54,815 bases of DNA from Candidatus Heimdallarchaeota archaeon (GCA_018238155.1 JABCTZ010000031.1:1-54815), one strand, 5' to 3'; positions 1-54,815 are shown, numbered from the stretch's first letter. Notes: generated from the letters alone by a model not told the origin. Made by a program: numbers and translations.

Positions 1-45
1 AAGTATTAGAGAATGAGAGAGTGTATTGTAAGAAAGGTTGTTAGT

Positions 46-123
46 CTTTACTAATCTTTTCTTTACTAATCTTTTCTTTACTAATCTTTTCTTTACTAAT
101 CTTTTCTTTACTAATCTTTTCTT
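46..123. repeat. Perfect tandem repeat, 5 copies of 15-bp CTTTACTAATCTTTT plus a partial copy
   Basis: Units at 46-60, 61-75, 76-90, 91-105 and 106-120, with no spacers. Confidence 0.97.
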
Positions 124-144
124 CGCAAAAGGAATGATAAGAAA

Positions 145-1302
145 ATGAAAAAAATAACTACAATTAATACTTTACTGGTATTTTTGGTTATCATTGGAAC
201 AATCATTGCTAATTTGAGCACAGTCGTTTCAATAATGCCAAAAAGTACAACGGAAAGAGATGTGGTAAAAGTAGACAATAAAACTACAATTACTAATGCC
301 AACGAGTTTGATATAAAGACCTTAACAGAAATTGCTGATTACATTAGTATTCAAGCTGCTCAAAACGATTTTGAGATATCTGCAATGGTTTATTCATCAG
401 GATTATTATTTGAATCTGATAACTCACTAATAATAATAGGTCATGGACATTTTAGTTCTAATAATCAATATTTCATTGCTGATTATTCAGAAAATAATAT
501 ACATGAGATGGCAAATGATAAGGAAACGGTAGCGTTGCTTTCATGTTATTCCTCAAATATCAAACTAGTAAATGAAAGACAATTGACTTATGACACTCAA
601 ATTGATCTTATTACAGTAATGAATGATTTATCTACTATTCTTCAGTGGGAGAAAACTGCTTCATTTTCACCATGCAAAAATATTCAATTAATCGATCTTG
701 ACCCAGGTGATAGTGGTAATGGTGGTTTTAATCCAAATCTTGCTCCAAGACGTTTAGTGAATGGTGTTAAAAGTGCAACATCATATTCTACAATTTGGAA
801 CCTTAATTACGAATCAGCTGCAATTAGTTTAACAAATTACATGTTAGGAAATATTGGCATTCGAGTCGAGTTCTCATTTTCCACTACATTTTATGAAGAA
901 TTGTCCTCGGGTGATTGGCAATTAAAATATCACACTGCAACATATGATGCTTGGTCCCATATAGAAGGTGATATGAAAACCTATATCAAAATTACTAACA
1001 TTAAAATTGATGCCATTAGTAAGAACGATGAAATTTCAATAACAGTCGACGAATTAATGGTCGCTATTTCAAAAGATGGAAAAACTGGTCTCTTGGAGAC
1101 AATGGGTCAGTTAGCTGGGATTTTTGCAGGAGTTTTTGTAGTCTTTATGACAGGATATATTTCTTGTGAGATAGCAATAGCAGTGGGTGCTGCTTCACTT
1201 GCAGGACTTTCATACCTATGTGCATGTTTAGCAGTCTTATTCGTTTTTCTAACAATTTATTTAGTTATAATCCGTGCTATTCTTTATATAACCTGGATAT
1301 GA
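145..1302 (+). CDS. Secreted/membrane protein with putative clan-CD (caspase/CHAT-like) protease domain and hydrophobic C-terminal helices
   Basis: N-terminal MKK + hydrophobic stretch; IIIGHG (His100) and VALLSCYS (Cys134); Gly/Asp/Pro linker; long hydrophobic C-terminus. Confidence 0.5.
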   Translation: MKKITTINTLLVFLVIIGTIIANLSTVVSIMPKSTTERDVVKVDNKTTITNANEFDIKTLTEIADYISIQAAQNDFEISAMVYSSGLLFESDNSLIIIGHGHFSSNNQYFIADYSENNIHEMANDKETVALLSCYSSNIKLVNERQLTYDTQIDLITVMNDLSTILQWEKTASFSPCKNIQLIDLDPGDSGNGGFNPNLAPRRLVNGVKSATSYSTIWNLNYESAAISLTNYMLGNIGIRVEFSFSTTFYEELSSGDWQLKYHTATYDAWSHIEGDMKTYIKITNIKIDAISKNDEISITVDELMVAISKDGKTGLLETMGQLAGIFAGVFVVFMTGYISCEIAIAVGAASLAGLSYLCACLAVLFVFLTIYLVIIRAILYITWI

Positions 1303-1333
1303 AAAAAGCTAATTCCAAGGAGATGATAGAGAA

Positions 1334-1789
1334 GTGAATCTGACAAACCATAATTCAAATAATCAGGATATGGATATGAACGCGGAAAAAACTGCTACAA
1401 TAAAATTTATTCTAATTTCTATTCATCTAGTTCTTTTTATGTTTGGTTCTGTGATTACTCCTAACATTTTACATAAAGTACTATCTGAAGAAATAGGACT
1501 TCTAAATCAAAGATTTTATTTTTTTTCTCTAGTATTATGGCTTCCTCTTTTCCTGTTTTCTGCTACAATTTTTGTTTTAGTTCGATTTTTGAACTATTTT
1601 AGTCAAGGCAATACAGATGAAGTATCCCAGAAATCTGTTTTTAGAGATACATTAAAGGAACTACGTAAGCCATCTCAGAAAAGGACAAAAAAAATGGCAC
1701 TGCTATTTTGGACACTACTAATTCTATCTTTTCTTTCAATCATAGCTTCGCAACTGTTTCTATTCTTTGGGATTACTTTTTTGATATGA
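1334..1789 (+). CDS. Small membrane protein with about 3 TM helices, possible immunity protein
   Basis: Three hydrophobic segments; starts about 30 bp after the upstream gene behind a GGAG SD-like motif. Confidence 0.55.
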   Translation: MNLTNHNSNNQDMDMNAEKTATIKFILISIHLVLFMFGSVITPNILHKVLSEEIGLLNQRFYFFSLVLWLPLFLFSATIFVLVRFLNYFSQGNTDEVSQKSVFRDTLKELRKPSQKRTKKMALLFWTLLILSFLSIIASQLFLFFGITFLI

Positions 1790-1990
1790 AGGTCAATGTA
1801 AAATCTTGGAAAAAGAATGTTCTTAGATAAGACATCTGAGCATATTCTCTTTTTTTTATGTAGAAGTGCCCTCGACTATAACAAATTTATACATTTTACT
1901 TATTTCATTTTTTAACAAGAATAAAAACCTTTCATTCTATATTCTGTACTCAAGATTTAATTAAAACTAACTTTACATTCGAAAATCTTT

Positions 1991-3001
1991 TTGAGGAGGA
2001 CGCCCTTAGGTACGATGAAGATAATGATAACTCAATCAAATGGTTTTAGACGCCTGACCAACCATATTCGAATGTGTGGAGAATTGGCGTGTCTCCTTGA
2101 GGTTTCTGCTACGCCAAAACCAGGAAATGTGCATCGTTTCAGAGATTTCAAGGATGTTCGATATGAGGACTTTTTAGCATCAAGTGTTTCCTTTGGCTCT
2201 TTTATCGAAGAATTGGCTATGAAGGGTTTTCTTATCACCCAAGAGAAAATTAGCTGGGAACAAATAAATTTAGGATTAACCATACAAAAAGCAATTAGCT
2301 CAAGTAGTTTCTTTCACAAAAACAGTAATACAAACTTAGGTATTATTCTCTTACTCTCTCCTATGTGTGTTGCAGCTGGAATGTGCATAGATAAAGGCGA
2401 ATCTTTATGTGATCTTAAAGCACTCCAAACAAACGTTATCAAAGTAATGGATCATACAACTATAGATGATTCTATTAACGTCTCTAGAGGTATTGTTTCT
2501 GCTAAACCTGGTGGGTTAGGTACTGTCGAACAGTATGATGTGAATGATCTTTCTGTTTACAAAGATCTCCGAAAAAATAAGATCAATCTTTTAACTCTTA
2601 TGGAGGATTGTAGCTCTCGAGATAACATCTGTTTCGAGCTTGCAAAAGGCTATCCAATTACCTTTGGTCTTGCTCTCCCATCTTTGCAGCGTTCACTGCT
2701 TATTGGAAAAGATATCAATTTAGCAATTATTGACTCCTATCTAGCAATTCTTTCAGAGTACCCTGATACTTTGATTAGTCGTAAATTTGGCATCACAAGA
2801 GCACAAAAATTTTCTATTCGTGCAAAATCGATTATTGAACTTGGTGGCGCTTTAACTGTTGATGGTCGAAGGGAGCTTGAAGAATTTGATATTGAGCTTC
2901 GTGAAGAAGAGGAGAAGATAAATCCCGGAACGAGTGCTGATTTGATTGCATCCATGCTTTTTGCTTATCTCCTTTCGGGAGGAAAGCTCACTCATTATTA
3001 A
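1991..3001 (+). CDS. citG: Triphosphoribosyl-dephospho-CoA synthase (CitG family)
   Basis: LEVSATPKPGNVHR, NTNLG, DTLISRKFG and INPGTSADL motifs; true start probably a downstream ATG. Confidence 0.88.
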   Translation: MRRTPLGTMKIMITQSNGFRRLTNHIRMCGELACLLEVSATPKPGNVHRFRDFKDVRYEDFLASSVSFGSFIEELAMKGFLITQEKISWEQINLGLTIQKAISSSSFFHKNSNTNLGIILLLSPMCVAAGMCIDKGESLCDLKALQTNVIKVMDHTTIDDSINVSRGIVSAKPGGLGTVEQYDVNDLSVYKDLRKNKINLLTLMEDCSSRDNICFELAKGYPITFGLALPSLQRSLLIGKDINLAIIDSYLAILSEYPDTLISRKFGITRAQKFSIRAKSIIELGGALTVDGRRELEEFDIELREEEEKINPGTSADLIASMLFAYLLSGGKLTHY

Positions 3002-3158
3002 TTGTCACTAGAGTAATATTTAATAGGCTTTTTTTTCCTAAATGAGATTATTTATAATTGTATTAGAAATATTATTTTATCCTAGTTATGCTAGAAATAC
3101 AAGAAAAAAATTATTTGCTGGTAAATACTACTAACCAGATATAGGATGAAGAAGAGAA

Positions 3159-4103
3159 TTGAGTACGAAAGAAACAAAAGAAAGTGAAGACTTAGAACAA
3201 GAATTAGCCTTTTTCAGAAATCAAACGAAAGTTTTGCGTGAAAAAAACCGTGACTTAAGGAATGCCTTGCTGATATCCGAAGCAGAGCAAGAAAGCAAAG
3301 AGCCAAAGGAAACTACTCAAGAATCTATATCTGATATCCGTAAAATTATTGCTGATTCCAAGAAACAAATCACTGAAAAATTGCAACGATTTAAAGAAAC
3401 AATTGATGAGGAATCACCATCAAAAGATGGATCCACAACTGCTCCTCCTACTGCAGGAGCTGAAGGAAAATCTGGCAAAGTGGGAGAAGGCGCTCCATCT
3501 GCTCCACAATACAGCGCAAAAATGGATAACGTAGCACAGTCTTCCACAGATGGAATGAATACTTCTGCAGAAGTTGAATCACTTGCACATCAAGTTGCTT
3601 ATCTGAAAAAAGAAATTGATCGAAATGAAGTTTTCTTAGAACAGTCTGAAATGGTCAATAGTAGATTAAGGCAATTATTAGTAGAACATAATATTGATCT
3701 CTCAGAAATCACTAAAGCAATTAGTCAAGCTTCAAAAACAGCAACTTCCTCAACTGCTATAACGAAAGAAGAAACAGCCTCTACAGGAAAGGAATCAAAA
3801 CATCATGAAGCAAAAACAACTCCTTCTCCAAAGAAGGATGAAAAAGTCGAAGAATTAGAACCTGCAATATCAAAAGCATTCATTGATTTTGAAGATAAAA
3901 TAGGTGGTCAAATAAGTGATGATGATATTAAAATGGAAATCTTGGAATTTAGAGAATTGCTTATGAATATGATCCCCCACTCTCGAGTCTTTTACGAAAT
4001 GCAAGTGGAATATCGTAAATGGAAACGAGGAATTAGCTCAGTTAAAGGTTTACAAAACGCTATTAAAGAGTGGAAAAAAACCATTGCTTCTATGATGGAG
4101 TAA
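3159..4103 (+). CDS. Hypothetical coiled-coil protein with low-complexity linkers
   Basis: 314-aa ORF with heptad-rich charged segments and S/T/A/P/G-rich linkers. Confidence 0.7.
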   Translation: MSTKETKESEDLEQELAFFRNQTKVLREKNRDLRNALLISEAEQESKEPKETTQESISDIRKIIADSKKQITEKLQRFKETIDEESPSKDGSTTAPPTAGAEGKSGKVGEGAPSAPQYSAKMDNVAQSSTDGMNTSAEVESLAHQVAYLKKEIDRNEVFLEQSEMVNSRLRQLLVEHNIDLSEITKAISQASKTATSSTAITKEETASTGKESKHHEAKTTPSPKKDEKVEELEPAISKAFIDFEDKIGGQISDDDIKMEILEFRELLMNMIPHSRVFYEMQVEYRKWKRGISSVKGLQNAIKEWKKTIASMME

Positions 4104-4470
4104 TTTCCATCAAATCTTTAATAAAATTCTTTTTTCTTATCGTTTGATTGGTGGAATTAAGGGGAGGGAGGTGAGAAAATGTTCCCTCCCTTCGGATGTA
4201 TATGGAGGACTGAACCCTATCTGTAAAAACAGGGTTTTTTCTATCGAGGTGATAGATGAGGTTGAATTGGTGTATTCTTTTATCTAATATAAAGGTCAAT
4301 AACACCGTAATACTCGTAGAACTTACCTTCTGCAAATACGCGCATATTATCAATATATTACCTACTCAATTCTCTCTTCGTGATTTGATATTGGTTCTTT
4401 CCCAAGTTTTAAATAGTTACAAAAATGCTTTTATTACTGAATACTTGTATACTACTGTGGTGGTAAATGC

Positions 4471-5265
4471 TTGAGTTTTACCGAGGATGTTATTGAACAA
4501 TTGAAAAAGCTTGGTTTTAATGAATACCAGGCAAAGATCTATACTGCCCTAGTAGGACTAGGGGTTGCAACTGCTTCTGAAATATCTCAAGCAAGTGGTG
4601 TTCCACCAAACAAAGTGTACTCTGTTATTGATACTTTAAAGAAACGCGGGTTGGTTTTAGCACAAGAAAGTGATACTTCGACTAATCGATATAGACCTCG
4701 CTCACCAGATAATGTTATAAAAGACATTAGAAATGAGTATGAAACCGCATTAAAAAAAACAGAAGAAAAATTATTTGCTCTCTATGAAAGAAGCAAAAAA
4801 GCATTCATTCCCGAAATGTGGATTCTCCGAGGGTCACAAGCGGTTTTCAGTAAAATTAAAGAGATGATTATGGATGCTGAAGAAGCAATTTTAATCGGTA
4901 TTGATAGTCCATTCGATTTACACCTCCATGGGATTGATCTAGTGTTAAAAAATGCTCAAGGACATTTAAAATCAATCAAAATTATTACTGGTGAAGATGG
5001 TATTGATAATCCTGGAGAAGTAAATATTCTCAATGAAATGAAGGATTATACTAAAATTCGCATTTCTGATAATTTCCATGCTATATGGGTAATCATTGAT
5101 TCAAGAGAAATCCTTCAAGGAACTTATGCACAACTTGAGGGAGGAATAGAGTTGGGTGTCATGGCTACTTGGTCAGACAATCAAAGTTTCTCAGAACTTT
5201 GGCAGAGATTTAGCAATTCATTATGGGATGGAGCAAGACCTTTCAAAGGAACAAAAAACAAATAA
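4471..5265 (+). CDS. TrmB-family transcriptional regulator
   Basis: LGFNEYQAKIYTAL...TASEISQASGVP.NKVYSVI wHTH; C-terminal PLD-like effector domain (HAIWVIIDS). Confidence 0.9.
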   Translation: MSFTEDVIEQLKKLGFNEYQAKIYTALVGLGVATASEISQASGVPPNKVYSVIDTLKKRGLVLAQESDTSTNRYRPRSPDNVIKDIRNEYETALKKTEEKLFALYERSKKAFIPEMWILRGSQAVFSKIKEMIMDAEEAILIGIDSPFDLHLHGIDLVLKNAQGHLKSIKIITGEDGIDNPGEVNILNEMKDYTKIRISDNFHAIWVIIDSREILQGTYAQLEGGIELGVMATWSDNQSFSELWQRFSNSLWDGARPFKGTKNK

Positions 5266-5325
5266 TTGTAAAATAAAAGGGAAGAGAGAAACTTGCTGTA
5301 ACAAATAAAAGTTAAGCAAGTAGTT

Positions 5326-6021
5326 TCATGCTTTTTGCCAAAAGCTAAATTCTTCTTCATCTTTTGCTTTTTTAGGTTTGGCTTTTGCTTTAGCTGCTCT
5401 TTTCTTTTCATTCTCCATAATAACTTCAATAACATTAGCAAAAAGATCGGGAACACTAATACCTGTTTTAGCAGAAGTCTCAATATAGATCAATTTCTTA
5501 TTTTTGGCATAGGTTTGGGCTTCTTCTAAAGAAATTTTTCTCTGATCACCGATGTCAATTTTATTACCAACGAGTGTAACGGGAATATCGCCTGCATTAT
5601 TTCTGATTTGTTTCAACCAATACTCGAGACTATTGAAAGAGTTTCTATTGGTGATATCATAAACAAGAATGGCACCTGCAGCACCCGAGAAATAGAAAGG
5701 TAATAAGGACATAACAAACTCTTGACCTCCTGTGTCCCAAAGTTGTGCTTTTATTATTTTCCCATCTAAAGTGACTGTTTTTGTTAAGAAGTCTACTCCT
5801 AGTGTTGGAAGATATGATTCTCTGAATCTATCTTCTGCAAAACGAATCGTTAAACTTGTTTTTCCAACCTTTCCTGCACCTACTACAATTACTTTGAATA
5901 AATGCTGATATTTGGGTCCTCTTGTTCTAGATATTTTTTTCAACTCCTCTAAACAACAATACTGATAACTATCTACATTTTTGGCATTCATCTTTATATT
6001 AGTTCTTCTATTAACAATCAA
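5326..6021 (-). CDS. Rab-like small GTPase (Ras superfamily)
   Basis: G1 GAGKVGKT, G2 PTLG, G3 WDTGGQE, G4 NKID, G5 ETSAK; polybasic tail; true start probably downstream of the called one. Confidence 0.93.
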   Translation of the reverse strand: MIVNRRTNIKMNAKNVDSYQYCCLEELKKISRTRGPKYQHLFKVIVVGAGKVGKTSLTIRFAEDRFRESYLPTLGVDFLTKTVTLDGKIIKAQLWDTGGQEFVMSLLPFYFSGAAGAILVYDITNRNSFNSLEYWLKQIRNNAGDIPVTLVGNKIDIGDQRKISLEEAQTYAKNKKLIYIETSAKTGISVPDLFANVIEVIMENEKKRAAKAKAKPKKAKDEEEFSFWQKA

Positions 6022-6071
6022 TTGTGAAAATAGTCTTATTTCAGAGCACTAGACTCTGAAAAAAATCTTTG

Positions 6072-6887
6072 CTATCGTCTCGCCCATAGTTCTACGCCAA
6101 TTACTTTGTTTTTCGCAACCAAGATTCTAGGATAATAGTTTTCTGCTGGAAATACTCCTTCTGGTAATGTCGAAAGTTCTTCTAGTCTGAATTTTCCATT
6201 TCTCAAATCTTTTTTGTTATCTCCCAACAGAATATATAGTTTAGGTGTTACTAGAATATAGTCACATTCAGATTTTTCGGGTGGTTCTAATGTTACCATT
6301 GTTTTTATTACCTTTACCAATTTCGCAGGCATATCTTTTGTTAAGAAAGCAATCTCTTCCTTGGTCAACTTCTCTGGTGCGGGTTTAGGTAAAACTTCAA
6401 CTGGTTTTTCTTTTGTTTTTGTGAACATAATAATTTCTGGTTTAGATAGAGAGGTTACATTCGTTCTTTGAGGTTTTGAAGTCACTGTTTTTTCTGCGGT
6501 TGTACCATCATCTTCTTGCATACCTCCTAACAATTCTAAAATGGGTAAAAAGTCTTCATCAATTCCTTCCCATTCCTCAACATGTTTAATTCTATATCCT
6601 CTTTGTAATCTCTTTTGAGATGCAAGTCTAGCTGAGGCGAATTTTTGAACGATAGTTACATCATTTCCTTTGAAGACGTAAATGTAACGAGTGTCATGCG
6701 AAACGACAATCAGTAATGATTTATGCGTTACTTTTACATCATTGAATTCTACTTTAAATTCTTCTCCCTCTAAGTTTACTTCATAGCAGTCTAGTAACAT
6801 GTTTTTCACGATTCTTTTATGGCTAATTCTATGTATGTGTAAAGTTTCAGTAAAAAAAGAGTTTCGAATGTGACATAAAAAAAACAT
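6072..6887 (-). CDS. Gelsolin-like domain protein with additional C-terminal domain
   Basis: LIVV..DTRYIYVFKG.DVTIVQKFASARLA...HVEE.....DF resembles a gelsolin repeat; true start probably MLLDC. Confidence 0.65.
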   Translation of the reverse strand: MFFLCHIRNSFFTETLHIHRISHKRIVKNMLLDCYEVNLEGEEFKVEFNDVKVTHKSLLIVVSHDTRYIYVFKGNDVTIVQKFASARLASQKRLQRGYRIKHVEEWEGIDEDFLPILELLGGMQEDDGTTAEKTVTSKPQRTNVTSLSKPEIIMFTKTKEKPVEVLPKPAPEKLTKEEIAFLTKDMPAKLVKVIKTMVTLEPPEKSECDYILVTPKLYILLGDNKKDLRNGKFRLEELSTLPEGVFPAENYYPRILVAKNKVIGVELWARR

Positions 6888-7041
6888 TTAATTTGGTGAA
6901 AAAATGACCATTTAATAGCAAAAGAAGCCGTTTTTCAACAAATTTAGCTTGTTGAGAGCCTTTCACCTCAATCGAATAGTAGAAATACTCGAACAACAAT
7001 GCTTTTTTTACGCCATTTTATGGTAGAATGATAGATATCAG

Positions 7042-7881
7042 GTGAGGACTAATATGCAAGTAGTTGATAGAGAAAAAGTCACTAATGAGATATTGGATCT
7101 CCTAACTCAACAGAATTTCAAAAAAGCAAAGGAAATGTGGACATTTCTTACTACAAATGACGAGATTCAAGGGACAATTAAAGCTGGGAATCGTCTTGCA
7201 GTAAAATATCTTAATTACACAGATCACGGACTCGATCATGTCACAATTGTTTGTAAGAACGTTTTACAAATTATTGAAGTTGTTACTAATGAAATTAAGC
7301 CGGCAATCCTTCGACAAGAGATTGGTGATTTGGATGATGTAGCAGTAGTTTGTTTAGCTGCTTGCTATTTACATGATGTCGGTCATGTAATCCATAGGAA
7401 TCATCATGAATTATCTTCCTCTCTTATGGCTAAGGATTTCTTAATTAGCAAATTGAAGAAACTTTACCCTGATGTTGATAAACGCTTTGATATTCTTTCA
7501 CATATTCAGCATGCAATTTTGGCTCATGATGAGGATATACAATGTTTAACTCCCGAAGCGGGTTTTGTTACTATTGCTGATGGATTAGATATGTGTGGTG
7601 GAAGATCTCGAAAGCCCTATGACTTAGGTAAAATAGATATTCATTCAATTTCTGCTTTGAGCATTTCTGCGGTTGAAATTCAGAAAGGAACGAAGAAGAA
7701 ACCACTCAGACTTAATGTTCTGATGATTTCAGAAGCAGGCATCTTCCAAGTTGAAGAAGTTTTCTTACCAAAATTACGTTCATCGGGACTAGCTGATGTT
7801 GTTGAGATTAACACTCTTGTTAATGGAAAACCTCTTGCTCTCTCGCAAGTTTTGCGAATGTACAGAAAATTCGATGAATAG
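7042..7881 (+). CDS. HD-domain metal-dependent phosphohydrolase
   Basis: DHGLDH, YLHDVGH, AHD and IADGLD motifs. Confidence 0.88.
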   Translation: MRTNMQVVDREKVTNEILDLLTQQNFKKAKEMWTFLTTNDEIQGTIKAGNRLAVKYLNYTDHGLDHVTIVCKNVLQIIEVVTNEIKPAILRQEIGDLDDVAVVCLAACYLHDVGHVIHRNHHELSSSLMAKDFLISKLKKLYPDVDKRFDILSHIQHAILAHDEDIQCLTPEAGFVTIADGLDMCGGRSRKPYDLGKIDIHSISALSISAVEIQKGTKKKPLRLNVLMISEAGIFQVEEVFLPKLRSSGLADVVEINTLVNGKPLALSQVLRMYRKFDE

Positions 7882-8031
7882 TTACAAAATATGTTGGTCT
7901 AAATAGAAAGACCCTTCTATTCTTTTTTTGTTTGAAATCATCTCAAAGTAATGATTGAATTTAGGCTTATCTTAAGATAGTTTTTACTAATTAGTTTCTC
8001 ATTGATCTTACAACAAAAATGCTACACTCAA

Positions 8032-9093
8032 TTAATCTATCCGCCAATAAGGTTTCAATAATTTTTTAAGTTCTCCAAGTGTGGCTTTGATTTGATTTTT
8101 GTTACCACTTGAATTGAGATTGCTTAATAATTTCTTGGAGTTAAATTCATAATCTGTAAGAAATGGTTTCATGCTTGCTGTAAAGGCTCGACCAAGCTCA
8201 TCAAATTTGTATCCTCCTTCTAATGTTAAGGCTACCTTTCCATGACAAACTTCGTTAGCAAGTTGTGCAATTCTTTCTCCAATTGCTTGAAATCCGGAAA
8301 CTGAAAGACTGAGATAACCATACGGATCTCCATTTAGTCCATCGTAACCTGCTGAAACTAGAATTACATCTGGTTTGTACTCTCGAACGATTGATGGTAC
8401 AATTTTATCAAAAGCTTCTAAATATTCTTTATCACCAGTTTTTTCGGGTAAAGGAATACAAATATTGTATCCTGTGCCTTCTCCTTCGCCAATTTCTGCT
8501 TCTCTCCCTTGATATGGGAAGCTTAATTTTGGGTCTATATGTAATGATACATTTAATATATCATTTCTTTCATAAAAGATATCTGCTGTTCCATTTCCAT
8601 AATGGTTATCAAAATCAATTATGGCAATTTTCTTTGCTTTTTTCTTTTCAATAAGATGATTTGCTGCAATTGCTAGATTATTGAAGAAACAGAATCCCAT
8701 TGCATTTGTTCTTGTAGCATGATGTCCTGGTGGTCTCGTTAAAGCAAAAGCAACTTGGTTTTCACTACTAACAGCTAATTCTCCGGCTTTTATTGCCCCT
8801 CCAACAGAGCGCAATGCTGCTTGAAATGTAAATTCATTTGTAATAGTGTCACCAGTAATTGCAACGTCTCCAACCATACTTCCATGCTTTACAGTATCTA
8901 CTAACTGCTCCGTGTGAATTGTTTTAAGGATTTTTTCCGTAGCAAGTTCAGCTGAAATTAATGTTACATCTTTCCTTTCAAGAAAACCACTTGCGGTTAG
9001 CTCTTTTTTTATCACTCGCAAACGTTTGGGGTTTTCAAGAATTTGAGGCATCTTATGTTTATAATAATCATTGTGTTCGATAAAGGAGATCAA
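8032..9093 (-). CDS. Histone deacetylase / acetoin utilization AcuC family protein
   Basis: RPPGHHA, GFCFFNN, DFDNHYGNGT, SAGYDG and LEGGY motifs. Confidence 0.93.
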   Translation of the reverse strand: MISFIEHNDYYKHKMPQILENPKRLRVIKKELTASGFLERKDVTLISAELATEKILKTIHTEQLVDTVKHGSMVGDVAITGDTITNEFTFQAALRSVGGAIKAGELAVSSENQVAFALTRPPGHHATRTNAMGFCFFNNLAIAANHLIEKKKAKKIAIIDFDNHYGNGTADIFYERNDILNVSLHIDPKLSFPYQGREAEIGEGEGTGYNICIPLPEKTGDKEYLEAFDKIVPSIVREYKPDVILVSAGYDGLNGDPYGYLSLSVSGFQAIGERIAQLANEVCHGKVALTLEGGYKFDELGRAFTASMKPFLTDYEFNSKKLLSNLNSSGNKNQIKATLGELKKLLKPYWRID

Positions 9094-9208
9094 ATGGTAT
9101 CAACTCTCAAGCAGTTTTTTCTTACTAGTGATTTCTATGTGTTCATTTACCAAGACATCTTCTTTTTAACCTTTACGCCTTCTAGCCGTCAAAACAATTC
9201 TTTGGAGG

Positions 9209-10585
9209 TTATTTTTTAACAATAACCCCTTCTGCTTTCAACAAAACAACTTCTATTTGTTCTTTTGCTGTTCCCAAATAATTTTGAGGGTAATCGAAGA
9301 TTTCTTGTAGATTTTTTTCAGATATGTATTTTGTTATTTGTTTATCAGTTATCAATACATCAAGAAACTGTTTATCATCTTTCATTGCGGTCATTGAATT
9401 CTTACGAAGTGTTTCATGTGCTTCTTGTCGATTCATACCATTTCTTGCTAGCTCAGTCATCACTGCTTCCGCCATAACAAGTCCTTTAGAAATTTTGAGA
9501 TTTTCTAACATTCGCTCTTTTTTTACTTCTAAACCTGAAACAACGAAATCAAAATCGAGTAGCATTTGATCGATCGTTAGATATATTTCTGGATAGATAT
9601 ATCGCTCATTTGCACTATTCGCTAGGTCTCGTTCATGCCAGCTCACAATATTCTCTAAAACTGGTATGGTGTATCCCCTCATCAATCTTGCAAGTGAACA
9701 AATCCTTTCACTCTTTTCTGGATCTCTTTTATGGCTCATTGTGCTTGAACCTACTTGCTTATCTGATTTAAACGATTCAAGAACTTCACCCATTTCTGTT
9801 CTTTGTAAGTTTCTAACCTCTGTTGCAAATTTATCAAGTGAACACGCTAAAAGAATTATTTCCATTAAAGTTTCAGCAATTAGCTCTCTTGAAATTAGCT
9901 GGTTAGTAATTGTTGCTGGAACCAGATCCAATTTCTTCATTGTAATTTGCACGATACGATCTGCATGAACTCCATAAGCTGCTCGAGTTCCTACTGCTCC
10001 TGAGAGTTTTCCCACTACTTTATTAGCAGTTAAATAACGAATGTTTTCTAGATGTCTTACTAATTCATCGATCCAAATCGTCACTTTATGACCAAAAGAA
10101 TAAGGAACTGCATGTGACCCATGAGTACGTCCAATACAAACAGTATCTCGATGCTCTCGAGCGACTTCTATCAGCGTTTTGATTATCTTTACAAGTCTCT
10201 CTTCAATTAAAGCTAAACCTTCTTTTGTTCGGAGTGCTTCAGCTGTATCAATAATATCATTGCTAGTTGCTCCAAGATGGATATAACGCCCAAAGTCTCC
10301 ACATTGTTCTGAAAATGCTCTTATAAAGGAAACAATATCATGATAGATTTCTTTCTCAATTTCATCTACTCGTTCTAATGTGACAAATTTCAGTGAAGCT
10401 TTCTTTTCAATTTCTTCAGCTGCTTCTTTTGGAATATTACCTACCATTGCATGCCCATGAGCAATTGCTGCTTCAACTTTTAGTAAAAGTTCTAATCTTT
10501 TTTCTCGAGAGAAAATATTTCTCATTTCCTTGCTACCATAGCGCCAATCTATTGGATGTAGGCATGGTGATTTCTTTTTAGTCAT
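9209..10585 (-). CDS. purB: Adenylosuccinate lyase
   Basis: HLGATSNDI, GRTHG, GAVGT, GSSTMSHKRDP and WHERD motifs. Confidence 0.95.
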   Translation of the reverse strand: MTKKKSPCLHPIDWRYGSKEMRNIFSREKRLELLLKVEAAIAHGHAMVGNIPKEAAEEIEKKASLKFVTLERVDEIEKEIYHDIVSFIRAFSEQCGDFGRYIHLGATSNDIIDTAEALRTKEGLALIEERLVKIIKTLIEVAREHRDTVCIGRTHGSHAVPYSFGHKVTIWIDELVRHLENIRYLTANKVVGKLSGAVGTRAAYGVHADRIVQITMKKLDLVPATITNQLISRELIAETLMEIILLACSLDKFATEVRNLQRTEMGEVLESFKSDKQVGSSTMSHKRDPEKSERICSLARLMRGYTIPVLENIVSWHERDLANSANERYIYPEIYLTIDQMLLDFDFVVSGLEVKKERMLENLKISKGLVMAEAVMTELARNGMNRQEAHETLRKNSMTAMKDDKQFLDVLITDKQITKYISEKNLQEIFDYPQNYLGTAKEQIEVVLLKAEGVIVKK

Positions 10586-10656
10586 AATCAGTCAGTCTTC
10601 CTTATAAGCAAGTGAGCAACATTTTTACTTGCTTTTAAAATTTTTCAATATCTCAT

Positions 10657-12132
10657 CTATTTCTTGAGAGTAGTTGCCCCGGAGAGTAAAGATACTCTAT
10701 CTTTGTAGATTCTCCTACCTCCAAATATAATTAGTAGGACTATGCTGGAAATGAAAAGTAGTATCGGGAGAAAATATCTTATTGAAACTAAATGCCAAAT
10801 ATTGAATCCCATAAAAATTAGTGCCACTGCTGATAATAGCCCTGCAGAAATAATCTTCTTAGTTTTGAAATAAGATACAGAACTAATAATAGCGATTAAT
10901 ATAATTGGGACGTAATATGTGCTATAAAATTTGAAAACTCCACGCGGCATGAAGAGATGTGTCCAAATAGTATAGATTGCTAGAAGCTCGAATATTTCTA
11001 TCGTATCAATTTTTCCTTTAAAAGATCGCCATAATAGATACACTCCTATTGCTGAGGCACAAACAATCATCAACAGCATAGAATTAACTAGAAAGGCAAT
11101 TACATCCATAATGAACCCTCGAATATTGTAATAATAAAGAGCATAGGAAAAGGGCATTGGTTGTCCTATATATGGTTCTCCAATTATTGGTTCTGTTGTT
11201 AGCATCTTTCCAGGAAAGAGCATATGACCAAAATATCGTATTGGTGTGATAAAGATCCACGGGATTGATACAAGTAAGCATACACTGATAAATAGGATGA
11301 CGTTTGCTCCACTTTCAAAACTTGCTTTTTTGATTCCTTTTTCTTTCACCTTTTCACCAAGCATTACGAAAAATAAGGGATAGGTGAAAAAGAGTGCATT
11401 TTGTTTTGTCATAGTTGCAATTGCTAACCAAAAGAACACTTGCCACCATTTTCTATCTATAATAAAGTAGAAACAAATTAGGGTTAACAAAATTACCGGT
11501 CCTGGATTTAACCAATAAATTCCATCGTAAATAATATTTATTGGTGCTAAAACCATTAGCATTCCTGCAAAGAAAGCTATGCCCTTTGATCCTGGTTTCT
11601 TAACTAATTTTTCAACAATGAGATAAACCATCCCAGCACATGCCGCATCTGTTACTATCATAGGCATTGCTAACCAAATTAGCGACATACCGGGTCTCCA
11701 AATAAGAAGCAAGAAATAAAGGAAAATTGGTGGATACGAGTAGTAATAGAGTGGATCTCCTACAGTCATCCCATTCCAATCTGTGAAGGGATACCATCCA
11801 TCTTCGAACCATGCAGTAGCCCATTCAACATAATAGTAGTCAAAATCGGCGTATCCATAGAGTGGAAAATAATCACTTGGGCTGAAAATAACTCCTCTTT
11901 CCCAAATTGTCGGTGAGTAATTTAAAGGGTAATGTACTCTGAAGTGATATGCTGCTAGCAGTCTTACTAGAGTTCCAAGACATGTTAAGAATATGAAAAT
12001 AGCAAAAGTATATACAATGAGGTTCCAGTCTTTTTTCTGAAACCAACTTTTGATTTGTGTTGGAATATCAAAGAAAGAAGAATTTTCCATTGTAGCTGTT
12101 CTTATTTGCTTCTCAGAAAATTCATCATTCAT
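10657..12132 (-). CDS. Polytopic GT-C glycosyltransferase (GT87/PIG-M-like)
   Basis: Many TM helices; ADFDYY acidic loop after TM1, YSYPP motif, TMTKQ. Confidence 0.7.
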   Translation of the reverse strand: MNDEFSEKQIRTATMENSSFFDIPTQIKSWFQKKDWNLIVYTFAIFIFLTCLGTLVRLLAAYHFRVHYPLNYSPTIWERGVIFSPSDYFPLYGYADFDYYYVEWATAWFEDGWYPFTDWNGMTVGDPLYYYSYPPIFLYFLLLIWRPGMSLIWLAMPMIVTDAACAGMVYLIVEKLVKKPGSKGIAFFAGMLMVLAPINIIYDGIYWLNPGPVILLTLICFYFIIDRKWWQVFFWLAIATMTKQNALFFTYPLFFVMLGEKVKEKGIKKASFESGANVILFISVCLLVSIPWIFITPIRYFGHMLFPGKMLTTEPIIGEPYIGQPMPFSYALYYYNIRGFIMDVIAFLVNSMLLMIVCASAIGVYLLWRSFKGKIDTIEIFELLAIYTIWTHLFMPRGVFKFYSTYYVPIILIAIISSVSYFKTKKIISAGLLSAVALIFMGFNIWHLVSIRYFLPILLFISSIVLLIIFGGRRIYKDRVSLLSGATTLKK

Positions 12133-12186
12133 TTCTCATTCACCAAAAATGAATAAAGTAAAGAATCATTATCTAAAAATGTTCTC

Positions 12187-14361
12187 TTAGTCTATTTGTA
12201 ATTCTTGATCGGACATTGGATTTCCGATTTGCTCTTTTATGCTTCGAACGATTTCAGGACCAATTGCCGGCACTCTTGCCAACTCTTTTGGTTCTGCTTT
12301 TCTTAGCGAAGCAATTGTTTTGAAACCATTGTTAAAGAGCAATCTTGCTCTTACTCTACCAATTCCTCGCAGTTTTACTAGTGGTACCAACTCTTTTCTT
12401 ATTCCATGTGAGATTCTTATGTGAACTTCTCTAATTTGTTTCTGAACATTTTCGAAATGAAATAGCTTTCCTATTTCAATTGCAGAATATAATAACCATT
12501 TTGCGTTATCTGTTAAATAGAGGATATCTCCACTCCCAACATTAAATCTAGTTGTTATTGCTTCTTCGGGTTTTTCTTCTATCCAATCTGATAGAAGAAT
12601 AGCTGTTTTTAATCCCATTAAGAAATATTCAAAATCGGGTTCCCATTCCTCTGGAGTATCTGTAAGAAATTCATTCTTGTACTCCAAGAGGAATCTTTGT
12701 AATTCCGTATGATCCTTTTGTCTTAGATACAAATTTCTAAGATCCGGCGTTGTAGCAATTAATTGGAAGATAGCAATTTCTGTAGGTGTTTCTGGATGTT
12801 CATTGCCACTTTTCAAGCCGTTTCTAATAATAACTGCTGAGAGAGGGTCAATATATAATTGGCTTACTCTATGACCAAATTTGGTTGCCCAGAGATCAAC
12901 TCCCTCATTTTCTATCATTCCCTCTTCCTTTAAAAATCGGAGTACTTTTTTCACTTGGAATTCAGTTGTTGAAATGTCATTTTGATATCCATAAAACGTT
13001 TCTTTGATAAATTGTGTTAGTTCTTTTAAGTTTGAGACATATCCTATTGATATTGCTGCTAACATGTGTGTACGTAATGCACTTTCGCTGGCCAATTTAG
13101 ACCAAATCATTTCAGTTTCACCCAAGCAATATTGTTGCATAAACTGTTTAAGATGATAAGCCTTCTTTGCTATAATTATGGACTCTCCTTCTGAATCATA
13201 TTTTGGTCTTCCTGCACGCCCTGCTTGTTGTTTGTATTCAAGAACTTTGATTGGTTGATTTCCCATTCCTGCTTTATATCGAGAAAGGGACATTATTACT
13301 ACCCTTCTTGCAGGTAGATTTACTCCTGCAGCCAAAGTTGGCGTTGAACTGACACATTTAACCAAATTTTTTCTAAAACTATTTTCAACTATTTTTCTTT
13401 CTGCGGGTTTTAATCCTGCATGGTGAAATGCACAGCCTTTTTGGATAACTTTAGCTAATCGCTCTGTTAATTTTGTTTTTTCACCTGATGTGAGAAGCTC
13501 TTCAGCAAGTAGTACGAGCTGTTCCTTTTCTTGTCCTGTAAGTAATCTTGAGATTTCTTGGCCTATTCTTTCAGCAGTTGCTTGTGAACTTGCACGAGTA
13601 TTTGCAAAAACAAGTATTTGCCCTTTGTTTTTTATTGTGTCATAAGCAATATTAATTTCAGGGTGTTTTGTGCTAACGATTGGAATTCTAATTTGAGTAC
13701 CAGTACTAAATTCAACAACTCCTTTCCAGTAAACTCCCTCTGATAATTTTACTGGACGCCAATCGGATTGGACCAATTTAGCATCTAACCAATTGGCTAT
13801 TTCATCTGCATTACTAATAGTTGCGGAAAGAGCTAATATCTGTGTATTTGGCAAAGTTTTCTTTAAACGAGCTAAGACTACTTCCAAAGTTGGTCCTCTA
13901 TTGGCATCATCGATAAGATGGACTTCATCTGAAACAATAATTTCAACATCCTTAACCCACTTGGTATCATGACGTAAAAGAGAATCTATCTTTTCATTCG
14001 TACAGATAATTAAATCGTAATTTGCTAGTTTGAAATCTTCGGAATCAAAATCTCCCGTAGATTGAATTACTTTTATACCCAATTCCTCAAATTCAGTGAA
14101 ATCAGTGTATTTTTCTGCCGCCAAAGCTTTTAGTGGTACCATGTATATTGCCTTACCACCTCGAGAGAGAATTCCTTGTAACATTGCTAATTCTGCAACA
14201 AGCGTTTTGCCCGATGCTGTAGGAACAGCTAAAACCATGTTTTCTCCATCAAGTAATCCTCGTTTTATTGCTTCTACTTGTGGAGGATATAGAGAGTCAA
14301 TACCTCTTTTAAGAATCAGTTTCTTTGCTTGAGGTGGTATATTTAAGTCAGCAATTTTCAT
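12187..14361 (-). CDS. hel308: Ski2-like SF2 DNA helicase Hel308/Hjm
   Basis: PTASGKT, DEVH, LSAT, FHHAGL, TLAAGVNLPA, GRAGRP and C-terminal HhH GIGRVRAR. Confidence 0.95.
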   Translation of the reverse strand: MKIADLNIPPQAKKLILKRGIDSLYPPQVEAIKRGLLDGENMVLAVPTASGKTLVAELAMLQGILSRGGKAIYMVPLKALAAEKYTDFTEFEELGIKVIQSTGDFDSEDFKLANYDLIICTNEKIDSLLRHDTKWVKDVEIIVSDEVHLIDDANRGPTLEVVLARLKKTLPNTQILALSATISNADEIANWLDAKLVQSDWRPVKLSEGVYWKGVVEFSTGTQIRIPIVSTKHPEINIAYDTIKNKGQILVFANTRASSQATAERIGQEISRLLTGQEKEQLVLLAEELLTSGEKTKLTERLAKVIQKGCAFHHAGLKPAERKIVENSFRKNLVKCVSSTPTLAAGVNLPARRVVIMSLSRYKAGMGNQPIKVLEYKQQAGRAGRPKYDSEGESIIIAKKAYHLKQFMQQYCLGETEMIWSKLASESALRTHMLAAISIGYVSNLKELTQFIKETFYGYQNDISTTEFQVKKVLRFLKEEGMIENEGVDLWATKFGHRVSQLYIDPLSAVIIRNGLKSGNEHPETPTEIAIFQLIATTPDLRNLYLRQKDHTELQRFLLEYKNEFLTDTPEEWEPDFEYFLMGLKTAILLSDWIEEKPEEAITTRFNVGSGDILYLTDNAKWLLYSAIEIGKLFHFENVQKQIREVHIRISHGIRKELVPLVKLRGIGRVRARLLFNNGFKTIASLRKAEPKELARVPAIGPEIVRSIKEQIGNPMSDQELQID

Positions 14362-14450
14362 AGGTAAAACCCACTAATTAACACTGTCTACTTTCATTAA
14401 AAAAGGGACAAATAACTTTTCTTTACTAGTAAAAGTAGTAATTTCCCTAT

Positions 14451-16520
14451 TTAAGTTCGTTTAATATATCCTGCTTTTGGTTGGAATAGCATTCCATCTT
14501 GTCTCATTCGTTCAATATTTCGTTCTATGAAATCTTTATTCATACCGGAATCTTTGGCTTTCTCAGCAATAGCTTCAAGAGACACTGCTTGCCCTTTATT
14601 TTCTGCTTCCAACTCAGCTATGATATTCATAAGTATTTCAATTTTAGAGCGAGTGGATGTAGAGGTGCCAACCATCATAACGTCTATGTCCATAATCCCT
14701 GTTTCAGGGTCAATACCTACTTGTTTCAGTGATTGTTTGAGGATTCTAATAGCTGCTTCAGCATCATCTGTTGATGCTTCGCTACGTAATGCCATTCTCG
14801 CATGAGATTCAGTTAAACGTACTAGAGATTCCAATTGTCTTGCTGTAATTGCAATAGGTGAATCACTTGCTTCACCTGCTACACGCATTTCTAGATAGAA
14901 TTCTTCAAGGCGTTTTGCAGCCCCCTCAGTTAGTTTTGGTTTGGCGTTACTTTTTGCATAGCTGATATACTTACGTAAAAGCACCATAGATATTGGCGGT
15001 TCATGTTCCGTTACTCCTATTGTATGTAACCGAAGAATGTGTTGAGCTTTGATTTGATCTGTTTCTTGATTTGGTTCATCTCGAACAATCCATATTATAT
15101 CAAATCTTGAGAGAATCGTCACTGGTAGATTAATATTTTCTGCCGCCGTTCGAGAGGGTATGTATCTTCCCATCTTTGGATTTGCTGCGGCTATAATTGA
15201 ACATCTTGCGTTTAATGTTGCTACTATACCTGCTTTTGCAATTGAAACCGTTCTTTGTTCAAGTGCTTCGTGAATGCTACTTCTATCTTCCTTTCGCATT
15301 TTATCCAATTCATCTATACAACAGACACCTCTATCTGCTAGTACTAATGCTCCTGCTTCTAGAGTAAATTCACCTGTATCTGCATCTCGTAAAACAGCAA
15401 CAGTTAAACCTGCAGCAGAAGTGCCTTTACCTGAAGTGTACAATGAACGTGGAGCTAATCTTGCAACATATCTAAGCATTTGACTTTTTGCTGTTCCAGG
15501 ATCACCTATCATAAGAAGATTGCTTTCTCCTCTAATTTTCAATCCGTCACCAAGGATTTTTGGAACACCACCAAATAGAAGCAATGCAATTGATTCTTTA
15601 ATATCTCTATAACCAAATATGGATGGAGCAATGGAATCAATAATTCTGTCATGTATGTAAGGATTTTGAGATAGTTCTAAGATTTGGCGTACTTCATCCT
15701 CACTTATTTCTAAAATATCAAAGTCCTTTTCTTCGGGTGTTATGAAATTGGCGTTCATATTTACAGAAAAAGTAGCTAATTTTCCTGAACCTTTCTGGGA
15801 AAAATCGGGTATGGATTGCAAAATTCCTATACAAGATACTCGGTCACCTGGTCGAATTGTATCAACCAAATCATCTGTGAGTAATACTGTAACAGAACGC
15901 GGCATTTGTCCTGGTGGAAGGTCTTCTGGTCGTTCTTGTATGTTGACTTTTTGCCAATCAACAAATTTAGATTCCTCGTTGAGGAGTTTGAAAGGACCTG
16001 CTCTGCCACAACCTGGATTTTCACAATGGTGTGGTGGTGTGTAGCGACTTTCTGCTTGAGGAATAATGATTATTTCATTACAATGAATACATTGGAAGAA
16101 TCCTTCAATAAGTAGAGGTTTTACCTCCGTTGCTCGAGTAACAATACCATTGAGCATAATTAATTTTCCAACATGTTCTGCTCGAATTTTTCTAAGGGGG
16201 ACTGTTTCACTTTCTGCTAAATTAAAAAAACGAATGAAGAAATCTCGAGTAGTAAAGGCATAGTCAGCATCTTCAATTTCTACTACTTCTGCAACAGCTC
16301 TATGTCCTTGATGGACAAACTCTTTCGGTTCATCTATTGTTTTACGAGCTAGTTCGGGATTAAACTTGATCAAATCATTAAAATCAATTAATAATGATAC
16401 TCCACCCTCTACGGTCATTTTTTGGACACTTTCACGGTAAAGGTAATTTCCTTTATCATTTCGGAATTCACGAATGAATTCATTATAAGCCGCAATAGGA
16501 TCTGTAGTATCTGAAACCAA
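14451..16520 (-). CDS. mcm: Replicative helicase MCM
   Basis: Zn finger, GDPGTAKSQ, IDELDKM, SRFD, ITARQLE and C-terminal wHTH. Confidence 0.97.
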   Translation of the reverse strand: MVSDTTDPIAAYNEFIREFRNDKGNYLYRESVQKMTVEGGVSLLIDFNDLIKFNPELARKTIDEPKEFVHQGHRAVAEVVEIEDADYAFTTRDFFIRFFNLAESETVPLRKIRAEHVGKLIMLNGIVTRATEVKPLLIEGFFQCIHCNEIIIIPQAESRYTPPHHCENPGCGRAGPFKLLNEESKFVDWQKVNIQERPEDLPPGQMPRSVTVLLTDDLVDTIRPGDRVSCIGILQSIPDFSQKGSGKLATFSVNMNANFITPEEKDFDILEISEDEVRQILELSQNPYIHDRIIDSIAPSIFGYRDIKESIALLLFGGVPKILGDGLKIRGESNLLMIGDPGTAKSQMLRYVARLAPRSLYTSGKGTSAAGLTVAVLRDADTGEFTLEAGALVLADRGVCCIDELDKMRKEDRSSIHEALEQRTVSIAKAGIVATLNARCSIIAAANPKMGRYIPSRTAAENINLPVTILSRFDIIWIVRDEPNQETDQIKAQHILRLHTIGVTEHEPPISMVLLRKYISYAKSNAKPKLTEGAAKRLEEFYLEMRVAGEASDSPIAITARQLESLVRLTESHARMALRSEASTDDAEAAIRILKQSLKQVGIDPETGIMDIDVMMVGTSTSTRSKIEILMNIIAELEAENKGQAVSLEAIAEKAKDSGMNKDFIERNIERMRQDGMLFQPKAGYIKRT

Positions 16521-16608
16521 TTTTAATTACCCCTTATAGTGTTTTTTCAATTTATTGACTTGTATATATTGTTCAACTTCAACTAACTACTCTGTCACTA
16601 TCTTTTCC

Positions 16609-17172
16609 TTAGAAAGATGGATTATTTTTATTGCTCTTAACAAGAGATGCTTCCCATTCATGTAATTGTATTCGCAAAGTTTTGAAGAGCCAAAATTCTT
16701 CTGGAGTGAGATGCTTAATAAACGGTGATGGGTCACCAGATTTCTGTGATAGTTTAATGATCTTAAAACGACGTTTACTAATTATATCTTTTAGAAGAGC
16801 TTCCATACGTTCTCTATCTCGAAGAGTATAAATCTCTCCCTTCTTTGTTAGGTTTTCAATTTGGAGAGAAACTACGGGATAGAAATCCTCATCAAGTTGT
16901 ATCGGTGTTTGACTTTTACTTTCATCCCAAAGAACTGTTTGCATATAGGGTATATCAAATGATTTTAAATTCTTGATTTCTACTAATTTTTCTTCTTCTA
17001 AAATCCTTGCTACCCAAAAAGGAATCTCGAATTCTGACCCCTTTGTAATTTTAATTTTACCTGTACCAATATTAATAGCAGGAATATCAATTAAACCTTT
17101 TACTAGAACATTCTTTTCTTCAAAATCGAAGACTATTCGCTTTAGCTCAAGATTAGGATTGAATTCACTCAC
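16609..17172 (-). CDS. GINS complex subunit (Gins23-like)
   Basis: EIPFWVARIL B-domain, L.EDFY and LTPEE motifs; lies directly upstream of mcm. Confidence 0.8.
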   Translation of the reverse strand: MSEFNPNLELKRIVFDFEEKNVLVKGLIDIPAINIGTGKIKITKGSEFEIPFWVARILEEEKLVEIKNLKSFDIPYMQTVLWDESKSQTPIQLDEDFYPVVSLQIENLTKKGEIYTLRDRERMEALLKDIISKRRFKIIKLSQKSGDPSPFIKHLTPEEFWLFKTLRIQLHEWEASLVKSNKNNPSF

Positions 17173-17478
17173 TGTTTTTTTCCTCCAAGAATGCTAAACT
17201 TTTATCTGAGTTTGAAAGTTTAGTTGGACTTCAAGGCAAGCTATTCCTATAATTATATCTTTGGTCTAAAGCTAAATTCAAGTTTTGCCTTGTAAGAGCC
17301 TTCTCACTAAACAATATTCATCTATTAGCTGAATATTATTGTTTCGTATTATCATTTCTGTTAAAGTGTTAATTTGTTGGTAAGACGACAATAGTATTAA
17401 TACTATGATATGTGAGGTAAGTGAAAGTATTCGTAAAAGAGGCATGAAAAAAGAAAAAGTGAAGGAAGAAGAATGCTC

Positions 17479-18711
17479 CTAATTTTCTAAGAGATACTCC
17501 GCATTGAAATCACTAACTTTCTTAATGTGATAATCTTCACAGAGAATATTTCGAACTTCACGTGTTGAAACCGACAGGGAAACCTTTGTAGTTCGACCAT
17601 ATCTACCTAAACTAACAACTTTAGTATTCACAACACCTAACATTGCGAGTTCATTGAGAAGTGAATTGGCTCTTCTAGGTGAAATTGGATCAAGACCTGT
17701 GATTTTACAGCATTCTAAATAAACTTTGTAAAGATCACCTGTAGTGATGATTTTTAAGCTGCTTTTCTCAAGAACATATGTACTCCAAAGAACCACTTTC
17801 GATTGAACGGGAAGACTAACTAAAACTTCTTCTACAGTATTCTTTTCAATTTGTTTCGTTGCTTTTCGCACGTGTTTTTCGTTAACAATTTCTTCGCTTC
17901 CTCGCTCCGCAATTTCAGCTGCAACACGGAGAAGATCTAATGCTCTTCTTGCATCGCCATGTTCTTGAGCAGCTAGTGCTGCACATAAACTAATTACTGA
18001 TGGATTTAGTACTTCTTCGTTAAATCCTTCTACTGCTCTATCTGAAAGGATATCTTCAAGTTGTCTAGCATTGTATGGTTTGAATACTAACTCTTCTTCT
18101 GAAAGGCTTGACCTTACTCTTGGATCAAGGGTTTCTTTAAAGGAAAGATCGTTCGTTATACATACTAATGATACTTGAGCCCTTTTCAAATCTGTATTTA
18201 TCCTTGTTAATTGGTAGAGGACGTTATCTCCACTTTTGTGGTGTAATTTATCCAATTCGTCAAAAACTACTATTAACAATTGTTTCTTAGAATCCAATTT
18301 TGTTTTAAACCGTTTAAATACCTCATCCGTTGGTAATCCTGTAAATGGAACTGATTCTCCTACAACCTCGCAGAGTCGAGCCAAGACTCTATAATCGGTG
18401 TCTACTTCTACACAATTTAATAATGAAACAACGATGCTCTTTCCAATTGAAGCTGCTCTTGTTCTTAGATATTTAGTAACAAATTTGGAGACTATTGTTT
18501 TTCCTGTTCCTGTTTTCCCGTAGAGAAAAATATTACTTGGTCTGTTGTCTCTTAGTGCATTACCTAACATCTTCCCTAGAAATTCTATTTCTAAATCTCT
18601 GTGTGGTAATCTTTCCGGAATGTGAGAAGGTCTAAGTACCTCGTGGTTTTTGAAAATGCTTGGACTTGAGATGAATCGATCAAAGATTGCGTCTAATGGG
18701 TGATCTGACAT
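17479..18711 (-). CDS. cdc6: Orc1/Cdc6 replication initiator
   Basis: LPHRD, GKTGTGKT, FDELD, LDPRVRS, PYNARQL, HGDARRALDLL and GRYGRT wing. Confidence 0.97.
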   Translation of the reverse strand: MSDHPLDAIFDRFISSPSIFKNHEVLRPSHIPERLPHRDLEIEFLGKMLGNALRDNRPSNIFLYGKTGTGKTIVSKFVTKYLRTRAASIGKSIVVSLLNCVEVDTDYRVLARLCEVVGESVPFTGLPTDEVFKRFKTKLDSKKQLLIVVFDELDKLHHKSGDNVLYQLTRINTDLKRAQVSLVCITNDLSFKETLDPRVRSSLSEEELVFKPYNARQLEDILSDRAVEGFNEEVLNPSVISLCAALAAQEHGDARRALDLLRVAAEIAERGSEEIVNEKHVRKATKQIEKNTVEEVLVSLPVQSKVVLWSTYVLEKSSLKIITTGDLYKVYLECCKITGLDPISPRRANSLLNELAMLGVVNTKVVSLGRYGRTTKVSLSVSTREVRNILCEDYHIKKVSDFNAEYLLEN

Positions 18712-18790
18712 TTGTTTTCTGTTTTTCTCCTGCTGCTACGTTTTACTTACTTGTGCGTTTAATAAGGCACTTACTTATTCAATTCGGCAA

Positions 18791-18885
18791 ATAGTGGAAA
18801 GACCACTACTTCTAGTGGAACTTTTACATGCTGTCTTGTACACTTCTGATATATAAAATTTACTAACCTCTTATTCTAGTGGAAC
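18791..18885. promoter_or_regulatory. ORB-like boxes upstream of cdc6 (candidate origin and/or autoregulatory sites)
   Basis: TTCTAGTGGAAC at 18810-18821 and 18874-18885, plus TAGTGGAAA at 18792-18800; resembles the archaeal ORB core TTCCAGTGGAAAC; flank an AT-rich TATA-like segment. Confidence 0.65.
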
Positions 18886-18930
18886 GTTGAAATTTCGACG
18901 AGAAAAGACCAAAACGGTTAATAATTTGTA

Positions 18931-19290
18931 TTATTCTGAACAAAATTCAGAATAAAAACCAAGTAACTGAACCCATTGGTGGATATACTGTTTTGATAAT
19001 TCTATTTGAGTGTGGTCACGAATAAGGATCTCGGAGCGTTTCTTTTTCAAATCTTGAAATGCTTTTTTGGCATCTTTTGCAGTCATCCCATTAACTAATT
19101 TGTAAATTAGAGACATGCTTTCTTTTCTATTTAGTGCTCGTTCCCAACCTTTCCATACCAAATGTTCGTATTCATTATTGAACGTCTTATTAAGGCGTTT
19201 ACGGATAAAGCTGAGCGCTTTCTTACGATCCTTACTAACTAATGTTTTTGCAAGAGTTTGCAAATCGAGAATTTTTTCTGACCCAGACAT
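18931..19290 (-). CDS. Hypothetical protein
   Basis: 119-aa ORF with ATG start and helical charged composition. Confidence 0.6.
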   Translation of the reverse strand: MSGSEKILDLQTLAKTLVSKDRKKALSFIRKRLNKTFNNEYEHLVWKGWERALNRKESMSLIYKLVNGMTAKDAKKAFQDLKKKRSEILIRDHTQIELSKQYIHQWVQLLGFYSEFCSE

Positions 19291-19491
19291 TTCTTACCAA
19301 CCCGCCTAATTTTAATTCTTTGCCTATTTCTTTCTTTCGTTCTTTCTATAGCAAATAGTTAGTCAAACCAAGTAAAAAATCATTCGATTATCTCAAATAT
19401 CATTTAAAGAATACCTCCATATTAGAAGCCTTTTATTTATTCTACGAGAGAATTAGTAATGAAATCCAAATATTGATAGGTTGAACGAAAT

Positions 19492-19734
19492 TTGACCATT
19501 GCAAATCTCTCTAATTCCAAAGATGATTCTAAAAAAATTCAGAAGGAAATTGAAACTGGAATCATAAAAGCGATAGGTGATATTACAAACGAAGCTGATT
19601 GGCCTGAAGGCGCAGATGCTTTTGATGTTCAGTTAATTATTACACAGTTAGCTCGGAGTGCTGCGCATTTGCGGGATACTCGTCGTATTGAAAATGAAAA
19701 AAATCACCCTCAAAAAAACTGTTCTCAGCGATAA
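19492..19734 (+). CDS. Small hypothetical protein
   Basis: 80-aa ORF with protein-like composition and AGGTTGA SD-like motif upstream. Confidence 0.45.
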   Translation: MTIANLSNSKDDSKKIQKEIETGIIKAIGDITNEADWPEGADAFDVQLIITQLARSAAHLRDTRRIENEKNHPQKNCSQR

Positions 19735-19977
19735 ATACAGGTTTCGCACTACCAAAACCTTGTTGCTGTGTGAGATTAAAAGCATATTTGGTATATTTTT
19801 CTTTCAACAATCCAGAAAAAAGTTTTTTAAATCATAGTAAAAAGTGGGGAATTATTGTAAGTTTATCTATAACAAGAAGATATCATAAACTTAGACTGAA
19901 ATTAATCGCAAAGGTTTTATAGCAGTCTAGTCTGCGAAAGAATAGATTAAACTAAAATAAGTGGTTGTTGAATAAAC

Positions 19978-20607
19978 ATGGTCCGTTGGCAGGGATTATC
20001 TAAAAGAACAAAAACTGGTGCACGAATCAAAAAGCATCACGAGAAACGAAAACGAGAATTAGGCAGACCAGAAGCTCAAACAATTATAGGTGAGAAAAGG
20101 GTCAAAAAAATACGCACAAGAGGAGATAACTTAAAATTACGTGCTTTTCGATTGGAATTTTGTAATCTAACCGATCCGAATACCCGAAAGGCTGAAAAAG
20201 TTAAGATTCTTGATGTTGAAATGAACTCAGCTAATAAAGAATTTACACGTCGAAAAGTAATGACAAAAGGTGCTTTAATTAGAACTGAGAAAGGTTATGC
20301 AATTATTACTAACAGACCTGGTCAAGAAGGGTTCATATCTGCCGTTCCAACACAATTTGATGTTGATGCAACACAAGAAAGAACTATTTCTGCAAAGAAG
20401 AAGAAAAGACAAACTCTACAAAGGAAGAAAGTTGGTAGTGCTTCCGGAACTCAAAAGAAGAAAACAACCACAAGAAAGCTTGTTCCAAAAACCGCACCAG
20501 CTAAAGAAGCTTCTCCAGTAAAGAAAGAGTCTGTTGCTGAGAAAAAAGAACCAGCAAAAAAGAAAACTTCTAGCACAAAGAAAGAACCAGCAAAAAAGAA
20601 AGACTAG
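19978..20607 (+). CDS. rps8e: 30S ribosomal protein S8e with Lys-rich C-terminal extension
   Basis: KRKRELGR, RTRGDN.KLR, TKGALI.T..G.A.ITNRPGQEG; about 85-aa extra tail. Confidence 0.95.
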   Translation: MVRWQGLSKRTKTGARIKKHHEKRKRELGRPEAQTIIGEKRVKKIRTRGDNLKLRAFRLEFCNLTDPNTRKAEKVKILDVEMNSANKEFTRRKVMTKGALIRTEKGYAIITNRPGQEGFISAVPTQFDVDATQERTISAKKKKRQTLQRKKVGSASGTQKKKTTTRKLVPKTAPAKEASPVKKESVAEKKEPAKKKTSSTKKEPAKKKD

Positions 20608-20636
20608 GCTAGTTATTCACTAGTCGTTTTTTTTAT
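20608..20636 (+). terminator. Hairpin plus T-tract after rps8e
   Basis: CTAGT-tattc-ACTAG followed by a run of 8 T. Confidence 0.5.
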
Positions 20637-20715
20637 TATTTTTAATTCATTTACCGTACGAGTATAGTAGAAACTAGTATCTGTTTTCTAAATCGAAAAA
20701 TTAAATATCCACCAA

Positions 20716-21915
20716 ATGAATTACTTAATTATGGTAACTATAACAAATTTTTTTGGCACAAATTGGTGTTCTGATTGTAAACGTTCTAAAGCATTTCTTG
20801 GGGAACATAGAATTTTTTATAATTGGGTAGACATAGACCAAGATGAAACTGCAGCGTTAAAAGTTGAGAAGATAAATGAGGGAAAGAGACGAATACCCAC
20901 GATTGAATTTTCAGATGGAACATTTCTTACTGTACCAACAAATACTGAACTAGCAGAAAAATTGGGTTTAGTTACAGACGACGCACATGAATTCCATGAA
21001 GTAATGATAATAGGTGGCGGACCTACAGGTTTAACTTGTGCTCTCTATACCTCTCGAGAGAGATATTCAACTTTATTGGTAGAAAAAGGAGCACTAGGGG
21101 GGCAAGTAGGCTTTACAGAAAGATTAGATAATTATCCTGGGTTTCCAGATGGGATTTCAGGAGAAGATTTAGCAAAACGAATTATTAAACAAGTGGAAAA
21201 ATTTGGTGTAGAATTTCTCAAAGCAACTGAAATAGTCAAGGTTCGAAGTGCAAAAGGGTGTTTAATTGCAAAAACATCTACTGGAAAGGAATATGATGCA
21301 AAAGCCATTATCATAGCAACAGGTAGCAAATATCGAATGCTAAATATTCCCGGCGAACGGGATCTGCTTGGATATAAAGTGCATTTTTGTGCAACCTGTG
21401 ATGCACCATTCTACAAAGACAAAGAAGTGATGGTAATTGGTGGAGGTAATTCAGCTTTTGAAGAATCAATATTCATCGCACGTTTTGCCAAGAAAGTAAC
21501 AATTGTAGGTCGATCTGACCAATGGAAAGCAACGACGATTCTTCAAGAAAAAGTTGCAGAAACACCCAATATTGAATTAATCAACAATAAAGTTGCTAAA
21601 GAGTTCCTTGTTGGAAAAAGAAAATCACTCCAAGGAGCAGTTTTTCAAGATAAAAATACGAGTGAAGATTTCACTTATCACCCTGATGGAATATTCATTT
21701 TTATTGGCTTGGAACCAAATGCTGCTCTTGTCAAAGATTTAGTCGATTTTGATGATGGTGGTTTTATTGTAACAGGTTATCATATGATGACCAAAACTCC
21801 GGGATTATTTGCTGCAGGTGATTGCCGATCTGGGTCAACTCAACAAGCTGCTTCTGCAGCAGGTGAAGGAGCAGCAGTTGCTCTAATGGTGAGAGAATAT
21901 CTAAGGAATAATTAG
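20716..21915 (+). CDS. trxB: Thioredoxin reductase fused to N-terminal glutaredoxin/NrdH-like domain
   Basis: WCSDC...IPTI; GGGPTG, CATCD, GGGNSA and FAAGD motifs. Confidence 0.9.
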   Translation: MNYLIMVTITNFFGTNWCSDCKRSKAFLGEHRIFYNWVDIDQDETAALKVEKINEGKRRIPTIEFSDGTFLTVPTNTELAEKLGLVTDDAHEFHEVMIIGGGPTGLTCALYTSRERYSTLLVEKGALGGQVGFTERLDNYPGFPDGISGEDLAKRIIKQVEKFGVEFLKATEIVKVRSAKGCLIAKTSTGKEYDAKAIIIATGSKYRMLNIPGERDLLGYKVHFCATCDAPFYKDKEVMVIGGGNSAFEESIFIARFAKKVTIVGRSDQWKATTILQEKVAETPNIELINNKVAKEFLVGKRKSLQGAVFQDKNTSEDFTYHPDGIFIFIGLEPNAALVKDLVDFDDGGFIVTGYHMMTKTPGLFAAGDCRSGSTQQAASAAGEGAAVALMVREYLRNN

Positions 21916-21944
21916 AAAATTGGCTGGACAGAAAATGAGCTTAT

Positions 21945-22976
21945 TTAATACTCATTTTCTAAATCAACTTCATTCATAAATTTCTTTTCACCTCGAGCAA
22001 CGCGAGTAATATTGTTTATTACTTCATCCCAACGCTTTAGATCATTCATTGGTGATGCTCCTCTGTGTGGTGAAAGGATAACATTGTCTAGATTATAAAA
22101 TGGATAATGAGCTGGATGTTTTCGTCCTTGTTCATCTGGATCTGGTCGATAGTCATACCAAACGTCTATAGCTGCGCCTGCTATTGTCTTATTCTTAAGT
22201 GATAGATACAAACTTTCTTCATCAATTACTTCTCCTCTAGCAACTGTAACTAATAACCCATCTGAACCTAATAATTCAAGTTCTTTTTTGCTAATCAGTC
22301 CTTTTGTTTTAGAAGTTAAAGGAACAGCAACAATTAATATATCAATTACATCAAGAAATTTGTGTAATTCATTATTAGAATATTTTTCAATTTTTGTTGG
22401 CAAATCTGTGACTCTATCTCGAGTCCAATCTCGTTTTAGTACATGAAATTCAACATTAAATCCTGAAAGAAATTTATGGACTTTTGTGTTTACTGCTCCA
22501 AAACCAAGTAGACCTATTTTTCTGTCTCGAAGAGGATTAGACTGTGCGTCAGTGTCTCCTTTTCGCCATATTCCCTCAGCCATCCAATTATGGTGTGGAA
22601 TTATCTTATTTGTCAATGAAAGAAGTAATGCTACAGCATGTTGTGCAGTGAAATAAGTATTTCCGTGACCATTTACAAGAGTTATTTTTCTAGTTTGATT
22701 CAATTCTTTAAAAAGATCTGTTAGATGTTGCACACCAACTCCTGGGTTAATAAACAAAACTAATTTTATAGCCGCTTCAAGAAATTCTTTAGTAGGTCGC
22801 CAACCAATAATGATATCAGCTTGTGCTGCAAATTTTATCAAAAATTCTTGGGAAATTTCCTCTGGAAAAATGAGCTTTACTTGTGGATAATTTTCTAGAT
22901 TGTTCCTTATGTATTCTCGTAAACGTTCTGGTACATCCCAGAAAAATAGTACAGTAGTAGATTTTCGTTTAATCAT
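21945..22976 (-). CDS. D-2-hydroxyacid dehydrogenase family protein
   Basis: GLLGFGAV, VPLT..T.GLI, VARGEVIDE, AAIDVW and LSPHRG motifs. Confidence 0.9.
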   Translation of the reverse strand: MIKRKSTTVLFFWDVPERLREYIRNNLENYPQVKLIFPEEISQEFLIKFAAQADIIIGWRPTKEFLEAAIKLVLFINPGVGVQHLTDLFKELNQTRKITLVNGHGNTYFTAQHAVALLLSLTNKIIPHHNWMAEGIWRKGDTDAQSNPLRDRKIGLLGFGAVNTKVHKFLSGFNVEFHVLKRDWTRDRVTDLPTKIEKYSNNELHKFLDVIDILIVAVPLTSKTKGLISKKELELLGSDGLLVTVARGEVIDEESLYLSLKNKTIAGAAIDVWYDYRPDPDEQGRKHPAHYPFYNLDNVILSPHRGASPMNDLKRWDEVINNITRVARGEKKFMNEVDLENEY

Positions 22977-23132
22977 TTTTCTTCACTTTTATATTGAGTT
23001 ACACTTTGAATAAAAAATTTAACTATGGTTGGAAAATTATTTGATTTCAAGACTACTGTAGTGAGTTATTATTTAGAAGAAAAAAATGAAATGAGTGTGT
23101 TGAAGTGAAAATCACTTAACTTAGGGGGAAAA

Positions 23133-24350
23133 TTATTTTTTCCCGTTTTCAGTCGTGAAGAAAACAATGCTTTCCATAGGAAGCTTTTGCATACAAACCG
23201 GACATTCACCTTTGATTTTTATCCATTCTTGTAAATGTGATAAATGACATTTTGTTTCACATAAGCTACACATGCCTACATCATCTCCAAAAGCAATTGG
23301 TAATTTACATACAGAACAAATAAGTAATTCTTTGCTACACTCTGCACAGAATTGGTTATCTTCTTCAAGTGGATTGCCACAATAGTAACAAGTGAAATGT
23401 TTCAGTGATGATAAATCATGAGCGATTTTATTGATTTTTGTCTCAGCTTCAATAGTGTTTTCTTTTAAACCGTCAGGAATAATTACAAATCCATTGTCAA
23501 TGACAAATGTAATATCATCCGGCAAATCAAGCAGCCAATTTTGGAGAGCAATAGTATCTTGAAAAGCTAATATTTTTGCCATTTCTTTAAGTGAAATTGA
23601 ATTATAACGTTTGAATATTTGTTTTAAATCATTCACCCTTTCTTCTTCTGGTTTTGCATAATTAACCGGTAAAATGGTATCTTTAGCTTTTTGTACGATA
23701 GACGAATTTCTGATCGTATCAGCAATTTCATGGACTACCTCTTCCACTTTAGCAATAGGTCCTTCTCCTTCCTCTGCTCTTTTCACCTCTTTTTCAATTG
23801 CATTTTGAACACGTTTTATAGGTCTTGCGTTTATTATCTTTCTAACCAAAAATCCAACTGGAATGGCAATAGATAAGATGATTACAAATGGAATAATAAA
23901 TACCATTATTCTACCTACATTAGCGGTTTTCTCTGGTGTGGCAGAATTTGTGATTGGTGTTTCAGTGACTGAAAAGTCAAAGAATCCTCCTATTGTATTC
24001 TTTATTTTGATATAATATGTTGATGTTTTTTCTGCTGTAAACTGGAATCGATCTCCAGAATCAGATGCACTATCAACTTTTAAACCTGAAATTTGAAATG
24101 GTGTTTGATAGATAAATAATGAAACATCCATATTCCAAAAAGAATTGGTATCACAGACTATTGAATATGTGTGTCCTTCTTCGAATTTAATCTTTAAATT
24201 TCTATGTGTTGGAAATGATACACCAGAAACAGAATATCCAACAGAAATTTCTTCACTAGAAACAACTGGAATCAAAACTGCTAAACCAAAAATTAACCCA
24301 TAGATTGCTAAGGGAATAAGTATTAATTGTAGTGTTGTTTTCTTGTTCAT
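23133..24350 (-). CDS. Single-pass membrane protein: signal peptide, beta-rich ectodomain, TM, wHTH/PCI-like segment, Zn ribbon and C-terminal RING-like finger
   Basis: MNKK + hydrophobic leader (ATG 24350); TM IMVFIIPFVIILSIAIPVGFLV; CYYC..CAEC; CSVC-x12-CSLC-x4-HLSH..EW...CPVC. Confidence 0.75.
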   Translation of the reverse strand: MNKKTTLQLILIPLAIYGLIFGLAVLIPVVSSEEISVGYSVSGVSFPTHRNLKIKFEEGHTYSIVCDTNSFWNMDVSLFIYQTPFQISGLKVDSASDSGDRFQFTAEKTSTYYIKIKNTIGGFFDFSVTETPITNSATPEKTANVGRIMVFIIPFVIILSIAIPVGFLVRKIINARPIKRVQNAIEKEVKRAEEGEGPIAKVEEVVHEIADTIRNSSIVQKAKDTILPVNYAKPEEERVNDLKQIFKRYNSISLKEMAKILAFQDTIALQNWLLDLPDDITFVIDNGFVIIPDGLKENTIEAETKINKIAHDLSSLKHFTCYYCGNPLEEDNQFCAECSKELLICSVCKLPIAFGDDVGMCSLCETKCHLSHLQEWIKIKGECPVCMQKLPMESIVFFTTENGKK

Positions 24351-24484
24351 TGTTTGTCCCAGCTTTATTTGAATCAGCAATAATATAAAGCTTAGTAAAC
24401 GAAAAAATCCATTAGCAAGTGATTTAATACGGAATATTAATTATTATAAATTGAAATAGTCTTGTTATATTAGCTTCTTAAGAA

Positions 24485-25177
24485 GTGACTATAAAAATGA
24501 GAATACTAGGTTTAACAGATCTCCATTCTGGTGGTATGTTTCCAGTTGATGATTTACAAAAATTAATCCAAAAAATAGCAATTGATTTGTTAATTATTGC
24601 AGGAGATCTTACAACTTGGGGGAAACTAGCACAAGTAAAAAAAGTTTTAGAAGAAATCGATTCAATTGATATTCCCATTTTTTATATTCCTGGAAATATG
24701 GATTCAAGAAAATCGGGCGATATTGAATTTTCAAATATTTCTCCACTGCATGGTCGAATGAAGCTTTTTTCAGGTATTTACTTCGTTGGTTTAGGTGGTT
24801 CTAATAAAACACCGTTCAAAACTCCTTTTACTCTATCTGAGAAGAAATTAGCTGCAATATTGGATCAAGCATTCAAAGACGTTCCTAAGGGAAAACCTCT
24901 TTTTGTTATTAGTCATGCTCCTCCATTAAACTCCGAAGCAGATAAACTTCATAATGATGAACATGTTGGGAGCTCAGCTGTTAAGGAGTTTATTGAAAAA
25001 AATAACCCCTTGGCTATCCTTTGTGGACATATTCATGAATCTAAATCTATTAGCAAGATTAGCTCAACTCTATGTGTAAATCCTGGTCCCGCAAGACATA
25101 GAAATGCAGCAATAATTGAAATAATAAAAAATAAAGAAAATGAATTTGTTGCTACAAGTAAATTCACACTCTTCTAG
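24485..25177 (+). CDS. Calcineurin-like metallophosphoesterase (Icc-related)
   Basis: TDLH, AGD, PGNMD, SHAPP, CGHIHE and NPG motifs. Confidence 0.93.
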   Translation: MTIKMRILGLTDLHSGGMFPVDDLQKLIQKIAIDLLIIAGDLTTWGKLAQVKKVLEEIDSIDIPIFYIPGNMDSRKSGDIEFSNISPLHGRMKLFSGIYFVGLGGSNKTPFKTPFTLSEKKLAAILDQAFKDVPKGKPLFVISHAPPLNSEADKLHNDEHVGSSAVKEFIEKNNPLAILCGHIHESKSISKISSTLCVNPGPARHRNAAIIEIIKNKENEFVATSKFTLF

Positions 25178-25188
25178 TAATTAACTAA

Positions 25189-26862
25189 TTAAGTGTTAGA
25201 ATTACCTGAAACAACTATACCATCTCTTTTTATTTTGCCATCTTCTAATTCAATGGCTCGCATGCCATCTTTAATGATATTTATGTCATGAGTTGCAACA
25301 AGAAAAGTAATATCGGTTGTCTGGTGAAGTTTGTAGATTTGTTCAATCGCTTGTTCCGCAAGATCTGAATCTAGATTTGCAGTAGGTTCGTCTAAAATAA
25401 CAATTGGTGGATAATTATTGTTTGCAATAGCTAATGAAGCTCTTTGAAGCTCTCCGCCTGATATTTCTAAAGGAAAAGAATTACTACGATGTTCAATATT
25501 GAATTTCGTTAAATAATCATTGACAGCTTCTGAACTTATGTCAGTGAAAACTTTCCCAGAAAAGATATCTTTCAAATAGAAATTCTCAGTTACGGTTAGA
25601 AATGGATGGAGATTTCCTTGTTGTGATACCAATCCAATATTCTCTCTTCTAAAAGTTGACTTTTCCGCATCAGAAAAGTTGCTAAATAATTCATCTAAGA
25701 TGGACAGCTCTCCTAAAGAGATTTTTTCCAAACCTGTTATTAGCTTCACTAAGGTAGTTTTTCCAGATCCACTTGGACCTAAAATGAATAACAATTCACC
25801 TTTGTTAAGTTTCAGGTTAATATCTGTAAGCGCACGGACTTCATTGCCATTGCTTTGATAAATTTTTGACACATCTTTTAATTCGATTGCTGGTTGGTAA
25901 TCTTCAAAATAGTTTTTAGGAAGTTCTTCCGTAATCAATTCTTTTCTAACTAATTTTATGTCTTCAAGAATGATTTCCTTAGGTTTTATTTTTTCCGGGT
26001 GGTGTAATTTAACCATTCCTTTCTTTGACATTTGTAACTCAACAGATTCTTTTAATTGCAATGTATCTACAACTAGATCTGGCAAACGAATATTATTTGT
26101 AGAATCTATTTGACTATTGAATTTCAAGGGAAATTTATTCTGACCTTCGAAAGCATTCTGTTTATTTAAGTTGATAATAGACGAAACACGACCGTCACGT
26201 ATTTCACAAGTTCTATCGACTCCTTCTTGAAATCTTGGGTCATGAGTTACAACCAGAATAGCTGTGTCAAAATCTTGTGCTACTTGTCTCAAGACCTCTT
26301 TTACTCGAGTAGTATTCAAACTATCAAGTTGCCCTGTTGGTTCATCACACAAAAGCACAGGTGCTCTCTTGGCTAATGCACAAGCAATAGCTGTTCTAAT
26401 CATCTCTCCACCAGACAAACCTCGTACAACACGTGATTTTAAGTGATCAATACCTAGTTTTTCTAGGATAGAAGCATTACGGATGTAATCTTCTTTTGTT
26501 GCTTTCTTTTTGATATTTGAAAGGAAATTCATATTATCTTCTATTGTCCCATCTAAGAATAGTGTTCTTTCTGGGAATTGATCAATGATCCCTATCATCT
26601 CAAGCCTATATGTATTGAGAGTTTTTGATGTTAGGTTTTCTAATTCATAGTCGCCAACTCGTACATACCCACTAGAATACATTTCTAAACCTGCAATAAT
26701 ATTCACTAAAGTTGTTTTACCTGAGCCGCTTGGACCAATTATAGTAATAATTTCTCCTTTCTTTACTGTCAAATCACAACCACGTAAAGCTGGTACTCGA
26801 GTGTTTGTTTCCTCATCAAGGAATATTTTGATTAAATCTCTTATTTCAATCATTAACCTCAC
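25189..26862 (-). CDS. ABC ATPase with two LolD/MacB-type NBDs and a central AbrB-like segment
   Basis: Two GPSGSGKT, LSGGE/ISGGE, DEPT and TH motifs; linker SQIDSTNNIRLP. Confidence 0.88.
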   Translation of the reverse strand: MRLMIEIRDLIKIFLDEETNTRVPALRGCDLTVKKGEIITIIGPSGSGKTTLVNIIAGLEMYSSGYVRVGDYELENLTSKTLNTYRLEMIGIIDQFPERTLFLDGTIEDNMNFLSNIKKKATKEDYIRNASILEKLGIDHLKSRVVRGLSGGEMIRTAIACALAKRAPVLLCDEPTGQLDSLNTTRVKEVLRQVAQDFDTAILVVTHDPRFQEGVDRTCEIRDGRVSSIINLNKQNAFEGQNKFPLKFNSQIDSTNNIRLPDLVVDTLQLKESVELQMSKKGMVKLHHPEKIKPKEIILEDIKLVRKELITEELPKNYFEDYQPAIELKDVSKIYQSNGNEVRALTDINLKLNKGELLFILGPSGSGKTTLVKLITGLEKISLGELSILDELFSNFSDAEKSTFRRENIGLVSQQGNLHPFLTVTENFYLKDIFSGKVFTDISSEAVNDYLTKFNIEHRSNSFPLEISGGELQRASLAIANNNYPPIVILDEPTANLDSDLAEQAIEQIYKLHQTTDITFLVATHDINIIKDGMRAIELEDGKIKRDGIVVSGNSNT

Positions 26863-29753
26863 TCCTGTTTAATGGGTCGATACTTGTTGACCCGATGAAT
26901 TATTTCAACAATCCATCCACTAATAATGAGCACTAAACATAATATGATGATAAGAAGGGTTAACCAGAAAGGTAACCACGGATCAAATTTAGTGAAATTT
27001 TCTTTTACATTCAGTAGAGTACCCAGTACACTATTCACTAATAGACTGTTTACTACTGTCGAAATTATAAGTGGAATAAAAATTATTAGTGCAAATTCGA
27101 TTGTGAAACTTCCCCAAATTTGTTTTCTCTGGGCACCAACTTGATACTCGGATTCAATTATTCGTAACCTGTAGGCATAGATGTTTTTCGCTGTAATATA
27201 CCCAAAGAATACCAATGCTAACATTGCAATAATTGCTATAATAACAAAAAACACAATGAAAAAATCATCAATTTGAAGAAACATTGATTGTTCTAATTCA
27301 TCTTTAATCACAGTACTTAGACCGAATGATTCGATAGTTTCACAAATTACAGTTGCATTTCCTGTATCAGAAATTTTCACTAAAAGATTATGGTCTCCAT
27401 AAGCATTGGTGGAATAGCTAAGTTTCGGAATTAATTGAGAGAGAGTAAGATTACTGACTACTAAACTGTACCTGTCATAGTACCGTGAATAGAAATTAGT
27501 AGATTGCCTCCTGAGTAATGGAAAATAGTCAAAACTATTTACATATATCATTTCATATGGTTCATATGTTGGACTAGTAAATTTAGTGCTAAGAAAAATT
27601 TCGTGTTCATCATATTTTTTCTCTTTAGCAAATTTCGTACTCATCATAAATGTCATGTTATTTTCTAATTGTTCAATATCTTCTATTGAATAGTGAGTTT
27701 TTTCAAGTATTGATTGATTGATAATTTGTTTATACTCAGATACATTATGGATACTCAAAATAGTTATATCAAAACCCCTCTCAAATCTTTGGTATTCATT
27801 GGAATCAAAAAGTGACATTGTTGTTACGCCTGTAACAAGTTCCACACCTTCTATATCTGAAATATTGCCAATTATCTGTTGGTTCTGAATATCCCATTTG
27901 CTAACAAGGATATCTGAGTAACCCATTGTGAGATTTGTTTCAAGAGGTACATGCTCATTCACCGATCTTTTTACAATAAGTCCAGGTGTAATTGCTAAAC
28001 AAATCATAAACATAGCAAGAATAGACCGAGTGTAATTTGTATTATATATTGAAAGATGTTTTAAGGAGAGGGTAAAATAGCTCTTTCTTTTCTTCCAGGA
28101 AAATTTCCCGATTGCTTGCCAAAGTAGCCGAACGATTCTTGAGAATAAAATGAAGATGGATGAAATGACCAAGAGAGCTCCAACTGACATCAAAAACATG
28201 AAAGTTACTTGTAGTGATTCGAATATTCTGCCTGGTAACATATAGAACATAAATGAAAACATCATCCCCACATAACCTATTGCAATCAAGACAAGCCCAG
28301 GCATTAGGATAATAAATTCCTGTGTGGAAAATACCTTACGGATAAACTTTCTCCGTTTTCTTTTATACATTTCTGCAGTTGTTTGGGCAGATTTTTTCGC
28401 TAACGAGTTTTCAATAATAAACCCTACAAATGAAAGTGCCACAAAGAGTGCTACTACAGCAACAATAATCACTGGTTCTGCTAAAACTGTAAAATAGTTT
28501 CCAAAATTTGTTGACCCCATACCAATAGATGCAAAATAACCGAATAATAATCCGAGACTAAATCCTGCAGTCAATCCAATTGTTGATACGAGAAGATTCT
28601 CTAAGAATAACATTCTTCTTAAGGTTTTAAACTCAAGTCCGTGTACTTTGATTAACTTGAACTTGGACATTTTCTCATGATCACCAATGTGAAAAGTTTC
28701 AGTGCATATCAAAGCAAAGAGAAAGATCAAAGGAATACCAGACGCAAAAACAAGTACTGTTTTAAAGGTCCATTTACTTTGGAACATAATAATTTCATTC
28801 AGCAAATCATAACAAAAACTGTCTATATAACTCGGGAGATATTGAAAATCATTAAATGAAAACTGAACGCTAACAAATTCATCATGAAGTTTATTTAAAT
28901 TGCGGATATTCGAGGAAGTAATTTGGTAATCTAAATCAATTTTGATATTGATATTTCCTTGATATAAAACGTAGTTAGTTACTATTTGGGAAAGATATTG
29001 AGAGGTGGTGATGAATGTATCAGCATACTGATAAGTTTCATCCCCCTCATCAGGAAAATAATGATTATAATAGTTTCTCACTAAAATATCACTTGAAAAA
29101 CCAGCTTTATAAAAGACATTTAGTAGATTATCTAAAATACCCACTACAGTGAAGTTCTGAACTTCTGAGAATAGAAAATCGCTATTTTTTAAGTGAATAG
29201 TATCATTAACAGCATAAAGGGGTTTGCTCCTATTACTCGGAAGATAGAGAATTTCATGAGTGTTTTCAGGTATTTTTCCTTCTATAAGACATTGTGGCAA
29301 AAGTGAAATTGGTTCTCCACCAATACCTAATAATTCCGTTACATTGTAATCGCTTTCTGAAATGTTTTGAAAATTAAGAAAGCCCGCCGTCATTACAGGT
29401 GTATAACTTTTCACCAAATCTGGTGCTTTCTCATCAATGAATTCCATTGCTTCATTTACTGCTAAATCAAAATAATTTGAATTTTGTTCAAAATAACTTA
29501 GACTCACATCGTTAATTCTAATACTTAACATATTGTCTTGACGCCAATCATCCCTATTCTCAATATGATCCATGAAAGATTTGTACTGGTAAGAATACCA
29601 GGACATAAGAAAGGTAGTTAATAAAGTAAAAACGATAATGCTCGTTAAAACAGTGAATATGAGTCTACGTTTCCCTGTTTTCAAAAACACTTTAAACAAA
29701 GCGTTGAAAGAATGCTTCCCTAATTTCTTCTTTTTCTCGTTGCTAGCGCTCAA
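26859..29753 (-). CDS. FtsX/MacB-type ABC permease with duplicated architecture
   Basis: TM-large extracytoplasmic domain-TM cluster occurring twice; overlaps the start of the ATPase gene. Confidence 0.8.
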   Translation of the reverse strand: MSASNEKKKKLGKHSFNALFKVFLKTGKRRLIFTVLTSIIVFTLLTTFLMSWYSYQYKSFMDHIENRDDWRQDNMLSIRINDVSLSYFEQNSNYFDLAVNEAMEFIDEKAPDLVKSYTPVMTAGFLNFQNISESDYNVTELLGIGGEPISLLPQCLIEGKIPENTHEILYLPSNRSKPLYAVNDTIHLKNSDFLFSEVQNFTVVGILDNLLNVFYKAGFSSDILVRNYYNHYFPDEGDETYQYADTFITTSQYLSQIVTNYVLYQGNINIKIDLDYQITSSNIRNLNKLHDEFVSVQFSFNDFQYLPSYIDSFCYDLLNEIIMFQSKWTFKTVLVFASGIPLIFLFALICTETFHIGDHEKMSKFKLIKVHGLEFKTLRRMLFLENLLVSTIGLTAGFSLGLLFGYFASIGMGSTNFGNYFTVLAEPVIIVAVVALFVALSFVGFIIENSLAKKSAQTTAEMYKRKRRKFIRKVFSTQEFIILMPGLVLIAIGYVGMMFSFMFYMLPGRIFESLQVTFMFLMSVGALLVISSIFILFSRIVRLLWQAIGKFSWKKRKSYFTLSLKHLSIYNTNYTRSILAMFMICLAITPGLIVKRSVNEHVPLETNLTMGYSDILVSKWDIQNQQIIGNISDIEGVELVTGVTTMSLFDSNEYQRFERGFDITILSIHNVSEYKQIINQSILEKTHYSIEDIEQLENNMTFMMSTKFAKEKKYDEHEIFLSTKFTSPTYEPYEMIYVNSFDYFPLLRRQSTNFYSRYYDRYSLVVSNLTLSQLIPKLSYSTNAYGDHNLLVKISDTGNATVICETIESFGLSTVIKDELEQSMFLQIDDFFIVFFVIIAIIAMLALVFFGYITAKNIYAYRLRIIESEYQVGAQRKQIWGSFTIEFALIIFIPLIISTVVNSLLVNSVLGTLLNVKENFTKFDPWLPFWLTLLIIILCLVLIISGWIVEIIHRVNKYRPIKQE

Positions 29754-29935
29754 TAATTCCCATTCTCCACTTCTAGAATTAATGCTATTTTCTATAAAAA
29801 GGTAACCAAATTTCCTATTAAATAATCCTAATTCACCAAAAAATTGAATCCGATAAATTTCATTCTGTATACTTATGGTTGGTTAAATTTTTATATTCTA
29901 ATATTCTACTTTAGTTACGTGGACAAAATGGATAC

Positions 29936-30087
29936 ACACTCCCGGACATTATGACTTAGTGCGAGGGGATCTCGCCGCTAGCAATGGTCGATTTTTTAGT
30001 TAGCGGAGCGAATAGTAGATCCATTACTTTCTGATAGGATTAAATTCATTTGTAAATGAATCTGGGATAGTATCAGAAAGAGAGTGT
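29936..30087 (+). ncRNA. Candidate structured RNA or 5' leader
   Basis: Nested pairings ACACTC/GAGTGT, GGATCT/AGATCC, CCGCTAGC/GTTAGCGG, CTTTCTGATA/TATCAGAAAG and ATTCATTT/AAATGAAT. Confidence 0.45.
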
Positions 30088-30194
30088 CTCTAATACTAAC
30101 GTTCTTTTCATAGTATCAGAAAATCGATTTCATTTTACTTGTTGTTGAATTGTGACAGAAAGATATTGAAAAAAAGTTTTGGAGAAAAGAAAAA

Positions 30195-31205
30195 ATGAGC
30201 AGACACAATAAATTGCGATTCTTCATGTATAAAGTTGCAAATAAATTACGCTATTTAGAAGGTGAAGAGTTCGCTGTAGAGATTGATGCGATCATTGAAG
30301 AAATTCAAAGAAAGAAACTTGACACTTGGGGAGCTTACAAACAGTTGATTGTGAGACTTGAGTGGCAAAAACAGAAAGCATTAGAAAAACCAAAAACAAA
30401 GGCAAGACAATATGACCCCTTTGAAATACCAAAATCAGGAATTGGTCGTATTGCTTTGTTCGGTCTTTCCAATGTTGGAAAAAGCACTTTGATGAATGCA
30501 ATAACAAACACTGATGTTGGCATTGGTAATTTCCTAAATACAACTACAATAGGTCAAGCAGGAGCTTGTGAATACGAAGATGTGACATTTCAAATCGTTG
30601 ACTTACCTGGATTCTTAGACTTCAAAGAAGATTGGGCACTCAGCAAACAAATCGTTAGAGTTGCTCGAACAAGTGAAGCAATAGTATTGGTCATTGATTT
30701 AACAATGGATATTGAAAGACAACTGTTCTTCTTAACAGAACAATTGACAAACGCAAAATTGATGGTAGATGGTGAATCAAGCTATAAAATCGCAATCATA
30801 GCGACAAAAGGTGATTTACCGGGATCAAAAGAAGCATATCAAGAATTGCTTGAGAAGACCAATTGGGAAGTATTTCCAACAGCTTACAACAACGAAAAAT
30901 CACTCGAGCAATTGAAAAAACAACTATTTGAGATGCTAGGTGTTATTCGTGTATATACCAAACCACCTGGAGAAAAACCCAATTTAGAGAAACCATTTGT
31001 GACTCCAGAAGGAGTAACAGTGAAGGATATTACAGAGAAAATCCATACCAGCTTTCTACAACGATTTCGATATGCACGTATCTGGGGGTCCTCCTGCGAT
31101 TTTGAAGGACAGCAGGTTGGTTTGGAACAAATATTACATGATAAAGATATCATTGAATTAGTCTTGAGCCAGAAGCAGCTAAAAAGCTGCCCCAAGGCTA
31201 ATTAG
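30195..31205 (+). CDS. OBG/DRG-family GTPase with C-terminal TGS domain
   Basis: GLSNVGKST, DLPG, TKGD; IRVYTKPPG...IWG...GQQVGLE..L.D.DII. Confidence 0.9.
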   Translation: MSRHNKLRFFMYKVANKLRYLEGEEFAVEIDAIIEEIQRKKLDTWGAYKQLIVRLEWQKQKALEKPKTKARQYDPFEIPKSGIGRIALFGLSNVGKSTLMNAITNTDVGIGNFLNTTTIGQAGACEYEDVTFQIVDLPGFLDFKEDWALSKQIVRVARTSEAIVLVIDLTMDIERQLFFLTEQLTNAKLMVDGESSYKIAIIATKGDLPGSKEAYQELLEKTNWEVFPTAYNNEKSLEQLKKQLFEMLGVIRVYTKPPGEKPNLEKPFVTPEGVTVKDITEKIHTSFLQRFRYARIWGSSCDFEGQQVGLEQILHDKDIIELVLSQKQLKSCPKAN

Positions 31206-31308
31206 CTTTTTCTAAATGATATCAATATTTGAATAGCTATTTTTGGAAAAAAAGAATAGAAGGGAATTTATTTCCCAAATATCTATTGTTATTCAACTTT
31301 TTAGCTTT

Positions 31309-31794
31309 CTAATAAGTTGGTTCTTGACTTTTTGCTAGTTTGTCAGGATTGCGAATCAATCCACCTAAAGCTCCTGCTATTACGTTGAAAACTAACGAGA
31401 TAAGTGAGAAGATAAAAGCAAAAAGCAATCCAATTAAAATGAGTATTATTATCACTTCGCTTGGAATTTCAAGTGTTTCCGCTTGTCCTAATGTTGCAAT
31501 CGAAAAGATAGTACCAAAAATAGCTGCACCACCAATAACTGTTGCAAGAATCATTACTATAGCATTTAGTAAAAATGTAAATACTGAAACTAGCAATCCT
31601 GCTATTGCTCCTTTGCTAGGTGAAGTTGCTATCAAACCCGCAACAAAGCCTGCGATTAACCAAGCACCAATTGATAATGGGACAAAAGACCAACCTGTGC
31701 CAATTAATCCTGTTAAATACATAGCGAGAACAAAAAGACCTACACCAATTATTGCACCGATAAATCCGCCTAAAAGCGCTTTTCTTTTTATCAT
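31309..31794 (-). CDS. Gly/Ala-rich membrane protein with 4-5 TM helices (DUF5518-like)
   Basis: IAGFVAG...KGAIAG...GALGG hydrophobic pattern. Confidence 0.7.
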   Translation of the reverse strand: MIKRKALLGGFIGAIIGVGLFVLAMYLTGLIGTGWSFVPLSIGAWLIAGFVAGLIATSPSKGAIAGLLVSVFTFLLNAIVMILATVIGGAAIFGTIFSIATLGQAETLEIPSEVIIILILIGLLFAFIFSLISLVFNVIAGALGGLIRNPDKLAKSQEPTY

Positions 31795-31998
31795 TGTAAT
31801 CTACCAATAAACATTCTATTAGCAAGAAACACCTTATAATAATAAAAGCTTGCCTATTTAAACAGCTGATGAGTAACTTGAAACAATTTTTCTCAGCAAG
31901 TAAGAGACGAATAGGAGAAAAGAGCCTTTTTTTCAAGTAATTTTAAATTTAAACAATGAGTAATAAATATAGATGCCTGCATCGGGAGGGCTCTTTAA

Positions 31999-33939
31999 GT
32001 GATTAAATTTAAAATTAAACATTTACTGGTTATTACTTTAATTTGTTCATTGGCTTATCTTTCATTTATTCCAAGTGTTGGAAACACACAACAAACGATA
32101 ATAAATGAATGCAAAGATAAGGCAGTGAAAGAATGGACGTTAATGTTATACTTTTGTGCGGATACAAGATCTGGAATAGTTACACCGAGTATTGATAATT
32201 CAGGTAATTTTCTTCACGCAGCTATGACAGAAGCAAAGATGAAATTACAAACAATGGATTTACTACCAGGTTCAATAACAGATCTCAATGTAATCGTTCT
32301 GTACGATTATCCATATACATTTCAGGACCCAAATGGGCATGCAATGATTTACCAGCTAAGAACAACTGCAGATGGTGGAAATACACAAGAAGCTGCGTGG
32401 GGTGCAGTAAACATGGGCGACCCGACAACTCTGAGTAATTTTGTTACTTTTTGTAAAACTAACTTTCCAGCAAATAATTATGCACTAGTTCTATCCGACC
32501 ATGGGCGAGGGTATGCTGGTTATTGTTATGATTATCATGCACCACATCCCTACTGGGAATATGCTCTGGGGGATAGTTTATCAGTGCCGGAGTTGGAAAC
32601 TGCACTCTCTGGAGCCAACAATGTTGATGTGTTGATATTCAATACTTGCCTAGGTGCATCTTTTGAAATGTCTTGGCAACTTGTGGGAGAAGTATCTTAC
32701 ATTGTAGCTGGTGAGTCAACTCAAGGTGCAAGTGCATTACATCACCCTCGAGAGATTGCCTATGCTCTTAGTAGAGATTTAACAATGACTCCAAAAGAAT
32801 TAGCCCAAGCAGCATACAACGGAGCAGTGGATCCAGTTGTTCTGCCTAGTTATTATGATTGGTCGACAATATCACTCATTGATTTAACAAAGTTCGACAT
32901 CACGGTTGGAGTGCCATCTTTTATGGAAACCTTCGATGACTTCACTCAGAAATTGGTGGATGAAATTGACTATTCAAGTAGCACTATGATTCCTTATTTT
33001 AAAAATTTCAGAGGAAATTTAACATCAGAAGGTTTAGCTACCTCGGAATCAATGATGGTTGATTTGACAAATTTCATCGAGGAAATTGTCGCAAATAAAA
33101 CTGATTTACATTATACAGAAACAGGCGATTTAGCAACCACTCTCTTAACTTTCCTTGCCGAGAATTCAAATGGTTTATTGGTCAATGAATCACATGCATC
33201 CTATTACGATGAATACATGAATGGTTTTAGTTTATGCTTCCCAGACAGCTATGATATGTTTAAGGGATTCATGTATCCGAATCTCTACGAAAATTTCAAG
33301 ATAAGCTTCGAAAGTAGTTGGTGGGAATTTATAGGAAAACTTTACCCGCTCCTATCTTTTGAAAAGTTCAAATTAAAAGACTTTTATGAAATCCAATTGT
33401 TACACATTGATCCTTCAATTCGATTGGATGTTTACATTAATCCTTTTGAGGTGACTGCAGAGCGTCATGTAGGATTGAATGATGACTTTGCAGAAGTTAA
33501 TATGGGCGTGGAACTCGGTATAGAAGGAGCAGAATATCATGATGATTTAATAGGAAACGTGATGATACGAATACCAACAGCAAGTGTTCAGCTAAGTAAA
33601 GCAACTGGAACAGAAAATTTCAGAGTAGTAATCAATGCAACGAGTGCAGCAAGTGCATCACAAATTGCGAATCTCACGGTAAAACATGTTAAGAACAATG
33701 AGGTTATTTGGCAAGAAAGTCAACAAGGCGAAATCGAAGTTGGACAACAACTAAGCTGTGATGTATCAATGGATGATGAAATGACAGATTTCGAAGTTGA
33801 ACAAATTTGGACAAATACAACAGAAAAAAGAGGTTTCATAGGACCTAACAAAGGGCTGGTATTTACAACCATAGCATTCTCATTGACAATAATCATAGCA
33901 ATTGTTTATCGGAAAAGTTTTCGAACAAAAAAAGCATGA
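31999..33939 (+). CDS. Secreted, C-terminally anchored clostripain-like (C11) cysteine peptidase
   Basis: Signal peptide; KEWT.MLY..AD, NMGDP.TL..F, LVLSDHGRG (His), IFNTCLG (Cys), IVAGE; C-terminal TM plus basic tail. Confidence 0.88.
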   Translation: MIKFKIKHLLVITLICSLAYLSFIPSVGNTQQTIINECKDKAVKEWTLMLYFCADTRSGIVTPSIDNSGNFLHAAMTEAKMKLQTMDLLPGSITDLNVIVLYDYPYTFQDPNGHAMIYQLRTTADGGNTQEAAWGAVNMGDPTTLSNFVTFCKTNFPANNYALVLSDHGRGYAGYCYDYHAPHPYWEYALGDSLSVPELETALSGANNVDVLIFNTCLGASFEMSWQLVGEVSYIVAGESTQGASALHHPREIAYALSRDLTMTPKELAQAAYNGAVDPVVLPSYYDWSTISLIDLTKFDITVGVPSFMETFDDFTQKLVDEIDYSSSTMIPYFKNFRGNLTSEGLATSESMMVDLTNFIEEIVANKTDLHYTETGDLATTLLTFLAENSNGLLVNESHASYYDEYMNGFSLCFPDSYDMFKGFMYPNLYENFKISFESSWWEFIGKLYPLLSFEKFKLKDFYEIQLLHIDPSIRLDVYINPFEVTAERHVGLNDDFAEVNMGVELGIEGAEYHDDLIGNVMIRIPTASVQLSKATGTENFRVVINATSAASASQIANLTVKHVKNNEVIWQESQQGEIEVGQQLSCDVSMDDEMTDFEVEQIWTNTTEKRGFIGPNKGLVFTTIAFSLTIIIAIVYRKSFRTKKA

Positions 33940-34049
33940 TACATCCATTTAATAGTAGATGAGTTTCATTTTTCAGTGAAATTCCTCTACAAATAGCCTT
34001 TTTTAAGGAAGAAATCATTTAGAACAATAATTGCATCTTAATTATTGAC

Positions 34050-35123
34050 GTGATAAAATTGGAAGTACAAGCAATTACCTCAGATGAAATATTTCAAGAA
34101 TGGCTGAAAAAAGCAGATGGTAAAACATTGAAAAAATTCTTTGAAAAAAAGAAAGTTGATTTTAGAAGAGAACATGTGTCCGCAGTAGAAACGGTATACA
34201 GTGTATCAAAGTTTATCGTGGTATATTTTCAGAAAAAAATACCAGAAGCATTTGTTGCAGGGGCAGACGGAAAAGTAGAAACTGTCACAGCTGACAAATT
34301 ACACAAGTACAAATTCTATGATTTCAAAGGAAAAAAAGTAGATTTTGATCAATGGAAAGGAGATACAAGTGTACCATTTCTAGCAAGTATTAGAAGAGTA
34401 GATTGTCAAAAATGCCATGGATCTGGGACACACAATTGTGATAAATGTAGTGGCTCTGGACGAGTAAAATGTGATAAATGCGATGGATCTGGAAAACGAT
34501 CATGCTCCTCATGTAGAGGAAAAGGAGTAGTAATCATTGATTTAGACGTTTATGATGTTAATAACAAGAAAACAAAAGTAGAAAAGAACATTCCTTGTGA
34601 GAAATGCGGTCATACCGGAGAAGCTGTTTGTTCAAAATGTGGTGGAGGGAAATCAGTTTTATGCCGAAATTGCGAGGGAGGAAAAAATACTTGTAAAGAC
34701 TGTAAAGGATTTGGTGTATATTATCAATTCAAATATGAAGCAGTGCCTTTCTTGTCACAAAGAAAAAGTGCAATGGTATTCTACAAAAGAGATGTAGAGA
34801 AATTTATTGATAAAAAAGATGTAGAACAACTATTGAACTCGAGAGAGACATCAGGATTATCACTATACAACATTGATGACCTAAATCAAGCAAGACTAGT
34901 ACCACAATTGAACTACTGGACACCAGAAGCAGATAAAATCTGTAATGAAGCCAAAAAAGAATTCAAGAAACTAATGAAAAATAGAGAAGTGGAAGAAAAA
35001 CAGAAGATAATGGTCTTTCCAGCATTACAATTAAGATGTAGAAGCGTAAAAGGAAAGAGCTTTGAAATTTTCGGTATTGGAAATACAAACAATTTTGCAA
35101 TTCTAACTGATGGATTCAAATAA
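34050..35123 (+). CDS. Protein with an array of DnaJ-type CxxCxGxG zinc-finger repeats (SSUH2-like), no J domain
   Basis: Eight CxxC motifs, mostly CxxCxGxG. Confidence 0.75.
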   Translation: MIKLEVQAITSDEIFQEWLKKADGKTLKKFFEKKKVDFRREHVSAVETVYSVSKFIVVYFQKKIPEAFVAGADGKVETVTADKLHKYKFYDFKGKKVDFDQWKGDTSVPFLASIRRVDCQKCHGSGTHNCDKCSGSGRVKCDKCDGSGKRSCSSCRGKGVVIIDLDVYDVNNKKTKVEKNIPCEKCGHTGEAVCSKCGGGKSVLCRNCEGGKNTCKDCKGFGVYYQFKYEAVPFLSQRKSAMVFYKRDVEKFIDKKDVEQLLNSRETSGLSLYNIDDLNQARLVPQLNYWTPEADKICNEAKKEFKKLMKNREVEEKQKIMVFPALQLRCRSVKGKSFEIFGIGNTNNFAILTDGFK

Positions 35124-35249
35124 AACAATCCATCAAAATATTTTCTTTTTCACAGAAAAAAAGCTAGTTTCTTTTTGTAATTAAGTTATTTCACAGTAAA
35201 CTCAATTTAAATTGCTTTGAAAACCTAGTTTCCACCATAGAGAATTAAA

Positions 35250-35450
35250 CTGGACGGGGAAAAAGTTTCCGCACGTCCAGGAAAAGGAAATAGGGATTTA
35301 TTTAAACACTTCTCGAAAGAAAAGTGTTTATTGTGGGGAGAGAGGGATCCGTCAAAAAACAAGTTTTTGTCGGATTTCAAGTTAATATTGACTTGCTTGA
35401 ATAAAAATATATCTACTTCGAACATTAATCACCGAAAATCCTCTCTCTGT
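35250..35450 (+). ncRNA. Hairpin-rich intergenic element (candidate structured RNA or leader)
   Basis: CTGGACG/CGTCCAG; TAAACACTT/AAGTGTTTA with inner GAAA loop; ATCCG.CAAAAA/TTTTTG.CGGAT; near-palindrome CAAGTTAATATTGACTTG. Confidence 0.4.
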
Positions 35451-35606
35451 AAACGCTTTTTAGCTTGCTCTTTTATGTTGCTTTCTTTGTTTTTCGCTTT
35501 CAATCAGTCAAAAAACAGTGAAATTCCGTTTATTTGCTATTTCTGCAACTGAATTCTGTATTTAAAAGCAATATTTTAAATGGTAAAACTCCTACATTTA
35601 GTTACT

Positions 35607-37346
35607 ATGAAATTATCTTTCCCTATTTCTCCAGAACAAATAAGAGAGGGAATGAAGGAAGTAATTGAAAAGATACAAAAAGAGACCAAGTGGGATTTGG
35701 TTAGAAATCTATCAGACGTTGCCATTACTTTGGGTTATGCTCCTGAATTTGGCGATGATTTTGGAGTAATTAGAAAACCAGATTCGATTATTTTTAGCGA
35801 TTGGATTGAAAAGTTAATTCCAGATACTTTTAGATCTAACATTATGGAGTTTCTAGTTGTCAGAGAAGCTTTCTCATTTTTCATTGAAGATAAAGTTATT
35901 TTTGGAAAGCTAGCTGTTATTACTGAGTACCTACAAAATATACTCTCTTTTGCTTATCTTAGAAAAGCATACAATAAAAAATCGCTAGAGATAAAGTTCT
36001 CACATTTAAGGTCAAGATTTTTATTTATACCGAAAAATCTTGGTAGCGATGAAACAAGATTATACAATAAAAAATACGAGATACATTCAATTGTACTAAC
36101 ACAATCTATCTCCTATAATCTCTTATTGAAATCGTATTTAGATTTCGTTGAAGAATTACTTGATGAAGAAATTGATTTTGAAGAGATATTAGATTACCTG
36201 ATTCGATATTTATCAAATTCTCCTCTCGAGATAGCCGCCCCGATTCGATTAAAAAGAAAAACTCTAAGAGTTCTAGAAAAACTAGTAAACATTGGCTTTG
36301 AATCATCCACAAAGGACATAGCAAAATATCTGAATATAAATCATACAACAGTGTTTAGAGAGTTGAACAAAATTGTATCAAGATACAATGCAACTTTTCG
36401 TGTAGAAAAAAACTTCTATTTATTAGGTCTAAATCATTATCTAATAATTGTCAAGTACAAGAAAGAGGATTCTTCATCAACTGAAAAGATTGTTGATTTG
36501 CTAAAATCAATGAGGTATATTTTTGAGATTTTTATTGGAGAAGGCTCAAATTTCAGTTATGTATACAGCCTAACATTGTGCCCAGATCTTGTAGCAGAAT
36601 ATCTAACTAAGAAATTGCTTAAACTTGAAAAAGAAAAAATTATTGAAGAATTTGATGTAATTCCTCTTAAAAATAGAACCTTTAGATCAGCATACATTGA
36701 GGATAGCTTTAATCCAAGTATAAAAAATTTCAAGAAATTGATAGATAACGAAATAGAATGTACGAAATTAACCAATTGGGAAAATAATAATTTCGAAGAA
36801 GATGGTGTATACAGGTTTACATCCAATGAAAAAAGATTGTTGCGGTTCTTGTCGATTTATATTTCAAATGGTATTGTTAATTATAATTATTATCGCGTTT
36901 TTCTACCAGAATGGAGAGATTTTCTTGTCGATCATGGTATTGATCCGAATGATATGAAACAATGTACAGACTTTGCTAATAAAATTAGAAACACTCTTTT
37001 AGAAAAAAAGCTCATTGATTTTCGATTAATTCTGTCTCTCTCAAATCTGATTGTAAATGATATGCTGGTTGTAAAAATTCCTTGTGATCCTGAAGATGAG
37101 AAAATTAAAACCCTTTTAAAGAAACTTAACGTTTTTGGTGGAAGTGTTGTTCTAGCAGCTTCTGATTATATCTTCTTTTTAGTTTACGGTTTGAATTTTC
37201 AACACCCGCTAGTTGAACTTATTATTGAAGAATTTAATAAAAGCGGATACAATGGTAAAATCTTTTCAGTTAAAAATGAAATATTCAGATACGTTCCATT
37301 AGAACTTTTGTACAGTTTTCCAGATCAAAAATGGTTGCTACGATAA
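35607..37346 (+). CDS. Large transcriptional regulator, paralog 1 (degenerate zincin-like N-domain, wHTH, Lrp/AsnC-like domains)
   Basis: HTH STKDIAKYLNINHTTVFRELNKI followed by NFYLLGLNHYLIIV; the ATG at 35607 gives 579 aa, matching paralog 2. Confidence 0.75.
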   Translation: MKLSFPISPEQIREGMKEVIEKIQKETKWDLVRNLSDVAITLGYAPEFGDDFGVIRKPDSIIFSDWIEKLIPDTFRSNIMEFLVVREAFSFFIEDKVIFGKLAVITEYLQNILSFAYLRKAYNKKSLEIKFSHLRSRFLFIPKNLGSDETRLYNKKYEIHSIVLTQSISYNLLLKSYLDFVEELLDEEIDFEEILDYLIRYLSNSPLEIAAPIRLKRKTLRVLEKLVNIGFESSTKDIAKYLNINHTTVFRELNKIVSRYNATFRVEKNFYLLGLNHYLIIVKYKKEDSSSTEKIVDLLKSMRYIFEIFIGEGSNFSYVYSLTLCPDLVAEYLTKKLLKLEKEKIIEEFDVIPLKNRTFRSAYIEDSFNPSIKNFKKLIDNEIECTKLTNWENNNFEEDGVYRFTSNEKRLLRFLSIYISNGIVNYNYYRVFLPEWRDFLVDHGIDPNDMKQCTDFANKIRNTLLEKKLIDFRLILSLSNLIVNDMLVVKIPCDPEDEKIKTLLKKLNVFGGSVVLAASDYIFFLVYGLNFQHPLVELIIEEFNKSGYNGKIFSVKNEIFRYVPLELLYSFPDQKWLLR

Positions 37347-37386
37347 AATGAAAAAATAAGATGAAAAGATTGATAAAATCTTATCA

Positions 37387-37539
37387 TCATCCGCCAGAAG
37401 GGTTTGGATCTTCGTCGAATCCACCTGTGCTACCTCCACCAGAAGGTGCGATAACGCCTTTAGCGAGGAAACCTCCTGATAAGAGGAGTGTCAATACGAT
37501 CATTGCAATAGAAATTAATTTTGGATTCAGTTTCTTCAT
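37387..37539 (-). CDS. 50-aa secreted pre-peptide 1 (not in ORF track): MKKLNPKLISIAMIVLTLLLSGGFLAKGVIAPSGGGSTGGFDEDPNPSGG
   Basis: GGAG SD-like motif, signal-peptide-like N-terminus, triple stop TGA TGA TAA, near-identical paralog at 39811-39963. Confidence 0.85.
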   Translation of the reverse strand: MKKLNPKLISIAMIVLTLLLSGGFLAKGVIAPSGGGSTGGFDEDPNPSGG

Positions 37540-37564
37540 TTTATTTTTTGTCTCCATTATTTAT

Positions 37565-37601
37565 TATCAATAGTCTATTCCGGAAAATAGTTTAAATAAA
37601 G
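37565..37601 (-). promoter_or_regulatory. Promoter/operator block of peptide gene 1
   Basis: 37 nt identical to 39988-40024; TTTATTTAAA TATA-like box on the minus strand; imperfect palindrome CTATTCCGGAAAATAG. Confidence 0.6.
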
Positions 37602-38049
37602 GACTTCCACGAAAAAATGGCACACAAACTTCTGTTTTAGGAAGATTTTTTGTCAAAATAACCTTTCGACAATAAAAGCATCCAAAGAATATCCTTGTCT
37701 TTTGAGATGCATTTCTGGAAGAAAATTTGTCTTTAATTAAGTAAATTCTAATTATATCTTAGAAGAAGAAGTTTCAGGGTTTGAACGTCGTCTCCTAAAT
37801 CCGTTTCCCTCGTTCTTCTTCTCCAGGATCCTCCAGTTCTAAAAAAGAGCTCATCTCTCTGAATCTGGGGGTTTGATCTATTGCCTTTGGAAAATTCTCG
37901 GTGGATTTTCTTCTTTTCTCTCATTCTAGCTGTGTCTTTCAAAGTTTTATTAATCTGAAGTCATTATCTTTCTTTTCAAATATTGGTGCTCTGGATTCTA
38001 TGTTTTACAGCAAGATTTTATAGGTTATAAACGCCTTATTGTTGTTATC

Positions 38050-39789
38050 ATGAATCAGACTTTTCCAATGTCTCTTAAGCAAATTAGAGAGGAAATGAAG
38101 AAAGTTTTAGAAAAGATACACGAAGAGACCAAGTGTGATTTGGTACGAAATCTTTCTGATGTTTCCATAACTATTGGTAAAGCACCTGAAGACGACCAGG
38201 ATTTTGGCACAGTACGAGAGCCCAATTCAATTGTTTTTGGTGATTGGATAGAAAAGCTAACTCCAAGTACTATACAAGTCAATATTCTAGAGTTTCTAAT
38301 TATCAGAGCAGCTTTTACATTCTTCATCGAAGAAAAAACTATCTTTGGTAGGCTTTCAGTTATCACACAGTACATTCTAAATGTACTTTCTTTTGCTTAT
38401 CTTAGAAAAGCATACGATAAGAAATCTGTTGAATTAAAATTTGTACACATACGATCAAGGTTCTTATTTATACCAGAGAATCTTAGCCGTGATGAGAGAA
38501 GGCTTTATAATAAAAAATATGAGCTAAATACGATAGTGCTTAAGCAATCAATTACCTTTAAGCTTTTATTGAACACTTTTTTGCAATTCACTGAAGACAT
38601 TCTCGATGAAGAAATTGATTTCGAAGAGATACTTGATTACTTGATTAGATACCTTTCAAATTCTCCTCTTGAGATAGCCGCACCTATTCGATTAAAAAGA
38701 ACTTCTCTGCAAGTTTTAGAAAAACTAGTAGATATTGGTTTTCAAGCTTCCACAAATGATATAGCAAACTCTCTAAATTTAAACCAAAAAACTGTTTTTC
38801 GGGAATTAATCAGAATTTCATCTCTGTACATTGCTTCTTTTCGTGTTGAAAAAAATTTCTACAAATTGGGTCTTAAGCATCATCTGATTATAATCAAGTA
38901 TAGTAATCAAGATTCCTCAACCACAGAAAAGATATTAGATTCACTTAAATCAAATCGATATGTTTTTGAGATTTATTCGGGAGGAAACTCGGATTTCAGC
39001 TATGTTTATTGTTTAACTCTTTGTCCTTACATTGTAGCTGAAAATTTGATTTATAGACTGCAAAGATTTGTAAAAGAAGAAATTATTGTCGAATTTGATG
39101 TCATTCCTCTTAAAAATAGAATTTTTAGATCTGCCTTTGTTAAGGATAGTTTTCAACCGAGTGTTGCAAATTTCTCGAAGTTGATAAATGGCGAATTGAA
39201 ATGCACAAAGCTAATCACTTGGGGAAACAATAATTTCGAAGAAGAAAATGCTTCTCGTTTTACATCAAATGACAAAAGATTGCTTTGGTTTATGTCATTA
39301 TATCAATCAAATGGGATCGTCAATTACAACCACTATCGTGGCTTTACTGTTGAATTAAAAGAATTTCTAGCCGCCAATGGTTTTAATTGGGATGATATGC
39401 AAAGCGGTTTAGATTTTTTGAATAAAACTCGAAAGACTCTTTTGGAAAGAAAATTAATTGACTTTCGATTAAGACTCTCTCTCTCTCACGTCGCAGCAAA
39501 TGAATCTCTTATTGTAAAAATACTTTGTGATCCTGAAGATGAGAAAATTAAAATGGTATTGGATAAGTTAAATATTTTTGGTAGTAGCATTGTTCATCAA
39601 GGGTATGAAAATCTTATCCTCTCAGTTTTTGGTTTGAATTACGAACACCCTTTAGCTACGCTTATTATTGCTGAATTAAATAAAAGTGGTTTCGATTGTG
39701 AAGTTTTTTCAGTTAAAAATATCGTTTGGCGGTTTGTTCCTTTGCACAAATTATATAGTTTTCCAGACCACAAGTGGCTTCTAAAATAA
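38050..39789 (+). CDS. Large transcriptional regulator, paralog 2
   Basis: Colinear with paralog 1 (shared LDEEIDFEEILDYLIRYLSNSPLEIAAPIRLKR); HTH STNDIANSLNLNQKTVFRELIRI. Confidence 0.75.
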   Translation: MNQTFPMSLKQIREEMKKVLEKIHEETKCDLVRNLSDVSITIGKAPEDDQDFGTVREPNSIVFGDWIEKLTPSTIQVNILEFLIIRAAFTFFIEEKTIFGRLSVITQYILNVLSFAYLRKAYDKKSVELKFVHIRSRFLFIPENLSRDERRLYNKKYELNTIVLKQSITFKLLLNTFLQFTEDILDEEIDFEEILDYLIRYLSNSPLEIAAPIRLKRTSLQVLEKLVDIGFQASTNDIANSLNLNQKTVFRELIRISSLYIASFRVEKNFYKLGLKHHLIIIKYSNQDSSTTEKILDSLKSNRYVFEIYSGGNSDFSYVYCLTLCPYIVAENLIYRLQRFVKEEIIVEFDVIPLKNRIFRSAFVKDSFQPSVANFSKLINGELKCTKLITWGNNNFEEENASRFTSNDKRLLWFMSLYQSNGIVNYNHYRGFTVELKEFLAANGFNWDDMQSGLDFLNKTRKTLLERKLIDFRLRLSLSHVAANESLIVKILCDPEDEKIKMVLDKLNIFGSSIVHQGYENLILSVFGLNYEHPLATLIIAELNKSGFDCEVFSVKNIVWRFVPLHKLYSFPDHKWLLK

Positions 39790-39810
39790 AGAAGAAAAGA
39801 TTGGTGAATA

Positions 39811-39963
39811 TTATCCACCATTGGGGTCGATTTCGTCTTCAAAACCACCTGTGCTACCTCCTCCGGAGGGAGCGATAACACCTTTAGCGAGGAAGCCTCC
39901 TGATAAGAGGAGTGTCAATACGATCATTGCAATTGAAATAATTTTGGGGTTTATTTTCTTCAT
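39811..39963 (-). CDS. 50-aa secreted pre-peptide 2: MKKINPKIISIAMIVLTLLLSGGFLAKGVIAPSGGGSTGGFEDEIDPNGG
   Basis: ATG at 39963 with GGAG SD-like motif (the track uses an upstream TTG); paralog of 37387-37539. Confidence 0.85.
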   Translation of the reverse strand: MKKINPKIISIAMIVLTLLLSGGFLAKGVIAPSGGGSTGGFEDEIDPNGG

Positions 39964-39987
39964 TGTTTTTTGTCTCCATTGTGAAAC

Positions 39988-40024
39988 TATCAATAGTCTA
40001 TTCCGGAAAATAGTTTAAATAAAG
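39988..40024 (-). promoter_or_regulatory. Promoter/operator block of peptide gene 2
   Basis: Identical to 37565-37601. Confidence 0.6.
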
Positions 40025-40488
40025 AACTTCAGCGAAAAAAAGACACACTTTATTCTATTATTAGGAACAAATTTCTCAAAATAGTCTTTCGTTACTAGAC
40101 GTTTCACAAAATTATCCTTGTCTTGGTAAATGCTTTTTTTGACAGAAAATGTGCCTTTAAACATACAAGTTCTAGTTATATCTTAGAAGAAGTATCTGGG
40201 ATTTTGAACGTGGTCTCCATCTCTTTTCTCCCCCTTTCTTCTTCTCTTTTATCCTCTATTTCCAAAAAAGCTCGTCCACTTGAACTTGGATTTAGAATCA
40301 TTTGCTTTTGGAAAATCTCCCGGCGATTTTCTTCTTTTTTTCTCTCACATCAACTATTTCTTTTTGAGAGTATTTAAAATAAAAACTCACTACATTTCTT
40401 TTCAAATTTGTTCTTTTCTAGCAAGAATTGTTTTTTCTTTTTTGAACGATTTTTTTACTACATTTTGATTTGTTCAATTATTAATTAA

Positions 40489-40782
40489 CTATGAGATTAG
40501 CTCTCTCTCGAGATCGACCAATTTTTCCACCACTCTCTTCCCTTTTGGAGTTAGCTCGTAGTACAAACGTCGTGACCCTTCGAGTGTTGTTAATTTTATC
40601 AATTCGAATCCGTGTAGTATTTCTCGAACTTTAATTAATGTTCGATCATTCATTCCTAGTTTTCTTATTTTGCTTCCAAATATCTTTCCACGATTCCACA
40701 AGATAATCAGGAGTTTGAAAGTGTTTTTTTGGTTATTTAATTTGAAAATTAATAATTCTTCTTCTTTGTCGAGTTCGGGCAT
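40489..40782 (-). CDS. Small winged-helix DNA-binding protein
   Basis: RRLYYELTPKGKRV wing motif. Confidence 0.75.
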   Translation of the reverse strand: MPELDKEEELLIFKLNNQKNTFKLLIILWNRGKIFGSKIRKLGMNDRTLIKVREILHGFELIKLTTLEGSRRLYYELTPKGKRVVEKLVDLERELIS

Positions 40783-40834
40783 GGTTGTCTCAATCTCTCC
40801 CGATACTTATTTTCTTTTTCAGTTATTAAATCTT

Positions 40835-41332
40835 CTAATCATAAATATTGAAGCTATTTATTGTTCCGAATGATTTCCAGAAGAGATATTCATGGAGCCC
40901 TTCGTCCACAAAATTTTCTACCGTACCTATTTTCTTATAACCATTCTTTTCATAAAATTTTATTGCTTTTTCATTTGTCGTGGAGCATAAGAGGAAGACG
41001 TTTGGCAATTTTTCTGCAATTGTTTTTTCTTCTACATACTTCAATAGCTTTGACCCTATTCCTTTGCTTCTCCTCTCTTCTTGTAAGACGATTCTTCTGA
41101 TGTAATTTGCAAACATGATATTTCGTTTGATTGCTATGAATCCCACTACTTTCTTTTCCTGCTCTGCGACAAATACCAGGTTTTTTCCTAGTCGATCGTT
41201 TAGAAATTTTTTTGCTCCCTCTTTTGTTAATTTAAATACTGTCCATGGAAATGTTGTGATATTTATTTCTGCACAAGTATCTATATCGTTTTCTTTCAAT
41301 GGTCTTATTTTTATTTCATTCATTTCGATCAC
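40835..41332 (-). CDS. GNAT-family N-acetyltransferase
   Basis: RSKGIGSKLL and NEKAIKFYEKNGY motifs. Confidence 0.92.
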   Translation of the reverse strand: MIEMNEIKIRPLKENDIDTCAEINITTFPWTVFKLTKEGAKKFLNDRLGKNLVFVAEQEKKVVGFIAIKRNIMFANYIRRIVLQEERRSKGIGSKLLKYVEEKTIAEKLPNVFLLCSTTNEKAIKFYEKNGYKKIGTVENFVDEGLHEYLFWKSFGTINSFNIYD

Positions 41333-41342
41333 TTTTAATCAA

Positions 41343-41693
41343 TTATCCGCCAGTCTGATACATAATTCCATTTCTTTGTTTGTTTATTTTTCGGACAATC
41401 TCTAGAGCTATCTCTTCTATTGTTCCCATTCCATCTGCGACAAAATAAACATTTTTTCTTACTTGGTTATTTATCTTAATGTAATCCTCTCGAGTTCAAT
41501 ATGGTCCGAAAATGAATTTATCGAGTATCTCCACTTTTTCTTTTGGGTCTGGTTCTTCTTGTAATACTCGTGAGCCATCTTCTCTCATGAAATATTTTCC
41601 CGTAAATGCTCTAAGAATTACTCAAGACAAAGTAGACTTGCCTGAACCCGAAGTTCCGGCAATTGTAATAACAAAGTGTTTTTTCAATCTCAT
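41343..41693 (-). pseudogene. Disrupted P-loop (uridine kinase-like) kinase
   Basis: One frame reads MRLKKHFVITIAGTSGSGKSTLS*...GPY*TREDY...VADGMGTIEEIALEI; two in-frame TGA; too short for a full kinase. Confidence 0.7.
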
Positions 41694-41927
41694 TCATTTT
41701 TTATTGGGCAATCTTTCTTTTTGAAAGTAATTATAAATCAAATTTAGTTCAAAAATGGTTCTGAATAAACAAATAATATTCTCAAACGTCTCCAGAATAT
41801 AATTGTCTGTCAACATGATTTTGATATTATTCTAATTGGTGTGAATCGAAGTAGAATGATCTCATATAACCATAAATCCAAGCGAAAACTTTACCTAGTG
41901 AAAAATAGCCTATTAATATGAGAGAAT

Positions 41928-42593
41928 ATGAACGAATTAGCACCAAATGTGTTTGCAGTAACCGGGTTGGGTTTGTATTCCGTACCGGTTTTTGTAATTA
42001 AAGCAAATGAAAATGAATTAGTATTGATTGATGCCGGTCTCAAAAAAGATGCAAAGACAATACTCAAGAAAATAAAAAACAAATGGGGTTCCCTAGATAA
42101 AATAAAAAAGATTGTCTTTACCCATCGGCATTTAGATCATACAGGTGGGTTACCTCAAATCCTAAAAGCAATTGAATTAGCGAATGAAAATAGTTCTGTG
42201 GAACTAATTTGCCACGAAAAAGAAGCAGAACACTTTATCGAAGAGTTAAAGGAATATGGTATCAAACCAACTAGAACAGTGAAACATGAAGAGTATATCA
42301 CAAAAGATGTGAAGATTAAAGCAATTCACAATCCAGGACACACATACGGTCATATCTGTTTACTATTAGAAGATGAAAAATTGCTTCTGCTTGGAGACAC
42401 TATCATGTATATCTCTGGGGTTTTAATGCCTGTTTTCAAAGCATTCCATGACGATTATAAACAATATAAGAAATCTTTACCTAAACTACTAGATTATGAC
42501 TGGGAATATGCTATCCCTTCACACAATCGACCATTAAAAATCACTAGAGAAAAAGTTGAGAAATTCATCAAGAAAATGAAAAAGAAAAAATAA
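41928..42593 (+). CDS. Metallo-beta-lactamase fold hydrolase
   Basis: LIDAG, THRHLDHTGG, PGHT.GH, LGD and PSH motifs. Confidence 0.92.
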   Translation: MNELAPNVFAVTGLGLYSVPVFVIKANENELVLIDAGLKKDAKTILKKIKNKWGSLDKIKKIVFTHRHLDHTGGLPQILKAIELANENSSVELICHEKEAEHFIEELKEYGIKPTRTVKHEEYITKDVKIKAIHNPGHTYGHICLLLEDEKLLLLGDTIMYISGVLMPVFKAFHDDYKQYKKSLPKLLDYDWEYAIPSHNRPLKITREKVEKFIKKMKKKK

Positions 42594-43032
42594 CTTCTCT
42601 TACTATTTTTTCACTTTCTTTTCACAACAAACAAAAACAATTGTTTAAACATTAATTTTTGTAAATATTTTGTTATTAACCGAACAATATGATTGTGTGT
42701 TTATTCTGTTGTAGTTTGTATTCAAAATAATAGTCATCTTTGGAAAACGATGTAAATAAATCAATAGAGAAAAACAACCCCCGTCACGGGAAAAGGAAAC
42801 CAGTTCAATATTTGATAGAAAAATCGTTCTAGAAAAAATATCCGCAGAACTAGAAAGAAAATACGGTATATTGTATATCGTAAGACTTACGATATGTGTC
42901 GTATATACTGCGATATGGTCCCTCAACCACTTATACCCCAACCGTTTTATTTATATTTGGAAAATTGAAAGTAATAACACATAAGTTATAATTTTTTATA
43001 ACTAAAAAAATCCCTCGAGGGGAAATACCACA

Positions 43033-44172
43033 ATGTCCGAAGAAATATTACAAGAAAAAGCACTGGTAATCGATAACGGAACTGGATTATCCAAAAACGG
43101 TTACGCCGGAGAAGATCAACCAAGAAGTGTTTTCCCAACACTAATCGGTTATCCAAAATACCAGAGCATTATGACAGACGTAGAACACTACGTGCGCGAG
43201 TATTATATTGGAGAAGAAGCCCTCAATTTAAGAGGTGTCTTAAAATTACTCTACCCAATTGAACACGGAACAGTAGAAGATTGGGATGCAATGGAACGAA
43301 TTTGGCATTTCACATTTTACAACGATTTACGTGAGAACCCAAATGAACATCCAATTCTCTTAACTGAAGCCCCATTGAACCCTGAACACAACCGTGAGAA
43401 AATGGCCGAAATCATGTTTGAAACATTTGATGTCCCAGCCATGTATGTCTCTATGCAAGCAGTATTGTCACTATATGCCAGCGGCAGAACAACTGGTTTA
43501 GTTGTAGACTCTGGTGATGGTGTTACACACATTGTACCAATTTACGAAGGCTTTGCCCTTACACACGCTATTGACAGAATTGATTTAGCTGGTAGAGATA
43601 TTACCAATTACTTCCGAAGATTACTCAGACAAAAAGGTTACAAATTAACCAGCAGCGCCGAACTTGAAATTGTGCGTGACATTAAGGAGAAACTCTGTTA
43701 TGTTGCCCTCGATCCCGAAAAAGAACTTCAACTAGCCGAAAAAGTTTCTGGTATGGAGAAGAATTACCAAATGCCAGACGGAAACGTCTTGACCATTGGT
43801 ACTGAGCGATTTTTAGCTCCAGAAGTATTCTTCCAACCACAACAAATTGGCCGAGAAGCTATGTCTATGGATGACGCAATCTTCCAAGCAATCAGCAAAT
43901 GTGATGTTGATTTGAGAAGAGAACTCTACCAGAACATTGTATTATCTGGTGGTTCCACTATGTTCAGTGGTCTCAAAGAGAGATTGCACAAAGAGCTTAC
44001 CGAGCAAGTTCCAGAAGGAATCGAAGTCAAAATCATTGCTCCACCCGAAAGACGTTACTCAGTATGGATTGGTGGATCTATCCTTTCCAGCTTGAAGACC
44101 TTCCAAAAGATGTGGGTCACCAAGAAAGAGTACAAAGACCTCGGTCCAAGCGCAGTTTTGAGATGCTTCTAA
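43033..44172 (+). CDS. Conserved Asgard actin (Lokiactin type)
   Basis: [65 protein letters not shown] and terminal RCF. Confidence 0.97.
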
Positions 44173-44546
44173 GCATCATCCTTTTTTCTTTTATTAGAAA
44201 TAATGGATGGGCAAAGAAGTTTCAATTCTTTTTTTTATTTTAAACTTAAAACAAACCAATTTATTTTATTCTGTTAATTATTCACATATTTAGTGGATTA
44301 TTTGTTTCTACATGTTTTTATTTGGTGGTTGTCTCCCCTGGATTATTTTTTTGGTGAAAATTACTTATAAATGCTTAATTATTTCTACTACATTAAATTT
44401 AAATAGCTATTTGTTTAATATAATTATACAGAACATTGTCTTTGAAATTAGCCAATCTTAATCCAATCTATTGATAAAAGAATTTTCAACAGGTATGAGC
44501 TTTTCAGAGATCAATTTTCATTAACATACTATAAAGGTGATTTACT

Positions 44547-44693
44547 CTGAGTTCAGAAAATAATATTGAAACAACCGAATATTTTGCATACTGTCCAGAA
44601 TGTGGCAAATTAATGGATGAAAAACAATCTGGTGACATTGATGCTACTCAACTATGTTTTAAATGCAATCGGAAATCTCGTCCCAGATTCTAA
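44547..44693 (+). CDS. 48-aa zinc-finger microprotein (CPECG...CFKC) with probable CTG start
   Basis: SD-like AAGGTGA at 44534-44540, then CTG 6 nt later; frame closed upstream by TGA; ends TAA at 44691-44693. Confidence 0.6.
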   Translation: MSSENNIETTEYFAYCPECGKLMDEKQSGDIDATQLCFKCNRKSRPRF

Positions 44694-44872
44694 GGGATTA
44701 GAATAGTTAACTATCATCAAATTCATTTGATTTTGTTTTCTATTCTTTCTTATTCTTAGCTTTAAACCTGCTATATTATTTTACAATTCTCGTATAAGTA
44801 ACTAAGTGAAAAAAATTCACTTATGATTTTAATATTAAACGAATTCTCCATTAGAACAAATCATTTTAATTT

Positions 44873-45400
44873 ATGAAGAAGGTATTCTCTTGTATGACCC
44901 ATACAGAAATTCTCCCAAAAGATCTTACAGAAAACGCGATTAAATTAATCGGTCTAGATTGGATGTTAATAGCCTCTGGTGATACAGAAAAATATAACAT
45001 GATGACTGCTTCTTGGGGTGGATTAGGGGTGCTCTGGCATAAACCAGTTTGTTTTATCTTTGTTCGTCCTAGTAGGTATACTTACGAATTTCTAGAAGCA
45101 AATGATAATTTCAGTTTAAACTTCCTTAGTAAAGATTATCGTTCCTCTCTAAATTTATGTGGTTCTAAATCAGGTCGTGAATTGAATAAAATGGAAGATG
45201 TAGATCTCACTCCCGAAGCAAATTTTGATACTATTTCCTTCAAAGAAGCCCATTTGGTTCTTTATTGTAAAAAACTCTATTATCATGATTTACAAACAGA
45301 AAACTTCCTTCACCCAATACAAAGCGATTTTTATAAAGATGGAAATTATCATCGTATGTATATTGGCGAGATTTTAGCCTGTCATCAGCAATCGAAATAA
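44873..45400 (+). CDS. Flavin reductase-like FMN-binding protein
   Basis: NMMTASWGG, RPSRYT, CGSKSGR and YHRMYIGEI motifs. Confidence 0.9.
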   Translation: MKKVFSCMTHTEILPKDLTENAIKLIGLDWMLIASGDTEKYNMMTASWGGLGVLWHKPVCFIFVRPSRYTYEFLEANDNFSLNFLSKDYRSSLNLCGSKSGRELNKMEDVDLTPEANFDTISFKEAHLVLYCKKLYYHDLQTENFLHPIQSDFYKDGNYHRMYIGEILACHQQSK

Positions 45401-45490
45401 TTATTGTTTTTCAGAAAATCATTACTTGCTTACATTTCTCTTGAAAAAAAGCGATTAAAAAAAGTAATTGAGAGGGAAATTTTTCCCTTT

Positions 45491-46753
45491 CTAAATATAA
45501 TCTAATCTTTGCTTTTTCGTTTTCTTACGTTTAAAACCTGCCATCTTCAAAGCAGCTGAGAGTTGATCAAAAGTTTGTTGAATGAATTCATCATTTGGAT
45601 ATTTCTTGTCGAGTTCTTCCAGCTGTTCTAGTAATGGAATTATTTCCTTAGCTTTTTGTGCTTGAACAAGCATGTTGATTATCCCAGCTAAAGATTCAAC
45701 ATAAAGTCCTAAAATAGTTTTATTTTTTGGAAATTCATTTGCTAATTCTTTTAATTCATTCATTGTTTCCAATGTAGCATTAAAATTAGTTATTCCTTGC
45801 ATACGTAGTGATAATATTAAACTTTGAGCGTAAATCGTTTGTAATTCAAGATTATCTTTAGTAGTATCTGCGAGCATTTCAAGCTCATTAATGTGTTTAT
45901 TTAATTCTTCCATATTCTGCTGACCAAGTAATGAAATGGCATTTAGATATCCTTTAGCTAACTCAACTTTGAATGCTGTGTCTTTCTTATCAAGGGTTAT
46001 CTCTTTCATTGAATTTAACCATCGTTTTGCGTCCTCTGGTTTCTCATAGGTTCGATCCATCGCAGTTCTATACGCATGTACCCACTCTAATTGCAACCCA
46101 ATATTGGCCGGCATCGATTCTGATAAAAGAGTGATTTCTGACAGCAAATTATCAACTTTTGTGATATCTCTTTTTCTAGAGCTCTCAATTTCATGAACTA
46201 AAGATTTTGTAAGATTCAATTTTATCTTTCCATTGTCAGGAAATTTCTTGGCAAGTTCTCTAAATTTACCTGTTCTAACTCTTAAAGCTTTGAAATCTCC
46301 CCTTTTCTTCCAGAATTGTACCATATCATTAGATGCACCTGAAAGCTCCTCATGGATGAGGACATTGTCCGGGTATTTTGTTGCTAATTTCTCCAGATTA
46401 ATTATCACTTCTTTCATAATACCAGGTTGACCTTTAGTGCTGAGTGCAACTAAAGAGTGACGCAAAGCTTTTGCATAGTTTATTGTTAACTGGTCATTTT
46501 CTATGTCCTTCTCAACGATTTCTTCTATATCTGCGAGAAGTTTTTTTACTTTGCTTGTAGATAATTTTCCACGAAAAGTTTGAATCGTTTTTGCAACTGC
46601 TTTTGTATAGTGTTTTCTCACTTTTGTATTCTCTTTAGTCATTTCCTGAAGCTGTTGAATGATCTCTTCTGCTATAGGAAGATTTCCTTTAGAACAAGCT
46701 TCTTCAAACGAATGGTATATTTTTTCTATTTCGTCCATAGTAATCATCATCAA
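45491..46753 (-). CDS. Alpha-solenoid (TPR-like) repeat protein
   Basis: Recurring (Y/F)PxN-like helix turns: KYPDN, KFPDN, EFPKN, KYPND. Confidence 0.65.
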   Translation of the reverse strand: MMMITMDEIEKIYHSFEEACSKGNLPIAEEIIQQLQEMTKENTKVRKHYTKAVAKTIQTFRGKLSTSKVKKLLADIEEIVEKDIENDQLTINYAKALRHSLVALSTKGQPGIMKEVIINLEKLATKYPDNVLIHEELSGASNDMVQFWKKRGDFKALRVRTGKFRELAKKFPDNGKIKLNLTKSLVHEIESSRKRDITKVDNLLSEITLLSESMPANIGLQLEWVHAYRTAMDRTYEKPEDAKRWLNSMKEITLDKKDTAFKVELAKGYLNAISLLGQQNMEELNKHINELEMLADTTKDNLELQTIYAQSLILSLRMQGITNFNATLETMNELKELANEFPKNKTILGLYVESLAGIINMLVQAQKAKEIIPLLEQLEELDKKYPNDEFIQQTFDQLSAALKMAGFKRKKTKKQRLDYI

Positions 46754-46945
46754 GAATGAGTTTTCTTAGTCTTATATGTTCATATTCCTTATCATTTTAT
46801 TAAATATGTTGAAATGGGCTATTTCATTATCGTTACTTTTATATCCTTGGTTTTCTCAAACATTATAATAAAATATATATCTAAGAAAATAGAAAAAAGC
46901 TCATATATCGAGATATAATATATCGAAATACGGAAGTGGTTTTCA

Positions 46946-47374
46946 GTGAAGTATTCACTAACTAAACGCGTAAAGAAACAAGAACTCGCAGAGCTCTTCT
47001 TGAATCTCTCTGATTCAATAGAAGATGATGTCCCCGACGTAATCTGGCAAGGATCCGAATTTGCAGCTGATATTAAGCAACAAAATGTTAGTTGTAATAT
47101 TAATTACATTTCTACAAAGAAAGGTGGAGAATTCATAATCAAAATCAGCTGGATTACACCTGCAGCAAAGAAAAAGAAAGCCGCAGAAGCTGCCGCAAAA
47201 ACAAAGGAACGTTTAGAAAAGAAGACTGCAACTGCAAAGACAGGCACAAATGATAAGGATCAACCCATCAAAATCGTTCAAAACGATGATATTTGGGCTG
47301 AAGGCGAAGAAACATGGGAAGCGTCTTCAGATGATGATGATTGGGATAATTCTGATTATGACGATGAGTGGTAA
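46946..47374 (+). CDS. Small protein with amphi-Trp-like N-domain and acidic Trp-containing tail ending DDEW
   Basis: KQELAELFLNLSDSI...IKISW; tail SSDDDDWDNSDYDDEW. Confidence 0.6.
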   Translation: MKYSLTKRVKKQELAELFLNLSDSIEDDVPDVIWQGSEFAADIKQQNVSCNINYISTKKGGEFIIKISWITPAAKKKKAAEAAAKTKERLEKKTATAKTGTNDKDQPIKIVQNDDIWAEGEETWEASSDDDDWDNSDYDDEW

Positions 47375-47516
47375 GAATTATTTTTTCCATTCTCATATTT
47401 CTTTCATTTTTTAGTTTGTTTTTCTACAAAAAAACAAGCTATTTCATTTACTTACTTATTCCCAGGTACAGATTTATATGAAATAATCTATCAGACATTA
47501 TTAAAAGCTCATTTGC

Positions 47517-48332
47517 TTGGTGATACATATGAAAAATAATAATCAAGAAGCAAAAGAAAAAAGAGGATTTACAACTGAAGTCGAAAATAATCTTTTTATA
47601 AGCAAATCAAATGTGGAACTCATACTTCTTTTAAAATCTAAATATCCCAAAGAGAGAACTTCTTCTGCAATAGTATTGGGACAAAGAAAGTCTGAAAAAG
47701 CTATTGTTGCATTGTGTGAACAACTTAAAGAAGAAAACGCTTTATATTCAAAGATTGCTATTTCTGAAGCCCTCGGTAAAATTGGTAAACCAACAATAAA
47801 TGAGTTAATCAAAAATTTAGGCATAATAGGCAATAACCAACATAAGACTTTGCCCAAGATGATATTTAACAAATGGAGCTATCCCTTGCCAAGAGATATT
47901 GTTGCAAGAACTATTTGTAAAATTGGAGATAGTATATTAGTAGATTTAAATAATATTTTTGTAGATGGTAATAAAAAACAAATCTATGAGGCAATAGATG
48001 CTATTGGATTCATTTCTTTTTATTCTGAAAATAAAATTTCATTTGAAATGTTAGAAAAATCATTGCAAAAATATTGTGATGATGAAATAATAAAATGGAA
48101 AATAACGAGAGCGTTAAGTGCCTTTCCAAGTAAAAAATCAGAATTAATTTTATTAAATATTTTAAAAACAAGCAAAATGCCAGAACTAGAATGGGAAGCA
48201 ATTAGGAGCTTAGGTTCAATTTGTATGGAAGTGCCAGAAGAAATAATGATAGCAAAAAGTGATAAGAATGCTAAAGTAAAAAAAATGGCTTTTCTTGCAA
48301 TAGAAAAGATAGACAGTAAAAGAAATGAGTGA
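47517..48332 (+). CDS. HEAT/PBS-lyase repeat protein
   Basis: EALGKIG, AIDAIG and AIRSLG repeats. Confidence 0.8.
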   Translation: MVIHMKNNNQEAKEKRGFTTEVENNLFISKSNVELILLLKSKYPKERTSSAIVLGQRKSEKAIVALCEQLKEENALYSKIAISEALGKIGKPTINELIKNLGIIGNNQHKTLPKMIFNKWSYPLPRDIVARTICKIGDSILVDLNNIFVDGNKKQIYEAIDAIGFISFYSENKISFEMLEKSLQKYCDDEIIKWKITRALSAFPSKKSELILLNILKTSKMPELEWEAIRSLGSICMEVPEEIMIAKSDKNAKVKKMAFLAIEKIDSKRNE

Positions 48333-48466
48333 CAATTGTTGTAAACATCAATGAGGTAACTGTTATCAAATTATGATTACACAAACTTTTTGTTTGACAA
48401 AGCACACCTACTTGTTATAAGCTCTTTACAATCTATCAAAGGAGCATTTTATTTCGTGGTGGTATA

Positions 48467-49357
48467 ATGAGTCTTTTCAAAGGAGATACAAATTACAAGC
48501 AATCACTTTCTACAACATTTGATGTGACATTAGCCACAGTCAAAAGAAATCTAATAACTGATTGGCAATATAAATCTGATATTGTTGTTCAATTATTATG
48601 GACTTTAACAAATTTAGTCGCTTATGGTTTTCTTGGATTGGCTGTAGGTACAGGAGCAGGTAATTATGCTCCTCCATATAGTATGTCTCTCTTCCTGCTT
48701 TCTTCATCAGCGTACTGGACGATGTTCACAGGAAATTATGAGGAAACAGCTTTTTGTTTAAGAGAAGAAGCAGCAAGGGGAACAATGGGCTATCTTATAA
48801 CAAATAATGTTGATGCTTTGGGAATAATGGTGGGTAGGTATATCTCTTCCAGCTTGAAGTTTTTTGTTTTGTTTCTTGTAACAACTATTCCAACATTTGC
48901 ATTAGTAAAAAATGATGGTGTAAATCTTCTCCCTCATACCGCTGGAGAATTTTTCATGCTAATACCGTTTATCCTCCTCGCCTATTTGTTTATGCTAGCA
49001 ACGAGTTTGTATATTGGTTCTATTACACTACTTGTAAAGCAAACAACAACAATTGTTAGAATTGTTCTTTATATTGTTAGAATTCTTGCAGGATATTTCT
49101 TTACTATAGCATTCTTTGGAGGATATAGTGGTTGGCTATCTGCTGTAGTAGTTTGTTTACCTATTGCTGCCGGGCAATTTGCAATGAGAAAATATTTAAT
49201 TGAGCATAATACTTCTGCAGATTTCTTTGGTTTTGCTTATTGGCAAATATTATTGATCAATCTAGCAGTTTGTATCGTCTTACTTGTAGGTGCATATTTC
49301 TTTACAAAAGGAATGACCAAAGTTGCCAGAAAGAGAGGAACAATTGAATTTTATTGA
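48467..49357 (+). CDS. ABC-2 type permease
   Basis: About 6 TM helices; EE..RGT motif; adjacent to an ABC ATPase. Confidence 0.82.
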   Translation: MSLFKGDTNYKQSLSTTFDVTLATVKRNLITDWQYKSDIVVQLLWTLTNLVAYGFLGLAVGTGAGNYAPPYSMSLFLLSSSAYWTMFTGNYEETAFCLREEAARGTMGYLITNNVDALGIMVGRYISSSLKFFVLFLVTTIPTFALVKNDGVNLLPHTAGEFFMLIPFILLAYLFMLATSLYIGSITLLVKQTTTIVRIVLYIVRILAGYFFTIAFFGGYSGWLSAVVVCLPIAAGQFAMRKYLIEHNTSADFFGFAYWQILLINLAVCIVLLVGAYFFTKGMTKVARKRGTIEFY

Positions 49358-50433
49358 GACGGAGGAAATATGAAATGGTTGATCAAATACTACAATCTAA
49401 TGGATTGATCAAGGAATTCCCCACAGGTGGGTTATCTATAGGCAAAAATAAAGGCAGACCATCAAAGAAAAGAATCTTGGATGGGATAACATTCGATCTA
49501 CCTAAAGGTCTTTCCTTAGCATTACTTGGACCAAATGGTTCTGGAAAAACTACTCTACTAAAAACTCTATCAACAATCTATTCACCTGATGGTGGAGGAG
49601 CTACGGTTTGTGGGTATGATATAGTAAGTGAAATAAAGGAAGTAAGAAAAAGAATCAGCTTTGTAACACCATCGATGGATTTTCAGAAGAAATTAACTTT
49701 GAAGCAAACTTTGGACTTTTTTGTCAAAGTTACTGGTGGAGATATGGCGCTTGCCAAGGATTTTATCGAAGAATTACAATTAGACCATTTGTGGAATACT
49801 AAACTAGAAACCTTCAGCGAAGGACAGAAAGCCATTACTCGACTTTGTGTTGGGTTACAAAAAAACCCCGAAATTTTATTTGCAGATGAAGTGACAAACG
49901 GAATTGATTTCCGAAGAAAACAAGTAGTTCTCGATTTTCTTGAGAAACAAGGAAGAGAGCGAACTTTAGTTCTTGTTGACCATGATCCAGAAGTTGTTGA
50001 TGTTCTATGTGATAAAATTCTGCTCATTGCATTAGGTGGTACCGTTCGAGGAATGGTTGATGTTGCAGAACTTCATTCAAAATTCAATTACATGTACGAC
50101 ATTATGGTTATTCCTAAAGGGACTGTAACTAAAAAAGAAGTAAAAGATATTTGGTCCAGATATGAAATGATTGGTGGGATGTGCCGATTCTTTGCTAGTA
50201 ACCGGGAGGAAGCCACAGAAATACATGAACGTGTAATCAAATGGGGAAATTTCATCGATATCAAAACTTCTGGAATTTCTATTGAGGATATAACGTTGAT
50301 GTGGTTGAAAAAGCATGAAGACGAATTGGAGGAGAGACTTCAAGAGGATAGAAAGAAAGCAAAAGAAGCAGAGCTTGCTAGAGCCGCAAAGAAGAAAAAA
50401 GCAACAAATAAACGAAGGAAAAAAGCCGGATAG
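49354..50433 (+). CDS. ABC exporter ATP-binding protein
   Basis: GPNGSGKT, FSEGQ, LFADE and VDH motifs. Confidence 0.9.
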   Translation: MRRRKYEMVDQILQSNGLIKEFPTGGLSIGKNKGRPSKKRILDGITFDLPKGLSLALLGPNGSGKTTLLKTLSTIYSPDGGGATVCGYDIVSEIKEVRKRISFVTPSMDFQKKLTLKQTLDFFVKVTGGDMALAKDFIEELQLDHLWNTKLETFSEGQKAITRLCVGLQKNPEILFADEVTNGIDFRRKQVVLDFLEKQGRERTLVLVDHDPEVVDVLCDKILLIALGGTVRGMVDVAELHSKFNYMYDIMVIPKGTVTKKEVKDIWSRYEMIGGMCRFFASNREEATEIHERVIKWGNFIDIKTSGISIEDITLMWLKKHEDELEERLQEDRKKAKEAELARAAKKKKATNKRRKKAG

Positions 50434-50529
50434 TGGTTTTTTTTAGTGTTTTTTAGCTAATAAAATTCTTTTACTAAATGAAAAACTTCAAAAGAAACTA
50501 TAGTTACAACAGAAAGCGATGTGTAGTGT

Positions 50530-51441
50530 ATGGGCAAGAAGCAAGCAAAAAATAATGATGACCACAAATCAGAATTTGAACAGAGTGCACATGAACAATA
50601 TATAGAAGTATTTGACGGAAGTCAATTACGAGTTCTTTCTTTTGAGCACCCACCAAATCCAACGGAAGATATCGAAATAATGTTTGTACCAGGATTATTA
50701 ACTATCTTCCCAAGATGGGAACCAGTGCTCAAAGAGCTCAATGAGCATTATAAAGTTCATTATATTGAAAGCAGGGAAAAAAGCTCTAGTAAGCTGGTTC
50801 GAAGAGCAGCAATGAAACTTTCTGAAATAAAGGGAGACCTGGATTACATTGAAAAAGCTCTTGGGTTAGATCAAAGAAAGTATATTACTATATCAAGTTC
50901 AATGGGTGGTTCTCAAGTTCTTGAAAACTTAGCATCAAAAGGTCTTTCACCTATAGGTTCAATTCTCCTAAGCCCAGGAGTTGAAATAATCTTTCCTAAA
51001 TTGTCACCAGCTCTCCTACGCATATTACCTCCTTTCGCAATCAATCTTTTAAAACCGTTTATTCGATGGCACTTGAGAAACAAAACTGTTGATTCCAAGA
51101 AAGAACCAAAGCAAGCTAGAGATTACATTCGCGCTGTAAATGAAGCCGATGTTCCTAAGATGCGAAAAATAATTTTGAAAAACGCTAATCGATACAATGG
51201 TTGGCATCTTTTACCTCAAATAAAAGACAGGATCATCCTCATTGGTGCTTCAACTGATAAAACTCACAAAAGTGATTTCTCGCTAAAAGTTTCAACAGCA
51301 TTGGTAAATTGCACGTTTGTTGATTTGGGAACAAATAAAGCAGCACATGAAACACCAATAGTTGATCTAGCAAAGGAATTTATGAAAGAACTAAGCAATT
51401 CAGGTCCTAAGGTAAAAGAAAGAATTATACCTCACTCTTAG
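50530..51441 (+). CDS. Alpha/beta hydrolase fold protein
   Basis: FVPG oxyanion region, SSSMGG nucleophile elbow, DKTH and AAH. Confidence 0.8.
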   Translation: MGKKQAKNNDDHKSEFEQSAHEQYIEVFDGSQLRVLSFEHPPNPTEDIEIMFVPGLLTIFPRWEPVLKELNEHYKVHYIESREKSSSKLVRRAAMKLSEIKGDLDYIEKALGLDQRKYITISSSMGGSQVLENLASKGLSPIGSILLSPGVEIIFPKLSPALLRILPPFAINLLKPFIRWHLRNKTVDSKKEPKQARDYIRAVNEADVPKMRKIILKNANRYNGWHLLPQIKDRIILIGASTDKTHKSDFSLKVSTALVNCTFVDLGTNKAAHETPIVDLAKEFMKELSNSGPKVKERIIPHS

Positions 51442-51453
51442 TTTAGTCTTTTT

Positions 51454-51645
51454 TTAATCCCAGTGACTAACAGGGGGTCGATATTTTCCCACCACCAAAA
51501 TAGTGTCTCCACAAATGGGGCAGTCGAAAAAACTTTGATTGAATTTGTGTTCTCTAAGTTTAACTGCAACCAAATTCCAACACTGAGGACAAAACCTAGG
51601 TGTTTTCATTATTTCTTCTGCTTCTATTTTCCAGTTTACAATCAA
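51454..51645 (-). CDS. Small zinc-ribbon protein (CPQC...CPICG)
   Basis: Two CxxC motifs; GGTGA SD-like motif within the polB 3' end; abuts the polB stop. Confidence 0.7.
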   Translation of the reverse strand: MIVNWKIEAEEIMKTPRFCPQCWNLVAVKLREHKFNQSFFDCPICGDTILVVGKYRPPVSHWD

Positions 51646-54486
51646 CTATTCATCACCTTTCTCTAAATAAACACTTAACCTTGACTGACCAGCAACGAGT
51701 AGTTGTTTTCTCTTCTTTTTGCCTTTAATAGAATGTTTCCAAGAGAGATCCGTTCCTGAATATGACAAAATACTTTCACCGAGAGCTTGATTGAATGCTT
51801 CATCAGAATTAGTAGAAACTAAATTTGGCAAATGCTCATTTTGAGTGTTTAAAACATCATCAAGAGAAGTTTCCAAACCAAAGGTTCGGATGCTAAGGAG
51901 TATCTGCCGGACATAAAAAGCACGGTCAATATCTTTGGCATATTTTGGATGATATGCTCGTTTGGAAACTGGACCATCACCTGGGATGACAACCCAAGGG
52001 AATTTATCATACATAAGCCATTCTTGATTCCAATCTAATCCTTCTCGTTCACAGAATTTTATATAAGCACAAACTCCGGGTGGCATACTCTTGTACAATG
52101 TAGGATGCCTTTTAATTGGAGAATAAGTGATAACGTGAGGGAGCAATTGATTTGTGGGTGTGTTTAGAATTCGCTTGCCAAATTCCAACAAGAATTTTTC
52201 AGCTCGGTTGAATTCATTCTTTTCATGAACTCTACGATTCTTCTTCCTCGAAGTTGGTCGATTCAGCGTTTCTTTGCTCTCTGTAGCTGTAAGAAAAATA
52301 TCGAGAACTTTTCTCTGAGCTGCTTGTGAGATGGGAGACCAATCAGAACGAACTGCTTCAAACCCTTTGATATTTGTCTTTCCTGTTAGCAAACTAAGAT
52401 ACGCATATGCTTTCTTGCGCTCTGGTTTGAACACACATCGATATGCTATATCTTTCAAAGTAAGTTCAATCGGTTTGGGAAATTGCTCATTTAATCTGTT
52501 TAACATGCTAGCAATGATTTCTTTTAAAAGAAGGATGAACGTTTCTTTTTTAATAGGATCAGTTTCGTTATAGATATCAATAATCAGTTTATTATCTAAT
52601 AATTTGATAAAAGCAGAATCCGTATCACCATAAACAAGTTCACAAGGAATAATTTCCTCTGAAATTTCTTTCAATTGTTCTTTGATGCCTAGTAGATACG
52701 CTCTCGCTGCATCCGCAATTGCCCCTGCTAAAGCTTGTGAATAAAACCTGCTCCGGATATAGAAGTGAGCACCATACATTGCATTAGCAATTATTTTCAT
52801 AGAATTTTGTTCTCGTTCAAGAATTCGAATTGATTGTTTAAGATCCTTCTTCTCTCCAGAACTATCAGTTGCTTCTAATTGCTCGCTTAATTCTTTGATT
52901 TGCTGTTTTTTAGCAATACGTTTCTCTACCAATTCATTCTCCATAATGGATAACGCTGAGCGAGTGTCATTATTGAACAGTTTCAAGGAATTACCGTGAT
53001 CGTTTGCGTCAACCCAATTTTTGAGAGTTTCACCACCGATATTTTGAGCAACCATTACAGAAGGATACATAGATCGAAAATCAACTATGACAACTCCTGT
53101 ATGAAGGAGCCCCTCTGGATAAAGAACAGTTCCCCCTTGATGAGGGTGTTTCTCTCTCTCGAGACGATTTTTCTCCACTTGCTGTTTACTTGGTTTAAGG
53201 GGAATGAGAATGCCCTTTCTGCGCATGTATCTCATTAATTCAAATTCGCCATTTATTCGTTCAGTACAACAATTCCCTTCGTAAGGTGGAAAGCCAGTAA
53301 CTCTTAGAGTTTCAACCCAACCTGTCATCCCGAGGTTCCAATAAAGGTCATAAATGATTTTACAATCTTGAAAGCATTGCTTTGCAAATAATCGCAAGTC
53401 ATCTTCACAATCCTCGAGAACTCCACTATACCACAATAACTTCAAAGGTTCGATATGCTCGTACCCTGTTATACCAAGAACTGTTTCCGCAATGTCATAG
53501 AGAGTTTTCTTTCCAGATTTTGGATGAATGCCCCATGTTCTTAAAGCAAGATCAAAAACCATCCTTCCTTTGATGCGATAAGAAATCAATCTATTAGAGT
53601 AATAGGATGACTCATCTCCAAAGAGTGAAAGCAATTGGGTAGGCACTTTGAGAACTTGCATTCGGTGAAAAAGATAGGGTAAATCGAAACTATCACCTTG
53701 ATAATTACAAAGAATATCAGGCTGAACCTTTTGTAAACACCTCATAAAATCCATAATGAGCTCTTTTTCACTATCATTGGAATCTTCTTGTAAGAGAAAC
53801 AGATTGCCATTCTCAGGCTTTCCATCTATTCCCCAAATGATTGTTATTGCCATTATTCGGTTACTCTTTTGCTTGAGAAGTTCTTGATGATTTTCACCAT
53901 CATGAGCAATTTTGATGTTAACAGCCATAATCTTCAGTGAATAGAAATCAGCTGGGGACTTAATTATTGAATCTGAAACAGGCGCAATATCACGATAGCT
54001 CGCTTCAGCAAATATTTTCCCTTCTTCTTTCTCTTCTACTAATGTACATTTGGCACTAACAACATTTAGACATTTCACAGCAGTATCTAACAAATATCTT
54101 TTCAAGAAAGGGATGTCAGTTTCAAATGTTTCAAAACCCAATTTCTCGATTGTGTTTTTCATATCTCTGAGCCTATTTGGATTGTTTCCGTAAATCTTTA
54201 CTAATTTTACTTGTACAGAGCCCCAGAAATATGGTCTCAGAGTGATATTCTCAGTTTTTACAACCCAGTCACCCAAGATAGGGTCATTTTGAAGGATAAA
54301 AGATAATTCGGAAGTTTTTCGAACATAAAAGTAAGGGAGGAAATCTTCAATCTGTATTCGTATTTGCTTTCCTTTGTTTGTCTTTCCAAACAACCTGATA
54401 ACCAATGTCTTGTTTCCATCCATTATTTTGTAATCAAGGTCAGTTAGCATGAAGTTTAGTTCTTGCTTTCGTGTCAAGGTCTCCAA
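51646..54486 (-). CDS. polB: Family B DNA polymerase with intact polymerase motifs, degenerate exonuclease and C-terminal PIP box
   Basis: DFRSMYPS, KIIANAMYG, YGDTDS; ExoI reads VNIK; QSRLSVYL. Confidence 0.9.
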   Translation of the reverse strand: METLTRKQELNFMLTDLDYKIMDGNKTLVIRLFGKTNKGKQIRIQIEDFLPYFYVRKTSELSFILQNDPILGDWVVKTENITLRPYFWGSVQVKLVKIYGNNPNRLRDMKNTIEKLGFETFETDIPFLKRYLLDTAVKCLNVVSAKCTLVEEKEEGKIFAEASYRDIAPVSDSIIKSPADFYSLKIMAVNIKIAHDGENHQELLKQKSNRIMAITIIWGIDGKPENGNLFLLQEDSNDSEKELIMDFMRCLQKVQPDILCNYQGDSFDLPYLFHRMQVLKVPTQLLSLFGDESSYYSNRLISYRIKGRMVFDLALRTWGIHPKSGKKTLYDIAETVLGITGYEHIEPLKLLWYSGVLEDCEDDLRLFAKQCFQDCKIIYDLYWNLGMTGWVETLRVTGFPPYEGNCCTERINGEFELMRYMRRKGILIPLKPSKQQVEKNRLEREKHPHQGGTVLYPEGLLHTGVVIVDFRSMYPSVMVAQNIGGETLKNWVDANDHGNSLKLFNNDTRSALSIMENELVEKRIAKKQQIKELSEQLEATDSSGEKKDLKQSIRILEREQNSMKIIANAMYGAHFYIRSRFYSQALAGAIADAARAYLLGIKEQLKEISEEIIPCELVYGDTDSAFIKLLDNKLIIDIYNETDPIKKETFILLLKEIIASMLNRLNEQFPKPIELTLKDIAYRCVFKPERKKAYAYLSLLTGKTNIKGFEAVRSDWSPISQAAQRKVLDIFLTATESKETLNRPTSRKKNRRVHEKNEFNRAEKFLLEFGKRILNTPTNQLLPHVITYSPIKRHPTLYKSMPPGVCAYIKFCEREGLDWNQEWLMYDKFPWVVIPGDGPVSKRAYHPKYAKDIDRAFYVRQILLSIRTFGLETSLDDVLNTQNEHLPNLVSTNSDEAFNQALGESILSYSGTDLSWKHSIKGKKKRKQLLVAGQSRLSVYLEKGDE

Positions 54487-54815
54487 AGTCTCCAGTTCAA
54501 TTACGACAGCTTCCCCATTTGCAAAGGGCTCTCCTTTATCTTCACATTTATTTCACATTCACTAGAACCAACAATTAATTAATAGAAGAACGAAAGGGAG
54601 GGGTAACTGTAAGTATTTTTATCGGCAAAATAGGACTGAAAGAGATTTTTCTCTACTTTTTTTTGACAAAGAAATAAAGTAATCAAAGCAATTTTGTTTG
54701 TTTGGTTTTTTCAACTAATTCTGCAATGCATTGTTGTCCTTGATTTCTAGGTGAGTTAACAAATGTTGATATGGGATAATCTGTCATAGCAGAAGTAGTG
54801 TAAGGTTTTAGTAAT

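Follow-up and report, generated by a model that had tools for sequence, protein, structure and literature searches.

A duplicated regulator and mini-protein gene module in a Heimdall archaeon, a candidate for archaeal peptide signalling

The locus and its repeat unit

The window analysed here is a stretch of 54,815 nucleotides from a Candidatus Heimdallarchaeota archaeon (GCA_018238155.1, JABCTZ010000031.1:1-54815). An earlier note, made from the sequence alone, had described in it two paralogous helix-turn-helix (HTH) proteins of about 579 aa, each followed tail-to-tail by a 50-codon gene, and the ORFs, their coordinates and their convergence were all confirmed. We refer to the regulator genes as REG and to the small genes as PEP; the features of the locus are as follows.

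35607-37346, + strand: regA, ORF of 579 aa, 65% identical to regB
37387-37539, - strand: pepA, 50 codons, with MKKLNPK head, 19-residue hydrophobic run, acidic Gly/Pro tail and tip DEDPNPSGG
37540-37601, - strand: pepA 5' region, with GGAG ribosome-binding site (RBS) at 37552-37555 (+ strand numbering), 37-nt block at 37565-37601 and TATA-like box at about 37590-37600
37602-37940, no strand: non-coding continuation of the repeat unit, copy 1 (repeat families D3, D6, D9, D14 and D20)
38050-39789, + strand: regB, ORF of 579 aa, paralog of regA
38050-38685, + strand: predicted N-terminal zincin-like pseudo-peptidase domain of regB, residues 1-212 (AF2, structure searches)
38698-39729, + strand: predicted tandem Lrp/AsnC-like body of regB, two HTH+RAM units in one chain (Foldseek, profile search)
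39811-39963, - strand: pepB, 50 codons, with MKKINPK head and tip EDEIDPNGG
39964-40024, - strand: pepB 5' region, with RBS, 37-nt block at 39988-40024 and TATA-like box
40025-40363, no strand: non-coding continuation of the repeat unit, copy 2 (repeat comparison)

In pairwise alignment, regA and regB share 65% identity and 81% similarity with zero gaps, close to the roughly 60% that had been estimated by eye, and they are more diverged than the peptides, as the earlier note stated; its recognition-helix strings, NHTTVFRE and NQKTVFRE, are both present. Each PEP gene is convergent with its own REG, with stop-to-stop gaps of 40 nt (regA/pepA) and 21 nt (regB/pepB). The 37-nt block is identical in the two 5' regions, and a 17-nt motif was found only at the window's pepA and pepB promoters. 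The repeat unit reaches past the limits of 35607-40024 given earlier: its first copy spans 35586 to about 37940 and its second 38029 to about 40363, with a spacing of 2424-2443 nt, and their non-coding continuations are 75-80% identical. An Rfam search of the 37602-37940 stretch returned no match.

The PEP family and its pairing with REG

Residues 1-41 of pepA and pepB are identical except for L4I and L8I, the two L/I swaps noted earlier, and the codons of this part gave a dN of 0.033 and a dS of 0.54 (dN/dS about 0.06), which indicates strong purifying selection on the reading frame. The acidic tips, both as previously read, change fast (dN 0.53, dS 0.87); the corresponding values for regA versus regB were 0.22 and 1.19. 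An in-frame ATG upstream of the pepA start (METKNK) is shifted out of frame in pepB by a 2-nt indel, so that MKK is the true start. Relatives likewise carry a GGAG-type RBS and a TATA box ahead of their PEP starts, GTG and TTG starts included, the peptide HMM matched pepA at 3.5e-17, and the family comprises 93 public clusters, nearly all of 43-65 aa after trimming to the MKK start. The dN/dS, the RBS and TATA signals and the family clusters together indicate that PEP is a real, translated gene. Public records already hold many PEP and REG proteins, labelled "hypothetical".

PEPs share a plan of 43-50 residues, namely a near-invariant MKK(I/V/L)NPK head, a hydrophobic run (19 residues in 70/91 peptides, 18 in 16/91) and an acidic Gly/Pro-rich tail, with a charge of +3 on the head and a mean of -2.2 on the tail, a pattern in keeping with an inward head and an outward tail. 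The 7-residue head is the most conserved part, retaining 80-93% identity even where REG identity is below 25%, and in this genome it is confined to the four PEP genes. Tails sort into classes, each with its own conserved motifs and a variable tip. Both dN/dS and the family comparison thus support the proposed conserved leader and variable tip; the "two specificity types" of the earlier note would rest on the two tips.

The 18-19-residue run is of transmembrane length, longer than the usual signal-peptide core. As read by eye, no cleavage site following the -3/-1 rule is conserved across PEPs, and candidate signal peptidase I sites differ between PEPs or have a charged -3 residue or Pro at +1. 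Class III signal peptides have a short basic leader that ends in K/R followed by G/A/S and are cut right before the hydrophobic stretch. A class III (type IV pilin-like) signal peptide was rejected, the PEP head ending in N-P-K with the run following directly, and no G/A/S standing at -1 in 91 sequences.

The source genome (4.08 Mb) holds four REG paralogs and, according to the family HMM, exactly four PEP genes, one adjoining each REG. The earlier note would have been refuted had regulator homologs generally lacked an adjoining peptide gene, which is not what was found: in relatives, at least one PEP lies beside every REG locus with intact flanks, and some REGs have two PEP neighbours. Each subfamily keeps its own arrangement, with PEP convergent with REG, divergent from it, or on the same strand upstream of it. 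REG is present in 11/11 genomes of one family (f1), and the REG-PEP unit is restricted to a single group of Heimdall (Asgard) archaea. Its copies lie beside housekeeping genes, in chromosomal surroundings whose synteny is conserved, and not in variable islands. In the neighbourhoods of the source genome and relatives, no gene for an exporter, a processing protease or an importer is conserved within the cassette, and no haem-pathway genes occur among the conserved neighbours; elsewhere, the genome encodes no fewer than 12 peptide-binding proteins of the SBP_bac_5 family and 3 site-2 proteases (M50), machinery that would permit release and re-import. REG and PEP form a conserved, duplicated two-gene module, beyond chance.

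Predicted fold of REG and binding of PEP

The fold was computed for regB, the first sequence of alignment A2, of which regA is also a member. The AF2 model (pLDDT 88) begins with an N-domain (residues 1-212), followed by two winged HTHs (wHTH1, 217-259; wHTH2, 406-466), each with a RAM-like unit of its own. The Lrp/AsnC plan, in which a RAM alpha/beta sandwich comes after a wHTH, is thus predicted twice in one chain. Foldseek placed NirDL (4ch7) at the top for the body (E 4.5e-7), with a probability of 1.0 for PH0061, PH0140, PH1519 and NMB0573, and profile comparison with the PDB matched PH0061 (8.1e-4) and LrpA (1.2e-3). The Pfam HTH_AsnC-type and AsnC_trans_reg models gave no match at E<=0.1 for regA or regB, and none of 36 members had one at E<=0.01; what weak generic matches REG had were without exception DNA-binding HTH families (Lrs14, Sta1, MarR and HTH_11 among them). 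Inverted repeats were not enriched in PEP promoters (2/28 at p<=0.05), and hence no operator was demonstrated. These models make the REG body a candidate DNA binder.

Folded alone with AF2, the regB N-domain reached a pLDDT of 87. In the wide VIA-align search its best Z was 7.5 (range 5-7.5), below the level that is clear of background, and zincin peptidases (DPP III, M1, thermolysin, minigluzincins and SprT-like) made up the majority of the best 50 rows; Atlas matches were to the M1, M48 and BSP families. No sequence-level link of the N-domain to zincins was found. HEXXH is absent from the REG alignment (n=41, 21 rows listed): its position carries the consensus R/K-E-x-x-x (RAAFT in regB), and N111 stands approximately where the third zinc ligand would be. 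G53, W66, E87 and N111 are near-invariant across all subfamilies. The models thus point to a zinc-less zincin-like fold that has lost its catalytic motif. The earlier note had proposed a non-TPR receptor built from zincin-like, wHTH and Lrp/AsnC-like parts; the fold searches agree, with two Lrp/AsnC-like units.

PEP juxtamembrane/tail identity drops alongside REG identity, from 0.64/0.59 to 0.15/0.12, as would suit a tail that sets specificity. A REG-PEP co-fold scored 0.53, whereas the highest of 3 controls was 0.01; the mark used is reached by 58/80 solved complexes and 2/110 mismatched pairs, although passing scores at or below 0.60 came from just 7 of those 80 complexes and both passing mismatches. 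Runs shared at least 31% of contacts, with a partner pLDDT of at least 35, and the co-fold returned no contacts, hence no epitope. The co-fold lends weak support to direct REG-PEP binding.

Known systems and competing readings

The earlier note had compared the locus with the Gram-positive RRNPP systems. A TPR-type receptor was not found by Pfam or fold searches, AF2 giving a zincin-like domain and two HTH+RAM units instead, and because of this REG-PEP is not an RRNPP member but at most an analogue. One RRNPP trait is nevertheless present, a small export-tagged pro-peptide gene beside the receptor gene (4/4 here and at all intact relative loci). Streptococcal Rgg/SHP pairs likewise have a cytoplasmic HTH regulator adjoining a tiny gene, whose product has an MKK start, a hydrophobic stretch and GG, and likewise occur as several paralogous pairs per genome. 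Lacking a classical signal-peptidase site, the SHP pro-peptide is processed by Eep, a membrane metalloprotease; the signal is its C-terminal 8 residues, which are re-imported by Opp (PMC3735184). Rgg, however, is built of TPR-type repeats, whereas REG has a predicted zinc-less zincin-like domain and a double Lrp/AsnC body; SHPs end at GG, whereas PEP runs on with a 16-24-residue acidic Gly/Pro tail; and in REG-PEP the host is archaeal and the pathway steps are hypothetical. The other RRNPP cassettes Rap-Phr, PlcR-PapR, NprR-NprX and phage AimR-AimP likewise set the gene of an exported pro-peptide beside that of its receptor-regulator; the leader is conserved, specificity lies in a variable C-terminal part, and duplicated cassettes have diverged tips. 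Their receptor folds are unrelated to REG, their pro-peptides carry cleavable Sec signal peptides in place of a fixed 18-19-residue run and an invariant head, and REG and PEP genes differ in relative orientation between subfamilies.

Parts of REG recall other proteins. Archaeal Lrp/AsnC regulators (PH0061, LrpA, FL11/PH1519), DNA binders under small-ligand control, also have a wHTH followed by a RAM-type alpha/beta domain, but their ligand is an amino acid and not a peptide, whereas REG appears to fuse two such units behind an extra 210-residue domain and does not reach the Pfam models. NirDL/AhbA-AhbB, the best structural match, forms one body from two Lrp/AsnC-like units, but it is a haem d1/haem synthesis enzyme with neither a zincin-like N-domain nor a peptide partner, at about 10% identity to REG. 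In the signal-response circuits of ImmA/IrrE-ImmR/DdrO and BlaR1/MecR1-BlaI, a zincin fold is likewise paired with a winged-helix repressor; there an active peptidase cleaves the repressor, whereas in REG the motif is lost and the domain is fused to the putative DNA-binding part.

We tentatively put forward a receptor-ligand regulatory pair with a released, re-imported tail, a reading that we regard as possible. PEP would be made as a 43-50-residue mini-protein and inserted in the membrane, the basic head facing inwards and the acidic tail outwards; the tail would be freed, most plausibly by a juxta- or intramembrane cut near the conserved GG, as with SHP and Eep, build up outside and re-enter via one of the many Opp-type importers. 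In the cytoplasm, the zinc-less peptidase-like domain of REG, a fold suited to holding an extended peptide, would act as the sensor, and the double Lrp/AsnC body would bind DNA and alter transcription, probably including that of the adjoining PEP gene. In this reading the tail would be the part of PEP that REG contacts. Of the earlier pheromone/receptor proposal, the paired, duplicated module and the receptor plan stand; the transmembrane-length run, the lack of a consistent signal-peptidase site and the conserved head speak against it, as do the REGs with two PEP neighbours and the cassette's lack of conserved export, processing and import genes. The most conserved part of PEP, its presumably cytoplasmic head, is neither predicted by an RRNPP-like model nor accounted for by a diffusible tail. 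An alternative, which we consider somewhat doubtful, is that PEP is an unreleased single-pass protein, with the head inside and the tail outside, whose MKK(I/V/L)NPK head is gripped by the REG N-domain; REG might be held at the membrane off DNA, or a head fragment might be freed into the cytoplasm by regulated intramembrane cleavage, with the variable outside tail as the input side, clipped or bound by something extracellular. Membrane proteins that hold or free a cytoplasmic regulator are known (Mlc-PtsG, anti-sigma factors released by site-2 proteases), although these anchors have sizeable cytoplasmic domains and PEP has 7 residues. The constant run without a conserved signal-peptidase site, the head's constancy at any REG divergence and its confinement to four PEPs here, and the 3 site-2 proteases all favour such anchoring; the four near-invariant N-domain residues fit an invariant ligand moiety but may be structural, and the co-fold fits equally well with either reading. 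Against it, an invariant head would leave four paralogous pairs per cell uninsulated from one another, yet the pairs are strictly one-to-one; the stub is a small handle, whose lysines may serve topology and whose Asn-Pro may cap a helix; and passage of a signal from a disordered 20-residue tail through a single helix is hard to picture.

A rather unlikely arrangement has REG as the dedicated transcription factor of the adjoining PEP gene with no feedback binding; PEP could then belong to the surface or membrane, be bacteriocin-like or membrane-active, or form a small structural subunit. Adjacency and co-inheritance are expected of a regulator and its target, PEP has strong promoter signals of its own, and small single-helix peptides are often effectors; but the peptide-binding-type fold of REG would be left unexplained, and the modules lie in syntenic housekeeping contexts rather than variable islands. 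We find it very unlikely that REG, like the double-Lrp proteins AhbA/B and NirDL, is an enzyme, or else a chaperone or maturation factor, that works on PEP or together with it in a leader-binding style. The NirDL match, to a siroheme decarboxylase, and the failure to reach any Pfam regulator model speak for it, but NirDL owes its top rank largely to a single chain of two units, as in REG, while the profile matches are true Lrp regulators, the weak matches are all DNA-binding HTH families, the HTH1 helix has the usual recognition-helix pattern, and the peptidase motif is lost in 41/41 sequences. We give virtually no credence to PEP ORFs being chance frames whose likeness is left over from duplication: little but their small size speaks for this, against the low dN/dS, the conserved RBS and TATA box, the 93 clusters and the exactly four genomic copies, all beside REG.

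The earlier note knew of no described equivalent in Asgard archaea, and none turned up in the literature searched. If the tail is released and re-imported as proposed, tail class motifs and fast tips diverging with REG would give parallel channels per cell, four in this archaeon. REG-PEP is put forward as a credible candidate for archaeal peptide signalling.

The tandem module and its coding status

In the window, two large putative regulators, regA and regB (with their homologs, the REG family), are each adjoined by a gene for a mini-protein, pepA and pepB (the PEP family), and the two units form a tandem repeat with the following features:

35607-37346, + strand, regA, 579 codons (ORF map)
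38050-39789, + strand, regB, 579 codons (ORF map)
35586 to ~37940, first copy of the repeat unit (repeat analysis)
38029 to ~40363, second copy of the repeat unit (repeat analysis)
37602-37940 and 40025-40363, non-coding continuations of the repeat

A short opposite-strand ORF follows each REG gene in the ORF map, at a stop-to-stop distance of 40 or 21 nt. BLASTP aligned regA with regB over all 579 residues with zero gaps, at 65% identity and 81% positives. The DNA alignment of pepA and pepB spans both ORFs plus ~220 nt upstream. Upstream of pepA an ATG lies in frame, but at pepB a 2-nt indel breaks that frame; the common start is therefore the ATG giving MKK, and both products have 50 residues, which differ by L4I, L8I and then the last nine residues. 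The duplicated cassette of regulator and small ORF described in the earlier note was thus recovered as a tandem repeat with diverged tips and regulators, and this recent duplication is the particular addition of the window. Repeat units are spaced 2424-2443 nt apart, and their ends imply that ~340 nt of non-coding DNA past each peptide promoter is included. These continuations are 75-80% identical, conserved as much as the coding parts, and have neither a common reading frame nor an Rfam match; the second copy has no REG gene after it, so the element is not simply a REG promoter. Rfam returned nothing meaningful across 35000-40900, and a look-up of sequencing runs for 35500-40500 listed neither RNA nor DNA, a result neutral as to expression.

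Table. Substitution rates between the pepA/pepB and regA/regB copies (Nei-Gojobori counts)
PEP codons 1-41: dN 0.033, dS 0.54
PEP nine tip codons: dN 0.53, dS 0.87
REG: dN 0.22, dS 1.19

Within the first 41 codons of pepA and pepB, 12 synonymous changes versus 3 replacement changes point to selection on the PEP reading frame, not to recent gene conversion, and on these counts the small ORF is a gene. An RBS of the GGAG/GAGG/AGGTG type lies ~6-14 nt 5' of the start in most of 32 PEP genes of the window's own and related genomes, and also precedes starts that are GTG or TTG. Window-type genes and those of a subfamily with two PEP genes carry a TATA-like box ~50-65 nt upstream; in the window, the box falls within a 37-nt block identical in both copies, which may be the core promoter. 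A 17-nt core, TTCCGGAATAGACTATT, occurs solely at the two PEP promoters of the window and is absent upstream of the REG genes. The TATA-like string of the PEP promoters, TTTATTTAAAC, is found again at 35297-35314 on the + strand, ~300 nt upstream of regA, where it may serve as promoter of regA or mark the beginning of a transcript that is not annotated.

Pairing, distribution and neighbours

The genome to which the window belongs (4.08 Mb, 46 contigs, the window being C45) encodes two more REG paralogs, on contigs C19 and C21, which are distant at 21-24% identity. A peptide HMM run on all six-frame ORFs of this genome gave exactly four significant matches, namely pepA, pepB and one next to each of the distant paralogs. 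Full-length REG was found in 13/400 genomes of the phylum: this genome, all 11 others of its family and one of another family, each with about three or more paralogs. The sole genome outside the family (G019) carries full-length REG and PEP on short contigs, C58 (5.4 kb) and C25 (7.3 kb); misbinning or a transfer might account for this occurrence. On C58, at ~530 nt from an intact PEP gene, there is a PEP-like frame (L010:3156-3275) whose "start" is ATA, whose head motif is broken and which lacks the acidic tail; from its sequence, it looks like a decayed PEP duplicate.

The adjacency on which the earlier note had staked its proposal holds across the family, since PEP adjoins REG wherever no contig end truncates the flank (31 loci and 20 longer regions). 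The arrangement is constant within a subfamily: PEP is convergent and downstream (the window type), upstream on the same strand, upstream and divergent, or, in one subfamily (L013, L017), present once on each side of REG. The REG profile also made partial HTH-RAM matches in other Asgard families, notably f12, some in ORFs of ~580-700 aa; in a crude screen of flanks of only ~650-1000 nt, no PEP-like ORF was seen beside these distant matches.

Among conserved neighbours, neither an exporter nor a protease nor an importer was found to travel with the pair. The neighbours that do recur are a PlsY-like membrane protein, GNAT, NUDIX, a small winged-helix protein and a Mre11/Rad50 block, and they probably reflect within-genus synteny; the first four accompany modules of the window type in five to nine related genomes. 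Genes beside the module in the window include the following:

31999-33939 and 34050-35123, two genes just upstream of regA: one for a secreted peptidase of the clostripain family (C11), which carries a signal peptide and, at its C-terminus, a hydrophobic anchor; the other for a protein of 357 aa that contains zinc-finger repeats of the DnaJ type (CXXCXGXG)
40489-41332, genes for a winged-helix protein of 97 aa and for a GNAT acetyltransferase

Fragments related to the C11 peptidase and zinc-finger protein recur near some window-type modules (cluster c9). In some distant-subfamily loci, a single-domain CheY-like receiver gene adjoins PEP or REG, often directly after PEP and in its orientation (L044:7052-7546, L045:10741-11121, L046:6520-6969, L048:10405-10764, L049:6803-7372 and L050:1469-1933). 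The association hints at a link to two-component signalling; the C19 and C21 loci lack the gene. In the C21 module, a signal-peptidase-I-like gene (C21:106498-107382, SESMEPT motif) lies at ~2 kb from PEP; it is not kept beside the modules of relatives. The own genome also encodes at least 12 peptide-binding proteins of the OppA/DppA type (SBP_bac_5), several of which stand in tandem on contigs C13 and C8, and its peptide-uptake repertoire is unusually large.

Predicted architecture of REG and PEP

Searches of Pfam, NCBIfam and PDB sequences reached no REG family and gave just weak winged-helix family matches. HMMER, run exhaustively against 1.84 billion representatives, retrieved 78 relatives, of which the full-length ones all have ~560-620 residues. 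The AF2 model from a 36-sequence alignment (pLDDT 88, pTM 0.76) comprises an N-domain (residues 1-212) followed by two winged helix plus alpha/beta units. For this body, NirDL, an enzyme of the fused double-Lrp type, was the best Foldseek match (E 4.5e-7), and PH0061, PH0140, PH1519 and NMB0573, which are Lrp/AsnC regulators, were matched at probability 1.0; at the sequence level, the family profile matched PH0061 (8.1e-4) and Pyrococcus LrpA (1.2e-3) over residues 222-346. The N-domain, folded alone (pLDDT 87), gave modest Z scores in an all-against-all structural search (best 7.5), in which most of the 50 matches listed were zincin metallopeptidases: DPP III, M1 aminopeptidases, thermolysin/LasB, archaeal minigluzincins and SprT-like proteins. 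An ESM-Atlas shape search returned M1, M48 and BSP families, and a language-model atlas search was uninformative (scores <=0.81). No HEXXH was present in the N-domain in a 41-sequence alignment (21 rows displayed); the helix at its place reads R/K-E-x-x-x, and RAAFT in regB. Near-invariant residues are G53, W66, E87 and N111; judged from order and spacing, without residue-level superposition, R86-E87 would fall at HEXXH and N111 at the third zinc ligand of gluzincins. The models thus agree with the receptor proposed in the earlier note as zincin-like plus wHTH plus Lrp/AsnC-like, with the Lrp unit doubled: the modelled body is of the Lrp/AsnC fold, reached by no curated model, and the N-domain appears zincin-like, without the motif.

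The peptide profile matched 93 clusters in a collection of 5.8 billion proteins, and public members are nearly all 43-52 residues once trimmed to the MKK start; named entries are mostly from Heimdall-type or unclassified Asgard MAGs and labelled "hypothetical". Pfam, NCBIfam and PDB sequence searches gave no family for PEP. As described from 33 genome peptides and 91 from public collections, the head consists of M, K (98%), K (93%), I/V/L, N (80%) or S, P (86%) and K/R, with a charge of +3. It is followed by an uncharged hydrophobic run, of 19 residues in 70 and 18 in 16 of the 91, with a GG usually 4-5 residues short of its end, and by a tail of 16-24 residues (Gly 26%, Asp 10%, Pro 10%; mean charge -2.2). 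By the positive-inside rule, PEP is predicted to have its head inside and its tail outside. Tails sort into motif-conserved classes with variable ends: PSGGGSTGG, then F or W, then an acidic stretch (the window type); PSGFGQGD; GDPTLTPNPP; GEATLG...EDTGI; and DDTGLW. A terminal GG was ruled out as a defining handle; just 35/91 members have it, and others end in D-T-G plus an aromatic residue, GTD and the like. In the own genome, head motif and hydrophobic run together are confined to the four PEPs plus one unrelated frame, so the combination does not typify the organism's signal peptides in general.

Table. Identity of PEP segments in module pairs binned by REG identity (REG <25%; REG >60%)
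Head: 0.82; 0.93
Helix (hydrophobic run): 0.36; 0.78
Juxtamembrane: 0.15; 0.64
Tail: 0.12; 0.59

Descriptively, and with shared descent as a confounder, the tail diverges along with REG as a specificity element would, and the head stays constant as if it would be read by shared machinery or a conserved pocket. Tail and REG identity correlate (Spearman 0.6 overall, 0.4 within clade); shared descent alone would yield such a correlation, so it is not a test of co-adaptation. REG and PEP co-folded as alignments scored 0.53 versus 0.01 for the best of three controls ("weak support"), a mark reached by 58/80 solved complexes and 2/110 mismatched pairs, with just 7 of the 80 solved and both passing mismatches at <=0.60. 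The runs had at least 31% contact agreement and a partner pLDDT of at least 35. The co-fold slightly favours direct REG-PEP binding, without bearing on the epitope.

Possible mechanisms and meaning

The reading we rank first, plausible if still tentative, is that the PEP tail would be released and that REG, through its peptidase-like domain, would then sense it in the cytoplasm. It is favoured by the cassette logic and the class-specific tails with fast tips, by a sensor fold made for extended peptides, by the abundance of peptide importers and site-2 proteases in the genome, and by the Rgg/SHP precedent, in which Eep cleaves a mini-protein of MKK-hydrophobic-GG pattern that has no signal-peptidase site, and the C-terminal part of this mini-protein is re-imported (PMC3735184). 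Ranked second, and possible at low confidence, is an anchored micro-protein read via its invariant head, whether or not cleavage within the membrane also frees that head; the hydrophobic run of fixed, transmembrane length, the lack of a cleavage consensus, and an invariant head paralleled by a few invariant N-domain residues speak for it. A variant would be a Notch-like or anti-sigma-like relay: the outside tail would be trimmed, an intramembrane protease would cut at the conserved GG, and the head fragment would enter the cytoplasm to be read by REG.

PEP might instead be merely a target gene of REG, which we rank third and consider unlikely. That REG is not a regulator at all ranks fourth and seems very improbable. 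In the 98 nt before 28 PEP genes, inverted repeats were not longer than in dinucleotide shuffles (2/28 promoters at p<=0.05, median p 0.67), and the proposed operator in the PEP promoter is statistically unsupported. Carried furthest, the released-tail reading would make the module the first archaeal peptide-based cell-to-cell communication, built from parts unrelated to the bacterial ones, in which a dead zincin peptidase fused to a double-Lrp body would serve as peptide sensor, with several insulated channels per cell, and fresh channels would be born by tandem duplication and tip divergence, an event caught in the window; we hold this doubtful, albeit possible.

Peptide signals read by a receptor in the cytoplasm are known from Bacillota and from the phages of these bacteria. 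The gene logic of RRNPP or Rgg/SHP cassettes is alike in the REG-PEP unit; RRNPP systems are, however, defined by a TPR sensor, which REG does not have, so REG-PEP is not an RRNPP member. As read from sequence, the unit would combine a receptor-regulator with an adjacent putative exported pro-peptide, from unrelated parts and in another domain of life. A literature search found no description of the REG-PEP pair, nor of an equivalent for archaea. The module is a small, well-defined testable system, with two genes, short peptides and a foldable receptor, and its natural paralogs suit specificity tests. In the modelled REG N-domain, a peptidase fold may have been co-opted for sensing; should PEP be an anchored micro-protein instead, this would represent a new way to control an Lrp-type regulator. 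No closer relatives of eukaryotes are known than Asgard archaea, so how these archaea sense each other and their surroundings bears on early cell-cell interaction.
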